From: an uncultured Gemmatimonadales bacterium
GTDB taxonomy: Bacteria > Gemmatimonadota > Gemmatimonadetes > Gemmatimonadales > GWC2-71-9
Assembly (NCBI GenBank): GCA_963842945.1
Contig: CAWJIM010000019.1
Coordinates: forward strand, 448,001 to 512,000
Length of the DNA: 64,000 bases
Reading direction: 5' to 3'
The notes beneath the pieces were generated by a model. That model ran no database searches and was not told the origin of the DNA. It was given only the letters and a program-made list of their open reading frames with translations. The position numbers were made by a program, and so were the translations under genes. Within the stretch, counting starts at the first letter, position 1. Every line of letters starts with the position of its first letter. Shown here one piece after another: positions 1-64,000 of the stretch.

Positions 1-12
1 TACGAGGAGTGA
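1..12 (+). CDS. Probable 3' end of an upstream gene (partial)
   Basis: TAC GAG GAG TGA at the window start; too short to identify. Confidence 0.3.
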   Translation, partial: YEE

Positions 13-31
13 GAGATGGAAGTGTCGGACG

Positions 32-144
32 GGCGGTAAGGCGGTAAGGCGGTAAGGCGGTAAGGCGGTAAGGCGGTAAGGCGGTAAGGCGGTAAGGCGG
101 TAAGGCGGTAAGAGCGGTAAGGCGGTAAGGCGGTAAGGCGGTAA
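32..144 (+). repeat. Tandem octamer array (GGCGGTAA) x~14
   Basis: 10 perfect units at 32-111, one 9-nt variant GAGCGGTAA at 112-120, 3 perfect units at 121-144. Confidence 0.97.
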
Positions 145-200
145 GGGACCGGTAGTTTAATTGATGCTAGTAAGACCTATGGCAGGCGTAATGATTCTGC

Positions 201-552
201 ATGCCACCGTATGAGAGATTCGATGCCTGGAAGATGGCCCATCGACTTGCGCTTCAAGTTTACGAGATCACTAACGGTTGGCCGGCTGCAGGAGCGCTAT
301 GGACTGACTGCACAACTTCGTCGGGCCGCAATCTCAGTACCGACCAATATTGCTGAAGGGTCGGCTAAGCGCGGATCGCGAGAGCTCAGACGCTACCTTG
401 ATATAAGCCTTGGCTCCCTGTCTGAGGTCTCCTATCTCCTCAGGTTCGGGCAAGACTGTGGTCTGCTTTCGCCTTCTGACTTCAAGGCTCTGGATGGTTT
501 GAGAGATGAGGCCGGAAAGCTCACGTGGCGCCTGTATGCAACTGTAAAGTGA
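201..552 (+). CDS. Four helix bundle protein (23S rRNA IVS protein / Avd-like family); one frameshift near 283-290
   Basis: ATG201 frame reads MPPYERFDAWKMAHRLALQVYEITNGWP, then the 211..552 frame continues ERYGLTAQLRRAAISVPTNIAEG...YLDISLGSLSEV, the family signature. Confidence 0.9.
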
Positions 553-559
553 TCCCGAC

Positions 560-590
560 GTACCGCCTTACCGCCTTACCGCCTTACCGT
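560..590 (-). repeat. Inverted copy of the octamer array (TTACCGCC) x~4
   Basis: GTACCGCC TTACCGCC TTACCGCC TTACCGT is the reverse complement of the array at 32-144. Confidence 0.95.
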
Positions 591-603
591 CTAGTATTCC
601 CCC

Positions 604-1317
604 ATGCCATCCCCTGAAAAAATCGCATACATCACCGGTGCCACCCAGGGCATCGGCCGAGCCACCGCGCTGGCATTGGGGCGCGCCGGCTACGCCGTCG
701 GGCTGCTCGCCCGGACCGAGTCGGACGTGGATGATCTCGCCAATGAGTTGTCCCGAGAGGGCATAGAAGCTGCCGGTGCGGCCGCCGACGTGGGCAACCC
801 GGATCAGGCCCAGCGAGCGGTGGACGAGCTGACCCGGGACCTGGGCGACGCCGACGTGCTGGTCAACAACGCCGGGGTGCTCATCGCCAAGCCGTTCGAG
901 GAACTGACGCTGGAAGAGTGGGACGTCACCATGGGCACCAACGTCCGGAGCCTCTACCTGATGACCCGGGCGGTGCTCCCCGCCATGCGGCGGCGCAAGC
1001 GGGGCGCAATCATCAATGTGGCCAGCCTCGCAGGGCGAAACGGTTTCGTCGGCGGTACCGCTTACACCGCCTCGAAGCACGCGGTCCTCGGATTCAGCCG
1101 CTCCCTCATGCTGGAAACCCGGAAGGAGAACATCCGGGTCATCGCCATCTGCCCCGGCTCGGTCGACACCGGCCTGATCCGGGACCAGTCGATGTTGAAG
1201 TCCGACCCCCTGCGTATCCTCAAACCCGCGGATGTCGCGGAGACCATCGTGCACGCGATCAATCTTCCCGAGCGCGCCCTGGTGAGCGAGCTGGACATCC
1301 GGCCGACGAATCCGTGA
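604..1317 (+). CDS. SDR family oxidoreductase
   Basis: TGATQGIG Rossmann motif, NNAG, YTASK catalytic motif. Confidence 0.95.
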   Translation: MPSPEKIAYITGATQGIGRATALALGRAGYAVGLLARTESDVDDLANELSREGIEAAGAAADVGNPDQAQRAVDELTRDLGDADVLVNNAGVLIAKPFEELTLEEWDVTMGTNVRSLYLMTRAVLPAMRRRKRGAIINVASLAGRNGFVGGTAYTASKHAVLGFSRSLMLETRKENIRVIAICPGSVDTGLIRDQSMLKSDPLRILKPADVAETIVHAINLPERALVSELDIRPTNP

Positions 1318-1532
1318 GGAACGTGGGGAACGTGCTGGTCTCGCGTTGCATCTGCCGTAACACCCCGTTTTCGGACCTGTTGCCACGGGCTCGTGCGGGC
1401 GGCTGGAGCCTGCAGGATCTCATGACTGAGACCGGCTGCGGTGCTCAGTGCGGCCTGTGCCGGCCGTATCTCCGCCGCATGCTCCGCACCGGGGAGACCG
1501 TGTTCCACGAGCTCTTGTCAGAGGACGCATGA
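1314..1532 (+). CDS. BFD-like [2Fe-2S]-binding protein (start may be GTG1332)
   Basis: CIC...TGCGAQCGLC cysteine pattern; overlaps the SDR stop and the kinase start. Confidence 0.8.
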   Translation: MRNVGNVLVSRCICRNTPFSDLLPRARAGGWSLQDLMTETGCGAQCGLCRPYLRRMLRTGETVFHELLSEDA

Positions 1533-3105
1533 GCGCGCAGGAACACGCGTCGGCCCATCGGATTCTGGGCCCGGCTCGAGCGCTACTGGCGTCGGCTTTC
1601 CTATACCGGCTCCATCATCGGTATCGCCATCATCATCACCTGGCTCGGCGTCTGGCAGATTCGCCGGGACGACACCGTCGGCCTGCTGCTCACCTCGGTG
1701 GCTACGCTGCTGACGCTGGTCACCTTCCGTCACCTGGGCGAGCTCTCGGAGGGGCAGAAGACCTCGCTCCGCACCGCCCTGGCGCACTCCGACCGGCGCA
1801 ACCGCGAGCTGGATCACCTCCGGCACCTGGCCGGGACTCTGCTGGCCGGCACCGACCTCGGACGGGCTGGTGCGCGAGGTGGCCCAGTCCGCGGCCGAGC
1901 TGCTGGAGGCTGAAAGCGGTGCGGTGACGCTGATGGTGGAGGAGGGCCGCTTCCTTAAAGTGAAGGCGGCAACCGGTGCGCTCGAGGCGGCCACCGGCAT
2001 GCTGGTTCCGATAGATGGCTCGCTGCTCGGCTGGGCGGTGACTCAGGATTCCGCACTGGTGTCGGACGACATGGATTCCGATCCCAGGAACTACCAGCCG
2101 GCCTTCACGATTCCCCTCAAGTCGGCCGCCATCGTTCCGCTGCGGTCCGCCGGCTTCGTGGTGGGCACGGTGAGCGTGTACAACCGGCGCGACCGGCAGC
2201 CCTTCAGCCAGCATGACGTTCAGCTGCTGCAGATTCTGGGCGACCAGGTTGTGGTGGGCCTCGACCGGGCATCGGTACTGGCCGAGAGCCGGCGCAACGA
2301 GACCGCCCTGCGGAACAAGAACCAGGAGCTCCAGCAGGCCACCCAGCTCAAGAGCGAGTTCCTGGCCAACATGTCGCACGAGCTCAGGACCCCGCTCAAC
2401 GCGATCATCGGCTTCTCCGACCTGCTGCTCGAGGGCGGTGGGGGCGATATCTCACCGCAGCAGCGCGAGTTCATCGAGGCCGTGCTGCGCAACGGGAAGC
2501 ATCTCCTCTCGCTGATCAACAGCGTGCTCGATCTCTCCAAGGTCGAGGCCGGCCGGATGTCGCTCACGCTGGCGGTGACGGATCTGCGGGAGGCAATCAC
2601 CGGGGCGGTGACCGACACCGCGAGCCTTCGCACCGCGAAACAGCAGGAGTGCGTGCTGAAGCTCGATCCGGCTTCGTTAACGGTCGTCGCCGACCGAGTC
2701 AGAATTCGGCAGATTCTCTACAACCTCCTTTCCAACGCGTCGAAGTTCACCGCCGAGGGTGGCAAGATCTGCCTGGCGGCAGTGCGGACCCGCGCGCCGC
2801 TCCGGCAGCCGGCAGACCGGGCGGGCGACAGGGGCCGTTTGGTCCCCCAGGACGTCGTGTGGATCTCGGTGACAGACGAAGGTGTGGGAATCAAGCGGGA
2901 GGATATGCCGAAGCTGTTTCAGGAATTCAGTCAGGTGGACAGCTCGGCCAGCCGGCGGGCACAGGGAACCGGACTGGGCCTGGCCCTCTGCAAAAAGTTC
3001 GTGGAGCTGCACGGCGGCATCATCGGAGTGGATTCGGTCTACGGCAAGGGCGCCGCGTTCTGGTTTCTGCTCCCGGCCGATGGGCCGATGCGCCGCACAG
3101 CTTGA
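1529..3105 (+). CDS. Membrane sensor histidine kinase (TM-GAF-HisKA-HATPase); frameshifts near 1605 and 1865
   Basis: [20 protein letters not shown]-box, [11 protein letters not shown]-box, DEGVGI and GTGLGL G-boxes; N-terminal TM and GAF parts lie in adjacent frames. Confidence 0.9.
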
Positions 3106-3136
3106 ATCGGAGGGCCAAGGCGCTACCCTTAAGGGA

Positions 3137-3496
3137 ATGGCAGCCCTTCGCTCGATAATGAGCGTGGCCGGTTTTCTTACGGCCCTTCTGGCCGGTGTCC
3201 ATCTGGCCCCAAGCCCAGCGGCTGTCCCGCTCCCCAACGTTGCATCGAAGCCCGCTCCCGCAGCTGTCGTCAGTACTCCCCAGGAATCCCTCCCGGCACC
3301 GGTTCACGACGAGGCCACCTGCGCCTTCTGCCAGGCGGCGGCATTCGCTCCCCATGCGGGCCAACCGGTGGGCACCCTCGCCCTGGACACCGGTGACGAG
3401 CAGCGGCTCCAGCCGGCCCACGACGACTCACCCGCCTTTTCCGCGTCGGCCAGTCCGGCGCGCTCCCGAGCTCCCCCCATTCTCCGATCGGTCTGA
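3137..3496 (+). CDS. DUF2946-like leader protein with CxxC and C-terminal RAPP motif (CruR/CutF-like)
   Basis: Hydrophobic N-terminus, HDEATCAFC, C-terminal RSRAPPILRSV; directly upstream of a metal-uptake operon. Confidence 0.8.
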   Translation: MAALRSIMSVAGFLTALLAGVHLAPSPAAVPLPNVASKPAPAAVVSTPQESLPAPVHDEATCAFCQAAAFAPHAGQPVGTLALDTGDEQRLQPAHDDSPAFSASASPARSRAPPILRSV

Positions 3497-3540
3497 GCCA
3501 ACGCGTCTCTAGCGACGCGTAACTCTTACAATCGGAGGAT
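3479..3540 (+). promoter_or_regulatory. Anti-SD/SD stem with nested hairpin upstream of the 3543 gene
   Basis: ATTCTCCGAT (3479-3488) pairs with ATCGGAGGAT (3531-3540; 9 Watson-Crick + 1 G-U); inner hairpin ACGCGTC-N6-GACGCGT (3501-3520). Confidence 0.7.
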
Positions 3541-3542
3541 TC

Positions 3543-4943
3543 ATGCACCGCCGTGCTCGCACGGCCATTCTGCTCGCCGGATTCTGGCTGGGAGCAGCAT
3601 CCAACGTTCAAAGCCAGGTCAGCACTCGGGTCGATTCGCTGAACCGAGCGCTATCGACCTTGTCCGCGCGCATCGATTCGCTCGAAGCCGGCCTCTGTCC
3701 GGCAGCGGCCGGACCCGCGGTTCCTGGCCCCTCGGGAGACCGGGTGACCGACACTCTCGCCGCCCAGGTCCAGTCACTGGAGCGCAGACTGGCCGCCCTC
3801 CGACAGGTGCGCTGCGCGCCGGGCGCGGCTCCCGGCCGGCACCGACCCAGACATCCGGATTCGACTGACGATCTCGCGGCGATCCGGGCGGCCGCCGCGC
3901 AGGCCGCGGGACAGGCCGGCGGCGGAGGTCAAACCGATTCCACGAAGCCGAAGTCGGAGACTGCACCATCCCAGCAAAGCCCTCGGGGAGCCAACCTCCT
4001 CAACCCCGAGATCAGCGCCACGGGTGATATCCGGCTGGTGGCCCGGGAGGGCCAGCAGGAGAACACCTTCGTGCCCCGCGAGTTCGAGTTTGCCTTTCAG
4101 TCGGCCCTCGATCCGTACTCCAGTACCAAGATCTTCATGACCTTTGAGGATGAAGAAGTGGGGATCGAGGAGGGCTACATCTACTGGACGGGACTGCCGG
4201 GCCGGCTTCGAGTCGATCTCGGGAAATATCGCCAGCAGGTGGGCGATCTGAACCGATGGCATCTGCATGCATTGCCCGAGACCGAGTATCCGCTGGTGTA
4301 TCAGCGGTACTTCGGAGAAGAAGGTCTGTCCGGGGTCGGTCTCTCGCTTTACACCACGCTGCCGTTCTCCCTGGCCGGTGCCACCCACGAGGTCTGGTTG
4401 CAGGGCACCACCGTCAACAGCGATCCGATGCTGAGCGGAGGCCACCCGTTGGTGCTGCTGGGACGGCTGCAGAACTTCTGGCAGCTCAGCCGGAGCACCT
4501 ATGCCCAGCTGGGAGTGACCGGACTCGGCGGCAACCACGACGATGCCGACCTCCGCAGCCGGGTGGCAGGACTCGACTTCCGGCTGACCTATCGCCCGCC
4601 GCAGTCCGGCACCCGGCGCGACGTCACCTTCCGTGCCGAAGGGTACCGCTTCCACGCCGATGAGATTGGAGTCACCACCAATCGGTATGGCGCGTTTCTG
4701 GATCTGCAGGCACGAACCAGCCAACGCTGGGTCTTCGGCGCCCGCTACGATTATGTGGAGGCGCCGCGGGGCCCGGATGATACCGAATGGCGAATTACTC
4801 CGAACCTCACCTGGTGGCAGAGTGAGTTCGTTTTTCTCCGGCTGGAAGGCGAGCACCGGCACAGCGATCTGGCGGGGACCCAAAACCTGTTGACGTTCCA
4901 GGCGGTGTGGGCCATGGGCCCGCACAAGCATGAGACGTATTGA
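3543..4943 (+). CDS. Outer-membrane beta-barrel protein associated with metal uptake
   Basis: Signal peptide, coiled-coil N-region, LNPEIS motif, WHLH, amphipathic beta strands, C-terminal GPHKHETY; GGAGG SD. Confidence 0.75.
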   Translation: MHRRARTAILLAGFWLGAASNVQSQVSTRVDSLNRALSTLSARIDSLEAGLCPAAAGPAVPGPSGDRVTDTLAAQVQSLERRLAALRQVRCAPGAAPGRHRPRHPDSTDDLAAIRAAAAQAAGQAGGGGQTDSTKPKSETAPSQQSPRGANLLNPEISATGDIRLVAREGQQENTFVPREFEFAFQSALDPYSSTKIFMTFEDEEVGIEEGYIYWTGLPGRLRVDLGKYRQQVGDLNRWHLHALPETEYPLVYQRYFGEEGLSGVGLSLYTTLPFSLAGATHEVWLQGTTVNSDPMLSGGHPLVLLGRLQNFWQLSRSTYAQLGVTGLGGNHDDADLRSRVAGLDFRLTYRPPQSGTRRDVTFRAEGYRFHADEIGVTTNRYGAFLDLQARTSQRWVFGARYDYVEAPRGPDDTEWRITPNLTWWQSEFVFLRLEGEHRHSDLAGTQNLLTFQAVWAMGPHKHETY

Positions 4944-4944
4944 A

Positions 4945-4988
4945 GCAGCGGGGCAGCGGGGCGGCGGGGCAGCGGGGCGGCAGGGCAG
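4945..4988 (+). repeat. Tandem octamer array GC(A/G)GC(G/A)GG x~5.5, containing four GGGG tracts
   Basis: GCAGCGGG GCAGCGGG GCGGCGGG GCAGCGGG GCGGCAGG GCAG immediately after the stop codon at 4943. Confidence 0.9.
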
Positions 4989-5043
4989 TCACTGAAGGCG
5001 GAGACGAAGCGATCTACTTGAGACCCATTGAAGGAATACACAT

Positions 5044-6143
5044 ATGACGTTCACATCACTGTTCATTCTCGCGGGTCTCCTGTGGAGCTGCCCCGCTGCC
5101 GAGCGGCCCCGCTGCCTCGCTTGAAAGCCCCGCTGCCGAGCGACCCCGCTGTCGCGCCTCCTAAGCTCGTCACCAGCTTGACGACCTACGGCGCCATTGC
5201 GCGAGAGATCGTCGGCGACCGGGGCACGGTGACCTCCATAGCCCAGGGCGACGAGGATCCCCACTTCGTGCAACCGAAGCCCAGCTTCGTGGCGATCCTC
5301 CGCGACGCCGATCTGTTTGTGACCACCGGTATGGATCTCGAGCTCTGGGTGCCGGCGCTGCTGGACCGGGCCGGTAACCGAAAGATCATGGACGGCGGTC
5401 CCGGATATGTAGCAGCATTTCGCGGAATCGATCTGATGGAAGTGCCCACCTCGCTCAGCCGAGCCCAGGGCGACATCCACGTCGATGGCAACCCGCACAT
5501 TCACACCGATCCCGTAAATGGGATCATCATCGCGCGGAACATCCTGGCGGGCCTCCAGCGCGTCTCCCCCGAGAACGGCTCGTACTACGCCGGCCGGGAA
5601 CAGGACTTCGAGAAGCGGGTGCTGGAAGCCACGATCGGCGCCCCACTGGTCGGCATCCTGACTCCCGCGACCGCCTTCGATCTCCTGAAATCGAACAAGC
5701 TCCTCGATTTCCTGGCGCAGCAGAAGTATCAGGGCAAGCCGCTCACTGCGCAGCTCGCAGGCTGGCTCAAGCAGGCCGAGGTTTTCCGGGGCAAGCAGAT
5801 GGCCTGCTACCACAAGGAGTGGGCCTATTTCAGCCGGCGGTATGACATCGAGTGCGTCACCTACATCGAGGCAAAGCCGGGTATCCCGCCGACACCCGGC
5901 CACGTCCAGGAAGTCATTCAGCTGATGCGGGACCGAAAGATTCCCGTGCTCTTCTCCTCGAATTACTTCGACCGTAAGCAGATCGAGCAGGTGGCCGAGC
6001 GCACCGGCGCCAAGGCGGTGATCGTGCCGGAAAACACCCAGGGGGCACCCGGGGTGAATACCTACTTCGACCTGATGAACACCTGGGTCAGTAATCTGGC
6101 TCTCGGGTTCAAGGACGTAGCGCTCACCGCCGGAGCCCGATAA
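5044..6143 (+). CDS. Metal (Zn/Mn-type) ABC substrate-binding protein, ZnuA/TroA family; frameshift near 5100
   Basis: ATG5044 after AAGGA gives the signal peptide MTFTSLFILAGLLWS; EDPHFV, GDIHVDGNPHIHTDP and YH motifs in the 5028..6143 frame. Confidence 0.9.
5087..5152 (-). repeat. Degenerate inverted octamer array (CCCGCTGC) inside the SBP N-terminal coding region
   Basis: CCCGCTGC at 5092, 5108, 5129 and CCCGCTGT at 5145, interleaved with degenerate units; reverse complement of 4945-4988. Confidence 0.8.
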
Positions 6144-7150
6144 TGGACCTGAGCCTCTTTCTTCCGCCGCTGGTGGCGTGCCTGGTCATCGTAGCCATTC
6201 ACTCGTATCTCGGGCTGCACGTGATCGCCCGCGAGGTGATTTTCGTCGACCTCTCTCTGGCCCAGATGGCGGCGCTGGGCTCGGCCGTCGCCATTCTGGC
6301 CGGGAGCCAGCCCGATTCGTCAACCGCATTCATTTATGCTCTGGGATTCACCACCCTGGGCGCGGCGACGTTCGCCCTGACCCGCACCTCGGAAAAAGGT
6401 GCCGTGCCCCAGGAGGCGATCATCGGGATCGTGTACGTCATGGCATCCGCCGCCGCTATTCTGGTAGCCGACCGCACTCCCCGCGGGGGCGAGGCCATCA
6501 AAGACATCCTGGTAGGCAGCCTTCTCTGGGTCACCTGGCCCACGATTCTCCGTCTGGCTGGCATTTACGCGGTGGTGGGACTGGTGCACTGGGCGCTGCG
6601 GCGGCGGTTTCTCACCATTTCGTTCAGCCCGGAAACGGCGCTGGCTCTCGGGTGGAAAATCCGCTGGTGGGATTTTCTGTTCTACCTCACCTTCGGTATC
6701 GTGATCACCTTCTCGGTCCCGATCGCGGGAGTGCTGCTGGTGTTCTCCTTCCTGGTGGTCCCTGCAGCCGTCGCCTTTCAGTTCACCCGGCGCCAGGGAA
6801 CCCTGGCCCTGATCTCGTGGCTGAGCGGGGCGCTGGCCTCTGCGCTCGGGCTTTGGGTGTCTTTTCACTACGATCTGCCGACCGGTCCGGTGGTCGTGTG
6901 CATGTTCGGCCTGGTGCTTCTGGGAGCCTATCTGGCGCGGAGGGTGGCTGGGACTCAGGCACCGGCACTGGCCCCGACGTCACGCAGAGAGGGCCACCCC
7001 CAGCCTCTAACTCACGCTGGGCCTCAGATCACGGTCTTTCGGTCGGAGCGCCAGCGCGACACGGTGGGATGCGGCAGCATTGCGCCGCGGCGAAGCAGTT
7101 CGAAGTGCGCCGCGATGATGTCGGCCAGACGCTGGGCAATGAGCACGTGA
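6143..7150 (+). CDS. Metal ABC transporter permease (ZnuB/ABC-3 family); true stop may be near 7010
   Basis: Multiple TM helices, IFVDLSLAQMAALG, GVLLVFSFLVVPA, YDLPTGP; the tail after ~6985 overlaps the opposite-strand gene and looks like frameshift read-through. Confidence 0.9.
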   Translation: MDLSLFLPPLVACLVIVAIHSYLGLHVIAREVIFVDLSLAQMAALGSAVAILAGSQPDSSTAFIYALGFTTLGAATFALTRTSEKGAVPQEAIIGIVYVMASAAAILVADRTPRGGEAIKDILVGSLLWVTWPTILRLAGIYAVVGLVHWALRRRFLTISFSPETALALGWKIRWWDFLFYLTFGIVITFSVPIAGVLLVFSFLVVPAAVAFQFTRRQGTLALISWLSGALASALGLWVSFHYDLPTGPVVVCMFGLVLLGAYLARRVAGTQAPALAPTSRREGHPQPLTHAGPQITVFRSERQRDTVGCGSIAPRRSSSKCAAMMSARRWAMST

Positions 7151-8581
7151 TGCTCGTTGAGCGTGCCTGGCGACTCGGAGCTGAAGATCAGGGCTCCGTG
7201 CACTCGACCCGCCACCCTGAGCGGAACGATCAGCTGGGTCTCGTTCCCGTTCTGAGCGAAGCCACAGGGCAGATCGCCCTTGAGCGTCCGGGCCAGAGAA
7301 GTGCCGGCGACCGAGACGAGCGGAAGATGTGAAAGAGTCCGCTTCTCCCCCGGCTCCAGCATGATCACCCGGTCCGTCTGGGTCATCCGAAGCGCAAAGG
7401 TAAGCCTGTCGTAGGGCAACGCGGCGCGCGACTCGGAGGCTATCAGCTCCGTCGCCACTGCCGGATCGGAGGTGGTGGCCAGCAGACCAGCTATCCGAAA
7501 GAGCAGCTCTGCATGAGGGTGTGTTTCGGCCGGCTTGAGAACCGGCGGCGGAGCTTCCTCTGTAACCAGAAACCCGCTGATCCGGGGGGCGATCAATCCA
7601 GCCAAGAAGTGCCAGCAGCTCGGCGTCTTCGTCGGCGTAGAACGCGGGACCAATGCTGCCCACGAGAAGATAGGCTGGAACATTCGCCCGCAGGTCCAGC
7701 CGGGCTCCCACCAACGCGCGAGTGTCCGCTCCGGCCGGCTCGCTCGCGGTGAGAAATCCTCTGGGCCAGCGGGAGTCCCCATAGGTGTCGCCCACTAGAA
7801 GACTGTTGCCTAATCCAAAGATCCCGCCCACGTCCAGGTGATCTCGACTGATGATCAAGGATGGATCCTGCCACAGGGGTCCGCCGGGATGTTCGCCCAG
7901 CCGGAAATACCGTTTGCCGGCGGGGTCCGACAACAGCAGCTCGATGTGCTCGTGGGGCAGTAATGGCGCGAGTCCCCGCGACACCGCGGCCAGGAATCGC
8001 TGTGGGGTGGCACTGGAGCGGTTGGCCTCTGCGATGGTCTCGAGCAGTCCCGCGATGCGTTCCTGCTGCCGGGATGGCGATCCCTCGGCTGCCTTCCACT
8101 GGCGAGCGATGCGCCCGAGCATGGGCGCGATCCGCTGGGTGACGCACTGAAGCACCACCCGTTCGACTGAGCCGTAGAGCCCAGCCCGGAGGTCGGCCAT
8201 CAGCAGCAAGGCCACATCCCGTTTGCCGAATGTCACCGGCAGGCAGGCGACCGATCCATAGCCCGCCTGCGACACGACCTGCTCCAGCTGACTGAGCTCT
8301 TCGGGCTTCAGGTGAGGTGAGGGAAGCGGGACGGCCAGATCATCTTCCGCCAGCTCAGCCGGGCCGAGCAGCACTGCCCCACCGTGGGAGGGATAGAGCC
8401 AGAGGCCCAGGAGGTCGTGGGGGACCTCGACGGCGACGGTGTCCGACAAGGCCTCGTGCCAGGTGGCGAGCTCAGCCTGGTCGAGCTGCTCGTCGTCCAC
8501 TCGCAGAATGGGGACGAGCAGCTCGCTCCCGCTGGACGCGAGCGGATCTTCGTCGGTGGAGAGATCCGGTGTCTCGCTCAT
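7024..8581 (-). CDS. Multi-GAF-like domain protein; frameshift near 7598
   Basis: Repeated GAF-type segments (SVACLPVTFGKRDVALLLMA; QLIVPLRVAGRVHGALIFSS...HVLIAQRLADIIA) across ORFs 7007..8656 and 7024..7782. Confidence 0.7.
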
Positions 8582-8595
8582 AAGTACCGCTTGAG

Positions 8596-8611
8596 TGGCA
8601 CGACGTATGCC
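8596..8611 (+). promoter_or_regulatory. Sigma54-like -24/-12 element
   Basis: TGGCACGACGTATGCC matches TGGCACG-N4-TTGCW with exact GG/GC spacing. Confidence 0.4.
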
Positions 8612-8755
8612 CCTGAGTTGCCGCAAGCAAGTTGGTTGCTGCCGCAGAGTTACCATCAGCGCCCCAGGCCAGACCGCCCCTCGCCGTGCCAGTGGGTGGC
8701 GTCCTGCCCACTCTTTTGCAGGTCGCTGCGCCGTATGCGCATGTGCTTAGTAAGC

Positions 8756-8784
8756 TTGACATACCCCTACCCCCTACATACTTT
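8756..8784 (+). promoter_or_regulatory. Sigma70 promoter of copA with probable CsoR operator in the spacer
   Basis: TTGACA-17 bp-TACTTT; the spacer carries ATACCCCTACCCCCTA, resembling the TACCC half-sites of CsoR operators. Confidence 0.7.
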
Positions 8785-8822
8785 CCCCTCTGATCTGAAC
8801 TACCCTCCCACCAGCGCGCACC

Positions 8823-11151
8823 ATGACGACCGCGGCCCCGACTACCTGTACCATTCCCGTTTCGGGCATGCACTGCGCCGGCTGCAGCAGCCGAGTGCAG
8901 CAGGCGCTGGAGAGCACGCCGGGCGTGAGCGCCGCGAATGTGAATCTGATGACCAATTCGGCGACCGTGGAGTTCGATCCTTCAGCGGTCACTCCGCAAC
9001 GTCTGGTGGAGGCAATCAGGGAGACGGGCTACGGCGCCGAGCTCCCGGCTGACCGGGTCAGCACTACCGGTGCTGGTCGACCAGCAGGACGCCGCCCGGG
9101 CGGCGGAGATCCGGGAGCTGCGGCAGAAGTTCACTGTCAGCCTCGCCGCCGCCATCCTCGCCATGCTGCTGAGCCTGCCACTGGCGAGCGCCGACCCGGG
9201 CACCACGCGGGATCCCCTGATGCGAGTCATGATGCCGCTCTCCCGGATGTTCGAGCGCATCGTGCCTGGTGTTGCCGATGTGTCGGCAGACGTCTGGCGA
9301 TATCTGCTGCTTGCGGTGACGATCCCGGTGATCGGCTGGGCAGGACGGCATTTCTACAGCCGGGCGTGGGCCGCCGCGCGGCACCGCATGGCCGACATGA
9401 ATACCCTGATCGCGCTCGGCACCGGCGCAGCCTTCCTGTTCAGCCTGGCCATGACACTGGCGGACGATTGGTTTTCCGCCCGCGGGATCAGGCCGCAGGT
9501 GTATTACGAGCCGGTCGTCTGGATCATCGCTCTGATTCTGCTGGGCAATCTGCTGGAGGCGCGGGCGAAGAATCGGACCTGGGAGGCCCTTCGCCGGCTG
9601 ATCGCGCTGCGCCCGCCTACCGCGCGAGTGCTTAGAGGCGGAGAGGAGCAGACCGTCTCCCTCGACGATGTGCGAGTCGGCGATCGCCTGCTGGTACGCC
9701 CGGGCGAGACGATCCCCGCGGATGGAGTGATTCTGGACGGGTCCAGCCACGTCGACGAGTCGATGCTGACCGGCGAGCCGGAGCCGGTTCGGAAAGTCGT
9801 TGGCGACTCGGTCGTCGGCGCCACGCTGAATCGGAACGGCGCGCTGCAGCTCAGGGTCACCCGCACCGGTGAGGAGACGGTCCTCGCCCGGATCATCCGG
9901 CTGGTGCGGGAGGCCCAGGGCTCCAAACCGCCGATACAACGTCTCGCCGATCGCGTCTCCGCTGTTTTTGTTCCCGTGGTTCTCGTCCTGGCGACGCTCA
10001 CCTTCGGAGTCTGGCTGCTGTTTGGGCCGGAGCCGTCCTACCTGCACGCCCTGGTGGCTGCGGTCACGGTGCTCATTATCGCGTGTCCTTGCGCCATGGG
10101 ACTCGCCGTGCCCACGGCCGTGATGGTGGCGACCGGTAGGGGAGCCGAGCTCGGTGTACTGATTCGGGGAGGGGAGGCCCTGGAGCGCACCGGTGACGTG
10201 GATGTGGTGGTGCTGGACAAGACCGGAACCATCACCGAAGGCCGGCCCAGGGTTGGCTCGGTGATCGCAGCGTCCGAGTCCGGCCTGAATGCCGACCGGG
10301 TTCTGCAGCTGGCGGCTTCGGTGGAGCGATTCAGTGAGCATCCGCTGGGCGAGTCAATCGTTGCCGAGGCCGAACGTCGGACGATTCCGCTGCTCCCGGT
10401 TACGGCCTTCGAGAGCCGAACGGGCCGGGGAGTGGAGGGCGTGGTGGAGGGCCACCGCGTCGCCTTGGGGAATGTGGCCCTGATGCGCGAGGCAAAGGTG
10501 GACCCGGCAGCGCTCGACCGGCAGATCGGCAGACCGGATGAGACTCGGGTATACCTCGCGGTCGATGGCCGGGTGGCGGGGCTCATCACCGTGTCAGACC
10601 CGGTCCGATCGAGTAGCGCCGAAGCGGTTCGCCGGCTCAAGGAGCTGGATCTCGATCTGCTCCTGCTCAGCGGGGACGATCAACGGACAACCACCAGCGT
10701 AGCGCAAATGGTTGGGATCGACCACGTCGTGGCCGAGGTGCTGCCGTCGGGGAAGCTGCAAGAAATCCGGCGGCTGCAGCGGGAGGGCAAGTCCGTGGCG
10801 ATGGTGGGAGATGGACTGAACGACGCGCCGGCGCTGGCCCAGGCAGACATCGGGATTGCGATGGGCGGCGGGACCAGCGTGGCGGTTGAAGCCGCTACGG
10901 TCACCCTGATGCGGGGTGATCTCATGGGTGTGGTGGACGGGATCGCGCTCTCCCGCAGGACCATGAAGATCATTCGGCAGAATCTCTTCTGGGCCTTCAT
11001 CTACAACCTGATCGGCATTCCGATAGCCGCCGGTGTGCTGTATCCCCGATTCGGTCTGCTGCTCAGTCCGGCCATGGCGGCGGCGGCCATGGCGGCCAGC
11101 TCGGTGAGTGTGGTGTCCAACAGTCTCCGGCTCAGGAATTACCAGCGTTAA
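8823..11151 (+). CDS. copA: Copper-translocating P1B-type ATPase; frameshift near 9065
   Basis: HMA domain [32 protein letters not shown] and MxxSS copper-specific TM motifs. Confidence 0.93.
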
Positions 11152-11174
11152 CCATTCACCGCTCACCGTTCACG
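11149..11174 (+). repeat. Short degenerate heptamer repeat (TCACCGY)
   Basis: TAACCAT TCACCGC TCACCGT TCACG starting at the copA stop codon. Confidence 0.55.
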
Positions 11175-11191
11175 CAGTGACGAGGTTCAGC

Positions 11192-11536
11192 ATGGCAACA
11201 GAAACCAAGACCCCCTGCGCCTGTGGGGCCAGAACGGGCGACGGCTCCCCGGGCAGCACGGTAGATCCGGAGATCAAACACGCGATCGGTACCCGGCTAC
11301 GCCGGATCGAAGGGCAGGTCCGAGGCCTCCAGAAGATGGTCGAGGAGGAGCGTTACTGCGCCGACGTGCTTATGCAGCTCTCATCGGTGCAGGAAGCTCT
11401 TCGCGGAGTAGGACGGGGACTGCTTCAGAACCACCTGAAGCACTGTGTGACCGAGGTGCTCAGGAGTACTGATCAGGAGCAGGTGGATGCGGCAGTAGAG
11501 GAGCTGATGGAGCTGATGTATAGGAACGCGCGGTAA
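11192..11536 (+). CDS. csoR: Copper-sensing transcriptional repressor
   Basis: RLRRIEGQVRGLQKMVEEERYC...HLKHC with the Cys-His-Cys ligand set; follows copA. Confidence 0.93.
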   Translation: MATETKTPCACGARTGDGSPGSTVDPEIKHAIGTRLRRIEGQVRGLQKMVEEERYCADVLMQLSSVQEALRGVGRGLLQNHLKHCVTEVLRSTDQEQVDAAVEELMELMYRNAR

Positions 11537-12980
11537 GCATATCCGCCGCCACCGTACGGGTCGCTCCCAGGATGACGAGCCCGCCGAGAATAGCGACCGA
11601 CGGAAGCAACAGTACTGCCTGATCCAACCCGAACCGGTCCGATAACGCGCCCACCAGCGGGAAGGCCACCGTGTCGCCCACCAGGTGAATGAAGAGCAGA
11701 TATGCCCCCGCAACGGTCGCGCTGATCTTTGCGGGCACCACGTCGAAGATCACCGCGGCAATCGGGCCGTTGAACCAGGATAAAAAGAAGAAGGCAGCGG
11801 CGAATACCGGCACGAAGAGGCTCATGTCCCGCAGCGTGAGGAGCCAGACCGTGAGCGGCCCCCCGAGCAGCAGGCCTAAGGCGACGGTGATCACCCGACC
11901 GGTGACGGTGTAGCGTCGAAGCCAGTCGGCCAGCACCCCGCCGCAGAGCGCGCCGGTGATGCCGGAAACCAGACCCCACGTCCCCATCAGGGTTGCGGCA
12001 TCCGTTACCGCCAGATTCAGCTCCCGTGAAATGAACGTGGGGGCCCAGCCGACCAGTCCATTGATCCCAAACGAGATCAAGGCGCCGCCCAGGAAGACAT
12101 ACACCAGAGTGGGAGTCCGGAGCACGACCGCCAGCGAGACCGCCTGGTCGCCGAATACCCGGACCAGCGCGGTAGGGCCCGAGGCGGGGGCCTTGGCGAA
12201 GCGTTTGACCCAGAGCCGGATGTTGAGGGCGACGCCCAGGGCAACGCTCGCCCCAAACGCTGCCACGTCGACCTCGGAATCCGCGGCGTAGACCCGGTCG
12301 AAGTGCCAGGCCAGCGCGCCACCGACGACCAGGCTCAGAAGCAGAGGGAAAAAGGATCGAACCAACGAGTTGATGCTGACCTGGAGCTCAGTCCAGCTCT
12401 CCCGAATCGACAGCAACGTGGGGATGCGACCGGGGTCGTGCAGCCGGGCAGTGAGCAGCGCGAGCGCGAATCCGGGAATGCTGACGGCGATCATCGCCGT
12501 CCGCCATCCGTAGACCACCTCGAGGCGGCCACCCAGCCAGATGCCGAGCACGCCCCCCGGCAGGATACCGGCCGCAAGGATCCCCAGAGCCACCGCTCGC
12601 CCTCGCAGCGGAAAGTAGTCCGCGACCATCGACTGGGCGGCGGCGCTGAATGCCGCAGCACCCATGCCCACCAGGGCCCGGCAGATCAGCAGCTGAGGGA
12701 AGCCCACGGCAAAACCGCTGGCCATGGTGAACGCGCTCCACAGGACTATGCCGAGGGTGATCACTGCCCGGCGAGACCGGAGGTCGCTCACGATCCCGAA
12801 GGGCAGCGCCGCCAGGGAGAAGATCAGGACATAGGCGGACGCCAGCCAGCCGAGCTGGGTATCGCTAAGGGCGAGGTCGGCCTTGATCGGATCGAACAGG
12901 CCGAAGATGACGTTCCGGTTGATGAAGCTGATGAGATTGGTGACTGCCAGCAGCCCGAGGGCGTAGTGCGAGCGCTTCAC
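11460..12980 (-). CDS. MFS transporter (spinster-like)
   Basis: Multiple TM helices, [22 protein letters not shown] motif A, GALSDRFG. Confidence 0.9.
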
Positions 12981-14152
12981 CTGCGCGCGACCGTCTCCGC
13001 TCCACCGGCACCCGGGTGCATGTGGGCCAGGGATTCTTCGGCGCGTTGATCGCGGAACTGGAGGGCGGCCCGGTATTCATGCACCAGTCGCTCCATCATC
13101 GCCGTTCGCCTCCCGTACAGTCGCTTGAGCGGACGGGAGGCGCGCCGCTCCCTGGCGTACGCGGTGAGGAGCGGAAGCGCGATGCTGCTGTCGGTGTAGA
13201 CCACGACGGTGCCGGGCAACTGGTCCGGATCGATCTTGCCCCAGCTTACCGCCTCAGCCGGGGTAGCGCCGGAAAGTCCACCAGTATCGGGGCGGGCATC
13301 GGTCATTTGGAGAAAATAGTCATGGCCGCGCTCGTCGATTCCCAGCACTTCCTGGATCTGCGGCTCGGTCTGCAGCATGAAGTTCTTGGGACTACCTCCC
13401 CCGACGATCAAGACGCCACTCTTGCCGCCTCCCCGCTTGGCCTCCAGGACGATGCTCGCGGTCTCATTCACGTCGGCGCTGACGTCAAACCGCAGCTTGC
13501 TCCCGGCAAGCGCCTGCTCGGCCACGTTCATCCCGATCGAGCTGTCGCCCGGAGAGCTGGTATAGATGGGCACCTCCAGCTCGTGGGCAGCCGACAGCAC
13601 CGACCGCCGGGACAGACCAAGGGCACGCTCGCGCTCCCGCACATAGCCGCCCAGCAGATAGTGGTATTCCGCGCTGCTCATGGGGCGCTGGAACTCTTCC
13701 CGGGCCGACACCTCGCGAATGAAGGCATCGGTGGAGAGCAGAACACTGTAATCGAAGAAGATGTCGTAAATCCGCACGACGCCCTTGTCGCGGAGCTCGA
13801 CATCATTGGCGTTGGGCGTTCCCCGGTGCATGGCAAGGCCGAGGGCGAAATGAGCGTCATGGTACAGGTTGGCACCGGTGGAGATCAGCCAGTCCACAAA
13901 CCCCGACTCCATCAGGGGAATGAGGCAGCTCATGCCGAGGCCGGCTGGGGTCATGGCGCCGGTGAGCGTCATTCCCACCGTCACGTCGGGCTCCAGCATA
14001 CGCTGAGTGAAGAGCTGACAGCCTTCCCGCAGCCGGCCCGCGTTATACGCCAGGAAGGCATTGTCGATCAACTCCGCAACGGTCTCTTTGCCGGTGGTGG
14101 CCTTGGGATCGATGCGCTGTCCGCGCAGGTACGGTGCAGAGGGTCTGGTCAT
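12977..14152 (-). CDS. Deoxyhypusine synthase-like protein (homospermidine biosynthesis type)
   Basis: [34 protein letters not shown] with the catalytic Lys. Confidence 0.92.
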
Positions 14153-14222
14153 CGCATTAGCAATAGGAGTCTCGGCAAAGATTTATCTGCGCTAATCTGC
14201 GGCCGACAAATATGCCTGTCGG

Positions 14223-14933
14223 TTAACGCTTCTCATTGCGAGCTTCGATCACGATACGGGTTGCTTCCGCAGGATCGTCGGTGACCTGGAACAGCTCGAG
14301 GTCCTTGGCGTCGATCTTCCGCTCGTCCGCAACCGTCTTCGTGAGCCACTCCACCAGTCCCGCCCAGTAGTCCCGGCCGAAGAGAATCACCGGAAAGTTT
14401 CGTACCTTGCCGGTTTGGATCAGGGTGAGCGCCTCGAACAGCTCGTCCATGGTTCCGTACCCGCCGGGGAAAACGATGAACGCGGTGGCGTACTTCACGA
14501 ACATCGTCTTCCGTACGAAGAAGAACTTGAAGTTGAGGCTCCGGCTCAGGTAAGCGTTGGAGCCCTGCTCGAACGGCAGCTCGATATTACAGCCGATCGA
14601 CAACCCCTTGCCTTCCAGTGCTCCCCTGTTGGCCGCCTCCATGATGCCCGGTCCGCCCCCGGTGATAACCGGGATCCCCGCTTGGGCGAGCAGCCGGGCG
14701 GTCTCGACCGCGGCCTTGTACTGAGCATCGTTCGGCTTGGTGCGGGCCGAGCCGAAGATCGATACCCCATCTCGAACATCGGAGAGATTGTCGAACCCCC
14801 AGACGAACTCCCCCATGATGCGGAGCACCCGCCAGGGATCAGAGACCAGGATCTGCGCCTTATCCCGCCGCTCCTGGGGCTGGGGGCCCTCGAGAAGGGT
14901 CTCGTCTTCAGTTGGACGCTTGTTGTCGTCCAT
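14223..14933 (-). CDS. LOG family (TIGR00730-type) Rossmann-fold protein; start may be 14957
   Basis: VSIFGSAR, TGGGPGIMEAAN, FFVRKTMF, PGGYGTMDE. Confidence 0.93.
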   Translation of the reverse strand: MDDNKRPTEDETLLEGPQPQERRDKAQILVSDPWRVLRIMGEFVWGFDNLSDVRDGVSIFGSARTKPNDAQYKAAVETARLLAQAGIPVITGGGPGIMEAANRGALEGKGLSIGCNIELPFEQGSNAYLSRSLNFKFFFVRKTMFVKYATAFIVFPGGYGTMDELFEALTLIQTGKVRNFPVILFGRDYWAGLVEWLTKTVADERKIDAKDLELFQVTDDPAEATRIVIEARNEKR

Positions 14934-14989
14934 GGTGCGGTACGGACTATTGGTCATAGGGAGCGGAATATACCAATTATACTTCGCCG

Positions 14990-15250
14990 ATGTCCCACTC
15001 CTGGGGTTCTTTGACGGGTCGGTTGGTGTTACGGGGCCTGCTGAATCCGCGTCTCGGCATTGACCTGCTCCGGACGGCGTGGGCCTTCCGACGAAGACGG
15101 TGGTGGGCCCAACCACCTTTCCTGCCGGTTCCAGATCGTGCGTATCTGCGTTGGCGGATGCATACCGCCTATGCCAATGAGGACGCGGTGCCGCCGCTCG
15201 ACGATGTCGTCCGCTTTGCCCGATGGCGCCGGGAGACCATGGGGCTGTGA
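14990..15250 (+). CDS. Small hypothetical protein
   Basis: WWAQPPFLPVPDRAYLRWRMHTAY; TATACT box 6 nt before ATG; stop overlaps the ndh start. Confidence 0.7.
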   Translation: MSHSWGSLTGRLVLRGLLNPRLGIDLLRTAWAFRRRRWWAQPPFLPVPDRAYLRWRMHTAYANEDAVPPLDDVVRFARWRRETMGL

Positions 15251-16539
15251 GCCCGCCCCACGTAGTCATCCTGGGTGGAGGATTCGCTGGTCTCTATGCC
15301 GCTCGGGGCCTGCGCCGCGCGCCCGTCCAGGTAACGCTGATTGACCGCCGCAATCACCACCTATTCCAGCCGATGCTCTATCAGGTGGCAACCGCCGCCC
15401 TGAATCCGAGTGACATTGCCGCGCCCATCCGCTCGGTGCTGCGCAGGCAGGCGAATGCGGAAGTTTTGCTGGCCGAAGTCGCCAGCATCGACGTCCCGAA
15501 CCGCCGAGTCGATCTGACTGACGGCAGTCAGGTCGCCTACGACTATCTCATCGTTGCCACCGGCACCCACCACTCGTACTTCGGGCATAATGAATGGGAG
15601 CCGCTGGCCCCCGGTCTCAAGAGCCTGGAAGATGCAGTGGAAATTCGCCAACGGGTGTTGCTCGCGTTCGAGCGCGCCGAGCGGGAAACCGATCCGGTCC
15701 GGCGCCACGCATTTCTCACCTTTGTGATTGTGGGAGGCGGCCCCACCGGCGTGGAGATGGCGGGGGCCGTCGCCGAACTCCGGCGATACGCCCTGCGCCG
15801 GGATTTCCGCCGGATCGATCCGGGTGAAGCCACGGTCATGCTGCTCGAGGGCGGCTCCCGCCTGCTTCCGTCCTATCCGCCGAGTCTCAGCGACAAAGCC
15901 AAGATGGAGCTGCGCCGACTGGGCGTGGAGGTGCGAACCGAGACCATGGTGACCGACATCAGGCCTGGATCGGTCGTCGCCGCAGGCTGGACCATCCCGA
16001 GTCAGACGGTAATCTGGGCTGCCGGCAACCTGGCCAGCTCCGTGCTCAAGTCGCTGGGCACTCCACTCGACAGCGCCGGCCGCGCTATTGTGGAGCCCGA
16101 CTGCACCATCCCCGGACATCCGGAGGTCTTTGTCCTCGGCGACGCCGCGCACTTCGAGCACCAGGAAGGTGGTCCGCTGCCCGGCGTCTCACCTGTGGCC
16201 ATCCAGATGGGCGAATACGCCGCTGGGGTTATTGCGGGAGACCAGAACGGCGAGCCGCGCCGCGCGTTCCAGTATTGGGACAAGGGTCAGCTCGCGGTGA
16301 TCGGCCGGGGCCGAGCGGTGGCGGATATCTGGAAACTCCATTTTGGCGGCCTGCTGGCGTGGCTCACCTGGACCTTTGTTCACATCTTCTTCCTGATCGG
16401 GTTCCGCAACCGGATCCTGGTCATGATTCAGTGGGCCTGGTCCTATCTGACGTATGGCCGTGGGGCTCGTCTGATCACGGGCGAGACACCTCACACGCCT
16501 TCGTTGCCACCGGTGAGCATTCGACCGGCGGCACCATGA
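15247..16539 (+). CDS. ndh: Type II NADH dehydrogenase-like FAD/NAD oxidoreductase
   Basis: GGGFAG, HLFQPMLYQVATA, GGGPTGVEMAG, AIQMG, DKGQLAVIGR. Confidence 0.92.
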   Translation: MSPPHVVILGGGFAGLYAARGLRRAPVQVTLIDRRNHHLFQPMLYQVATAALNPSDIAAPIRSVLRRQANAEVLLAEVASIDVPNRRVDLTDGSQVAYDYLIVATGTHHSYFGHNEWEPLAPGLKSLEDAVEIRQRVLLAFERAERETDPVRRHAFLTFVIVGGGPTGVEMAGAVAELRRYALRRDFRRIDPGEATVMLLEGGSRLLPSYPPSLSDKAKMELRRLGVEVRTETMVTDIRPGSVVAAGWTIPSQTVIWAAGNLASSVLKSLGTPLDSAGRAIVEPDCTIPGHPEVFVLGDAAHFEHQEGGPLPGVSPVAIQMGEYAAGVIAGDQNGEPRRAFQYWDKGQLAVIGRGRAVADIWKLHFGGLLAWLTWTFVHIFFLIGFRNRILVMIQWAWSYLTYGRGARLITGETPHTPSLPPVSIRPAAP

Positions 16540-17471
16540 ACCTTGCCTCGCTCATCAAGTCCCGCGCACGGGAGCTCGGCTTCGTCGGCTGCGGCATTAC
16601 GCACCCTGGACCCAGCGCGTACGGGGAGCAGCTGGATGAGTGGCTGGCCAAAGGCTATGCCGGCACTATGCGCTATCTCCATCGCCAGGCGCGCCGCAGG
16701 CGGAATCCCGGCCTGATCGCGCCGGAGGCGCGGTCGGTGGTGGTAGTGTTAGACAACTACTACAACCCCGATCGAGAGGAGGACCGCCAGGCTCCTCGCG
16801 TGGCGAAGTATGCCCGGGGGCACGATTATCACCGGGTTACCAGCCAACGGCTCGGAGTTTTAGCCGAGTTTCTGCGAGAGCATGGTGCTACGCTGGCTCG
16901 AACCTACGCCGACGCGGGGCCGGTTCCCGAGCGCGAGCTGGCCCGGCGGGCTGGACTCGGCTGGATCGGCAAGAACACCATGCTGGTAAATCCCGGAATC
17001 GGCTCCTTCTTTTTTATCGGATCGATTTTTACCGATCTCACACTCCCGGTTGACCAGCCTTTTGAAACAGATCGCTGCGGCAGCTGCACCCGCTGTCTCG
17101 ATGCCTGCCCGACCGACGCTTTCGTAGAGCCGCGTATGCTGGACGCGACCCGATGCATCTCGTATCTCACCATCGAGCAACGGGGGCCGATTCCGGAGGA
17201 CCTGGCCGACCGCTTCCAGGGTTACGTGTTCGGGTGTGATATCTGCAACGACGTCTGCCCCTGGAATCAACGGTTCGCTGAGCCCACGGGAATCCTGGAG
17301 TTTCAGCCCAGCGCTGAACTGAGCGCAACTGCGGAGCTGTTCGAGGAGATGAGCCCTGAGGAGTTCACCCGGCGATTCGGAGACACGCCGTTGGAACGGC
17401 CGGGACTCGAGGGCATGCGGAGAAATTATCGGGCGGTGTTTGGAGCCCGGGGCGCAGGCAAGCCGGTTTGA
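16536..17471 (+). CDS. queG: tRNA epoxyqueuosine(34) reductase
   Basis: YARGHDYH, AGLGWIGKN, CGSCTRCLDACPT, CISYLTIE, FGCDICNDVCPWN. Confidence 0.95.
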   Translation: MNLASLIKSRARELGFVGCGITHPGPSAYGEQLDEWLAKGYAGTMRYLHRQARRRRNPGLIAPEARSVVVVLDNYYNPDREEDRQAPRVAKYARGHDYHRVTSQRLGVLAEFLREHGATLARTYADAGPVPERELARRAGLGWIGKNTMLVNPGIGSFFFIGSIFTDLTLPVDQPFETDRCGSCTRCLDACPTDAFVEPRMLDATRCISYLTIEQRGPIPEDLADRFQGYVFGCDICNDVCPWNQRFAEPTGILEFQPSAELSATAELFEEMSPEEFTRRFGDTPLERPGLEGMRRNYRAVFGARGAGKPV

Positions 17472-17920
17472 CCACTCACCTGAAGCGCATGCTCCGCTAC
17501 GATATCTGGGCCAACGAGGCGACGCTGGAATCGCTTACCCAGGGCACTCCGCCGCCGCGCAGCCTGCGCTGGATGAGCCACATCATTGGTGCGGAGCTCC
17601 TGTGGCTCAGCCGAATGGAGGGCGTACCCAGTGAGCTGCCGGTATGGCCGGAGCTTACGGTGGAGCAGTGTCAGGCGCGGCTACCCGAGCTATCAAGCGA
17701 GCTCGGCGATGTTGAGCGCCTCGGGCCGCTGAATCGTCCGGTGAGCTACACCAATTCCAAAGGGGAGCCGTGGACCAGCACGGTCGAGGAGATTCTTACG
17801 CACCTCGTGATCCACTCGGCATACCACCGGGGACAGATCGCTTCTGATCTGAGGGCCGCCGGACAGGAGCCGGCCTACACCGATTACATCCACGCCGTAC
17901 GCCAGGGCCTGCTCGAATGA
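17468..17920 (+). CDS. DinB family protein
   Basis: YDIWAN, SHII.AE..W, HLVIHSAYHRGQI. Confidence 0.9.
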   Translation: MTTHLKRMLRYDIWANEATLESLTQGTPPPRSLRWMSHIIGAELLWLSRMEGVPSELPVWPELTVEQCQARLPELSSELGDVERLGPLNRPVSYTNSKGEPWTSTVEEILTHLVIHSAYHRGQIASDLRAAGQEPAYTDYIHAVRQGLLE

Positions 17921-18135
17921 ACGCGTCGCCCGGACCAATGATCGTGATGGCCGGAGTGGCACTCGTTCTGGTGGGACTTGCAGTCTGGTCCGGTGCATTG
18001 GGATGGTTCGGCAGACTCCCCGGGGATATCCGGATCGAGCGCGACTCGATGCGGATCTACATCCCGCTGGCCTCGATGCTGGTGATATCGGTTGTGCTGA
18101 GCCTCCTGATGTACCTGCTCAATCGCCTGCGCTGA
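17917..18135 (+). CDS. DUF2905-type small membrane protein
   Basis: GWFGRLPGDIRIER...YIPLASML. Confidence 0.85.
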   Translation: MNASPGPMIVMAGVALVLVGLAVWSGALGWFGRLPGDIRIERDSMRIYIPLASMLVISVVLSLLMYLLNRLR

Positions 18136-19615
18136 TCTTCCGCCCCAGCTTCACCACCGCGTCTACCAGGAGCTCGAAGTCAGTCCGCCGGCTTCGGTGG
18201 TTGACGTTGGCGCAACGAATCGCGTACTGCCCCTGCAGAACTGTGGCTGAGGGGAGGGCCAGTCCGCTCTCCTGCAACCGGAGCAGGATTTCCTCGTTCA
18301 AGGCATTGAGATCGACACCCTCATTTCCCCGCGGCACATAGCGAAAGCACACAACATTCAGCGGAACCGGCGCGAGCAGCTCCAGCTCCGGATGGGCCTC
18401 GATCAGACCGGCCAGGTATTGGGCCTGAGCCACATTCTGTTCGATCAGCCGGGCCAAGGCTGTCACCCCGTACGCCTTAAACGACAGCCACACCTTGAGG
18501 GCCTTGAATCCCCGAGTCAGGTCCACACCGCGATCGGCGAAGGGGAATCCTCCGGCGATAGGGCCCCGTTTGGCTCCGCCCAGATAGCTCGCGCTGATGG
18601 CAAAGGTGGCGCGGTGCAGCTCCGGATCGCGGACCAGGAGACAGGCGCACTCGAACGGCAGGTAACCCCACTTGTGGAGATCGAACCCGAGCGAATCGGC
18701 GAGCTCGATGCCCTTCACCTTGTCTCGCAGCTTGGGAGGCAAGCGAAGCAGGGCACCGAACGCTCCATCTACGTGGAACCAGATTCCCTCATTCCGGCAG
18801 AACTGGGCCAGAGCGGCAAGATCGTCGGTTGCTCCCGTGTTCACGGTGCCGGCGGTGCCAATGATGCAACACGGCAGCGCACCGGCTGCCCGATCCCGGG
18901 CAACCGCCTCCTTCAGGAGGGGAACGTTCATCCGGTACTCCTCGTCTACCGGGATCAACCGGAGCGAGCCATTTCCCAGGCCCAGCAGCTCGACCGCCTT
19001 TTGGGCCCACCCGTGCACCTCGGTTGAGGCGTAGCAAATCAACCTGGGAGTGGTCCGGCCGGTCTGCGCATCCTGGAGACCATCTTCTCGAACGTTGATT
19101 CCGATCCGCTCCAGGGCGTGGTGCCGAGCCACGGCGAAGCCAAGGATGTTCGCCATAGAACCGCCGGTCACCATCAGCCCGCTGGCCTCGGCGGGGAAGC
19201 CCATCAGCTCCGCGAGCCACCGTACCACCTGCTGTTCGACCAGGGTGGGGGACTGGTCGAAACCGGCCAAGTGCGGATTCAATCCGGCGGCAAGCATGTC
19301 GGCCATCATCCCAAAAGGAGTGCCGTTCCCCTGGACCCAGCCCCAGAAACGGGGATGCAGGTTGCCGTTCGGATAGGGAAGAACCAGACGGAGAAACGAT
19401 TGGTAGGCCGCCTCCTCACCCTCACCCTCCAGCGGCAGCGAACTGCTCAGGGCCGACCGCACCTCCGGCGGCGGCGACCGCCATACCGGCTGGTCGCGGA
19501 TCGTCGAGAGGTGATCCAGCATGTCGTCGACCATCCGGTGGGCCAGCGCCCGGAACTCGGACCACTCGGCCGGACCGGCCGGGTCCAGCGACTTCTCCAA
19601 GCTCTCGGTCAACAA
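18119..19615 (-). CDS. Group II PLP-dependent (aromatic amino acid-type) decarboxylase
   Basis: HPRFWGWV, TAGTVNTGATDD, WFHVDGAFG, DLHKW with the PLP lysine. Confidence 0.93.
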   Translation of the reverse strand: MLTESLEKSLDPAGPAEWSEFRALAHRMVDDMLDHLSTIRDQPVWRSPPPEVRSALSSSLPLEGEGEEAAYQSFLRLVLPYPNGNLHPRFWGWVQGNGTPFGMMADMLAAGLNPHLAGFDQSPTLVEQQVVRWLAELMGFPAEASGLMVTGGSMANILGFAVARHHALERIGINVREDGLQDAQTGRTTPRLICYASTEVHGWAQKAVELLGLGNGSLRLIPVDEEYRMNVPLLKEAVARDRAAGALPCCIIGTAGTVNTGATDDLAALAQFCRNEGIWFHVDGAFGALLRLPPKLRDKVKGIELADSLGFDLHKWGYLPFECACLLVRDPELHRATFAISASYLGGAKRGPIAGGFPFADRGVDLTRGFKALKVWLSFKAYGVTALARLIEQNVAQAQYLAGLIEAHPELELLAPVPLNVVCFRYVPRGNEGVDLNALNEEILLRLQESGLALPSATVLQGQYAIRCANVNHRSRRTDFELLVDAVVKLGRKISAGD

Positions 19616-19727
19616 GGGTTTACGTCATGTTCTCTCTCCGTTTGAGCGCATGCCAACAGGGTCACACATTGGCTTGCCGCGCTACCCGCTTCATGCGCTC
19701 AAACTACTGGAACCTTACTATTCAATC

Positions 19728-20234
19728 ATGGCAGACACCTTGAACCGGCCGCCGCCAGCACCCATCGTGGTGAACCGGCGAACGCCGCAGGTCGAGCGCC
19801 TCAAGATCCTGACGCGGCTGCTGGACAACGCGTTCCAGATCCCGGGCACCCGGTTCCGCATCGGGCTGGACGCGATCGTCGGCATAATCCCCGGAATCGG
19901 GGATGCCATCGGTGCCGTGTTCTCCGCCTTCATCGTCTTTCAGGCGGCGCGGCTCGGTGTTTCTCGGGCGACCCTGGCGCGAATGATGGGCAATGTGGTG
20001 CTCGATACCGTCGTCGGGGAGATCCCCCTGCTCGGTGATCTGTTCGATGCCGGCTGGAAGGCGAACACGAAGAACATGGCCCTGCTGGAGGCGCATCTCG
20101 ATCGGCCTGAGTCAACCGGCAGGTCCAGCCGAACGGTGCTGCTTCTGTTGGGAGCAGGGTTGCTGGTGCTGCTGGCCGGAGTCATAGCTCTGGGAGTTCT
20201 CGTAGCCAAACTTGTCGTCGTTCAGATGCGGTGA
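19728..20234 (+). CDS. DUF4112 domain membrane protein
   Basis: LLDNAFQIPGTRFRIGLDAIVGIIPGIGD...IPLLGDLFD.WKAN. Confidence 0.9.
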   Translation: MADTLNRPPPAPIVVNRRTPQVERLKILTRLLDNAFQIPGTRFRIGLDAIVGIIPGIGDAIGAVFSAFIVFQAARLGVSRATLARMMGNVVLDTVVGEIPLLGDLFDAGWKANTKNMALLEAHLDRPESTGRSSRTVLLLLGAGLLVLLAGVIALGVLVAKLVVVQMR

Positions 20235-20238
20235 GTCG

Positions 20239-20652
20239 ATGCGGACCAGTCCATCGTTGTACAGCGTTGCCATCTTCGTCCACGATATCGGGCGGGCCAT
20301 CGAGTTCTACCGGGACAAGCTGCGGCTGCCGGTGACCAAGCAGGGCTCGTTCGGTGCTGAATTTCTCGAGGGTGAAACCCACATCGGCGTACACCCGGCC
20401 GTGCACCCGGAGGCCAAGTCTCTGGTCGGCAGGCACACCGGCATAACCCTCTTCGTTCCCGGACTGTTGCATTACTGCGGCGAGCTGCACGACCGCGGCG
20501 TTCGCTTCACCAGCGAGCCGACGCAGCAATCCTGGGGCGTTATGGCAATGGTGGCGGATCCGGATGGGAATGTGCTCGCCCTCTGGGAGGACAAGCTGCC
20601 GGAAGAGGAGGAGGCGTATCACTCGATGGATCAGGCGGACGGCATCGCCTGA
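20239..20652 (+). CDS. VOC/glyoxalase family protein
   Basis: VHDIGRAIEFYRDKL, QSWG...ADPDGN. Confidence 0.9.
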   Translation: MRTSPSLYSVAIFVHDIGRAIEFYRDKLRLPVTKQGSFGAEFLEGETHIGVHPAVHPEAKSLVGRHTGITLFVPGLLHYCGELHDRGVRFTSEPTQQSWGVMAMVADPDGNVLALWEDKLPEEEEAYHSMDQADGIA

Positions 20653-21135
20653 TCGCCGCTATGCCGTTGGCCGGGCCGGAACGGTGAGATGGCCAGGGCG
20701 CCGGGGTGGCCGCGAAAGCAGTCCTCCACGATCTGCCCCTGCTGCTCCATTCCGTACGCGCTGAAAGGCTTCCCCGGCTCCAGCGTGTAGTGATATGGAC
20801 TGGAGCCGAGGCGGCCCTTTCTGATAGAGCAAGTCTCTGAGCTGGGCCACGAATCCCCGTCCGAAGTAGCGCCAGAACCCCCAAGCCTGAAACTGGGCGC
20901 AATGCGTGAGCTCGTGCGCCAGGACCGGCAGATGTTCCTCGCAGTGATCTGGAAGGAAAACCCGGTTGCCCAGCGCCACGGCTCGATTCCGGCTGAGCCG
21001 CAACACCGCCGTGCGAAGGCGGCGGGACCAACCAGTCGCATCGGACCGGTAGAGGCGGACGCGCCGATGATCGAGCAGGGAGCTCAGCGTTCCCAGGGCT
21101 AGCCGCTCGGAAGAAGTGAGGCGCGCCGCCGGCAC
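20631..21135 (-). CDS. DUF4157-like HExxH putative metallopeptidase; frameshift near 20825
   Basis: AVALGNRVF, LAHELTHCAQFQ; the C-terminus YGMEQQGQIVED lies in the adjacent frame. Confidence 0.7.
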
Positions 21136-21138
21136 CGC

Positions 21139-22297
21139 CTATCTCCCCAGGAATTCGCCGATTGGCGCGAGCGCCTCGATGTGATCGCAGAAGATCTTGA
21201 ACGTCGCAATGAGGGGCACAGCAATAAAGGCTCCGGGAACTCCCCAGATCCACCACCAGAACACTAGTCCCACGAAGATGGCAACCGGATTCAGCGTGAG
21301 CCGCCGGCCGAGAATGAGTGGCGCGATCAGTTGTGACTGGAGGATGTTGACCCCGAGGTAGGCCACGGGGACGAGCAGTGCATGCCCGACCTCCTGGAAG
21401 GTAACCAGCCCCGCCAGCGTCAACAGCGTCACCACCGCCGATGCGCCCAGATAGGGGATGAACTCCGCGAGAGCAGCCAGCACGCCCCAGAGCACGGGGT
21501 TAGGCATCTTGAGCAGGAACATGACGATGGCGACGGCCAGACCGAGCGCGAGGTTGACCAGCGTCACCGTCACGAGATAGGTGGAGATCGAGGCTTCGGT
21601 CTCCCGGGCAATCGCCACGGCCTTCTTCTTGTCGCGAAGCTGGGGCAGAACCTTGATCAGCTTCTGCAGAAACAGGTCGCCGGCTGCGAGCAGAAAGTAG
21701 AGGAGGATGATCACCTCGAACGCGCTGGCGACGAGCGTTTGAGTGGTGCCGAACAGTCGTTCGGTCAGCGACGGACCCTTCAGCACCACTTCCTGCGTCT
21801 TGGTTCCGTTGTCCACTTTCGTGGCCTGCTCGACCTGCTCCGCGGTCTTACTGACTTGTTCTACCGGCGTTCGCAGCTTTCGGAGTCGATTCTCCGCTTC
21901 CCGCATGCTGGCCGGCAGCTTGGCCACCCACTCCCTTGGCGGGCCCCACCAGTCCGTAGACCGCAACGCCTCCGGTTCCCAGCAATCCCACAATCACCAG
22001 GGCGGCCCCCAGAGGTTCGGGAACCCGGGCGCGCTTGAGTGCGCGGATCAATGGGCTCAGAAGAAAGTCGAGCAGGACGGCGAGAACGATGGGGAGAAAG
22101 AAGGCGCGAGCAAAATAGAGCGTATACAAAGCAGCAAGGACGAACAGACCGGTGATCGAGATCGAGCGGACTTCCACCCGCTCGCGCAGGGCTTCGCCCA
22201 GCTTGTTGATATCCGGTTGGTCGACTGCCGCACCAGCGTCAGGATCGGGGACAGGCCCCGGTACATCGGGCTCGAATGGAGATGTGCCTTGGGTCAC
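21139..22297 (-). CDS. AI-2E family transporter; frameshift near 21945
   Basis: FLPIVLAVLLDFLLSP, EFIPYLGA, LNPVAIF...WGVPGAFIAVP. Confidence 0.9.
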
Positions 22298-22383
22298 CCT
22301 TGTCCCTCCGTCCGGCCCAGCAGTAGGTTAGCGCCCATCACCCGGGTAGCAGCCTTGCCCTCTTCTGAACGGAATTGAGCCGT

Positions 22384-23135
22384 ATGTCTCGCCTCTGGCA
22401 ATCGATCCTCTCGCTCTGGGCCTGGCTCGTGTTGGTACTATGCATTCTGATCTGGTTCCCGGTAATGCTCATTCTGCTGCTGGTGACCGGAGCATTCGAT
22501 CGAGGTCGCTATATCGTCGGATACGTCTTTCGCCGCATTGGGCCGGTGACGGCCACGCTGAACCCGCTCTGGCAGCTTTCGCTACTCGGGAACGATGCCC
22601 AAGAATCCGCGGCATCCCTACGTGGTTGTCTCGAATCATGAATCGTTCGCCGACATCCTCCTGGTCAGCCACCTGCCCTGGGAAATGAAATGGCTCTCCA
22701 AGGCCGAGCTCTTTCGAATTCCCGATAATGGGATGGATGATGTGGCTGGCCGGAGACATTCCGGTAAAGCGCGGCTTCGGTCCCAGTGCGGTCGAGGCCA
22801 TGGAGCGCTGCCGTAAGGTGCTCCGGCAAAAGGTCTCTGTGATGATCTTCCCGGAGGGGACCCGCTCCAAGACCACCGAGCTGCTTCCGTTCAAGGATGG
22901 TGCTTTCCGTCTTGCGGTCGAGGCCGGGGTTCCCATTCTGCCTCTCGCGCTCAGCGGGACGGGTACGGCGCTTCCCAAGCATGGCTGGCGCTTCGGGCGA
23001 TCGGCAGCGCACCTGCGGGTACTGGAGCCGGTGGAAACGGCCGGCCTCACCCTGGCCGATGTGCCCTCATTGAAGGCGCGAGTTCGAGATCTGATTGTTC
23101 AGGCCAGAGACTCGCTGGCTGCCGAGATGCGCTAG
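22384..23135 (+). CDS. Lysophospholipid acyltransferase (PlsC family); two frameshifts
   Basis: NHESFAD and IFPEGTRS motifs over three consecutive frames. Confidence 0.88.
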
Positions 23136-24043
23136 GCCCTCCCCAAATCTCCCGGCGCTCGAACTCGGCCAACCGCCCCTGCCAACGCCAACAGTGTGAG
23201 CAGGTAGGGCAGCATTAAGAAGAGCTGGTATGGCGCCTGAACACCCAATGCTTGAAAGATGAACTGCAACGCCGTCGCCAGCCCAAACAGCAGGGCTGCC
23301 AGGGCAACTCCCCCCGGGTGCCAGCGACCCAGCACCACGATGGCGATTGCCAGGAAGCCTCTCCCGGCAGTCATGCGCTCCGCGAACGTGCCCACCTGGG
23401 CCAGGACGAGTGTCGCGCCACCGAGACCAACGAAAGCACCGCCGATGACCGTGGCTGCGGAGCGGATCAGCGTGGTCCGTACTCCCATGGCTCGGGCCAT
23501 GGCCGCCGCTTCGCCGGTGGCGCGCAACGCGAGCCCCACTCGTGTCCGGAAGAGCACCCACCAGACCAGCGGCAGCGCTGCAAAGACGAGGTATGTCGGG
23601 ATGGGCTGCTGGAAGAAACCCGGTCCCAGCACGGGGATCCGGGACAGACCGGGTATCGGTAGGTCCGAAAATGTAGGTATGCTGAGACCCACACCCTGAA
23701 TGCCGTACGCCTGGCGGTAGATGGTGCCGGTGAGGCCAACCATGGCCAGCGTAACCGCGGTGCCGGTGATGACCTGATCTGCCCGGGCACCAATTGCGAG
23801 CAGGGCAAAGACACCAGCCGCAAGCATCCCAGCGAGAGCCGCCATTCCCAGACCACCCCACGGTCCCCACGTCGTTGCCCCAAGGGCGGCAGCCAGAGCG
23901 CCGGCCAGCATGATTCCCTCGATCCCCAGATTGATCACGCCTGAGCGCTCGGTGATGGTCTCGCCGGTGGCAGCGAACAGGAGGGGCGTGGCCACCCGAA
24001 CCGCCGCAGCGAGAAATCCGCCAGCGAGCACCAATGGGTCCAT
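23132..24043 (-). CDS. BMP/nucleoside-type ABC transporter permease
   Basis: ERSGVINLGIEG, GLALRATGE, GRGFLAIA. Confidence 0.92.
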   Translation of the reverse strand: MDPLVLAGGFLAAAVRVATPLLFAATGETITERSGVINLGIEGIMLAGALAAALGATTWGPWGGLGMAALAGMLAAGVFALLAIGARADQVITGTAVTLAMVGLTGTIYRQAYGIQGVGLSIPTFSDLPIPGLSRIPVLGPGFFQQPIPTYLVFAALPLVWWVLFRTRVGLALRATGEAAAMARAMGVRTTLIRSAATVIGGAFVGLGGATLVLAQVGTFAERMTAGRGFLAIAIVVLGRWHPGGVALAALLFGLATALQFIFQALGVQAPYQLFLMLPYLLTLLALAGAVGRVRAPGDLGRA

Positions 24044-25098
24044 CAGCTCGCCTTGCGCATTGCCGGACGAATTCTTCGAATGACTCGCGCGTTCATCCAG
24101 CCGCCTTTTGGCGTGGTCGCGAGCAGGGCGACGACGATAATCGCGGCCTCGACCACAAAAACCGCAACGGCCGGGATCCCAGCGTCGCGCTGCATGGCTC
24201 CCGCACCCGCTTCCAAGGCGCCGATCAGCACTCCGCTGAGCACCACACCGGCCGGGTCGAGTCCTCCCAGCAAAGCCACGGCAATTCCAGTAAAGCCGTA
24301 TCCTGGCGACAGGTTCTGAAACAGGGCGTACGACACTCCGCTTATTTCCACGCCCCCAGCCAGCCCGGCCAGAGCTCCGGAGCACAACAGTGCCATGGCT
24401 CCGACTCTTTGTGGATCGACTCGGCCGCTGATCTCCGCAGCGCGCGGCCCCGCGCCCACCGCCCGAAGCCGGAATCCCCAGAGAGTAAAATGAAAGAGGT
24501 ACCAGAGCACGAGGCCGACGAGCAGAGCCAGGAAGAAGCCGGCGTGAAGTCGGCTGTCTCCCAGCAGGGGTAGGCGTGCCGGATCCGGAATGGCGTCGCT
24601 CTGGGGGTACACCCGGCTGTGCTCCTGCAGTGGGCCTTGCACCAACAGGCTGACCAGGGATTCGGCCACGAAATTCAGCAGCAGGGTACTGATGACCTCA
24701 ATCACGCCAAACCGAAGCTTGAGCCAGACCGGAATGGCTATCCATGCAGCGCCTGCTATGGCAGACCCCACCAACAGCAGTGGGATGCCCAGAGCCGAAG
24801 GTACCCGGGCCAGGTGCAGCCCGATCCAGGTCGCCGCTATGGCGCCGGCATAGAATTGTCCCTCACCACCGATGTTGAAGGACCCACCGCGGAACGCGAT
24901 CGCGATTCCCAACCCGATCAGAATCAGCGGAACGGCTCGGACCAGGGTAGCCGAGGTGAATGCATACCAGGAGCCGAAAGCGCCACTGAACAGGGCGGCG
25001 AGCGCTATGCCGGGATCGTATCCAGCCAGGTACAGACCTGTCGCCAGAAGGCTCAGTCCGATCAACACAGCGGCCAGTGCCCACCACAGCCGATTCAC
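24043..25098 (-). CDS. BMP/nucleoside-type ABC transporter permease
   Basis: FNIGGEGQ, EVISTLLLN, GYGFTGIAVALL. Confidence 0.92.
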   Translation of the reverse strand: MNRLWWALAAVLIGLSLLATGLYLAGYDPGIALAALFSGAFGSWYAFTSATLVRAVPLILIGLGIAIAFRGGSFNIGGEGQFYAGAIAATWIGLHLARVPSALGIPLLLVGSAIAGAAWIAIPVWLKLRFGVIEVISTLLLNFVAESLVSLLVQGPLQEHSRVYPQSDAIPDPARLPLLGDSRLHAGFFLALLVGLVLWYLFHFTLWGFRLRAVGAGPRAAEISGRVDPQRVGAMALLCSGALAGLAGGVEISGVSYALFQNLSPGYGFTGIAVALLGGLDPAGVVLSGVLIGALEAGAGAMQRDAGIPAVAVFVVEAAIIVVALLATTPKGGWMNARVIRRIRPAMRKAS

Positions 25099-26564
25099 CT
25101 CGCAGGCTCCTGCAGCATCATGCGGCCGATCTCATCCCGTGTAGCCGTCGCCGGAGCCTCCGACAGCACCCCGCGACAGACGACGATCGTTCGATGAGAT
25201 AGCTGCAACACTTCATCCAGGTCGCTGGAGTACACCAGAACGGCTGCTCCGGCTTCAGCTGCTGCGCTGATTCGGGAGCGGATTGCGGCCGCAGCACCGA
25301 TGTCCAGACCCCGGGTTGGATTCTCGGCTACCAGAACTGCCGGATTGCGCGAAAGCTCTCGAGCCACGATGAGCTTCTGCTGATTGCCACCGCTCAGGGA
25401 TCCCGCACGCGCAGCAGGCCCATCAGCGACGATTCCATACTGCTGCAGCAGCTCCGCTGTCCGAACCCGCGCTGCCCGCCAATTGAGGTACCCTGGTCGG
25501 ATCCAAGGGGCCTCGTGGTCCAGGCCAAGCGTGACATTCTGGGTAAGACTCAGCTCTGGAATCAGACCCTCTGAAGTACGGTCTTCCGGGATGAAGCCGA
25601 TCGGTCCGGCTACTTCCAGTCTTCCCCGCAACGGAAGGATTCGGCCCGCGATGGCCCGCAGCAGCTCGCGTTGTCCGTTCCCCTCCACCGCAGCGATTCC
25701 GACGATCTCGCCTCCCTGAATCCTCAGCGATCCGTGCCGAACTGCTATACCGTAGCCGCTCTCTCGGGAAACCTCGAGCGCCTCCATCCGGACCAGAACA
25801 GGGGCTGCGCCGGCAGCTGGTCGCGATCTCGACCTGGCCGGTTCAGCAGTGTCCGGCGCCGATCCGATCATTGCGCGGGCCAGCGAGCTCGCTGTCTCGT
25901 CGATGACAGTTCCGGAGTGCGTCACGGCGCCCTGACGCAGCACCGTCACTCGATCCGCTACTCGGAGCGCCTCGTCCAATTTGTGGGTGATCAGGACGGC
26001 AGACCCGCCGGCCTCAGCGAATCTCCGCACCACCTGGAGTAACTCATCTGCCTCTGGTGGCGCCAACACCGCGGTGGGCTCATCCAGCAGCAGAATCCTC
26101 GCATCGACCGCGAGAGCTTTGACGATCTCCAGCCGTTGTTTCAATGCCACCGGAAGACGGCCGGCTCGCTGGTCAGCGTCGAGAGGCAGGCCCAGTTTCT
26201 CGCTCAGAGCCTCAGCCTTCCGGCAGAGATGCCGAGGATGGCCGGCCCAACCCGCGGCAAGGGCAATGTTCTCGGCCACCGTCAAAGCCGGGATCGAGGT
26301 AAAGTGCTGATGCACCATGCCCAAGCCAAGATTTCGTGCCTGTCGGGGAGACCAGATGGTCCGATCGCTGCCATTGAGTCGCACCGATCCCGCGTCGGGC
26401 AACACCATGCCGTAGGCGACATGCATCAGCGTGGATTTGCCTGCTCCATTCTCACCCAGCAGCGCGTGCACCTCACCGGAGCCCAGAGTAAAATCGGCTC
26501 CGCGGAGTGCCTCCACGGAGCCGAATCGCTTTCGAATCCCCACGAGCTCGAGAAGGGGAGGCAC
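25095..26564 (-). CDS. ABC transporter ATP-binding protein (tandem domain, CUT2 type)
   Basis: GENGAGKS, LLLDEPT, LSGGNQQK, NPTRGLD. Confidence 0.93.
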   Translation of the reverse strand: MPPLLELVGIRKRFGSVEALRGADFTLGSGEVHALLGENGAGKSTLMHVAYGMVLPDAGSVRLNGSDRTIWSPRQARNLGLGMVHQHFTSIPALTVAENIALAAGWAGHPRHLCRKAEALSEKLGLPLDADQRAGRLPVALKQRLEIVKALAVDARILLLDEPTAVLAPPEADELLQVVRRFAEAGGSAVLITHKLDEALRVADRVTVLRQGAVTHSGTVIDETASSLARAMIGSAPDTAEPARSRSRPAAGAAPVLVRMEALEVSRESGYGIAVRHGSLRIQGGEIVGIAAVEGNGQRELLRAIAGRILPLRGRLEVAGPIGFIPEDRTSEGLIPELSLTQNVTLGLDHEAPWIRPGYLNWRAARVRTAELLQQYGIVADGPAARAGSLSGGNQQKLIVARELSRNPAVLVAENPTRGLDIGAAAAIRSRISAAAEAGAAVLVYSSDLDEVLQLSHRTIVVCRGVLSEAPATATRDEIGRMMLQEPAR

Positions 26565-26568
26565 TGGA

Positions 26569-27366
26569 TCAGAGACCGGTAGGGTGATCGTGGAACTCCC
26601 AGTCGACATCGAACAGCTCGCCCAAGTGGGACGCCATCGCCTGAACACCCAGTGTTTCGGTTGCGTAGTGTCCGGCGTAGATCAGATTCAGGCCCCACTC
26701 CATGGCATCGAAGTAGGTGTGGTGTGGGCCTTCGCCGGTAATGAATGTGTCGATGCCGGCATCACGCGCCTGCGCAAGCATGTTTCCGGCGCCTCCGGTG
26801 ATAATGCCCACTCGCGCCGGCTTCTCCGGCCCTCCCGGAATCAGCGTGGCGCTCCCTTTCAGGGTATGAAGCACGCGGTCAAGCTCGAGGGCCAGCGCTT
26901 CTCTCGTGGGAAGACCGCTCGGCACTTCTCCCCAGACTCCCATAAGGATGCCGCGATAGTTGCCGAACCACCCCTCCACGCGTATGCCGAGCCGCTCAGC
27001 CAGTACTGCATTGTTGCCCACCTCCGGATGGACATCCAAGGGTATGTGAGCTGCGTAGAGTGGAATGTCGTGGGCCAGCAGAGTGGACAGCCGCCGATAG
27101 CGCCGTCCAGTGATCGGAATGTTGCCGTCCCAGAAAAGTCCGTGGTGCACCAGGAGCAGCGCCGGGGGCTTCCGGGGCTCGAGTGACGCAACGACTCCCT
27201 CAATCGTAGCAAGGGAAGCATCTACTGCGGCAACGATCCGCCCTATGTGGCCGCTATTCTCCACCTGGAGCCCATTCACCGCATTGACTTCGTCGGGGAT
27301 GTCTTTGATCCGAAGAAACTGATCGAGATAGCCGGAAACTCTGGCGAGTTGCTGCGCTTGAGTCAT
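26569..27366 (-). CDS. Nif3-like dinuclear metal center protein
   Basis: NGLQV, VHHGLFW, HIPLDVH, FITGE, AGHYATE. Confidence 0.93.
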   Translation of the reverse strand: MTQAQQLARVSGYLDQFLRIKDIPDEVNAVNGLQVENSGHIGRIVAAVDASLATIEGVVASLEPRKPPALLLVHHGLFWDGNIPITGRRYRRLSTLLAHDIPLYAAHIPLDVHPEVGNNAVLAERLGIRVEGWFGNYRGILMGVWGEVPSGLPTREALALELDRVLHTLKGSATLIPGGPEKPARVGIITGGAGNMLAQARDAGIDTFITGEGPHHTYFDAMEWGLNLIYAGHYATETLGVQAMASHLGELFDVDWEFHDHPTGL

Positions 27367-28385
27367 GCGCCGATTCGGCCCAACGACTTCTGAGGGGTGT
27401 GCCGGTCGGTGGCCTCCATGCTTGTGGGCCGGGGTGCCGCAAGCAGAGTTCCGGAGGAGATCGAGTCTGCCGCCGCGGTCACTCGAGCCTGGAGGCCGGC
27501 CGGAACGATACTGTCCAATCGAGGGTCGGGCACGTAGCTCACAACGCCGCTCTTGAGGCCGAAAGCCTCCACGTGTGCCTTGAAGTTGCCCTGCTTCACC
27601 TCGTTTGCGATCAGCAGGAACGCTCGGGGCAGATCGATAATTGCACTCCCGAGGACGTGGCCGGGAGCGAGCCCGGCTTGGTCGGTGTTCGCCCCGAAAA
27701 CGTACACGCCGGGGCGGTCCTTGACCGCTTGGAATAGCCCCAGAGCTGCAGCGTCCGCGTTGTGGTGGAACATGTCCGCACCCGCACCTATCAGGGCCAG
27801 TGCCGCCTCTCGGCCCGCGGCAACGTCATCGAAGCTATTCAGGTATACCAGTCGGGATCGGATTTTGGGGTTCACCGACCGAGCCCCGTTGAGCCAGCCT
27901 TGGTAGGCTGCTTCGATCGGGGGGAGCTGGATCCCGCCCACAAAACCCAGCGTGCCGGTCTTGCTCATCCCAGCCGCCACCATGCCCGCCAGGTAGCTGG
28001 CCTCTTCCAATCGAAATATCAGGGGAGAGACGTTGAGTCTGGCTCTTCGCCCGGAGGTCACCACAAAAACGGTACGAGGATAGGAGGCAGAGGCTCGCTC
28101 GGCGAGATCCTGGAACTCAAAACCATGAGCAAACACCAGGTCGTACCCCTGGGCCGCGTAGCTGCGAAGCGCCTCGCTCTGCTCCGCCGGGGAACGAGCC
28201 TCGATGTGACTGATCCGCGCCCCGAGCGAATCACCAATCCGCTGCAGTCCCGCATAGGCACCGGAGTTCCAGGCTGCATCAGTCACCGAGCCAGGCGTGA
28301 CCAGCCCGACCCGCAACCCGCCGGCCTGATCGCGGGAGCAGGAGGCCAACATTATGGCGACAGCATAGCAGCAGAGCCTGGCCAT
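27363..28385 (-). CDS. BMP family ABC substrate-binding lipoprotein
   Basis: Lipobox LASC, DAAWN, HGFEF, SYLAGMVAA, GFVGG. Confidence 0.92.
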   Translation of the reverse strand: MARLCCYAVAIMLASCSRDQAGGLRVGLVTPGSVTDAAWNSGAYAGLQRIGDSLGARISHIEARSPAEQSEALRSYAAQGYDLVFAHGFEFQDLAERASASYPRTVFVVTSGRRARLNVSPLIFRLEEASYLAGMVAAGMSKTGTLGFVGGIQLPPIEAAYQGWLNGARSVNPKIRSRLVYLNSFDDVAAGREAALALIGAGADMFHHNADAAALGLFQAVKDRPGVYVFGANTDQAGLAPGHVLGSAIIDLPRAFLLIANEVKQGNFKAHVEAFGLKSGVVSYVPDPRLDSIVPAGLQARVTAAADSISSGTLLAAPRPTSMEATDRHTPQKSLGRIGA

Positions 28386-28483
28386 TCCAATTTTTCGGAG
28401 GGCAGGTGCGCGGAATTGCACCCGAGAGCGGGCGGAAGTGACCCTCAAGATTTTACTATCCACACACTTAGGTGAATTTTCAA

Positions 28484-28903
28484 CTATTTGTGGGAAGTCC
28501 CGACGACGTGTCCCTCGGTTTTGGAGTCCATTTTCACTTCGCCACTGACTCTGGCGCCTTCTATTATAGAAATGCGAGGCGTCAGAATGTCGCCGGCGAC
28601 CATGGCGCTGGCCTGAAGCTCCACGCGCTCCCGGGCATGAATGGCTCCGCTCACCTGACCCGCTATCACGGCCTCCTGGGTGTGCAGGTCTCCCTCGATC
28701 ACAGCCCCTGAGGCAACCAGCACCTGAGACCCTACCCTGACCGTTCCCTTGACCCGTCCCTCGATGCGCACGACCCCGTCTGTCTCAAGGTCGCCAATAA
28801 CTGTCATGTCGCTGGCGATTATTGAGAAGGGTATTTGATCGGTTTTACGGCGTCTGAGCTCGTTGCCCTGATCATCCCGTGGCGGGCTGGAGAAGATGCC
28901 CAT
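28484..28903 (-). CDS. Bactofilin (polymer-forming cytoskeletal protein)
   Basis: Beta-helix repeats VIGDL..RIEGRVKG..VIEGDL..IAGQVSG..VAGDI. Confidence 0.93.
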   Translation of the reverse strand: MGIFSSPPRDDQGNELRRRKTDQIPFSIIASDMTVIGDLETDGVVRIEGRVKGTVRVGSQVLVASGAVIEGDLHTQEAVIAGQVSGAIHARERVELQASAMVAGDILTPRISIIEGARVSGEVKMDSKTEGHVVGTSHK

Positions 28904-29700
28904 CAGCTTCCCTCCTTTACCATCGTCAGGGGGTTCAGGGATACCCCGTGTTGCCTGATTTCAAAGTGAAGGTGAGGAGCGGTCGAGCGCCCGCTGTTTC
29001 CGCTCAGGCCAATTACCTCCCCGGGTGCGACTGTAGCTCCCACTGTCACTATTATGCGCGAGAGGTGGCCGTACATAGTCTGGTATTCCTCAGGATGATT
29101 CAATAACACAAAGAATCCGTACTCCGGATCCTGTCCGGTCTCACGAACAGTGGCACCGCCCGACGCCCGAACCAGGCTTCCAACCGCAACTGCTATGTCG
29201 ATGCCGGGATGTGCCTCATTCCGTCCGCTTGCCTTCACCTGTCCCCGAGTGATGTAGCCCGATTCATCCAGGGGCCAGTGCCGAGGAGCAGTGGGGCCAG
29301 CAGCAAGGTCAACGGTAGATGCGAGTCGAGCTCTGATCGGTGGTGCAACCGGTAACTGTGAGGCCTTGGTTACCGGATCTCGAACAATCTCGCCACCCAT
29401 CATCTGCCGGACCTGCGCGTAACGTGACTCGGCGCTGTCCAAGGCCTCGGAAAGCTCGCGTACCCTGGTATTCTCGGCACGAAGCCTTGCCAACTCGCGC
29501 TCCAAGCCGGGCACCCGCGCCGCCGCTCCGGCCAGCGGTCCATAGAGCGCCGCCACCAATAGGAAGAGAAGGGCAATCAGTCCTAGAGCCCACGAGCCAA
29601 GTCGCAGACCCCAGATGGGGATTCGGTAGGTCCGAGTTTTGGTGGTGCCATCCCGCTGGACTACTATGGTGACCGCACGCGAGCGCTTCCGCTTCTTCAT
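28903..29700 (-). CDS. M23 family peptidase with TM and coiled coil
   Basis: HPGIDIA, YGHL, GNSGRSTAPHLHFEI. Confidence 0.93.
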   Translation of the reverse strand: MKKRKRSRAVTIVVQRDGTTKTRTYRIPIWGLRLGSWALGLIALLFLLVAALYGPLAGAAARVPGLERELARLRAENTRVRELSEALDSAESRYAQVRQMMGGEIVRDPVTKASQLPVAPPIRARLASTVDLAAGPTAPRHWPLDESGYITRGQVKASGRNEAHPGIDIAVAVGSLVRASGGATVRETGQDPEYGFFVLLNHPEEYQTMYGHLSRIIVTVGATVAPGEVIGLSGNSGRSTAPHLHFEIRQHGVSLNPLTMVKEGS

Positions 29701-30590
29701 CCCGCGAACGGCTCACCCAGGATCAGCTCCAGCACCCGCGCCAAGTCATCGTTCGAGTAATAACTGATGCTGATGAATCCCCGCCCCTTTCGGCGCGTGG
29801 TCACCCGGACGTCGGTGCCCAGCCGTTTGCGGAGGGAGTCCTCAATGCGACGGACATCGGCATTTTGGGGCCTAGGTGGCGAATGCGGTCTTGATACTGT
29901 CGACTCGGTGTCCCCTGATTTACCCGTCTCCGGCCGCGCACGAGCCTCCAACTCTCGAACCGACCAACCCGACTCCGCGGCCTCTTGAGCCAGACGCACC
30001 AAGTTGGCCCGATCTTGCACGGTAAGGAGAGCTCGAGCATGCCCCTCCGTCAACTTGGCCTGATGGACCAGTTGCTTGACTTCATCGGGCAGTTTCAACA
30101 GCCGAAGCAGATTGGCAATGGTCGATCGGTCTCGCCCCACCAAACGGGCGATCTCGGCTTGGGGAAGCTGAAACTCCTCACTCAGGCGCTGATAGCCGGC
30201 GGCCTCGTCAATCGCACTCAGGTTGTCCCTTTGCAGATTTTCGATCAGCGCCAAGGTCAGGAGAGTCGGGTCGTCGACCTCCTTCACAACCGCAGGGATT
30301 TTGGGCCACCCGAGTCGCTGAACCGCGCGCCACCGCCGCTCTCCCGCGATAAGCTCGTATTTCCCATTGCGGGGGCGCACCACCACCGGCTGGAGAAGCC
30401 CAGACGCCTCGATAGATGCGGTCAACTCCACCAGCTCGGCTTCATTTATTTGGGTCCGAGGTTGGAAAGGGTTGGGCTGAACGCTGCCGACGGGTAACTC
30501 GCGAAGCGCCCCGGAAGCTTGAGCCTGCTCTCGGGATGCCGAACCGAGCAGAGCCTCGAGGCCACGGCCCAGTCTCTTGGTTTCAGTCAT
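29697..30590 (-). CDS. parB: Chromosome partitioning protein ParB
   Basis: [33 protein letters not shown]. Confidence 0.96.
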
Positions 30591-31526
30591 GAGTGGTCAC
30601 CTCGGGCATTTGGTCCGTTGCCTGGTCGGGAAGGTGGTGCACTGGTTCCGGCTCCGGTTCGCTGCTCATTTCGGTAGGAGGGCGGCTTTCGTCGGCTGGC
30701 TGTTCACCGAGTGATTGCGAGCTACTGGCGGCAAGTGGCTCGATGGTGGCGTCTGAGTGTTCTAGCCGACGCAACAACTCCTCGGCCACTGCTAGGTAGC
30801 TCTTCGCACCGACCGATTGCGCGTCGTACAGCAGGATCGGCTTGCCAAAACTGGGGGCCTCGGCCAGCCGGACATTCCTTGGGATAGGTGTGACAAATAC
30901 TTTGGCCCCAAAGTACTCCTTCGCGTCCTCGGCGACCTGACGACAGAGATTCAGACGGGCGTCGTACATGGTGAGAAGCACCCCGTTAATAGCCAGCCCA
31001 GGGTTGAAGTTTTGTTGCACTAACCTGACAGTGTTAAGAAGCTGCGATATCCCTTCCAGCCCGTAGTACTCACACTGAATCGGGATCACGACTCCGTTAG
31101 CCGCAGTCAGAACATTTAGAGTTAGCAGGCCAAGAGACGGGGGGCAGTCAACGATGATGTAATCGTAATCGCTCTTGTAGATCGTCCAGTGTCCGGCGAA
31201 GAATCGCTTCTCGCCCTTCACGTTCCACTAACTGCAGCTCTGCCCCAACTAGATCTTGCGTTGCCGGAAGGACATGAAAGAAAGGGGAGGGCGGAAATGG
31301 ACAGGACAGATGCTCCGGGCGCTTGCCCCTCGACCAAGGATTCATAAAGTGAGAGCTCGACAGTCTCCTTCGCGACACCCACCCCGCTGGTTGCATTTCC
31401 TTGGGGATCCGCATCGAGCAGAAGTGTCCGTCGTTGGGCGATAGCTAGCGCTGCGGCAAGATTCACGGCGGTTGTGGTCTTACCGACTCCGCCCTTTTGG
31501 TTTGCTATTGCTATGACCTGAGCCAT
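30583..31526 (-). CDS. parA: Chromosome partitioning ATPase ParA/Soj; two frameshifts (~31280, ~31180)
   Basis: [42 protein letters not shown]. Confidence 0.94.
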
Positions 31527-31680
31527 GTGTGCCGAAGCCTTGAATTGGGAAACAAACGTGGCTTCCGAACTTGAGATGGATTGCTATGCCAGGGGGGACC
31601 GCGGCAGCGGTCGCACGAATATAGGAGTTTGTACTTGGAGGGCAATCACCGAAACCTAAAGCCAGCGCTGAATGGCTATC

Positions 31681-31694
31681 GTTTCACGTGAAAC
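31681..31694. promoter_or_regulatory. parS site 1
   Basis: GTTTCACGTGAAAC palindrome upstream of parA. Confidence 0.9.
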
Positions 31695-33586
31695 TATGCA
31701 GAGGGGGACGTTTCACGTGAAACGCGCTCGCGTCTACCCAAGCGGATAACCTCCGAGAGGAGGTTTTGAATATCACTGGGTGACACTCCTGGAACCCTGC
31801 TGGCTTGTCCCAGGCTTCTAGGCCGAACGACCTGCAGTTTTTCTCGTGACTCGTAGGAGAGGGCTCTCAATCTTGAATAGTCCAGATCCTCCGGGATGGG
31901 GTACTGTTCCATCTGCCGAATCCGCTCTACAGAAGACCGCTCCTTGGCTACATATCCAGCATACTTCAACTCAACGCTCACCCACTCAATTGCATCAGTG
32001 TCACACTCGAATCCGACGGCTTGCAAGAGCTCTTCCAGCGAAACCTCGGGCCGCCTAGCGAGGTCGGCCAACCTAACCGGCTCCTTGAGAGCTGAAGAAC
32101 CCAAGACACTTAAGGCCGGGTTGGCATCGCTGGGTGAGATCCACGCCCCATCGAGCCTTTCGAGGAGTGAGTTCTCCCGCTGGAGCCTGCGATGAGCCGA
32201 TTCGAGCTCAGCGGGCCTTAGTGTTCCCAGGGTGCCGGCGTGAGGAAGCATCCGACGGAGAGCGTTGTCCTGCCGGAGTAACAACCGGTACTCGGAGCGA
32301 GACGTGAACAGCCGGTAAGGCTCATCCACTCCCCGCGTGACCAGATCGTCGATCAGCACTCCGATGAATCCCGATTGTCGACCTACGACCAGAGGATCTA
32401 GTCCAAGCGCGTGTGCTGCGGCATTGGCCCCTGCCACTGCCCCTTGGGCGGCGGCCTCCTCGTACCCAGTGGTTCCGTTCACTTGCCCAGCGAAGAACAA
32501 GCCATCGATCCCCTTGACCTCAAGTGTCGGGCTGAGCTGGTTTGGTGGAAAATAGTCATACTCGATAGCGTATCCCGGCCTAGTCATCCGAACATGCTGC
32601 AGACCCGGAACGGTCCGGAGGAAATCAAGCTGAATGTCAGGAGGTAGCGACGTGGACAGACCGTTGACGTACATCTCAGTGGTGTCCAGTCCCTCCGGTT
32701 CAAGGAACACTTGGTGACGATCCACTTCGGGGAACTTGACGATCTTGTCTTCTATTGAAGGGCAGTACCTCGGACCTCTGCTGGCAATGGCGCCACCGTA
32801 GAGGGCAGACTGGGCGAGATGCCGCTGGACGATATCCTTGAGCTCGCCGCCAGTATGAGTAAGGAAACAGGGACGCTGCTCGGGCCTTGGTGTACGCTCA
32901 TAGTGTGAAAACCAATAGGGCTCTGGATCGCCGTCTTGGCGCTGGGTTTTGGTGAACTGCACCGTCCGACCATCGATCCGAGGTGGCGTTCCAGTTTTAA
33001 ACCTTCTAGCCTCAAGTCCAAGTTCAGCAAGAGCTTCCGCTAACGCCACTGATGGCGGGTCCCCCGCTCTCCCGCCGGGAATAGCGGTATGCGTACCCCG
33101 GTGAATCTGCCCTCTAAGGAAAGTTCCGGCCGTAACGACAATACTCCTGGCGACCACGCGAGGACCCTCCACTGTCTCGACACTGATAGTGCCACCACCA
33201 GTGTCGACCTCCAACTTGGTCACCGTACCCTGGCGGAGATCGAGCAGTGGCTCCCTTTCAAGAAGGAACCGGACAGCGCGCCGGTACAGGCTTCGATCAC
33301 ACTGAGCCCGAGGTGACCAGACAGCGGGGCCTTTCGAGCGGTTGAGCATTCGGAACTGGATGCAGGCCTTGTCGGTGGCTCTCCCCATTACCCCACCCAG
33401 GGCGTCGATCTCACGCACGATCGTACCCTTGGCAATTCCGCCGATAGCGGGATTGCAGGACATTTGGCCGATCGTTTCGAGATTCTGAGTGAGCAGGAGG
33501 GTCCGCGCCCCACGGCGCGCAGCCAGCGCGGCGGCCTCGCTTCCTGCGTGACCGCCCCCGATCACCACGACGTCGTAGTGGTCCAT
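31694..33586 (-). CDS. mnmG: tRNA uridine 5-carboxymethylaminomethyl modification enzyme
   Basis: GGGHAG, MSCNPAIGG, RFKTGTPPR, PRYCPSIEDK, GQVNGTTGYEEAAAQG. Confidence 0.97.
   Translation of the reverse strand: MDHYDVVVIGGGHAGSEAAALAARRGARTLLLTQNLETIGQMSCNPAIGGIAKGTIVREIDALGGVMGRATDKACIQFRMLNRSKGPAVWSPRAQCDRSLYRRAVRFLLEREPLLDLRQGTVTKLEVDTGGGTISVETVEGPRVVARSIVVTAGTFLRGQIHRGTHTAIPGGRAGDPPSVALAEALAELGLEARRFKTGTPPRIDGRTVQFTKTQRQDGDPEPYWFSHYERTPRPEQRPCFLTHTGGELKDIVQRHLAQSALYGGAIASRGPRYCPSIEDKIVKFPEVDRHQVFLEPEGLDTTEMYVNGLSTSLPPDIQLDFLRTVPGLQHVRMTRPGYAIEYDYFPPNQLSPTLEVKGIDGLFFAGQVNGTTGYEEAAAQGAVAGANAAAHALGLDPLVVGRQSGFIGVLIDDLVTRGVDEPYRLFTSRSEYRLLLRQDNALRRMLPHAGTLGTLRPAELESAHRRLQRENSLLERLDGAWISPSDANPALSVLGSSALKEPVRLADLARRPEVSLEELLQAVGFECDTDAIEWVSVELKYAGYVAKERSSVERIRQMEQYPIPEDLDYSRLRALSYESREKLQVVRPRSLGQASRVPGVSPSDIQNLLSEVIRLGRRERVSRETSPSA
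31709..31724. promoter_or_regulatory. parS site 2 (within the mnmG 3' end)
   Basis: Perfect 16-bp palindrome CGTTTCACGTGAAACG, translated as VSRET. Confidence 0.92.
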
Positions 33587-33593
33587 TGGATCC

Positions 33594-33887
33594 CTAGCTC
33601 GAGCGAGCCTGCTCCCAATTACCGAGCTGGGAAATACGGGCAACCTGGTTGGTTGGAACAACTACATGGCGCTGCTCGCCGCGCACTCCGAACTTGGAGC
33701 TCCGTTGGATGTACTCCTCCTTAGCCATGGCAGAGTGTGCGTCGTGTACTCCAACATCGAGCAGATGCACTCCCGCACTGTCCTCACGATCATACCGACC
33801 CACGTATGTCAGAGCCCCGGCGGTCTCCACCACGACCGTCATTCCGTGCAACGCGGAGTGGCCAGGGTGGAATACGTGTCCCGACAC
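33594..33887 (-). CDS. Hypothetical protein, possible Sm-like fold
   Basis: Fills the brx-mnmG gap; LHGMTVVVET..TYVGRYDRED..VHLLDV..HVVVP..V..I pattern. Confidence 0.7.
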   Translation of the reverse strand: MSGHVFHPGHSALHGMTVVVETAGALTYVGRYDREDSAGVHLLDVGVHDAHSAMAKEEYIQRSSKFGVRGEQRHVVVPTNQVARISQLGNWEQARSS

Positions 33888-33891
33888 GGAG

Positions 33892-34320
33892 CTATACCGC
33901 CGCGCCGCAGAATTTATCGAACGCGCTGGTCAAATCGGCGGCGATTGCCTGAGGTGAGCGCCCCTCGATTTGATGACGGTGCACGAAATGCACTACGTCT
34001 CCATCGCGGAGCAGCGCCATCGAGGGGCTGCTGGGCTGATAATCAGCGAAGTACTGGCGAGCGCGGGCTACCGCCTCCAGATCCTGGCCGGCAAATACGG
34101 TGACCACTTGCTGGGGCACAACAGGATGCTTGAGCGCGAGCGCCAGAGCCGGTCTCGCGTTGCCGGCGGCACAACCGCAGACGGAATTGACGAATACCAG
34201 CATGGATCCGCGTTGATCTCCCAACGCAGCATCCACTTCAACAGCTGTAGTGAGCTCGCGAGCACCCAGGCGGGTAACCTCGGTGCGCATCGGAGCTACC
34301 AAAGCAGGATTATACGGCAT
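33892..34320 (-). CDS. BrxA/BrxB family bacilliredoxin
   Basis: VNSVCGCAAGNARP, TVFAGQD, PSSPSMAL, RHQIEGR. Confidence 0.93.
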   Translation of the reverse strand: MPYNPALVAPMRTEVTRLGARELTTAVEVDAALGDQRGSMLVFVNSVCGCAAGNARPALALALKHPVVPQQVVTVFAGQDLEAVARARQYFADYQPSSPSMALLRDGDVVHFVHRHQIEGRSPQAIAADLTSAFDKFCGAAV

Positions 34321-34334
34321 GACTATCCCTTGTG

Positions 34335-34784
34335 TTATTCGGTTGATACCACAGCCTCGGGCCGATCCAATGCGGCGCGGAGCGCGTGCCATGACAGGCC
34401 GGCGCACTTGACCCGAACCGGATACTCGGCCACTCCCGCAAACGCCACCAGTTTCCCCAGTGCCCGCTGTTGATCTGGTTGGAGAGTACCTGTGATCAGC
34501 CGCCGGAACTGCTCAAACAGATCTTCTGCCTCGGCCTTGCGCTTGCCTTTGACGGCCACGGTCATGAGAGATGCCGATGCTTTCGAAATCGCACATCCCG
34601 AACCTTGGAAGGCGACGTCTTCGATGAGATCACCTTCCATCCGTAGCCAAACCGTGAGTTTGTCGCCACAAAGCGGATTATGCCCTTCCGCTTTCCGGTT
34701 GGCGTTCTCGATCTCCCGGTAATTCCGCGGCGTCCGATTGTGATCCAGAATGAGATCCTGATATAGCGTGACCAGGGTCCCCAT
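34335..34784 (-). CDS. sufU: SUF system NifU-family protein
   Basis: LYQDLILDH, NPLCGD, GCAISKASAS, RVKCA. Confidence 0.95.
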   Translation of the reverse strand: MGTLVTLYQDLILDHNRTPRNYREIENANRKAEGHNPLCGDKLTVWLRMEGDLIEDVAFQGSGCAISKASASLMTVAVKGKRKAEAEDLFEQFRRLITGTLQPDQQRALGKLVAFAGVAEYPVRVKCAGLSWHALRAALDRPEAVVSTE

Positions 34785-36068
34785 CAGGCAAACATCCTCG
34801 AGACGTTTTTCAGGCCCACAGCCAGTGCGTCGACCTCGGCCTTGGTGTTGTACAAGGCGAAGGAGGCGCGTGCGGTGGCTGCGACACCAAAGTGGCGCAT
34901 CAACGGCTGAGTGCAGTGGTGTCCCGCCCTGATCGCGATTCCCTCGGCATCGAGGATGGTTCCGATATCGTGGGGGTGGACGTCCTTGAGCACAAACGAC
35001 AGCACGCCCGCCTTATCGGGAGCGGTGCCGATGATCCGACATCCCGGAATGCCGCTCAGCAGCTCGGTGGCATGAGCAAGCAGTTGCTGCTCCCAGCGCG
35101 CGATGGACTCACGCCCTACACCATTCACGTAATCGAGGGCCGCCCCGAGCCCTATTGCCTGGGCGATCATGGGCGTGCCCGCCTCGAACTTGGCAGGAAG
35201 AGGAGCCCAGGTCGACCGCTCGATAGTGACTGTCTCGATCATGCCGCCGCCACCCTGATACGGGGGCATCAGCTCGAGCAGCGCCTCGCGGCCGTACAAC
35301 ACGCCAATACCGGTTGGGCCGTACAGCTTGTGCCCGGAGAAGGCCAGGAAGTCGCAGTCCAGATCCTGCACGTCGACCGGCAGATGGGGAACCGATTGCG
35401 CCGCGTCCACCAGCACAGGGATGTTCCGCTCGCGAGCCCAGCTCGTGATTTGCTCTGATGGGATTAATGGTTCCCAGCGCGTTGGAGAGATGGACCAGCG
35501 CAATAAACCGTGTACGGTCGTTCAGGAGCCGAGAGAACTGATCGAGATCAAGCTCCCCGTCCTGGGTGAGGGGGACAGCACGGAGAACGGCCCCGGTTTG
35601 CTCACACAGCAGCTGCCAGGGCACGATATTCGAGTGGTGCTCCATCCCGGTGATGAGCACCTCGTCACCTGACCCGAGAAAACGCCTGCCATAGCTCTGA
35701 GCGACGAGATTGATGGCATCGGTGGTGCCCCGGGTGAAGATCACCTCGTGCGGCGCCCGGGCATTGATGAACTGGGCGACTTTGACCCGTACTGCTTCGA
35801 AGGCGGCGCTGGCCTGACCGCTCAAATAGTGCACACCACGGTGGATGTTGGCGTTCTCCCGGCTGTAAAACCGGAGAACTGCTTCGATGACTGCGTGAGG
35901 CTTCTGGGTGGTGGCTGCGTTGTCGAGATATACCAGCGGGCGCCCATGTATCTGCTCTTGCAGAATGGGAAAGTCCTGCCTGACTCTCTCGACATCGAGC
36001 GGTGGGCGCGGTGCAAGGTGCAGTTCCGCATTTCCGACGATCCGGTCAGAAACCGTGGTTCCGCTCAC
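34784..36068 (-). CDS. sufS: Cysteine desulfurase; frameshift near 35455
   Basis: YLDNAATTQKP, EHHSNIVPW, FSGHK, RAGHHC. Confidence 0.95.
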
Positions 36069-37366
36069 CGGGCCCCCAGACGCTCGCGCACGAGTCCCTC
36101 CAGCTCTTCCCGCACCGGCTCCAGGCTCACCTCGGCAATGACCTCAGCGGCAAAGGCATAGGTCAAAAGCCGCTGTGCTTCCGCAGCAGGAATTCCGCGG
36201 CTGCGAGAGTAAAACAGGGCGAGGTCGTCGAGTCGTCCGACGGTGGCACCGTGAGTGCACTTGACGTCGTCCGCGAAGATCTCCAGCTGGGGCTTGGTGT
36301 CGACCCTGGCGCCATCACTCAGAAGCAGGTTCCGATTGGTCTGTTTGGCGTCGGTCTTCTGGGCCTCGGGCTTTACGAACACCTTCCCGTTGAACACGCC
36401 GCGGGAACGTCCATCCAACACACCCTTATAGACCTCCCAGCTCCGACAGTTGGGTTGGTCGTGGTATATGGCGGTATGATTGTCCACCAACTGCTCGCCG
36501 CGGGTGAGGTAGAGCCCATACAGCAGTGTCTCCACGTTCTCGTCATTCAGGCGAGCATGCAGATTGTGCCGCGCAATGGCCCCACCGATAGCCATGGAGA
36601 ATGAGCGATAGTGGCTGTCTCTCTGCTGGTCGACGTGGGTCAGGCCGATGTGGTAGGCCTGCTCGCTCTCGCGCTGGATCCGGGTGTGTTCCAGCCAGGC
36701 GTTTTCGCCCAGCGAGACTTCGGTAACCGGGTTGGTCCAGTAGGAGCTATCAGGGCTCAGGGTGACATAGCTCTCCACCACAGCAGCCCGGGCTCCGCGT
36801 TCGACCACAACGAGATTTCTGGGATGAACCACGCTGCCGGCCGCCTCCGGCGTCGTCACGAACAGCAGGTGAATGGGGCGCAGGAGCTCGGCGCCTGCCC
36901 TGACATGAACCAGTCCTCCGTCCCTTATCATGGCGGTGTTCAAGGCGACAAAAGGACTCGCTTCGATTGGCGCGTGGCGGCCCAAATGTGATTGCAAAAC
37001 CGCCCCGTCGGCTCGAAGCGCTTCTGCCAGACTAGTGACCCGGACTCCCGGAATGCTGAAGGCCGTGCTCAGGTCTTCGCGATAGGATCCGTTCACGAAG
37101 ACGAGAGTACTCCAATCCGGATGGCCAAACTCAAACCGCTTGAGCTCGTCCTGCGTGATTGCGGCTGTTTGCGGGGCCGGGCGCCATGAGTTCTGGGCGA
37201 TGGGTCCGATTGGCGTGAAGCGCCACTCTTCGTCGCGCGAAGTGGGAAATCCCGTGCGGGCAAAACGGTCCAACGCCGCGCGGCAGACCGGCTCCAGCCA
37301 ATCGGGCAGTTCCGCTGTTCCGCTGGCGCTGTGCATCCCAATCTCCTGCAATGTGGCGGAGCTCAC
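36065..37366 (-). CDS. sufD: Fe-S cluster assembly protein SufD
   Basis: EEWRFT, GVFNGK, AQKTDAKQ, KPQLEIFADDVKCTHGAT. Confidence 0.95.
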   Translation of the reverse strand: MSSATLQEIGMHSASGTAELPDWLEPVCRAALDRFARTGFPTSRDEEWRFTPIGPIAQNSWRPAPQTAAITQDELKRFEFGHPDWSTLVFVNGSYREDLSTAFSIPGVRVTSLAEALRADGAVLQSHLGRHAPIEASPFVALNTAMIRDGGLVHVRAGAELLRPIHLLFVTTPEAAGSVVHPRNLVVVERGARAAVVESYVTLSPDSSYWTNPVTEVSLGENAWLEHTRIQRESEQAYHIGLTHVDQQRDSHYRSFSMAIGGAIARHNLHARLNDENVETLLYGLYLTRGEQLVDNHTAIYHDQPNCRSWEVYKGVLDGRSRGVFNGKVFVKPEAQKTDAKQTNRNLLLSDGARVDTKPQLEIFADDVKCTHGATVGRLDDLALFYSRSRGIPAAEAQRLLTYAFAAEVIAEVSLEPVREELEGLVRERLGAR

Positions 37367-38130
37367 GACGCCAGCGCCTCGTCCTCGAGCCACTCGTATC
37401 CTCGCTCCTCCAGCTCCAGTGCCAGCTCCTTGCCTCCGGACCTGACGATGCGTCCGGCCGAGAGCACATGAACGTGGTCGGGAACGATGTAGTTGAGAAG
37501 CCGCTGATAATGGGTAACCAGCACGGTCGCGTTATCGGGACGGCGCAAGGCATTCACCCCGCCGGCGACGATCCGCAAGGCGTCGATATCGAGTCCTGAG
37601 TCTGTCTCATCCAGAACCGCGAGCCGGGGCTGCAGCACCGCCATCTGTAAAATCTCGTTCCGCTTCTTCTCTCCGCCCGAGAACCCCGAGTTCACAGCCC
37701 GACTCATGATCTCCGGGCCCCATTCAACAACCTTGAGCTTCTCCTCCAGCAGGTCGAGAAAGTCCATCGAGTCAACCTCTTCGAGACCGCGCGCCTTCTG
37801 GATCTCGTTGTAGGCGGCTCGGAGAAAGTAGGCGTTGCTGACGCCAGGGATCTCTACCGGATACTGGAAGGCCAGGAAGACTCCCGCCTGGGCGCGCTCT
37901 TCCGGCTCCATGTCCAGCAGGTTCTGCCCCTGATAGAGAATTTCACCCGCAGTGACCTGGTAGGCGGGATGACCGGCAATGACTTGGGCCAAGGTGCTCT
38001 TTCCGGAACCATTCGGACCCATGACCGCGTGCACTTCGCCCAGGTGGACACGCAGATCAATGCCCCGGAGGATCTCCTTGTCTCCCGCGTTGGCACGAAG
38101 CCCTTTGACTTCAAGCAGTGGCGTCGTCAT
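37363..38130 (-). CDS. sufC: Fe-S cluster assembly ATPase SufC
   Basis: MGPNGSGKST, FQYPVEIPGV, GFSGGEKKR, DETDSGLD. Confidence 0.97.
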   Translation of the reverse strand: MTTPLLEVKGLRANAGDKEILRGIDLRVHLGEVHAVMGPNGSGKSTLAQVIAGHPAYQVTAGEILYQGQNLLDMEPEERAQAGVFLAFQYPVEIPGVSNAYFLRAAYNEIQKARGLEEVDSMDFLDLLEEKLKVVEWGPEIMSRAVNSGFSGGEKKRNEILQMAVLQPRLAVLDETDSGLDIDALRIVAGGVNALRRPDNATVLVTHYQRLLNYIVPDHVHVLSAGRIVRSGGKELALELEERGYEWLEDEALAS

Positions 38131-39569
38131 TAGCCCACACTTCCTTCCAGGCTCACGCCGAGGAGTTTCTGCGCCTCGACCGCGAACTCCATGGGGAGCT
38201 CCTTGAATACCTCTTTGCAGAACCCATTTACGATCATCGAGATGGCGTTCTCGGTGTTGAGTCCCCGCTGCTTCAGATAGAAGATCTGGTCCTCGCCGAT
38301 CTTGGAGGTTGAAGCTTCGTGCTCGACGGCAGCGGTGGAGTTCTGGACCTCGATATAGGGGAAGGTATGGGCGCCGCAGCGATTCCCGATGAGCATCGAG
38401 TCGCACTGGGTGTAATTGCGGGCACCGGCTGCCTTGGGCAGCACCTTGACCAGACCCCGGTAGCTGTTTTGGCCCCGGCCCGCGGAAATGCCCTTCGACA
38501 CGATCGTGCTGCGCGTGTTCTTTCCCATATGGATCATCTTGGTTCCCGTATCCGCCTGTTGCTTGCCGTTCACCACGGCCACCGAGTAGAACTCGCCAAC
38601 AGAGTTGTCTCCCTGGAGAATGACGCTGGGATACTTCCAGGTGATGGCCGATCCGGTCTCCACCTGGGTCCAGGAGATCTTGGAGTTGGCTCCGGCACAC
38701 TTCCCGCGCTTGGTCACGAAGTTATAGATCCCTCCGCGGCCTTCCTCGTCGCCGGCGTACCAGTTCTGCACAGTTGAGTACTTGATGCTGGCGCCTTCGA
38801 GGGCTACGAGCTCAACCACGGCCGCGTGCAGCTGGTTCTCGTCCCGGCGGGGGGCCGTACACCCCTCGAGATAACTGACCGAGGCTCCTTCTTCCGCAAT
38901 GATGAGCGTGCGCTCGAACTGACCCGTTTCCGCCGCATTGATCCGGAAATAGGTAGATAGCTCCATGGGGCATCGTACGCCCCGGGGGACAAAGACGAAC
39001 GATCCGTCGCTAAAGACCGCTGCGTTGAGCGCGGCAAAGAAATTGTCGCTCGCCGGCACCACGGAGCCGAGGTATTGCCGAACCAGCTCGGGATGCTCGC
39101 GCACTGCCTCGCCGAAGGAGCAGAAGATGATTCCCGCCTCGGCGAGCTTTGCTTTATAGGTGGTCCCGACGGAGACGCTGTCGAAAATGGCGTCGACCGC
39201 AACACCCGCCATCAGCTTCTGTTCCGAGAGAGGGATGCCCAGCTTCTGGTAGGTCTCCAGCAGCTTGGGGTCGACCTCATCCAGGCTTCCCAGCGGCTTC
39301 GTCGTTCTGGGCGCTGCGTAGTAGCGAAGCCCTTGGTAGTCCACCGGGTTGTATCTGATGTTGGGCCAGCTATGTGGCTCTGACATTTTCAACCAACCCC
39401 GGAACGCCTTCAACCGCCACGCGAGCAGCCATTCAGGCTCGCCCTTCTTGGCGGAGATCAGCCGGATGATGTCTTCATTCAGGCCGCGAGGAGCGACATC
39501 GGATTCGATATCGGTAACGAACCCATACTTGTACTCTCTGTTGACCAGCGTCTCGACCGGCGAGCTCAT
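38130..39569 (-). CDS. sufB: Fe-S cluster assembly protein SufB
   Basis: [35 protein letters not shown]. Confidence 0.97.
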
Positions 39570-40240
39570 GCGTTGTCCTCCACGGGTGCCTTGGGACCTG
39601 CATAGCGCACCCGATACTCGCACGCCGTGCATCCATTGAGTATGTGTCGCTTCCGCTGAACATCGGCATTCAGGACCGTACTCAAAAACCTCGCCTCTGC
39701 AGCGCAGATTTCCGGGAACTGCTCCGCAACCGCCTGAACGGCGCAGTTGTGCTCCGTCAGCGTGTCCGGGGCAGCCTCAGCCATGTAACCCTCGACCGAC
39801 AACAAGCTGGCGATCTTTTCCAGCCGCTGATCTGGAGAGGAATCGGCGAGATCCGGCTGGACCCGTTCCGCCAGATTCGTGAAATGCGCATCAAGGAGGG
39901 CAACCGCCCGATCCCGCCCCTGTGTCCTCACCAGCTGCTGCAGCAGACCAAGCAGAAGGGTTTCGGAGCCTCGAGGAAATAGAGCCTCGCCCGCCTCGGC
40001 CAGGCGGTAGGCGAAGACCGGTGCACCTACGCCGCGCCGCTCGGTTCGGTACTCCACGAGTCCGTGCTGCCCCAGGTCTCTGAGGTGGTGCCGAACCGCG
40101 TTGAGAGACACACCGATCCTGGAGGCAAGTTCTTTGGTGGTAAGGGACTGCGTTTTCTTCAGCTGGAGCAGGATAGCGCCGCGAATTCCCCCCTGACCCG
40201 CAGGTAGGTCCGTAACTTTTTCTTGGCGCTGAGGTGACAT
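39566..40240 (-). CDS. sufR: SufR-type HTH regulator
   Basis: N-terminal wHTH; EHNC..CAAE...C ligands; first gene of the suf operon. Confidence 0.88.
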
Positions 40241-40246
40241 GCCGGA

Positions 40247-40275
40247 ATCATAAGTAAAACAGTCGGAATTGTCAA
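40247..40275 (-). promoter_or_regulatory. Sigma70 promoter of the suf operon (probably leaderless)
   Basis: Minus strand TTGACA(40275-40270)-17 bp-TATGAT(40252-40247); ATG begins 7 nt downstream. Confidence 0.75.
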
Positions 40276-40301
40276 TTCACACTAAGAATTGGTGCGAATT
40301 G
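40273..40301. promoter_or_regulatory. Inverted repeat, candidate SufR operator
   Basis: CAATTCACAC-N9-GTGCGAATTG (9/10 match) overlapping the -35 element. Confidence 0.5.
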
Positions 40302-40477
40302 TATTGCACTACACGGCAATGAGTTACACCACTCCTCCGATGATTGTTCCGTTCCAGTTAGCCAGGCTCAAGTTGAGTAGTTGTTATTACAGCTACTAAA
40401 CCAGTCTGGCTCGCCTGCTCCCTCCGTCGCATATTCAGCTAAGTGAACTTTGGTTACCCCCTCATACGTTCTAAGCC

Positions 40478-41044
40478 ATGACCATCCACCGCATCCGTCT
40501 GCTCGGCGATCCAGTCCTGCGAACCCGCTGTGAGACCATTTCCCGCCCCCGCTCCACCGCTGTTCGAGTCATCATGGACGATATGCGGGAAACCCTGCGG
40601 GACTGGCAATCACGGTTTGCTGGAGGCCGCGGTATTGCGGCGCCGCAGATTGGCGCGCCGGTACGGATGGTGTACGTCGACATGGGTGAGCCCTGGCCTC
40701 TGATCAATCCCGAGATCATTGACATCGGCAACGAAGACTTTGACGTCTGGGACGACTGCTTTTCCTTTCCGAACTTGCTGGTCCGGGTGTCGCGGGCTTA
40801 CCGGATCAAGGTCCGGTATCAGGACTTGAAGGGAGACTGGGCAGAGGTGGAGGTGGAAGGAGACCGGGCGGAATTACTCCAGCACGAGATTGACCACCTG
40901 GACGGCGTACTTGCCGTGGACCGAGCCCAGGGTCTGGATCCTTTCTGCCTCCGGGAAGAGTGGCACCGGCAACATGGGATCCGGGGGCGCTACGGCCCAC
41001 CGGAGCCGAGATCGGCCAGCTACGCTACGCAGTTGGAAACGTGA
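40478..41044 (+). CDS. def: Peptide deformylase
   Basis: GRGIAAPQIG, DDCFS (EGCLS variant), QHEIDHLDG. Confidence 0.92.
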   Translation: MTIHRIRLLGDPVLRTRCETISRPRSTAVRVIMDDMRETLRDWQSRFAGGRGIAAPQIGAPVRMVYVDMGEPWPLINPEIIDIGNEDFDVWDDCFSFPNLLVRVSRAYRIKVRYQDLKGDWAEVEVEGDRAELLQHEIDHLDGVLAVDRAQGLDPFCLREEWHRQHGIRGRYGPPEPRSASYATQLET

Positions 41045-41060
41045 TCCAATCGGCCTGTTT

Positions 41061-43103
41061 TTAGAACCATCTGCCGAGCCGGATAAAAAACACTCCGCGT
41101 CCCTGGTCCACGGCGCCATACTCAAACCGAACCGGACCCACCGGCGTATCGGCACCAAGACCGATCCGGACGCCTGCCACCCAACCGCTGTCGCTAATCA
41201 TCGGTCCACCCAGCGCAGATCGCCCCACGGCTAATTCCAGCCGGCCTACCAGCGGACCTCTGATTGGATAGGTCATCAGCGCGTCAAGCATCAGCTCCCG
41301 ATCGCCTCTCCGCTCGCCGATATGAAGCCCGGGAAACCCATCGTCTCCGCCCAAAGGGAACCCGAGCTGGATGGGCAGCTGATCTCCCCAGCCGACTCGA
41401 AGCTGGGGCCGGAAGCGTACCGGTCCAATCTGGCCGTGAACCTCGCCCTGGGCGTGCACGCGGCGGTAGGCTCCGGTCCAGTCGAGAGACGCCTGGGCTA
41501 GTTCTAGTCCCGCACGATTCTCCTTCGAGATCTGAACCGACCCGCCCAGCGTGCTGTGGTCCCGGTCCGGCTCATGCCAGGCATGTCCCAGCAACCCGAG
41601 AGCGGCTTCCCACTCGTGGGGAAAGTCGCGCTCCACTCCGGCAAATCCCACCGCTTCCCGAGTCTTGACTGGGTCCAGCTCGTCTCCATCCGGTGTGAAC
41701 TGACGCACCGACTCTGTGGCCAGTTGCGCAGTAATCGTCGGGCGCATCAGTTGGCGGCCGAGCTGGTAATTACGCCGCAACCCCAGGCTCCATCCTTTGC
41801 GAAACTCGCCCAGGAACAGTGTCGTGCTTCCTTCCAGGGCAAAATTGAAGGTTCGGCGATCAGCAGCGCTGAGCCACATCTGCCCACCGAGCTCACTGTC
41901 ATACGCCAGCCCGAGACCAGCCAACCGACGGGGACTCCGGCGCGCGGAGATATGGAATGAGACGGAGTCCCCAGATCCTCGGGGAGAAAGCCATACGGCC
42001 TGGTAGGCGTCGACCTGCGCGAGATGCCGTACCCGCCCTTTGAGCAGTGACACGTCGAGCGAATCATCGATGCCCAGCCCGAGGAGCCGCTCGAGTGACA
42101 GCCGCTCGGAATCATTCCGGCTATCAAATGAGTAGCTGGTGATCAGTCGGGGCAGCGGCCGAACGGTTTCCGCCGGACCCCGAGGCAGGCAGAGATCTCG
42201 GACGAGCGTGGTTTCCGCGGCCGCGCTGCCCCGCTGAATCAATGCATCGACGTTGTCGGAGGAGAAATTCAGGCTGGTGAACCCCTCTACGGCGGGGCGG
42301 ACCAGCACATCGCCGCGCCGAAGGGTGTCCTGAGCCTGCTGGAACAGAAATCCCAGCAAACGATCAGCTAGGACAATCGGCGAATAGAGATCGAGGGAAT
42401 CGGCCAGACGCTCAGTGGCATCGGAAACAATGACGCGTTGAGCTCCAGCGTCGCGGGCAACGGTAATCGGAATATTGGCCGCCAGCCCCCCGTCAGTGAG
42501 TATCCGACCATTCAGAGACTCGGGTGTGAAGATCAGCGGAACGGCAAAGCTTGCCCTGACCGCTCGCGCCAGATCGCCGGAGCTCAGGACCACCACCGAG
42601 CGGTTGCTGAGATCGGTGGCAACCGCACGGAATGGGATAGGTAATGAATCGAAGTTGCCCCGGGCCAGCAGATTGCCGCGCAGCATGGCACCGTTGACCA
42701 GGGCGTTGACTTCGCTTTCGGCTACTGAGGCACTCTGCAGGTTGAAGCCCCGGTCGCCCTGTTCCCATAGGAGCAGCGGCTGCACTGGTCCCCAGGACCG
42801 GGGGCCACGGGGTTGGTAGGTGCGGAAAAGGTCGGAGATGGGTAGCGATCGCGCCAACGAGTCGATCTCACGGCCGGTGTAGCCGCTGGCATACATCCCG
42901 CCGATGATCGCCCCCATGCTGCTGCCCACGACCAGGTCGGGGCGGATCCCCAGGCTGTCGAGAATCCGGAGGACACCGATGTGAGCCAAACCCTTGGCTC
43001 CGCCGCCGGAGAGCACCAGTGCCGTTGGCCGCGGAGGGCAGGACTGAGCGAGTGCCGGCCCGGCGAGAACACAGAGGGCACAAAGAACCATCAGCGCGAG
43101 CAT
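41061..43103 (-). CDS. Patatin-like phospholipase with C-terminal beta-barrel
   Basis: Signal peptide, GGGAKG, GSSMG, DGG; ends TPVGPVRFEYG...IRLGRWF. Confidence 0.9.
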   Translation of the reverse strand: MLALMVLCALCVLAGPALAQSCPPRPTALVLSGGGAKGLAHIGVLRILDSLGIRPDLVVGSSMGAIIGGMYASGYTGREIDSLARSLPISDLFRTYQPRGPRSWGPVQPLLLWEQGDRGFNLQSASVAESEVNALVNGAMLRGNLLARGNFDSLPIPFRAVATDLSNRSVVVLSSGDLARAVRASFAVPLIFTPESLNGRILTDGGLAANIPITVARDAGAQRVIVSDATERLADSLDLYSPIVLADRLLGFLFQQAQDTLRRGDVLVRPAVEGFTSLNFSSDNVDALIQRGSAAAETTLVRDLCLPRGPAETVRPLPRLITSYSFDSRNDSERLSLERLLGLGIDDSLDVSLLKGRVRHLAQVDAYQAVWLSPRGSGDSVSFHISARRSPRRLAGLGLAYDSELGGQMWLSAADRRTFNFALEGSTTLFLGEFRKGWSLGLRRNYQLGRQLMRPTITAQLATESVRQFTPDGDELDPVKTREAVGFAGVERDFPHEWEAALGLLGHAWHEPDRDHSTLGGSVQISKENRAGLELAQASLDWTGAYRRVHAQGEVHGQIGPVRFRPQLRVGWGDQLPIQLGFPLGGDDGFPGLHIGERRGDRELMLDALMTYPIRGPLVGRLELAVGRSALGGPMISDSGWVAGVRIGLGADTPVGPVRFEYGAVDQGRGVFFIRLGRWF

Positions 43104-43209
43104 TCGTCAGCAAATTGAGGACGTCTGCGCCCCTTGCGCGGCCAAACCAGCTTTCGTATAACTTTGCGATGCCGTGGCCGCATTGGCATCCTTTTCGGGG
43201 AGCCGCAGG

Positions 43210-43473
43210 ATGACTTACGTGATTGTCGAAACATGCATCGGGGTGAAGGATCGGGCCTGCGTGGATGTATGCCCGGTAGACTGCATCTATGAGGGAGAGG
43301 ATCAGCTCTACATTCACCCAGATGAGTGTATCGACTGCGGTGCTTGTGAGCCGGAGTGCCCGGTAACCGCGATCTTCCCTGAGGAGGATGTTCCGCCGCA
43401 GTCCACTTCCTATATCGAAAAGAATAAGGAAGTCTTCAACAGCGAGACCCCGCCGGGCAGACCCCAGAGATAG
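43210..43473 (+). CDS. Dicluster ferredoxin
   Basis: [17 protein letters not shown] and [12 protein letters not shown]. Confidence 0.95.
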
Positions 43474-43489
43474 CCGCGGTTTCCAGCCG

Positions 43490-43537
43490 AAAAGAAAGGA
43501 GCCCCGGGATCGTACTGCTTGGCCGCGACCCCGGAGC
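43490..43537 (-). terminator. Rho-independent terminator
   Basis: Minus strand 12-bp stem GCTCCGGGGTCG/CGATCCCGGGGC followed by TCCTTTCTTTT. Confidence 0.7.
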
Positions 43538-43620
43538 CTGGTAAGGAAGGACATCAAAACGACGGCTGATAGCTAAATGCCGCCGCCATAGGTTTAGACG
43601 CACAAGCCCCCCGAAAGGTT

Positions 43621-44829
43621 TCATCCCAGCCCCCCGACAAATTCCGCCAGCCGCCTCGAGACCTCATCCGGCTGCTCGAGCGGCGACAGATGGCCGGCTC
43701 CGGCAATGACGGCGAACTGAGCGCCTGGAATCGCGCGAGCCATGGCCTCGGCCTGTGCCGGAGGACTGAGGGTATCCGCCTCTCCAACCAGGATCAGGGT
43801 CGGAATGTCGGCCAGGGTGGAAAGGAGAGATTCGCTGTCCGGCCTGTCCCGCATAGCTGCCAGCGCACCGACGATGCCGGCAACCGGTGTCCGGAGAATC
43901 ATCTGACGAACGCCCTCTACGATGTCGGGGTGTTGAGCCAGGGTAGAAGGCGCCAGGAGCTTGGGCAACATCGTCTCGGCGATGACCGAGGCACCCCCAT
44001 CGCGGGCACTGGCGGCGGAGGCGTCGCGCGCCCGGCGCGCCTCGGCGGTATCCGCTCCTGCTCGTGTGTCCATGAGCACCAATCCCCGAACCCGCGAGCG
44101 CCAGTGACGGAGAAACTCGAAGGCGATGTATCCTCCCATCGACAACCCGCAGAGCACCACGTTCTCAATATCCAGCGCGTCGAGGAGACCAGCCAGATCG
44201 GTGGCGTAGATCTTCATGCTGTAGCCGAGGTCTGGAGCGTCGGATTGCCCCATGCCGCGGAGGTCAGGTGCAATCCGGCAGTAGCCTTCCAGCGAATCGA
44301 CTTGGGCCCGCCACATCGTACGGTCGAGCGGATATCCATGCACGAAGAGCACCGCGGGACCGTCGCCGCGGACTTCCACTGCCAGATTGACGCCGTGCAC
44401 CATCAGGCGCTGAGTGTTATCGCTGGGGTCGCGGGGAGGATGCATGTAGCTGGTGAACTCGGGGGGGACGGGGATGGGCCTGCCCTCCCGATCGATGCAG
44501 ACAAACACGAACTCCGCACTGGCAATGAGGGTCTCGTCGCGAACTCGGCGAGCAGTCTGGCGCATGGTGAAGCTGGTACGACCGTGATGAGTCAGCGCCT
44601 GCTGGAAGCGCAGGACGTCCCCCGGGAAGGCCGCGGCCCGATAGTCAATGACGGTCTTCCGCAGTGCCGGCCAAGCCGCCGCTCGAGTGAATACATCCAT
44701 CCCCGGCCCCCGGTGCAGCATTTCCCAGCGGGCCCGCTCGAACAGGCTAAGGAAAGAGGCCTGATTGAGATGACCAAAGGCATCGCATTCGTCGGGGTAG
44801 ACGACGAGATCGATCTCGGGTAGTGGCAC
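43621..44829 (-). CDS. Hotdog thioesterase (4HBT/YbgC-like) fused to an alpha/beta hydrolase
   Basis: ECDAFGHLNQ in the N-domain; HGYP, GLSMGG, GAGH in the C-domain. Confidence 0.88.
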   Translation of the reverse strand: MPLPEIDLVVYPDECDAFGHLNQASFLSLFERARWEMLHRGPGMDVFTRAAAWPALRKTVIDYRAAAFPGDVLRFQQALTHHGRTSFTMRQTARRVRDETLIASAEFVFVCIDREGRPIPVPPEFTSYMHPPRDPSDNTQRLMVHGVNLAVEVRGDGPAVLFVHGYPLDRTMWRAQVDSLEGYCRIAPDLRGMGQSDAPDLGYSMKIYATDLAGLLDALDIENVVLCGLSMGGYIAFEFLRHWRSRVRGLVLMDTRAGADTAEARRARDASAASARDGGASVIAETMLPKLLAPSTLAQHPDIVEGVRQMILRTPVAGIVGALAAMRDRPDSESLLSTLADIPTLILVGEADTLSPPAQAEAMARAIPGAQFAVIAGAGHLSPLEQPDEVSRRLAEFVGGLG

Positions 44830-44955
44830 CTGTCAAAGATGGGACGGAGGGGCGGGGCGGGAAAGGCGGGGGCCTCTCCGCACGTGGTATCTTGGGTGAA
44901 GAGCGATGCTCCTAATTTACCGATTTGTCTCTTGTCCCCGACCTCGACGCACACT

Positions 44956-45126
44956 ATGAAGCCACCGACCGACTACATCCGTCACGCCGCCCGGCTCGCT
45001 CGCAAGCTCCAGATGGACAGTGCCATGGGCGGTACCCCGCAGCCGGACGCGGAGTTCTTCAAGGCACTCTCCAAGGCGTTCGATGAGATTGCCGCAGGTC
45101 TCGAGATGGTGGCCCGCCCCGATTGA
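44956..45126 (+). CDS. Small hypothetical protein
   Basis: 56-aa helical ORF with typical codon usage upstream of rnd. Confidence 0.55.
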   Translation: MKPPTDYIRHAARLARKLQMDSAMGGTPQPDAEFFKALSKAFDEIAAGLEMVARPD

Positions 45127-45167
45127 ATGTGGTTGCGCCGGGGTTGGGCTCGAAGCCACCTTTCGGC

Positions 45168-46337
45168 GTGAACGTCCAGGCCGGTCCTCAATTTCAGGCG
45201 GATCGAGTTCGGCTGGTCCAGAGTCAGCCCGAGCTGGACAGCCTGCTGCAGCAACTCAGCCAGGAGCCCCTTCTGGCCGTGGACACCGAAGCCGCGAGCT
45301 TTCATCGGTTTCGCGACCGGGTCTATCTCCTTCAGCTCTCATCCCGCCGGGAAACCGCCATAGTCGATCCCCTAGCGGTATCGAACCTGGACGCATTCGG
45401 TGCGGTGCTGGCCGATCCTGCCATCGAAATTGTTTTTCACGACGCCGATTACGACCTCAGATTGCTGGGCCAGGAGTACGGCTTTCGTGCCACCAATCTG
45501 TTCGATACCCGCATTGCCGCGCAGTTGCTGAACGAGCCGGGAGTGGGCCTCGCTGCATTGCTGGAGAAGTATCTGGGGGTGCGTCTGGACAAGCGGTACC
45601 AACGGGCCGACTGGTCCGCTCGGCCCCTCACCCGTGAAATGCTGGACTATGCCGCCTCAGATACCAGGCATCTTCCGCTGCTGCGCGACATACTCCGCTC
45701 GCAACTCAGCGAGCGAGGCAGGCTCGAGTGGGCCCAAGAGGAGTTCGCACTACTCAGCAGTAACCCACGCACCGCTGCGGAGCCTGATGAGCCGGGCTAT
45801 CTCCGGCTCAAAGGAGCCAAAGCGCTCAAGGGAAGAGCGTTGGCGGTGCTGCGCGAGCTGCACCAGTGGCGGGAGAACGAGGCACGCCAGACCGACAGAG
45901 CAGCGTTTCGGATCATGAACAACGAGCCGATGCTGCTGATGGCAAAGTCTCCGCCCCGCGACCTGGATGAGCTGAAGGCGATCCGAGGGGTTGGGGCAGA
46001 ACAGGCTGTGCGTCGGGGGCGGGAGATTTTGGCCGCGATTCAGAGAGGGCTCAGCGTTCCCGAACGGGACCTTCCTCGACTCGAGCGGTCGCGTCGCCCG
46101 CCTCCGGACGCTGCCTTCGACGCACGGCTGGAGCGATTGAAGAATGTCCGGAATACACTAGCCGCGAGTTACGACCTGCCATCCGGGATCCTCTGCCCCA
46201 ACGGAACGCTGGAGGCGATCGCCCGACTAAATCCCACCGCCCTCGAGCAGATGTCAGAGATTGGGGAGCTGCGCCGCTGGCAATGGAAAGAATTCGGGAG
46301 CAGCCTGCTTGCGGCCCTGAAGCAGCCCGCGGCCTAG
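45168..46337 (+). CDS. rnd: Ribonuclease D
   Basis: AVDTE, DTRIAAQ, ADWSARPL, YAASD, HRDC domains. Confidence 0.93.
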   Translation: MNVQAGPQFQADRVRLVQSQPELDSLLQQLSQEPLLAVDTEAASFHRFRDRVYLLQLSSRRETAIVDPLAVSNLDAFGAVLADPAIEIVFHDADYDLRLLGQEYGFRATNLFDTRIAAQLLNEPGVGLAALLEKYLGVRLDKRYQRADWSARPLTREMLDYAASDTRHLPLLRDILRSQLSERGRLEWAQEEFALLSSNPRTAAEPDEPGYLRLKGAKALKGRALAVLRELHQWRENEARQTDRAAFRIMNNEPMLLMAKSPPRDLDELKAIRGVGAEQAVRRGREILAAIQRGLSVPERDLPRLERSRRPPPDAAFDARLERLKNVRNTLAASYDLPSGILCPNGTLEAIARLNPTALEQMSEIGELRRWQWKEFGSSLLAALKQPAA

Positions 46338-46364
46338 AAGGAGGAGGCTAGAGTCCCGTCAGAT

Positions 46365-46664
46365 TCAAAATCCCAGGAAGGTTCGCACCCGGGGGTCCAT
46401 CTTTTCCGGCGTCCAGTAGGGCTCCCAGACCAGCTCCACATCGACCGACCGAACTCCCTCCATGTCGCCAACGACGCGCTTTACGTCAGCAATGATCTCC
46501 GCGCCGGCGGGACAGCCGGGTGAGGTGAGCGTCATCTCGATCCGTACATCCCCGGCGTCGTTGATCTCCACGTCATACACCAAACCGATGTCGATGATGT
46601 TGAGGTTCAGCTCCGGATCCTTGACTGCCCGGATGGCCTTTCGGATGGCTTCGATGGTAGGCAT
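46365..46664 (-). CDS. Metal-sulfur cluster assembly factor (DUF59/SufT-like)
   Basis: DPEL.LNIIDIGLVY, MTLTSPGCP, VWEPYW. Confidence 0.93.
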   Translation of the reverse strand: MPTIEAIRKAIRAVKDPELNLNIIDIGLVYDVEINDAGDVRIEMTLTSPGCPAGAEIIADVKRVVGDMEGVRSVDVELVWEPYWTPEKMDPRVRTFLGF

Positions 46665-46686
46665 AAGGGAAAGATAACCGCGATGT

Positions 46687-47853
46687 TCAGCACTGCGCGA
46701 CGAGCTCTTGCTGACAGCCGTGAGGGACCAGTCGAATGGCTGCGTCCGACAATTCCACCCGAACGGTGCGTAATCGGTGCATCGAGTCGCGCACCCTGGG
46801 GTCGAAAGTCCGGTTAGTCAGGAAGACCAGAAACAGATCACGGGCGGGGTCGATCCAGATCTCGGTGCCGGTGAAGCCGGTATGCCCGTAGGCAGCGTCG
46901 CTGATCAACGTTCCGAACAGACTCGGCTCGTCCAGGTTCTGTTCCGGAGTGTCCCATCCCAGCAGGCGGGGACCGCTGTTCGGGCCCCGGGTCAGGAACC
47001 GGCGAACAGTGGCGGCACTCACCCACTGTCCATTGGGACCGCTGCCGGAGCTCAGCCACACCTGGGCATACCGCGCCAGGTCCAGACCGGTCGAGAAGAT
47101 CCCGGCGTGACCCGCCGCGCCACCCAGAATAGCCGCGTTGGGATCGTTGACCTGACCCTGCACCGGTTGGCCCCGCCACACCGCGCTCGGCACGGTGCGG
47201 CGTCGCAACACGGCCGATGGATGATACGTCGTCTGCTGCAGGTCGAGAGGCTCGAACACCTCCCGGGCGACGAAGCGATCCAGGGACATGCCCGACACCG
47301 CCTCCACCAGAAGCCCCAGGAAGATCGCATTGAGATCGCTGTAAACCGGGAGATCGCCGGGCCGGCGGACGGGTCGCTCGCCATACAAGAGATCGATCGC
47401 TTGTGCGCGAGAACGCGCCTGCTTGAACAGAGGGGCATAGCTCCGGAGCCCGCTGGTATGGTCCAGGAGCATCCGGACGGTCACCTGATCCTTTAAACCT
47501 CCCGCGAAACGAGGGAGGTACCGGCGCACTGGAGCATCGAGACTGACATGGCCGGCATCCACCAGCCGCATGACAGCACTCGCGGTGCCCATCACCTTGG
47601 AAATGGACGCGATGTCCCAGAGAGTGGAGTCAGGAGACGGAACTGGAGACTTCGGGCTCCAGGTGAAGTGCCCGTATCCACGGGCGTAAATGATCGAGTC
47701 GCTCCGGCCGATGACCACGACGGCACCCGGGTATACACCAGACCCGATGCCTTGTTCGACTGCCTGGTCGATCTCGGTGAATGACTGGGCCTGGACCGGT
47801 ATGGCACTCGCCGGCAGCAAGACCGCAGTCAGAATGGCAATACCGAGTCTCAC
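46687..47853 (-). CDS. Serine hydrolase, beta-lactamase class C-like
   Basis: Signal peptide, SISK, LLDHTSG, YSD, GHTGFTG. Confidence 0.92.
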   Translation of the reverse strand: MRLGIAILTAVLLPASAIPVQAQSFTEIDQAVEQGIGSGVYPGAVVVIGRSDSIIYARGYGHFTWSPKSPVPSPDSTLWDIASISKVMGTASAVMRLVDAGHVSLDAPVRRYLPRFAGGLKDQVTVRMLLDHTSGLRSYAPLFKQARSRAQAIDLLYGERPVRRPGDLPVYSDLNAIFLGLLVEAVSGMSLDRFVAREVFEPLDLQQTTYHPSAVLRRRTVPSAVWRGQPVQGQVNDPNAAILGGAAGHAGIFSTGLDLARYAQVWLSSGSGPNGQWVSAATVRRFLTRGPNSGPRLLGWDTPEQNLDEPSLFGTLISDAAYGHTGFTGTEIWIDPARDLFLVFLTNRTFDPRVRDSMHRLRTVRVELSDAAIRLVPHGCQQELVAQC

Positions 47854-48668
47854 GGAGCCCCCCCGCCATCACGCACTGGACCGGGCGGAAGTTGATAGAG
47901 CACCTGTACCGTGCGCCGGTCACGATCCGACAGGGCGCCGGTTTGAGTGGCGGGAAACATCACGTCATTGGTGTCAGGAGAGTGCGGAAGGCCTATGGCA
48001 TGTCCGACTTCGTGCACCGCTACGGTGAGCAAGGCCGGATCGGGCAGGGGAATTCCGGTATTGGTGCGCAGAGCCAGCAGGATGGCGGCCTTCCGCACTC
48101 GGCCCGCCTGGTCCCAGGTCAGGTCGGTTTGGCCGGCACGGTCGAAGTCGAAGTGATCGATCCAGTGAACCAGGATATCGGCGGCCAGCGTATCTGCCGT
48201 GGGAGCAAAGACCACCCCGGCTCCAGCACCCTCCCACTTGTCGAGGGCCTCGCGCACATACCCGGCCATGCGCGGCTGATATATGGCAGGACCACCCTCG
48301 ACAATAGCGACTCTGAGCGGAGTGCCGCTCCGTTCGGGCCACCGCCGGATCACCGAGTCGGTGCTGCTGATCAGAGAATCCAAGTAGGTCAGACCGGCCG
48401 AGCGACTGAGCTGCTGCCGGGCAGCCAGCCTCGCCAGTCGATCTATCGTCGGCGTCGTCGGGGCAACGGCTGGTGCCGGACTGGCGGGGGTGGCTCCGGT
48501 GGAGCTTTCGGAGCTAGGGCTGGCACGCAGCGTAACGGTGGCAGACCGGGTATCACTCGGCCCCTGCACGACGGTCTGCTTCCGGTTGCCCAGGGCGTGC
48601 GACAGCCGGTCCGCCACAACCATGGCAAACAGCCCGAGTGTGATCAGGGGGAGGACCGCACGTCTCAT
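47850..48668 (-). CDS. Matrixin family metalloprotease
   Basis: HEVGHAIGLPHS and DVM Met-turn. Confidence 0.9.
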   Translation of the reverse strand: MRRAVLPLITLGLFAMVVADRLSHALGNRKQTVVQGPSDTRSATVTLRASPSSESSTGATPASPAPAVAPTTPTIDRLARLAARQQLSRSAGLTYLDSLISSTDSVIRRWPERSGTPLRVAIVEGGPAIYQPRMAGYVREALDKWEGAGAGVVFAPTADTLAADILVHWIDHFDFDRAGQTDLTWDQAGRVRKAAILLALRTNTGIPLPDPALLTVAVHEVGHAIGLPHSPDTNDVMFPATQTGALSDRDRRTVQVLYQLPPGPVRDGGGAP

Positions 48669-48810
48669 ATGCCTCCAGAACGGGCGCCGGCGGGACTACA
48701 AGGCCCATGATGAGAAGGGGAAACCCCTTCGGATCGGTCCGGCAGAGCTACTGATGGTCTAACGGCTGTGTGTTTGAGGAACGCCCTGATGCAAATTCCG
48801 AGCGCGGCGG

Positions 48811-51669
48811 CTACCGCTTGGCCTCCAGCCAGTTTGGGCCCACTCCGATGTCCACCACCAGGGGAACTCTCAGCTGAACAACGTTTTCCATATGCTCCCG
48901 GACCAGCTGAGTCATGGCCTCGACTTCACTCGGGGGTACCTCGAACACCAATTCGTCATGTACCTGCAACAACATGCGTCCCGCCAGTCCCCGTTCCCGG
49001 ATGGCACGGTGGATTCCCACCATGGCCAGCTTGATCAGGTCCGCGGCCGAGCCCTGGAGAGGAGAGTTCTGGGCGTTGCGCTCACCGTACGAGCGCAGGC
49101 TGAAGTTCCGCTCCTTGATCTCCGGAATGTATCGGCGACGCTTGAAGAGCGTCTCCACATAACCCTGCTGGCGGGCAAGCTCGATCTGGCGGTCCAGGAA
49201 TGACCGGACACCGGAGAAGCGCTCGAAGTACCGAGCGATAAAGCCTCGGGCATCCTCCAACGAGATCCCGAGCTGCCGACTCAAGGCGAAGGCACCCTGC
49301 CCATAGATGGTGGCGAAGTTGATGGTCTTGGCCCGGGCTCGCATATCCGCGGTGACCTGGTCAGGCTGGACATTGAAGATCAGAGCAGCAGTCTGGCGGT
49401 GAATGTCGCCTCCCTGGCGAAAAGCCTCAATGAACGCGGCATCGCCGGAGAGGTGGGCCATGATGCGAAGCTCGATCTGCGAGTAGTCTGCCACGAGGAA
49501 GGCCCACCCCTCCCGGGGGACAAAGCCCGCGCGTATGGCTTCGCCCCGCGGGGTGCGGACCGGGATGTTCTGCAGATTAGGCTCGGCCGAGCTCAGCCGG
49601 CCGGTGGCGGCGCCCGCCTGATTGAAGCTGGTGTGGATTCGGCCGGTGTTCCGATTGATTCGGGTGGGCAGGGTGTCGATGTAGGTGTTCTTCAGCTTCT
49701 GAAGCTCACGGTACTCCAGGATGAGCCGGGGAAGCTCGTGCCCTATGGCCGCGAGCTGTTCCAGGACGTCGGCATCAGTGGACGGTCCGGTTTTGGTTTT
49801 CTTCAAGACCGGCAGCTGCAGACGCTCGAACAGCACGCTGGCCAGCTGGCGTGGCGAGTTGAGATTGACCTCGGTTCCCGCCGCCCGCGCAATCTCCTGC
49901 TCCAGCCGGCGCAGGTCCCCGCCCAACTCCTGGCCCAGCTTTCTGAACAGCGCCTGGTCGATGGTAATACCCTCCCATTCCATATCGACCAGCACCTCGA
50001 GCAGCGGCAACTCGATCTCCTGCAGCAGCGGCTCCAGGGCGGTCTCCTGAAGCATCGGCTCGAAGAATCGGTGGAGCGAAAGGACGGTGGCACTGTCGGT
50101 ACCGCAGTAATTGGCGGCCTGGGGAATCGCCACCTCGGCAAAGGGGATTTCGGATTTTCCTTTGCCCGTAAGCTCCGGATACGTCTGCAGGGCTCGACCC
50201 AGGTGCTCGAGACAGAGGGTATCGATGGTATGGGACCGGCGACCGGGATCGAGGACGAAGCTCGCCAGCATAGAGTCGTAGACCACCCCCGCCAGCTCCA
50301 CGCCTGCCGCCCGCAACACCTGCCAGTCGTACTTGATATCGTGACCCGCTTTGGGCACAGACGAATCGGTCAGCAGAGCGAGCAATGGAGCGGCCGCTAA
50401 GTCAGTCAGCGGAGGAAGATTTCGGACTGCATCCGGTGCAGCGAGCTCACCTCCGGCGGCCCGATGGCCGAAGGGCAGATACCAGACCTCCTCTGGACTG
50501 ATGGCCAGAGAGAGGCCGACGATCTCGGCATCGTGGGGTTCCCGGCCCCCGGCTTCGACATCGATTCCCACGAGAGATGCGCGCGCGCAGACGCTCGACC
50601 AGCGCCGGCAGATCGTCGGGATTGTCCAGGATGGTGACGGTAGGGAGCTGACGGGCTGGAAAGATCGGACAGACTGAGCCAGGAGTCGGCCGAGAAATCG
50701 ACCTCACCGGCCTTCCCGTTCTCGGTTTCGGCTGTGTCGCCGACGCCGGCTTCCTGCGGTGCCGCGGAGTCGGTCAGCCGCCGAACCAGGGTGTAAAACT
50801 CGAGCTCGGTGAGCATCCGAATGACGGCCTCGCGGTCCGGCTCGCGCAGCACGAACTCGCTCACGTCCAGCTCGACCGGAACATCGCGCTTGATGGTCAC
50901 CAGCTCCCGGGAGAGTCGGGCGTTCTCCGCCTGAGCTCAGGAGCGCTTCCCGGGGCCGCTTGGCGGAGACTTCACCGGCCCGGGCCAGCATAGTCTCCAG
51001 ATCGCCGAACTCCGCCAGGAGCTTCTGAGCGCCCTTTTCACCGATCCCTTTCACGCCTGGAATGTTGTCCGACGAATCGCCCACCAGAGCCAGGAAGTCC
51101 ACTACCTGGCGGGGCGGCACACCCAGTCGGTCGGTGGCATTGGATTCATCCACCCAAACCTCGTCCACTGCCGCGGGCCCGCCCCGGCCCGGGTTCAGCA
51201 GGGCAATGCCTGGCCCGACCAGCTGATAGAAGTCCTTGTCTCCGGAGACGATGACGGCCTGAATCCCCCGCTCAGAGGCGGCCTGGGCCAGAGTTCCGAT
51301 TACGTCATCGGCCTCGTAGCCGCGGATGGCCACGAGCGGGATGCCGAAGGCCTCGAGCAGATCGCAGATTCGCTCGACCGAGCGATCGAAGTCCGCTTGC
51401 AGCTCCTGATCCAACTTTTCGCGAGTGGATTTGTAGTCGGCGTATCGCTGTTCCCGAAATGAGGTGCCGGCATCGTTGATCCAGACGACGTAGTCGGGAC
51501 GATACTTCTCGCGCAGGCGGAGCAGGAAATTCACCACCCCCCAGGCGGCCGACGTGTTTTCTCCCTTGGCAGTTCGAAGCGGCCGGGAGATCATCGCGTA
51601 AAAGGCGCGATAAATGAGGGCGTAGCCGTCGATGAGGAAAAGCTGCGGGGGTTGGTGATTGGGGGACAT
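48811..51669 (-). CDS. polA: DNA polymerase I; frameshifts near 50930 and 50580-50640
   Basis: LIDG, EADD, GDSSDNIPGVKGIG; TGRLSS, DYSQIELR, KTINFATIYG, QVHDEL. Confidence 0.96.
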
Positions 51670-51700
51670 GCAGGAAAAATAAGCGCGGGCGGCTCCGCGC

Positions 51701-53038
51701 TTAGATCTGCCGGCGTACGCGGTTCAAGGTCCGCTCGTATTCCGAGCGGGAACCCGGGGTCAGTCTCAGCCGGCCAAAGCCGGTATCATCCTCGAAGTAC
51801 AGCGCCAGCCGATAGTTGAGGTAGGTCCAGCGGACGATTCGCCCGGCTTGGCCCGGCGTACTTTCGATACTCTCATCGGGCGCTCCCAGGTTGATGAAGA
51901 CTTCGCCGCGATCGGTGCGCCAGCCGGGAACGCCTTCATCGTTGAACCGCGTGTTCGCGGTGCTGATGCGGCCGAAATACTGATTTAGAGCCTCGTTCTC
52001 CGGCGTGGCTGGATTGGGATCAGTCTCGGCGTAGAACTGGCGCCACAGGCTGGAGCGCTGGGAGGCCGGTGCCTTGCGCATGGCATCGACCCGCGCGTCC
52101 TGACCAAAGAAGCGCAGCAGATCCAGCATTTCATCGAAGTTGGTAATCACCCACGCCTGCGAAAATGACACTAGGGCGGAGACCGTCCGCTGCTGCGGTC
52201 CATCACCGACCTCGAGCTTCAACTCTCCCAGCGAGATGCTGTCCGGCGCCAGCCGAATCACCTGGCTCTCGACTGGCCGTCCGCCTCGAAATCGAAGCGA
52301 ATCGGTATAGATGACCTCTTGCTGTTCATCCAGTACCTCGAACGGCACTGTGGTCGGACCGGGAAAGTCGTAACCCTCGATGTACGCCAGGAGCGTGTCG
52401 GAGCCATAGCCTACCGCGCCCCGTGAGTTGAGCACCACCGACAGCGGATCGGCTCGGGTGGCACGTCCGGTGGCCTGGTAGGTCAGGATGGGAGCGGAGG
52501 TGGTGCCCGCTGGAAAGCTGGGAGCGTCATACCGGCCCTGAGCTCGGCTCTCCGCGGTGGAGCTGGCGTCGCGCACCGTGACGGTGACGTTGTAGGCGCC
52601 CGGCGTCAGCCGGAGCACCTGCTGAAACAGTACGCTCTCGTCGGCTCGCAGGGTTTCTTGAAAGGTTGGGACCCGCACGATTTCATCCCGGGTCAGCTCG
52701 ACCGCGCGAATGCCAGGCCGCTGAAAGGAGATGCTGACTCGGTAGCGGGCCACGAACAGATTGCCATCACGCTGAAAAGCCAGGGCGCGATTTTCCAGGG
52801 AAAGGCCCAGGAGAGTGAGGACGGAATCACCGGGACCGGCGGCGAATGCCACGGTTCCGATGAACGGAAGGGGCTCGCCGGCGGCCAGACGACCGAGCCG
52901 CTGATAAAACGCCGGGGCGTTGACCACCTGGCTCAGCTGGTCTGCGGGCGCAGGGGCTTCCTTGCTGCCGACTCTTTTCCAGCTGCCGCAGCCGATCGCG
53001 GTTGCGCCGAGCAGCACTGTGGTTACCGACCAGCGCAT
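51701..53038 (-). CDS. GWxTD domain-containing lipoprotein
   Basis: Lipobox-like AIGC; DPNPATPENE, PGWRTDRGEVFINLGAPD. Confidence 0.9.
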   Translation of the reverse strand: MRWSVTTVLLGATAIGCGSWKRVGSKEAPAPADQLSQVVNAPAFYQRLGRLAAGEPLPFIGTVAFAAGPGDSVLTLLGLSLENRALAFQRDGNLFVARYRVSISFQRPGIRAVELTRDEIVRVPTFQETLRADESVLFQQVLRLTPGAYNVTVTVRDASSTAESRAQGRYDAPSFPAGTTSAPILTYQATGRATRADPLSVVLNSRGAVGYGSDTLLAYIEGYDFPGPTTVPFEVLDEQQEVIYTDSLRFRGGRPVESQVIRLAPDSISLGELKLEVGDGPQQRTVSALVSFSQAWVITNFDEMLDLLRFFGQDARVDAMRKAPASQRSSLWRQFYAETDPNPATPENEALNQYFGRISTANTRFNDEGVPGWRTDRGEVFINLGAPDESIESTPGQAGRIVRWTYLNYRLALYFEDDTGFGRLRLTPGSRSEYERTLNRVRRQI

Positions 53039-53179
53039 GAATTCTCCCAAGTGAGCCGCAGCAAGCCGCCGACCATGCAGGATTGCGAAGGTTAGTGACG
53101 CGGCAGGAGAGGCGTCAAGCACAAGGATTGAAGCATTCAACTTGCTGTGTCCTGCGGAATTAACTAGCTTGGCCACTCC

Positions 53180-54079
53180 ATGAACACCGACACGCTGACC
53201 GGCCGGACCATCGCGGGATACCACCTGACCAAGTATGTCGGTGAGGGTGGAACCGCCACGGTTTACCGCGCCGAGCACCCCGAGCGAGGCGTGGCAGCCG
53301 TAAAGATTTTGCGCTCGCGACTGGCCCAGGACCCAGTGGCAGTCAAGCGATTCCTTCGAGAAGCGGAATATGGTGCGCGGGTAAATCACCCGAACATCGT
53401 CCGGACCTACGACTTCGGACAGGCCGACGGCCTGCATTATCTCGCGCTGGAATGGGCAGACGGCGAGCCACTGGCCGAGTTCGTCAACCGGTCGGGGCCA
53501 CTCGCGCCGGCGCTGGTGGCGAAGATCGTAGAGCAGATTGGGGCCGCGCTGACGTCGGCTCACCGGGCCGGGATCATTCATCGCGATCTCAAGCCGGCCA
53601 ACATCATGTACGATCCGGCGCAGCAAACCGCCAAGCTGCTCGACTTCGGCATCGCTCGCGATGCCGAGCTCAGCCCCGAAGAGAGACTGACCCGGGCCGG
53701 ATTCTTTGTAGGAACCCTGCAGTATGTAGCGCCGGAAACCCTCAGTGGCGAGCTGGTCAAGGAACAGGCTGACGTTTACAGCCTGGCAACCATCGCCTAT
53801 TACCTCCTGACCGGATGCCTCCCGTTTACCGGGAAGAGTCCGCGGGAACTATTCCAGCAGCTGCTCACCCAGTCGCCCATTCCCCTGAACGAAGCTCGCC
53901 GGGGGCTCAAATTCCCCGCTGCAGTTGAGGCCACGGTGATGCAGGGGTTGCAGCGGGATCTCTCCAAGCGATCTCGTACGATCGAGGAGTTTGCGCAGGC
54001 CTTCTGCGCAGCGGTACGGGATGAAGCGCCCAAGCGGACGGGATTTCTCGCCGGACTATTCCGCAAGGGAAGCGAATGA
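53180..54079 (+). CDS. Hanks-type Ser/Thr protein kinase (catalytic domain only)
   Basis: GEGG, AVK, HRDLKPAN, DFG, GTLQYVAPE. Confidence 0.95.
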   Translation: MNTDTLTGRTIAGYHLTKYVGEGGTATVYRAEHPERGVAAVKILRSRLAQDPVAVKRFLREAEYGARVNHPNIVRTYDFGQADGLHYLALEWADGEPLAEFVNRSGPLAPALVAKIVEQIGAALTSAHRAGIIHRDLKPANIMYDPAQQTAKLLDFGIARDAELSPEERLTRAGFFVGTLQYVAPETLSGELVKEQADVYSLATIAYYLLTGCLPFTGKSPRELFQQLLTQSPIPLNEARRGLKFPAAVEATVMQGLQRDLSKRSRTIEEFAQAFCAAVRDEAPKRTGFLAGLFRKGSE

Positions 54080-54627
54080 CCGACGACGAGTCGCTCCGGC
54101 GTGTGTTGCTGGAGCGCTCGGTTGAGCGGGGAGACTTCGTTCTTGCGTCGGGCCGGCGCTCCTCCTACTACATCGATTGCCGCCGCTCAACGATGTCCGC
54201 AGAGGGCATGGTGCTGATTGGGCGCCTGGGTTGGGGTGCCATCCAACGGGCCGGCTGGCAACCCGCGGCCGTTGGAGGACTCACCATGGGGGCTGACCCT
54301 GTGGCGTATGCCATCGCCGCGGCCAGCTTCGGCAATCCGCATGCGGTCGACGCCTTCAGCGTGCGCAAGGAAGCGAAGGGTCACGGTACCGGCCGCCTCA
54401 TTGAAGGAAACTTCAAGGCCGGAGCCACGGTGGTCATTGTGGAAGACGTCATCACCACCGGCGACTCCGCTCAGCGCGCTATCCAGGCAGTCGAACAGTC
54501 CGGCGGCAGCGTGGTTGGCGTGCTGGCGGTGGTCGATCGGCAGGAGGGGGGCCGCCAGGCCCTGGAACAGCGCGGCCACCCAGTTGTCGCTCTTACTACT
54601 GTTCGTGAGCTCGGCCTGACCCCGTGA
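54076..54627 (+). CDS. pyrE: Orotate phosphoribosyltransferase
   Basis: FVLASG..SSYYIDCR, VRKEAKGHG, VEDVITTG. Confidence 0.95.
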   Translation: MTDDESLRRVLLERSVERGDFVLASGRRSSYYIDCRRSTMSAEGMVLIGRLGWGAIQRAGWQPAAVGGLTMGADPVAYAIAAASFGNPHAVDAFSVRKEAKGHGTGRLIEGNFKAGATVVIVEDVITTGDSAQRAIQAVEQSGGSVVGVLAVVDRQEGGRQALEQRGHPVVALTTVRELGLTP

Positions 54628-55040
54628 GTCGACGGCGGGTGGGGCAGGTGTTGGCCGGCTTAGTGGCCGTGGCCATGTTCACATGCGCGGCATTGGAGGC
54701 GCACCGTTCCGCCATTCCAGCGGTCAAGGTATACGATGGATACTGGATGATGCTCGGCGCAGCTATCGGGATGCTCGTGGTGGGGCCCCTGGTCTGGCGC
54801 TGGCCGCGGGAGCGCTCGCTGGTGGCAATCCTGATCACGGCGGTTGCGGGTAGTGCGGCGCCGCTCCTCATCTCAGCGTTCCGCCACCGCATGCCCCTTC
54901 AGGCCCGACTGCGAGGTGCCTGGTTCATCGGTGGGGCAGATGTGGTCGGCCCGGCACTGGTGATCGGCTGTATGTGTCTATGGTTTGCGCTCCGAGAGTA
55001 CGGTGCCAGGGAACCGCAGCCGTCTTCGAGCACCCAATGA
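54624..55040 (+). CDS. Hypothetical membrane protein
   Basis: About four hydrophobic segments; overlaps both neighbours by 4 nt. Confidence 0.65.
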   Translation: MSRRRVGQVLAGLVAVAMFTCAALEAHRSAIPAVKVYDGYWMMLGAAIGMLVVGPLVWRWPRERSLVAILITAVAGSAAPLLISAFRHRMPLQARLRGAWFIGGADVVGPALVIGCMCLWFALREYGAREPQPSSSTQ

Positions 55041-55513
55041 CTGACAATCTGGGCATCTATCTCAACGATCACCTAGCAGGCTCCGTTATGGCGCTGGAGC
55101 TGCTGGATCACCTGATCGATTTGCCTGAGGCCCCCGAGCCGGGGCTGCTTACCCAACTGCGAAGCGAGATCCAGGAAGATCAGCAGGTTCTCCGGCAGCT
55201 ACTCAGGTCAGTAGGGGCGAAGGAGAGCCCGGTTCGAAAGGCGGCCGCGTGGCTGACGGAGAAGCTGGGCCGGGCCAAGCTTCGGATAGACGATAGCGGC
55301 ACCGGTGCGCTCCGACTTCTCGAGGCACTGGAGACCCTGGCCTTAGGGATCCAGGGGAAGCTGGCGCTCTGGCGCAGTCTGGCCACTCTGGGGGAGGCTG
55401 TTCCTCAGCTCAAGACCGTGGATCTCACCAGACTGCAGGCTAGGGCCCTCGACCAGTTCCAGCGGGTCGACCGGCTGCGCCTGCAGGTGACCCGACAAGC
55501 ACTGACGCCCTGA
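55037..55513 (+). CDS. Hypothetical helical (ferritin-like) protein
   Basis: IYLNDHLAGS, EIQED, LE.L.LGI.GK.ALW pattern. Confidence 0.75.
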   Translation: MTDNLGIYLNDHLAGSVMALELLDHLIDLPEAPEPGLLTQLRSEIQEDQQVLRQLLRSVGAKESPVRKAAAWLTEKLGRAKLRIDDSGTGALRLLEALETLALGIQGKLALWRSLATLGEAVPQLKTVDLTRLQARALDQFQRVDRLRLQVTRQALTP

Positions 55514-55630
55514 GCCGACGCCGGACAGAAGCAATACAGAGCCCTGCAAGTTGTTGCACGCATTGACGTAGCATGGCACCGGGACCGAACTTCCGCCGAC
55601 CCCTGTCCCTCTCACAATTTGGAGCCAGCC

Positions 55631-56467
55631 ATGCCTACGCCGCACGCGCCCATGGGCACGTCGCCGCGCCAGCTCATCAATCCGCGTGAGCGTTTCTTAT
55701 ACGCCATCATTCTGGTTGTGAGTCTGTTGGTCTATGGTGGGCTCGTGTTCGCCACCCTGTCCGATCCGAAGCTGGGAGCCACCGTGGTGGCCTACGGAAT
55801 GGTGTTCTCGCTGCTGGGAATCTTCGCCCACGGATTGGCTCTGGGGCAGATCCGGGGGAATTCGGTTCGCGTATCCGAGCGACAGTTTCCGTTGCTTCAT
55901 CGGGTCGCCGCCGCACATGCGCGCCGGCTGGGCCTGTCCCGGGTGCCGGACGTATATGTGATGCAGTCGGGCGGACTCCTCAATGCTTTCGCCACCCGGT
56001 TCTTGGGCCGCGATTTCGTGGTGGTGTACTCGGACGTACTCGAGCTGGCGTTGGCCCAAGGCGAAGCGGCAGTAGGTTTCATCATCGGCCACGAGCTGGC
56101 CCACGTCTGGCGCGGGCACCTGAAGCATCGCTGGCTGACCACCCCCGGGCGTCTCTTGCCCTATCTGGGTGCGGCGTACTCGCGGGCCTGCGAGTATACC
56201 TGCGACCGAGTGGGCGCATTCTGTCAGCCGGAAGGTGCCATTAGCGGATTGCTGGCGCTCGCGGCCGGAAAGCAGCTTCACCCCCATGTCGACGTTCGGG
56301 AGTATGCCGCTCAGGCCGAAGCCGACGAGGGTTTCTGGATCCGGCGGGCCGAGCTGATTTCCTCTCATCCCCGGCTTCCCAAGAGGGTTGCCGCTCTGCT
56401 GAAGGCCGGTGTGACCATCCCGACGCAGAGGCAGTGGGCCGCCATGCCCGGGAGCGCGGCGGCGTGA
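55631..56467 (+). CDS. M48 family metallopeptidase
   Basis: NAFA, GHELAH, SRACEYTCD, SHP. Confidence 0.92.
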   Translation: MPTPHAPMGTSPRQLINPRERFLYAIILVVSLLVYGGLVFATLSDPKLGATVVAYGMVFSLLGIFAHGLALGQIRGNSVRVSERQFPLLHRVAAAHARRLGLSRVPDVYVMQSGGLLNAFATRFLGRDFVVVYSDVLELALAQGEAAVGFIIGHELAHVWRGHLKHRWLTTPGRLLPYLGAAYSRACEYTCDRVGAFCQPEGAISGLLALAAGKQLHPHVDVREYAAQAEADEGFWIRRAELISSHPRLPKRVAALLKAGVTIPTQRQWAAMPGSAAA

Positions 56468-56491
56468 GGCAGGCCATTTGAAGGAGGAGCC

Positions 56492-57058
56492 ATGGCACGC
56501 CGAATCCGTTATCAGATGGACAAGGTTACCGCTGAGCCCGGCGAAGAACGAGCATCCACCTGGACCTTCGCCGGGCAAAAGCTCTCGGGTGTGGAGCTGA
56601 CCTACCTCGTCCGGGACAGCAACTTTCCCTCTCGCAATGAGTGGGAGTTCGTGGTCCGAATTCCGCGGGACCCCGGAGAGCGAATCGAGGTTCGGCCCCG
56701 AACCACACCAAATCTCCGGGCGTGGGCCGAGCTGCCGGATCGATCGCTCACCTTCTCCCGTGCCACCAAAGGAACGGCGCGCGGCAAATGGTACTGTCAG
56801 GTGGCGTTGGCAGACCCGACCGGCAACAAGAGCAGAGATATCGTCCGAGGCGACGAGCGGGGATTGCTCCCCGGCTGGTTCACTGCCATCAAGGGTAGAA
56901 TGCGGGTGAAGGCCAAGGTGAAGAACACTCGAGGAACCGACGCCCAGACTCTGGTGGTGCTGGTTTCTTCCGGTGATTACGTCGGAATGATCCGGCTGTT
57001 CTTTGCCACCAAGGTCTGGATTCTGAAGGAGCGCTTTGCCCTCCCAGCAGCGGTGTAG
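56492..57058 (+). CDS. Hypothetical protein
   Basis: Strong AGGAGG SD, 188-aa ORF in operon; no family recognised. Confidence 0.75.
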   Translation: MARRIRYQMDKVTAEPGEERASTWTFAGQKLSGVELTYLVRDSNFPSRNEWEFVVRIPRDPGERIEVRPRTTPNLRAWAELPDRSLTFSRATKGTARGKWYCQVALADPTGNKSRDIVRGDERGLLPGWFTAIKGRMRVKAKVKNTRGTDAQTLVVLVSSGDYVGMIRLFFATKVWILKERFALPAAV

Positions 57059-57500
57059 TGCCTGCGACGAGATAGCGGGACAGGTTTCGGCACCCGGTGG
57101 GGTGATTCACAGCGACGGGCTCTGGTTCGTCAGTCACCACACTGGTCCGTACGCCGACCCGGGTGAGCTGATCGTCAAAGCCCACCGGCACTGCGAGTCT
57201 CTGGCGGAGCTGACCGGAGAAGAGGCGCACGCGCTGGGACCAGTGCTCCACGCGGCCGTCCGGGCCCTGGAGCGGGTGGTGGCCGCGGAGCGCATCTACG
57301 CCGTATCTTTCAATGAGCGAGTTCGGCACGTTCATTTCCTCCTCCTCCCCCGCACCGCCGCTATGCCCCGGGGCCATGTCATTTCGGATCTGTACCGGAG
57401 AGCACGCAACCTGCTGCGCAGCGCCCGCGTGCTCCGGAACCCCACCGCCGCCGAGCGGGCAGATGTCGCCGGGCGTATTCGCGCTGAATGGCGGCCTTGA
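57036..57500 (+). CDS. HIT family protein
   Basis: CSAC, PGELIV...H, HVHFLLLPR. Confidence 0.8.
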   Translation: MPSQQRCSACDEIAGQVSAPGGVIHSDGLWFVSHHTGPYADPGELIVKAHRHCESLAELTGEEAHALGPVLHAAVRALERVVAAERIYAVSFNERVRHVHFLLLPRTAAMPRGHVISDLYRRARNLLRSARVLRNPTAAERADVAGRIRAEWRP

Positions 57501-58036
57501 ACGGTTCCATCACCCGCCTCGACAATGACGCCGACGCGCAGCGCTGCGCCCGCCTCATGGCCGGCTCGGAGCCCTGGCTGACTCTGGGCCGGACCTACGA
57601 CGCCTGTCTTGCCATCATCCAGGATCCCACCCGCGAAGTGTTCCTGCTCAACACCGAGGCCAGGCTTGCCGGTTTCGTGATCATCTGCATGACGGGAGCC
57701 TTCGTCGGATACATCCAGACGATCTGCATCGACCCTGCCCGGCGGGGGCAGGGGCTGGGCACCCTGCTGGTGGAGTTTGCGGAGCGCCGAATCCTTGCCG
57801 AATCGCCCAACGTTTTCCTCTGCGTTTCCTCCTTTAATCCCGACGCACGACGCCTCTACGAACGCCTCGGCTATCAGGTGATTGGCGAGCTCACTGACTA
57901 TCTGGTGCGAGGGCATTCTGAGTTTCTCCTCCGAAAGACATCGGGCCCCCTCACCGGATTTCGTCCCGAGGCTTTCGTCGAGCTCGGCAGTCGGAGCGGG
58001 GATGGCGCCCCCTCAGGAGTGAAGGTAGGATCGGGC
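57488..58036 (+). CDS. GNAT family N-acetyltransferase (no stop seen; reads through into the next ORF)
   Basis: RRGQGLG acetyl-CoA motif, FNPDARRLYERLGY. Confidence 0.85.
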
Positions 58037-58279
58037 ATGCGGGAAGCCCGTCTCAAGCCCGAATTCGCCGACGTTTATCCCACCCTGACTCCAGGGCAGT
58101 GGGAGCCAGCCGCGCGGGTGGCGGAGGTGGTGCTGGCCCGACTCCTTCTGCTCGAGATATCCGAGGCACCGCTGCACGACCGGGTTCTGAATGAGGAGCA
58201 CTTCGAGTTTCGGGGAGAGACCCCTGATGGCGCCCCGAGACACGCCCGCTCGCGTCCGGCGGACGAGGAAGAGTCCTGA
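58037..58279 (+). CDS. Small hypothetical protein, probably a separate gene
   Basis: ATG preceded by AGGA; MREARLKPEFADVYP..GQW..HFEFRG; in frame with the GNAT. Confidence 0.6.
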   Translation: MREARLKPEFADVYPTLTPGQWEPAARVAEVVLARLLLLEISEAPLHDRVLNEEHFEFRGETPDGAPRHARSRPADEEES

Positions 58280-58809
58280 TGGAAGATCCGCGTTACCCCA
58301 TTGGCCCCTTTACCTTCGACGGAAAGGTGTCGCCCCAGTTTCGGGAGCGTTGGATCGGCGACATTGCGGCTACACCGGGTGCCTTACGCGCGGCCGTCAC
58401 CGACCTTACACCGACGCAGCTGGACACGCCCTATCGGGATGGTGGCTGGACCGTGCGGCAGGTCGTGCACCACGTGCCTGACAGCCACCTCAATGCCTAT
58501 ACCCGGCTGAAACTGGCATTGACCGAGGATGAGCCGGTGATCAAGCCCTATGATGAGGCGCGCTGGGCCGAGCTGGCTGACGTACAAGCAACGCCGGTAG
58601 AAACGTCGCTGACCCTGCTCGAATGCCTGCACCGGCGCTGGGTTCTATTGCTGCGCTCACTGGGACCGAAGGAAATGAGCCGGCGCTTTCGGCATCCTGA
58701 GCACAACCGCAGCATCGGCCTGGACGAGATGCTTGCCATGTATGCCTGGCACGGCCGGCACCATGTAGCCCATATCACCGCGCTCCGCTCCCGAATGGGA
58801 TGGGAATAG
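58279..58809 (+). CDS. YfiT/BstA family bacillithiol transferase
   Basis: DPRYPIG, TPYRDGGWTVRQVVHHVPDSH, YAWHGRHHVAHI. Confidence 0.93.
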   Translation: MEDPRYPIGPFTFDGKVSPQFRERWIGDIAATPGALRAAVTDLTPTQLDTPYRDGGWTVRQVVHHVPDSHLNAYTRLKLALTEDEPVIKPYDEARWAELADVQATPVETSLTLLECLHRRWVLLLRSLGPKEMSRRFRHPEHNRSIGLDEMLAMYAWHGRHHVAHITALRSRMGWE

Positions 58810-58828
58810 CCACCCGCATGAAGAGTCG

Positions 58829-59182
58829 TTGTCCGTGAACTCGGTCCTCCTTCGTACCGCCGGCCTGCTGCTGCTCTCCAACATCTTCATGACATTTGCC
58901 TGGTACGCTCACCTGCGAAACCTGGCGGACAAACCGTGGTACCTGGCTGCGATCATCAGCTGGAGTATTGCGCTATTCGAATATCTCCTGCAGGTGCCGG
59001 CAAACCGAATAGGCTACACGGCACTATCGCTGGCGCAGCTCAAGATCATACAGGAAGTCATTACCCTGCTCGTTTTCGCGCCGTTTGCGGTGATCTACAT
59101 GAAGCAACCCATCAAGCTGGACTATCTCTGGGCCGCTCTGTGCCTGGTCGGCGCAGTGTATTTCGTCTTCCGCTCCCCTTGA
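58829..59182 (+). CDS. DMT family protein (DUF486-type)
   Basis: SNIFMTFAWYAHL, EYLLQVPANRIG, QLKIIQEVITL. Confidence 0.92.
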   Translation: MSVNSVLLRTAGLLLLSNIFMTFAWYAHLRNLADKPWYLAAIISWSIALFEYLLQVPANRIGYTALSLAQLKIIQEVITLLVFAPFAVIYMKQPIKLDYLWAALCLVGAVYFVFRSP

Positions 59183-60402
59183 TGCGGATCCACCCAGGGT
59201 GTTCCTGGCCTCTCCTTGCCGGCATACTCGTAGCGCTGCCGGCCCACGCCCAGGGCGCGCACGAGCGAGCCCGGGACATCGGCATTCCGCTCGACGGTAC
59301 TCCCGGGCCCCTGAACGCGATTACCGATGTGCCCGGCGTGACAGTGGGACACACGACGTTGATCGACGGCAGCGGCGCGCTGCGCGTAGGCGTCGGGCCG
59401 GTTCGCACCGGCGTGACGGCCGTTTTCCCTCGAGGCAAGGGCGATCTGTCGCCGGTTTTTGCCGGCTGGTTCAGCCTGAACGGCAACGGAGAGATGACCG
59501 GCACGGCGTGGATAGAGGATTACGGGGTGATGCCCTACCCGGTAACCATCACCAATACCAACAGCGTGGGCACCGTACGGGACGCGGTGATCGAGTGGGG
59601 CCGGACCCGGCTCACGGACGTGTTCAACTGCTGCCTGCCGGTGGTGGCAGAGACGTGGGACGGCGACCTGAATGACATCTACGGCTTTCACGTCAAGAAA
59701 CAGCATGTGTTTGCCGCACTGGACTCGGCGAGGGCCGGGCCGGTGTCCGAGGGAAACATCGGCGGCGGCACCGGAATGCAGTGCCTGGGGTTCAAAGGCG
59801 GGATTGGAACGTCCAGCCGGCATCTCTCGGGCAAAAGCGGCGGGTTCACCGTGGGTGCGCTGGTTCAGTGCAACTTCGGGCTCCGGCGACAGCTGCGCAT
59901 AGCGGGAGTGCCGGTCGGTGAACAGATCTCAGGAAGCGAATCCTGCTACGACACTGATGCCCCGCTCAGCGCAGAACTTGCTCCTATGCGCTGTCCCGGA
60001 CGCCGAAACGTGTCGCGCGAGCACGGGTCGATCATTGTAGTGCTGGCGACGAATGCTCCGCTGCTTCCGCATCAATTGCGACGCCTGGCGCGTCGGGCCG
60101 CGTTGGGAATCGGGCGCATGGGCGGCATTTCTGGCGCAGGCTCGGGTGATCTGTTTCTGGCCTTTTCCACCGCGCGAATTAACCGCCCTAACAGTTCCGG
60201 GGTGGCCTCAGTGGGCATGCTCCAGGACGGCCGAATCGACCCGGTGTACGAGGCGGCGGTGCAGGCTACCGAGGAGGCGATCATCAACGCGCTCCTGGCC
60301 GCCGAAACCATGACCGGCGCCGATGACCTGCGAGTGCCGGCTTTGCCGCACGACCAACTCCGTCAAATACTCCGCAAGTTTGGACGCCTTCGAGCTGAGT
60401 AG
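59182..60402 (+). CDS. P1 family (DmpA-like) aminopeptidase
   Basis: NAITDVPGV.VGH, NGNGEMTG, GGGTGM, KGGIGTSSR, GSIIVV, SGD. Confidence 0.93.
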   Translation: MRIHPGCSWPLLAGILVALPAHAQGAHERARDIGIPLDGTPGPLNAITDVPGVTVGHTTLIDGSGALRVGVGPVRTGVTAVFPRGKGDLSPVFAGWFSLNGNGEMTGTAWIEDYGVMPYPVTITNTNSVGTVRDAVIEWGRTRLTDVFNCCLPVVAETWDGDLNDIYGFHVKKQHVFAALDSARAGPVSEGNIGGGTGMQCLGFKGGIGTSSRHLSGKSGGFTVGALVQCNFGLRRQLRIAGVPVGEQISGSESCYDTDAPLSAELAPMRCPGRRNVSREHGSIIVVLATNAPLLPHQLRRLARRAALGIGRMGGISGAGSGDLFLAFSTARINRPNSSGVASVGMLQDGRIDPVYEAAVQATEEAIINALLAAETMTGADDLRVPALPHDQLRQILRKFGRLRAE

Positions 60403-60415
60403 TTGCTGCAACCCT

Positions 60416-61279
60416 TCACGGCTTTGTCCCATCCCAACTTCCTGCGGCTATAGGGTGAAACCCCCGCCAGATCGGGATGTAGGGGCTTACCATCAATTCG
60501 AGGAACCGGGCGAGCGCGCTGGGAAAGGGAAACCGCCGGCGAAACTCAGACGCGGTCAGGCCCAACATGGCGCGAAGATGCCGGCCGAAGCTCTGGGGTG
60601 AGGAATACTCCAGCCGGTAGGACACATCGGCCACCGAGAGTCCGGCGGTCTCGAAGAGGTAGGACGCATGGAGCAGGCGAATGGCCGCCAGATAATTCTT
60701 GGGCGAGGGCAGACCGGCACGGGCGAAGCGGGACATGAGTGTGCTGGGCCGGACATAGAGCCGCTGCGCCAAATGGGTTACCGTGGGAGTTTCGGGCGCG
60801 AGCCGAACGAGTGCCTCGACGAAGAGGCGTGCATCGGCCGGCGCCTCGCGGAGGGCCTCCAGGATGGGGCCCTGGATCCGGGCGACCGCCCGGGTGGCCG
60901 GTTGGCCGACCACTTGACGGAGGCGGCTCCAGCCGGTGGGGGAGGTGACGTCGACCACCTGCCGAACCCCCGACGCCCCCAGGCGAAGCAGCATTTCGGT
61001 GGAGCTCGGGTCGTGCTGTGAGATGAGCGCGACGGTGGGAATGCCGGGAAATTCCCGGACGAGGTTGCCCAGTACTTCGACCTGCTCCGGGCCGCAGCGG
61101 TGGACCGAGACCAGGACCGCATCCACCGGACGCTCGCGAACGATGCGCACAGCCTCCGGAATGGTGTCCCGGTGAACGACGGCAAAGCAGCCGCTGCCCG
61201 CGGCATCCACCCGGGGCCGTTCCACCGGCAACAGGACCGTTGCTATGGTGGGAGAGCCCTCGCCCCAACTGAGTGCCAC
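60416..61279 (-). CDS. AraC-type HTH regulator with a degenerate receiver-like N-domain
   Basis: SVADVSYRLEYSSPQSFGRH C-terminal HTH; RPVDAVLVSV...PTVALIS N-domain. Confidence 0.85.
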   Translation of the reverse strand: MALSWGEGSPTIATVLLPVERPRVDAAGSGCFAVVHRDTIPEAVRIVRERPVDAVLVSVHRCGPEQVEVLGNLVREFPGIPTVALISQHDPSSTEMLLRLGASGVRQVVDVTSPTGWSRLRQVVGQPATRAVARIQGPILEALREAPADARLFVEALVRLAPETPTVTHLAQRLYVRPSTLMSRFARAGLPSPKNYLAAIRLLHASYLFETAGLSVADVSYRLEYSSPQSFGRHLRAMLGLTASEFRRRFPFPSALARFLELMVSPYIPIWRGFHPIAAGSWDGTKP

Positions 61280-61432
61280 ACCATCCTCCCGTAAGGTCGT
61301 GCGGGAGGGTACGTCTGATACGTCAAAGAAGATTAAATCTGAAACGGCGCGAAGCTCGGCCTCGTCGGGTTGAAAGTGCGCGACAACTGGGAAAGCTGGG
61401 TGTACTTTTCAGTCCCCCTCACTGGTCCTGAC

Positions 61433-64000
61433 GTGAGCGATACCACCCTCGATCTGTTCGCCGCCTTGCAAGCAGCGCTGGGGCCCCAGTACCGGCTCCA
61501 GCGCGAGCTCGGCCGCGGCGGTATGGGTGTCGTATTCCAGGCGACCGACACCACCCTGGACCGCCGGGTCGCCATCAAGGTGGTCCACCCCGAATTGGCC
61601 CCTCACGAATCCATCACTCGCCGTTTCCTCGGTGAAGCCCGGACGATTGCCCGACTGCGCCACCCCAACATCGTGGCTATCCATGCGGCGGGGAGCGCAG
61701 ACGGGCTGCTGTACTACGTGATGGACGAGATCGCCGGCGAAAGCCTGCGGCAGCGACTCACGCGGGAAGGGAGAATCCCGGTCGAGGATGCGGCCCGCAT
61801 CACGTCCGATGTGGCCTCGGCACTCGACGCGGCCGGGCGGGCGGGCGTGGTGCACCGGGACGTGAAGCCCGAAAACGTGCTGCTGGATGAGGTCAGCGGA
61901 CGTGCTCTCCTGGCGGACTTCGGCATTGCCCGCGCGGTCGCGGCCGAAGCGAGCGGATCGAGCACCGGACAGGGTGTGGCGGTGGGGACGCCGGTGTACA
62001 TGAGTCCGGAGCAGGCCGCCGGCGAGGAGGTCGATATCCGCAGCGATCTCTACGCGCTCGGCGTTGTCGCCTATGAGATGCTGGCCGGACATCCTCCCTT
62101 CCAGGGCTCGCACCGGGTCGTCGTGTCCAAGCACATCGCCGAACGCCCATTACCCATCGACCGGCTGCGCCCCGAGACGCCGGAGCCGCTGGCCGCAGCG
62201 GTCATGCGCTCGCTGGAGAAGCAACCATCCGAGCGCTGGCAGACGGGCGAGGAGCTGCGGCAGGCGCTCACCGGCGAGCGGTCCACCTGGCCCAGACGAG
62301 GCCGGCTGCGGCGCACCCTGATCGGAGCGGCGGCGGTGGCCGCGGTTGTGGCCGGCGCCACCATCGGATTAGTGCGGCGCACTCCCGGGCCCCCGGCCGG
62401 AGTAAATCCCCGGCACTCCATCCTGGTGCTCCCGTTCAACAATCTGCGGGGCGACCGATCAGTGGATTGGCTGCGGGAGGGCAGCGTCAGCATGCTGGGG
62501 CTGAACCTGTCGCAATGGAACGATCTCACCGTCGTGGATCACGAGCGCCTTCACGACCTTCTCGCTCGGCATCGGCTGAGAGCCGGAGACGAGATCGGCC
62601 TCGATATGGCTCGCCGGCTGGCCCGGGAGGCGGGCGTCTGGACGGTGGTGCTGGGGGATTTCACTCCGGCCGGCGACTCACTCCATCTGGCCGCTCGGGT
62701 CTTCGACGTGTCCAGCGGGAACCGGGTGGATGTCGCCCGGGTCGATGACCGCTCCGGGACCGATGTGCGCCCGCTGTTCGACCAGCTCGCCGCCAAGCTG
62801 CTGGATCTGACCGGCGCACCCAATGAGATCCAGATAGGACTGGCGCGCTCGACCACCACGTCGCTCGAAGCATTCCGAGCCTACTTGCGCGGAGTGGAGC
62901 AGCTGAACCGCTGGGACCTTGCCGGAGCCGAGCGGGACCTCCAGCGGGCCATAGCCCTGGACACGACCTTCGGGCTGGCCTACTACAAGCTCGCTCTGAC
63001 TCGCGGGTGGATGGCTGGGACGGAAGACTCGGTCTCGGACCGACTCATGCTGCGGGCAACGACGCTACTCGGCCAACCTGCCGCTGCACGAACGCACCGT
63101 CATCAACGCCTATCGGGCGTTTCTGGGAGATCAGTACGAGGAGGCCCGCGCTCTGTACCGGCAGCTCATTGCGCGGGACCCGGGCGACGCCGACGCCTGG
63201 TACGGCCTGGGCGACGCCTGGTTCCACGATACGGCCGGTGCGAATCGAGGCACCCTTCTGGACTCAATCCCTCAGGGCCTTCAAGCGAGCACTGGCCCTG
63301 GACCCCAGCTACGCGCTGGCCTACGAGCACGTCCAATTCATGTTCAGTGTTGCTGCCTCCGATCACCCGACTTACGCCTTGCTCCCCCGGGATTCGTTTG
63401 GCGTAACCCGGACGTCTTCAGGGCGGGTGATGATGGACAGCGTCACCGTCGGCACGTCGGTGCAGCGGGCCCGGGCGGAGGCGCTCGCCACCGCGCGCAC
63501 CTGGGTGTCGGCCCTGCCCACGACGCTGAGGGCTCACGGCGCCATGGTGAACGCGTATCTCTCGTCCGGCAACTACAGCGGGGCCCTTTCCGAGCTGGAA
63601 CGATTCCGGGTGGCCACCTCGGCCCACCCGGAGCTGCCGTTTGTGGAAGCGCGGGTTCGCTTTGCCTCGGGAGACGTGGACCGAGCCGCCGCCCAGCTGC
63701 GCACAGCGCTGGATACGGCGTCCTCCAAGGATTTCAGAGTATATGCCGGCACCGCCACCGTGGTGAGCGACATCGCCGCCGCGGCGAACGTGTTTGCCTA
63801 TCAGGGCGACCTGACCAACGCAGCCAAGACGCTGGAGCTGGCTGACCAGGTCCGTCGCGTGGTGGTCTCCCATCCCGAGTGGAGCGGCTCCAGGGGAGAA
63901 GGGTGGCGCCGGGCCAAGCTGGGTGAGCTCTACGCCGCGGCCGGCGGCCCCTCGTCTGCCCTCCGGCAGATCTGGCAGAACACAGCGGAGGCGACCCGGA
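61433..64000 (+). CDS. Ser/Thr kinase with TM, TolB-like and TPR regions (partial; frameshifts near 63065 and 63250)
   Basis: GRGGMG, VAIK, HRDVKPEN, DFG, GTPVYMSPEQ; ILVLPF.N, TTSLEAFRAYLRG, TPR-like repeats continue to the window end. Confidence 0.92.

Follow-up and report, generated by a model that had tools for sequence, protein, structure and literature searches.

Why should a single small gene be enclosed by two tandem arrays of the same octamer that run in opposite directions? The question is raised by positions 32–590 of the window, which is the whole stretch of 64,000 nt that we analysed (contig CAWJIM010000019.1, 448001–512000, from an assembly of 4.30 Mb in 24 contigs with 65.0% GC and 87% completeness). 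The initial annotation had suggested that the arrays pair in a transcript and that RNase III cuts the resulting stem, so that the gene is looped out of an operon mRNA in the manner of an rRNA intervening sequence (IVS). As an alternative it had offered binding sites or the ends of a mobile unit. We have weighed these ideas against the locus itself, the rest of the genome and a set of related genomes.

The 5' arm (32–146) is a tandem array of 14.2 copies of GGCGGTAA (TRF, period 8, 98% matches, score 221), made up of 13 exact units and one unit that carries a 1-nt insertion at about 112–120. It leads into an AT-richer inner spacer (147–200), which begins GGTAGTTTAATTGATGCTAGTAAG and is without a match to the sigma-70 consensus, and then into a frame-broken gene of about 116 codons (201–552) assigned by profile match to the PF05635/TIGR02436 four-helix-bundle family. 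The 3' arm (561–589) holds 3.6 copies of TACCGCCT, the reverse complement of the 5' unit (TRF, period 8, 100% matches); it begins 8 nt past the stop codon (550–552) and ends 14 nt ahead of the start codon (604) of an SDR gene. All of these features are given on the plus strand. The TRF arrays and the PF05635 match confirm that exactly one gene is enclosed by two oppositely oriented octamer arrays.

The complementarity between the two arms is perfect over 29 nt. In ungapped arm-complementarity scoring, 3000 random windows of the same genome reached a maximum of 19 and only one of them scored 16 or more. When either strand is folded as RNA, the short 3' arm is predicted to pair within the long 5' array, at minimum free energies of −234.4 kcal/mol (plus strand) and −204.4 kcal/mol (minus strand). 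A stem of some 30 bp that could slide in register, as had been envisaged, is thus predicted on both strands.

The gene had been placed between co-oriented genes; in fact its upstream neighbour, encoding a DUF885 protein, is divergent, lying on the minus strand with its start at contig position 447949, outside the window, and the cassette occupies the intergenic region between this gene and the plus-strand SDR gene. A BFD-like protein and a GAF histidine kinase are encoded nearby. The cassette interior has 53.6% GC, compared with 66.5% in the SDR gene, 68.5% in the DUF885 gene and 65.0% in the genome, in agreement with the AT-richness noted at the outset. Likewise, no transposase or reverse transcriptase family was found in the five neighbouring ORFs scanned, and a search of the 87%-complete genome gave no reverse transcriptase match (PF00078). 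A scan of positions 1–1400 for sigma-70 promoters and intrinsic terminators returned no sites, and Rfam gave no family at the locus, with one sub-threshold chance match elsewhere. Among the 82 inner 5' spacers examined from cassettes of this kind, the best promoter-like score showed no excess over shuffled sequence (6.93 against 6.80), and scores of at least 9 numbered 2 against 2.3.

PF05635/TIGR02436 is a large family with solved structures, and we know of no function for it outside diversity-generating retroelements. In the present gene the PF05635 match is split, with profile positions 2–24 in the frame of 201 and positions 25–103 in the frame of 211 (80.1 bits, cut-off 33.8). Relative to the intact orthologue in a related genome, G035, there is one extra base (a +1 frameshift) near 286–288, which is either an assembly error or a real break; the gene reads from its start in frame over 201–287, and from there the frame of 211 carries it to its stop codon (550–552). 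The intact orthologue matches TIGR02436 at 94.1 bits. A frame break is also present in the SDR gene of G035. Short contigs assembled from public sequencing runs aligned to conserved portions of genes or to arrays at other loci; none crossed position 286, and none gave RNA ends or junctions at the arrays.

The closest solved structure by sequence is PDB entry 2GSC (XCC0516 of Xanthomonas campestris; E 6e-22, residues 3–95), which was deposited with five chains. XCC0516 is a toroidal homopentamer according to the passage that treats it in PMC4990558. The dN/dS values of cassette proteins, with a median of 0.12 and a range of 0.05–0.25 over 55 pairs, show these sequences to be evolving under purifying selection.

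The arrangement is not peculiar to one locus. Each of the seven PF05635 genes in the genome is enclosed by inverted tandem arrays, with units that differ from gene to gene (7-, 8-, 9-, 20- and 28-mers), and all three GxxExxY genes (PF13366/TIGR04256) are packaged in the same way. When flanks of 160 nt are scored, six of the seven four-helix-bundle genes reach at least 16, as against the single random window in 3000; the seventh gene is decayed and its arrays are further out. We assembled 102 distinct cassettes: these seven, 28 from a related-locus search and the remainder from genomes of the genus. The related-locus search, which drew almost entirely on Gemmatimonadales MAGs, had returned 29, one of which (L034) was dropped as being the same G035 locus as L006. 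Matches were found in 32 of 41 genus genomes, two duplicates were removed, and the flanks of six of the 102 cassettes were too short, leaving 96 testable. The arms of 82 of these score above the 99th percentile of 400 random genomic windows and those of 80 score above the maximum; 14 have no significant arms inside 230 nt. The expectation that inverted short-unit arrays would be enriched at the flanks of this family is therefore borne out, in seven of seven cases in the genome itself and in 82 of 96 overall, far above random windows. Inverted-array packaging is the rule for PF05635 genes in this lineage of soil-dwelling Gemmatimonadales. Since the seven paralogues are only 24–73% identical to one another, their sequences give no sign of recent movement inside the genome.

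RNase III excision is presented as the defining step of rRNA IVSs in the relevant passages of PMC4990558. The enzyme itself could not be found in this lineage: the TIGR02191 profile matched none of 41 genus genomes (19 of them at least 90% complete) and, in a sample of the phylum, none of 46 genomes of the same class compared with 14 of 15 genomes of other classes (E about 1e-62). The profile search evidently works on this phylum, because those 14 genomes match. With the domain profiles, PF14622 gave no match in the genome under study and PF00636 none in five genomes, one of which is a single-contig genome of the class, and three RNase III sequences from the phylum, used as tblastn queries against the genome under study, had no match at E ≤ 1. 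PF05635 genes were nevertheless present in 38 of 45 genomes of the class. As far as the genomes searched show, the step that defines rRNA IVSs is therefore unavailable here. The family also occurs in six of 15 genomes that have RNase III and in RNase III-bearing families of the phylum (six of nine genomes in one of them, f8), so that RNA processing may matter elsewhere.

The genes around the cassettes point in the same direction. Taking the four-helix-bundle gene as plus, the flanking orientations in 57 callable cassettes, which come from related genomes and are not independent samples, were (−,−) in 22, (+,−) in 20, (−,+) in eight and (+,+) in seven; the gene is thus seldom set co-directionally within an operon, pointing the same way as its two neighbours in seven cases and against the two of them in 22. 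If the stem were maintained as RNA on the sense strand, wobble pairs might be expected in excess, and they are not: 261 mismatches in the 96 cassettes are of G·U type and 230 of A·C type, with G·U outnumbering A·C in 44 cassettes, the reverse in 39 and equality in 13. One cassette with a 10:1 preponderance of G·U (C22) was considered as a signal of an RNA stem and rejected, being balanced by reverse cases (L053, 2:9; L025, 3:10). The 23S rRNA of the genome, moreover, gave one uninterrupted match of 2955 nt. What speaks for an IVS-like cassette, in which the arms pair in the transcript, RNase III cuts the stem and a gene-bearing loop is released from the mRNA, is the protein family and the stem-plus-ORF design common to the IVS of Coxiella, together with the stem predicted on both strands. 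RNase III not having been found, the neighbouring genes being divergent, and the orientation counts and the mismatches being as they are, excision by RNase III is not supported in this lineage and we give the explanation very little credence. The alternative named in the initial annotation, binding sites or the ends of a mobile unit, fits better, as the units of the arms go with the protein lineage and relatives differ in the orientation of the cassette.

The relationship between arm and protein was followed over 3089 non-syntenic pairs of cassettes, that is, pairs without detectable shared flanks. The 6-mer Jaccard similarity of the arms correlates with protein identity (rho 0.40, a value reached by none of 500 label permutations), climbing from 0.017 below 40% identity to 0.195 at 70–80%. 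For paralogues within one genome only (55 pairs from 16 genomes) the correlation is 0.38, which was reached by one of 500 permutations. Where protein identity is 60% or more (172 non-syntenic pairs), the score of the arms exceeds background by 3.1 sd and that of the 5' spacers by 0.4 sd; three paralogues in the genome under study have a common arm core, GCGTGAGCGG, and spacers that cannot be aligned. Because the arms remain alike while the adjacent spacers diverge, the arms are not simply carried along as neutral DNA. These comparisons of sequence show the arm unit to go with the lineage of the protein, and this holds as well for paralogues that occupy separate sites within a genome. The tie could partly reflect co-inheritance together with arrays that renew themselves, the related genomes not being independent samples.

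Arrays in inverted pairs are also found without a gene. Neighbouring array pairs in the genome are complementary in 112 cases and direct in 29, and the lengths of the spacers between paired arrays are bimodal, falling at 25–100 nt and at the gene-sized 400–600 nt. There are 85 gene-less inverted pairs with a loop of at most 200 nt, and their loops are unique and mutually unrelated. An example in the window, to which no strand is assigned, is the element at 4945–5151, where 5.5 copies of GCAGCGGG (4945–4988) are separated by a unique loop of 96 nt from an array of GCTGCCCC type (5085–5151). The pairs have a strict polarity: the G-rich arm comes first in 83 of the 85, the C-rich arm in one, and one is balanced, and in 78 of 82 gene-bearing cassettes it is the purine-rich arm that comes first. 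The hairpins occupy short intergenic gaps beside start codons.

The units of gene-bearing cassettes reappear in between three and 131 other arrays of the same genome. Between 31 and 44% of its gene-less hairpins match the arms of its own cassettes, against 10–15% for random sets of seven foreign cassettes, and the value for its own set was reached by three to nine of 500 random draws. At the threshold of 0.5 used here, 59 of the 85 gene-less hairpins match none of the genome's cassettes, and three abundant unit families (GGAGCTG in 38 arrays, AACGGTG in 49 and CGGAACGA in 19) are without a gene-bearing copy in the assembly, which is 87% complete.

The SDR site gives a view of how a cassette changes with time. 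Among the matches listed from a search of 36 genus genomes, an SDR orthologue occurs in at least 32. A tree built from 20 SDR genes contains a nine-genome clade (support 98/97), every member of which has arrays ahead of the SDR gene: the cassette gene is there in the genome under study and in G035, six others have gene-less hairpins, among them the closest relative, G011 (96% identity in the SDR protein), and in one the contig ends inside an array. A second clade, of 11 genomes, has no arrays, and several of these genomes have about 20 nt between the stop codon of the upstream gene and the start codon of the SDR gene. A gene fixed in synteny in relatives was among the findings that the initial annotation would have counted against its idea, and in one relative, G035, the gene does lie at the same site.

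The cassette genes of the genome under study and of G035 are orthologous, with 80% protein identity, and belong to different subclades. The arrays at this site go back to the ancestor of the nine-genome clade, and the simplest history is a single old origin and then repeated loss of the gene with retention of the arms. Both gene-bearing genomes retain GGCGGTAA; where the gene is missing, the unit has drifted to GGCGGTCA, GCGGTGA, GGTGAGA or GGTGAAC, and the drifted unit is sometimes different in the two arms. Other palindromic elements were seen nested in the hairpin loops of relatives. Between the genome under study and G011, whose flanks are 85–89% identical, hairpin sites are conserved and their contents changed, and the cassette between mutM and secG has diverged far more than its flanks.

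Cassettes are also found in either orientation at one site. Flanking genes are shared by 47 pairs of cassettes; the orientation agrees in 30 of these pairs, is opposite in 16 and is unclear in one. At the mutM–secG site, for instance, the genome under study and four relatives have the gene antisense, and G061 has it co-oriented. Invertible DNA segments bounded by inverted repeats are known as invertons, and here too a segment so bounded lies in opposite orientations at the same site among relatives. The cassettes differ from invertons in that no invertase gene is nearby and the arms are long tandem arrays, and the flips are known from comparison between relatives. Inversion could be the product of ordinary RecA recombination, which acts between any inverted repeats, with the protein uninvolved.

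We tentatively conclude, with confidence just short of even, that 32–590 is a DNA cassette whose arms are likely to be the protein's own recognition repeats, and likely to act at the level of DNA, through arm-to-arm recombination and slippage, and not through excision by RNase III. In the model that we prefer, a pentameric protein would bind the unit of 7–9 nt, probably on a single strand, as suggested by the strict purine-rich-arm-first polarity. Such binding would hold the repeat unit in step with the protein. The arms would stay complementary through recombination and conversion with each other, which would also flip the gene; slippage would alter the copy number, and loss of the gene would leave gene-less hairpins behind. 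A broader proposition, which we hold more loosely, as something that is possible and falls well short of probable, is that four-helix-bundle (TIGR02436) and GxxExxY proteins pair with short tandem repeats in a sequence-specific way, every protein lineage recognising a 7–9-nt unit of its own, residing in an invertible hairpin built from that unit and seeding or maintaining families of gene-less array hairpins. This would amount to a widespread equivalent of REPIN/RAYT that can do without a transposase and without RNase III.

A serious rival, which we nevertheless consider unlikely, keeps the hairpin as RNA and leaves it uncleaved. The stem would block 3' exonucleases, or insulate or attenuate the neighbouring genes, and the protein may bind the first-transcribed G-rich arm and control folding in the manner of TRAP. 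The purine-rich-first order, in 83 of 85 gene-less pairs and 78 of 82 cassettes, suits a single-strand process that runs from 5' to 3'; the hairpins lie in short gaps by start codons, and a period of 7–9 nt would fit single-strand contact with a ring of subunits. Against this, the sense strand has no bias of G·U over A·C, terminator-like tails and an Rfam family are both absent, and the inversions between relatives are events at the level of DNA. The RNA hairpin is compatible with our preferred reading of a DNA-level cassette, and the two are not exclusive.

Mobility in trans would offer another account, with the arrays as terminal inverted repeats of a non-autonomous, MITE-like element and the small gene as passive cargo. 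Presence and absence do differ among relatives at one site, the GC content of the cargo is low and the same packaging serves more than one cargo family (PF05635 and GxxExxY). Yet the 85 gene-less loops are unique and form no family of near-identical copies, the hairpin sites shared with G011 are conserved while their contents change, and the sole Y1 transposase-like gene has no adjoining arrays, reverse transcriptase likewise not having been found. Passive cargo would leave unexplained both the dN/dS of 0.12 and a repeat unit that goes with the protein when the spacers do not, and we think this account quite improbable. The array hairpins might instead arise on their own across the genome and serve as landing pads, in the loops of which small selfish genes merely lodge. 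This would suit the excess of gene-less over gene-bearing hairpins (85 against about ten) and the other palindromic elements nested in the loops of relatives. Random lodging, however, would not tie the arm unit to the protein lineage across sites, and the orthologous genes at the SDR site in two subclades fit ancestral presence and loss; to landing pads, accordingly, we give little credence.

The locus and its relatives link the PF05635/TIGR02436 family to the tandem 7–9-nt repeats of bacterial genomes. Such repeats are, to our knowledge, an old and unexplained feature of many of these genomes. Were the partnership between protein and unit real, it would explain at once an orphan protein family and the tandem heptamers and octamers. 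Cassettes are common in a whole class in which RNase III was not detected, which sets the design apart from the rRNA IVS model to which the family owes its name. In practical terms, arrays of this kind break short-read assemblies, and cassette genes are therefore under-counted in metagenome-assembled genomes. New in this analysis are the link of the repeat unit to the protein, the conservation of arms where spacers diverge, the inverted cassettes, and the failure to find RNase III in the genomes searched. Tandem heptamers in the Coxiella IVS (PMC4990558) and convergent heptamer arrays in Xanthomonas, with no link to a gene (PMC4692102), are already described in passages of those papers. In the freely accessible literature covered, we found no case outside rRNA of PF05635 or GxxExxY genes packaged in flanking tandem arrays.

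In its build the cassette resembles the ORF-bearing IVS. Passages of PMC4990558 describe the IVS in the 23S rRNA of Coxiella burnetii as having a 28-bp stem that RNase III cuts at its middle in vitro, with tandem heptamers in the 5' region (two or three copies of GACAGAT, the number varying between strains) and an ORF that is prone to decay. An S23p/PF05635 ORF in the loop of a long inverted-repeat stem, tandem short units and a decay-prone ORF are, on that description, common to both. The cassette differs in lying between protein genes (DUF885 and SDR) and not in rRNA, and in having arms that are much longer arrays of octamers. It thus has the stem and the PF05635 ORF of an IVS but not the 23S location, and no host RNase III was found in this 87%-complete genome or in the others of the class that were searched.

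Avd, the accessory protein of diversity-generating retroelements, shares the homologous four-helix-bundle fold, the structures 4DWL and 2GSC being alike in the comparison given in PMC10053308; the cassette has neither the reverse transcriptase nor the pair of template and variable repeats that accompany Avd. As to the repeats, the portions of PMC4692102 concerned with them report tandem intergenic heptamers that form G-quadruplexes in Nostoc and, as GGGAATC, in Xanthomonas, where 70–75 cases consist of two sites that converge on opposite strands. On that account the Xanthomonas pairs have the same G-rich-first polarity as the array pairs here. Four-helix-bundle, S23 and IVS do not occur in the passages of PMC4692102 searched; the units here are mostly of 8–9 nt and are tied to a gene family.

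The one PF01797 (Y1 transposase-like) gene of the genome, as noted above, stands apart from the arrays, and it is with the systems built around such genes that our comparison ends. In REP/REPIN and RAYT systems a gene is flanked by inverted short repeats that are also scattered through the genome as doublets; the gene encodes a Y1/HUH transposase and the repeats are single palindromes. The cassettes have in common with them a single gene flanked by inverted repeats, dispersed gene-less inverted doublets and a repeat type specific to the lineage. They differ in that the gene encodes a four-helix-bundle protein or a GxxExxY nuclease in place of the Y1/HUH transposase, and in that the repeats are tandem arrays of 7–9-nt units. 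By analogy, the arrangement may work as REPIN and RAYT do, but around an enclosed gene that has no transposase identity.

The packaging found around four-helix-bundle genes is not confined to that cargo. All three GxxExxY genes (TIGR04256/PF13366) of the window's own genome, G000, are enclosed by inverted arrays, with units of CACAGAGG, CACGGAGG or ACGGATGA type; one gene is intact and two are broken (extracted loci L030:287-691, on contig C24; L031, C19:168241-168441; and L032, C18:60365-60574). The layout here matches that of the four-helix-bundle cassettes, and only the cargo differs. Between complementary GGTGAAC-type arrays lies a DUF4440 gene of 140 amino acids (L033:240-662; G000:C23:161577-162229), which may be a third type of cargo or may be flanked by two half-elements by chance.

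Some inverted array pairs enclose no gene. One such pair occupies positions 4945-5151 of the window, directly 3' of the stop codon of the ORF at 3543-4943, and consists of 5.5 copies of GCAGCGGG, a 96-nt loop and a GCTGCCCC-type array. An ATG at 5045 within the loop starts a signal-peptide-like frame, which runs into the 3' arm and ends at a TGA. Three further hairpins, built from CACGGAG/ACGGATAA arrays (G000:C20:2878-3183, C6:6399-6588 and C22:28364-28604), have non-coding loops of 142-184 nt. An internal inverted repeat (GTTCAACAGCACACC followed by a GGTGTGCTGTTGA-like segment) is common to these loops, which could specify a small structured RNA or be the leftover of a lost cargo.

Palindromic units of GTCATCCTGAGCGAAGCGAAGGATC type are nested inside array-hairpin loops in several genomes. 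They are present at loci upstream of the SDR gene, the downstream neighbour of the window's cassette (L005:1240-1500, L007, L008, L012 and L022), and at three loci in G000 (C19:574311-574495, C3:186211-186341 and C4:95707-95851). In one genome of the array-free SDR clade such palindromes occupy the same intergenic site upstream of SDR without arrays. Relatives differ in which gene precedes the SDR orthologue, with at least four arrangements across L005-L023, and synteny breaks therefore fall at the hairpin site.

Contigs of short-read metagenome-assembled genomes (G011 and G002; L010) stop inside or beside arrays. Assemblies are thus broken up by the arrays, and such genomes hold more cassettes than are counted in them. 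In tblastn the SDR orthologue of a further relative, G035 (L006:2024-2714), is split over two frames, as is the window's own four-helix-bundle gene. The split suggests that these assemblies, which consist of few contigs, contain indel errors of a single base.

The only Y1 (IS200/RAYT-like) transposase-family gene in G000 (L144:1501-1839; G000:C21:326712-327050) has no tandem arrays beside it. A GC-rich hairpin lies 3' of this gene.

The RNase III profile TIGR02191 gave no detection in any of 41 genomes of the genus or 46 of the same class, many of them 97-100% complete, and PF14622 in G000 and PF00636 in five genomes were likewise negative. The TIGR02191 survey detected the enzyme in 14 of 15 genomes from other classes of the phylum.

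Follow-up and report, generated by a model that had tools for sequence, protein, structure and literature searches.

What does a short reading frame do when it sits directly ahead of a metal-transporter operon and ends in a ribosome-arrest motif, and to which metal would it answer? The question is raised by a locus of an uncultured Gemmatimonadales bacterium, which we studied in a window of 64,000 nucleotides, meaning the whole stretch of DNA analyzed (Table 1). The reading that we favor, at somewhat better than even chance, is that of a zinc-sensing RAPP leader, on in starvation, that gates an uptake operon through a hairpin masking the SD sequence. We are highly confident of arrest plus hairpin, a shade less so of metal control of the leader and, to the same degree, of an operon that is on in starvation; that the metal is zinc, given the other parts, is fairly probable. 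The stall is likely by analogy with CruR, CutF, ApdA, and ApdP, and polarity and metal are likely from the nature of the targets. Specifically, the ribosome would stall at RAPP by default when metal is scarce, and the stalled ribosome would cover the anti-SD arm and free the porin ribosome-binding site, allowing translation of porin, binding protein, and permease. Metal, most likely zinc, on the His/Cys cluster would, with or without export, pull on the chain and release the stall, after which the hairpin would close and the operon would turn off. The sensor lies about 48 residues from the P site, which, assuming a tunnel of the usual length, we take to be just outside the tunnel.

Table 1. 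Features of the leader and the operon that it precedes, by position in the window
Feature	Position	Strand	Basis
Predicted promoter: -35-like TTGAAT (3102-3107), -10-like TACCCT (3124-3129)	3102..3129	+	Sequence, TAnnnT conservation
Leader ORF, CruR/CutF-like candidate arrest peptide	3137..3496	+	119 aa
Hydrophobic signal- or anchor-like segment, residues 10-21	3164..3199	+	Mean Kyte-Doolittle 2.2
Putative metal sensor H57-x4-C62-x2-C65	3305..3331	+	C62 invariance, purifying selection
RAPP arrest motif R111-A-P-P114	3467..3478	+	Predicted stall, Pro113 (3473-3475) in P site
Anti-SD arm within the leader's last codons	3479..3488	+	Pairing prediction, covariation
Inner 7-bp hairpin	3501..3520	+	Predicted in both states
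SD arm of porin gene, GGAGG at 3534-3538	3531..3540	+	Pairing prediction, covariation
Outer-membrane porin, homologue of Vibrio Omr	3543..4943	+	16 predicted strands, N-terminal helices, no TonB plug
ZnuA-family binding protein, three His sites	5028..6143	+	PF01297
ZnuB-like ABC-3 permease	6143..7150	+	PF00950

The anatomy of the leader is as an earlier note on this DNA described it. The frame, the residues H57-D-E-A-T-C62-A-F-C65, and a RAPP motif whose R111 lies 46 codons past C65 are all present, and a five-residue tail follows the motif. The signal-like N-terminus claimed in the same note is compatible with the hydrophobic stretch and with a helix predicted at residues 2-18, with cleavage and export being putative. 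AlphaFold modeled the leader without a folded domain (pTM 0.22). In a six-frame translation of the whole genome, 537 R[AG]PP motifs lay near a stop and only two had a CxxC 38-55 residues upstream, the second being an off-frame reading within the porin gene; the genome yielded no second leader of the same family. Among 25 relatives, the cysteine block differed at 63 synonymous and 7 nonsynonymous codons, which indicates that the block is maintained as protein.

Family assignment was less straightforward. The leader itself had zero Pfam or NCBIfam matches and did not reach the cut-off of PF11162 (DUF2946). Membership in this family, to which the leaders cited in the earlier note belong, is remote at best: of 60 orthologues, 18 match the profile weakly (E up to 1, best 8e-5). 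The nearest ESM Atlas clusters (score 0.97) were mostly from Gemmatimonadota, one of them carrying DUF2946 on 11% of its members. Relatives came from records titled Gemmatimonadales or Gemmatimonadota, and annotations across homologue searches and cluster look-ups were almost all "hypothetical protein." In its proposed mode of action the leader is like CruR and CutF, and by the Pfam test it is not a DUF2946 protein.

Conservation of the leader could be traced across the phylum. Porin homologues occurred in 119 of 301 genomes, giving 197 loci with a porin match, 177 of them with at least 200 nt upstream and 162 after removal of duplicates. R[AG]PP stood no more than 15 residues from a stop at 143 of these 162 distinct loci, a few of the 143 being remnants or wrong-frame picks, and in 1 of 149 control stretches; together with the purifying selection, this led us to reject a chance ORF. 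A cysteine lay 43-50 residues ahead of the arginine in 134 of the 143 leaders, and across 60 aligned leaders the only invariant positions were C62 and the R, P, and P of the motif. Because the loci are kin, such counts are not independent and overstate the number of separate observations. Among the 19 loci missing R[AG]PP, 5 end in RSPP, reportedly partly permissive for arrest, with the cysteine in register, and 6 hold only a decayed remnant. In one clade (L022, L023, L025, L031, L099, L103, and L104) the leader N-terminus is gone and a remnant of the RAPP region is conserved some 150 nt ahead of the porin start; a divergent gene beside most of these remnants presumably encodes a repressor of the BlaI/CopY type. 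At L187, an opposite-strand leader of the same family lies upstream of the porin gene and is directed away from it.

Within the 116 distinct leaders, the sensor looked different from what the window alone would suggest. The CxxC proposed as sensor is present in the window leader, but it occurs in only 56 leaders, and His-x3-5-Cys occurs in 107, so that the family-wide sensor is better described as His/Cys. In all 116 sensors, His and Cys together number three or more; the mean for Met is 0.16 per sensor. This composition bears on whether the leader is instead a secretion or envelope monitor of the SecM, ApdA, and ApdP kind, in which export pulling alone would free the stall and the His and Cys residues would have a different role. 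Such a monitor would fit the hydrophobic N-terminus found in 111 of the 116 leaders and an outer-membrane protein as the first target at nearly all loci examined. Yet it would not account for a Cys that never varies and keeps a fixed spacing to RAPP, or for the His and Cys found in every sensor, and we consider it very unlikely. To our knowledge, ApdA, ApdP, and SecM have no metal motif. According to the accessible text of PMC10951233, these peptides have a RAPP-type arrest motif and a signal-like N-terminus, as the window leader does. Their role, however, is to monitor the export of proteins, and the genes behind them are sec or yidC, whereas the window leader heads metal transporters.

The closest parallels come from two leaders that respond to copper. 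CruR (Bp2923) of Bordetella pertussis, a member of DUF2946/PF11162, is described with copper neighbors in the accessible parts of PMC9426467; the text parts and three supplements of that paper that were searched contained no mention of zinc, ZnuA, or a Gemmatimonad. Its arrest has been demonstrated, with RAPP arrest occurring free of ligand in vitro and the P site on the first Pro (PMC12992588, available parts), and the stall register that we give for the window leader is by analogy with that toeprint. Like CruR, the window leader is the first gene of a metal-homeostasis operon, here as there an import operon, and combines a putative export-like N-terminus, a CxxC, about 45 intervening residues, and RAPP near the C-terminus; the polarity is predicted to be the same. 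The targets differ, however, in that the window leader heads zinc-type genes for a porin, a binding protein, and a permease, and the CxxC is not kept in the window orthologues.

CutF of Rhodobacter capsulatus, with a signal, a Cys motif, and a Pro-rich end, resembles the window leader, whose signal is putative; the stall of CutF melts a hairpin over the next SD (PMC9973294, available parts). In the literature at hand it is the one leader whose SD-masking hairpin has been tested, and its polarity is opposite to the one that we favor; stalling data are given in the accessible part of a follow-up (bioRxiv 10.1101/2025.02.05.636593). The window leader likewise has fewer than 150 residues, a PP no more than 15 residues from the C-terminus, and a same-strand neighbor within 1000 nt, at a gap of 46 nt. 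It also has, by prediction and covariation, a hairpin over the downstream SD that a stalled ribosome would open. It differs from CutF, which, in the same available parts, is a copper sensor with a CxxxC that stalls more when metal is present and whose target is a detoxifying oxidase. The paper adds that CutF-like leaders are not all copper specific, naming nickel and cobalt, and links His-only leaders to Ni/Co genes.

The RNA that follows the motif is consistent with such a hairpin. As had been claimed, the 10 nt after RAPP are complementary to the downstream SD region, and a 7-bp hairpin is nested in the loop. The two arms form nine Watson-Crick pairs and one G-U, and a 67-nt stretch folds with an MFE of -28.8 kcal/mol (z -5.38). 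A chance hairpin was rejected, as none of 200 shuffles was equally stable, and the significance was lost when the 5' arm was left out of the fold (z -0.7 and -0.9). In the alignment, inner hairpins were alike in shape and varied in sequence. Covariation of the anti-SD and SD arms in orthologues, named in the earlier note as a check, was found in a sample of 27 close loci with 22 distinct arm pairs, in which only the inner pairs were tested. At the four inner stem positions free of SD constraint, 69 of 88 cells pair, compared with 46 +/- 4 after partner swaps, and 0 of 5000 swaps reached 69. Since the MAFFT alignment put the SD column wrong in some rows, pairs were counted by a script anchored on RAPP and GGAG, an anchoring that favors the four core pairs. 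One stem position changed on both sides (T-A in 10, A-T in 6, G-C in 2), although with about four stem variants the compensatory events are few. Over 55 distant loci, the mean for a locus's own duplex was -10.9 versus -9.5 +/- 0.3 after swapping.

The idea that a stalled ribosome covers the anti-SD and frees the SD agrees with the modeled geometry. When the first Pro was placed in the P site, opening the window ribosome-binding site was predicted to cost 2.9 rather than 11.6 kcal/mol (4.5 rather than 11.0 in a longer stretch), a drop from about 11 to 3-4.5 kcal/mol, and a ribosome placed 5 or 10 codons earlier did not ease opening. Across the 110 loci that passed our filters (a clear SD and a gap of no more than 200 nt), the median opening cost fell from 11.5 to 6.4 with the stall footprint; it fell by at least 3 kcal/mol in 71 loci, as opposed to 14 with a footprint 15 nt shorter. 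Predicted SD unpairing under the modeled stall, however, rose only to 0.28-0.60 in the window, and only to a median of about 0.33 over loci. The register of the pairing is only partly conserved: the SD partner lies where expected in 54 of the 110 loci, and in the other half it lies elsewhere.

It could be argued that the leader, like CruR, acts mainly by Rho-dependent termination of transcription and that the hairpin is secondary. Positions 3400-3478 are indeed C-rich (40 C, 21 G), like the reported cruR rut region, but this bias is explained by Pro, Ala, and Ser codons. Furthermore, Rho terminates over 162 nt in cruR, whereas only 46 nt separate the genes in the window, where SD sequestration is predicted, and the SD pairing is under selection. 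Rho as the main output seems to us slightly less credible even than the export monitor, and Rho termination and SD masking can coexist.

If arrest plus hairpin is the switch, its metal has to be sought in the operon that it would control. The porin was modeled with a pLDDT of 88.8, and its best fold matches are porins. TonB-dependent receptors are 22-stranded barrels with a plug domain, and that label, which had been given to Omr, was rejected for a plugless protein with 16 predicted strands. In the binding protein, each of the three site motifs carries His, a feature kept across loci; we take this three-His site to fit ZnuA, AdcA, and TroA better than PsaA or MntC. It is the only ZnuA-family gene found in the 87%-complete genome, but NCBIfam matches were all below cut-off, as were those to the AztC, ZnuA, and ZnuB models. 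Its signal-peptide ORF (5044-5130, ATG 5044) is out of frame with the body, and relatives are intact; the break is probably a sequencing error near GC repeats.

The cassette pairs a binding protein and permease without an ATPase gene, in the window (3543-7150), at most loci, and also in Vibrio and Sulfurovum. No ATPase gene was found in the operon or after the permease, nor one of the cognate type in the 87%-complete genome, whose best ATPase match lies within a B12-type operon, judged from its ORFs. A Walker A motif occurred in the stretch covered at 11 of 139 permease loci, all distant (27-30% porin identity), and a close relative of that ATPase was present in 2 of 61 family genomes. With the window porin as query no plasmid record was matched; a distant porin relative did match one.

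A distant porin relative also led to a locus in Vibrio campbellii with three genes homologous to those of the window (porin, 99.8%, E 1.6e-29; binding protein, E 1e-32; permease ZnuB2, 32% identity, E 2e-25). According to the accessible part of PMC9817125, V. campbellii has an omr-znuA2-znuB2 cluster, and omr-znuA2-znuB2 of V. parahaemolyticus is induced 283- to 1034-fold in zinc deficiency; our homology was computed with V. campbellii proteins, the V. parahaemolyticus cassette being equated by gene names. Gene number, gene order, and the lack of an ATPase are as in the window.

This homology weighs against the view that the metal sensed by the same stall-and-hairpin switch is copper, or else Ni, Co, Mn, or Fe. 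The sensor of the window leader is thin, with one His and two Cys, and its CxxC matches the copper motif of CruR, down to the 45 intervening residues. The best PDB match of the binding protein is YfeA, and the His-only CutF-like leaders tied to Ni/Co genes also speak for other metals. Moreover, a CopA-type ATPase, split into an HMA ORF (8823) and a body (9070-11151), is followed by a CsoR/RicR-type repressor (8823-11536 in all). However, an opposite-strand ORF sets copA off from the cassette, an unsystematic look found no copA-cassette tie elsewhere, and, across the leaders, CxxC is kept in fewer than half and Met is almost absent. The suspicion in the earlier note that the metal might not be copper is strengthened by the cassette homology and by the ZnuD-like and ZneCBA-like targets of related leaders, all of which point to zinc, and we judge another metal unlikely.

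Those related leaders came from a profile that matched in 241 of 301 genomes (a tally including G157, which is unpublished). Having been built from porin-adjacent leaders, the profile may miss leaders of copper targets. We drew 40 stretches away from porin matches from the best 150 matches listed. Of the 41 leaders in these stretches, every one ended in RAPP or RGPP. Genes of 640-840 codons follow 26 of these leaders, and the best matches of the 19 genes scanned, all below cut-off, were ZnuD for 9, a haem receptor for 4, none for 6, and a copper receptor for 0. Another 13 leaders precede TolC-sized genes (4 of 5 scanned match the TolC model, below cut-off), with an adaptor-like ORF next in 12 of these loci. 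The one RND protein tested was closest to ZneA (E 4.7e-237, versus 7e-163 for CusA) and the one adaptor tested was closest to ZneB. In the genome of the window, neither the ZneA-like nor the ZnuD-like targets were found to have a close relative.

In one genus, leaders that are 68% identical precede different targets: a porin cassette in G047 and, in G036, an RND pump of the heavy-metal kind. The two loci have the same promoter and spacer, and the target signal peptides begin alike. These loci, L253 and L255, present a swap of cassettes, porin or ZneCBA-like pump, behind one leader module, and in several genomes both cassette types adjoin the same neighbor genes. The two leaders could have opposite polarities. 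Such a pair would suit a CutF-type polarity, in which metal prolongs the stall and the operon is on with metal present, and so would the short intergenic region, the SD-masking hairpin, and the putative signal that the window leader has in common with CutF. Against this stand the zinc-deficiency induction of the homologous Vibrio cassette, the ligand-free arrest of CruR at RAPP in vitro, and the pump itself, which is ZneA-like and of a type raised by starvation in Cupriavidus, where ZneCBA and ZniCBA rise on EDTA treatment (PMC11647595, accessible parts). Given that rise, all three target types fit metal starvation, and a CutF-type polarity appears quite unlikely.

With zinc starvation as the favored signal, the regulator expected from Vibrio is Zur, to which control of the same three genes is attributed there. 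The V. campbellii cassette carries two exact TGTTATnnnATAACA Zur-type palindromes and no upstream RAPP ORF, whereas the window has the leader and no such box. The best window match to the Vibrio-type box had 5 mismatches, and 136 loci held none at one mismatch or fewer, which is weak evidence, as the phylum's own box may differ. One Fur-family protein scored over cut-off in the genome; since Fur and PerR models score above Zur, all below cut-off, a Zur may or may not be encoded. The cassette recurs in Sulfurovum, where it lies behind a His-rich CxxC ORF ending in HAPP (L262, 2800-3156), with a longer spacing of about 70 residues between CxxC and HAPP.

A candidate counterpart within Vibrio is ZrgD (DUF2607), the first gene of the zrg zinc-uptake operon, which is likewise His-rich and RAPP-ending. 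That operon is also under Zur, unlike the reading proposed for the window leader. The available part of PMC12992588 (supplement file 8) shows DUF2607 proteins as His-rich, single-Cys, RAPP-ending ORFs before DUF2796 (ZrgA) genes, with the Cys about 45 residues before the R in the one printed row counted; the accessible text has no passage on ZrgD as an arrest peptide. From this arrangement, ZrgD itself may be a zinc-type arrest leader. The DUF2607 profile matched 0 of 60 leaders and nothing on the V. campbellii record examined.

Transcription of the leader appears to begin close to its start codon. The leader ATG lies only 31 nt past the upstream gene; the TTGAAT hexamer overlaps the stop codon of that gene, a kinase, and TACCCT lies 7 nt ahead of the ATG. 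TAnnnT occurs 5-8 nt ahead of the ATG in 60 of 102 loci, as compared with 1 at 12-15 nt and 1 at 18-21 nt. A -10-like hexamer so near the ATG suggests that the mRNA is likely leaderless, although a consensus promoter scan returned nothing at the leader. In two RNA runs 5-6% of the words were present; their contigs leave 3044-3763 uncovered and have no bearing on expression.

If our reading is true, the locus encodes a zinc-sensing ribosome-arrest peptide, a kind that we did not find described; literature searches, with most subscription journals outside their coverage, returned no paper on a zinc-sensing arrest leader. The metal-sensing arrest leaders with tests in the literature available to us are for copper only, two cases with opposite polarity and different outputs. 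Pairings of such leaders with zinc-type targets are already in print as data in a 2025 source table and go undiscussed in the accessible text. The window locus unites the CruR motif with the CutF hairpin ahead of a homologue of a Vibrio zinc-starvation operon, and offers a direct test of whether a nascent chain senses zinc and replaces a transcriptional repressor. Natural variants for metal choice and polarity are at hand: CxxC versus His-rich single-Cys sensors, importer versus pump, RSPP ends, and decayed leaders. In Gemmatimonadota, a CruR/CutF-type arrest leader likely stands in for Zur at this cassette. More broadly, and as a possibility that we rate somewhat short of even, nascent-peptide sensors, rather than Zur, may run the zinc-starvation response of the phylum. 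A single family of His/Cys RAPP leaders, leaderless and equipped with an SD-masking hairpin, would then act as a portable zinc switch that has moved among ZnuD-like receptors, a ZneCBA-like pump, and the cassette of porin, binding protein, and permease; in Vibrio, ZrgD would be its likely counterpart.
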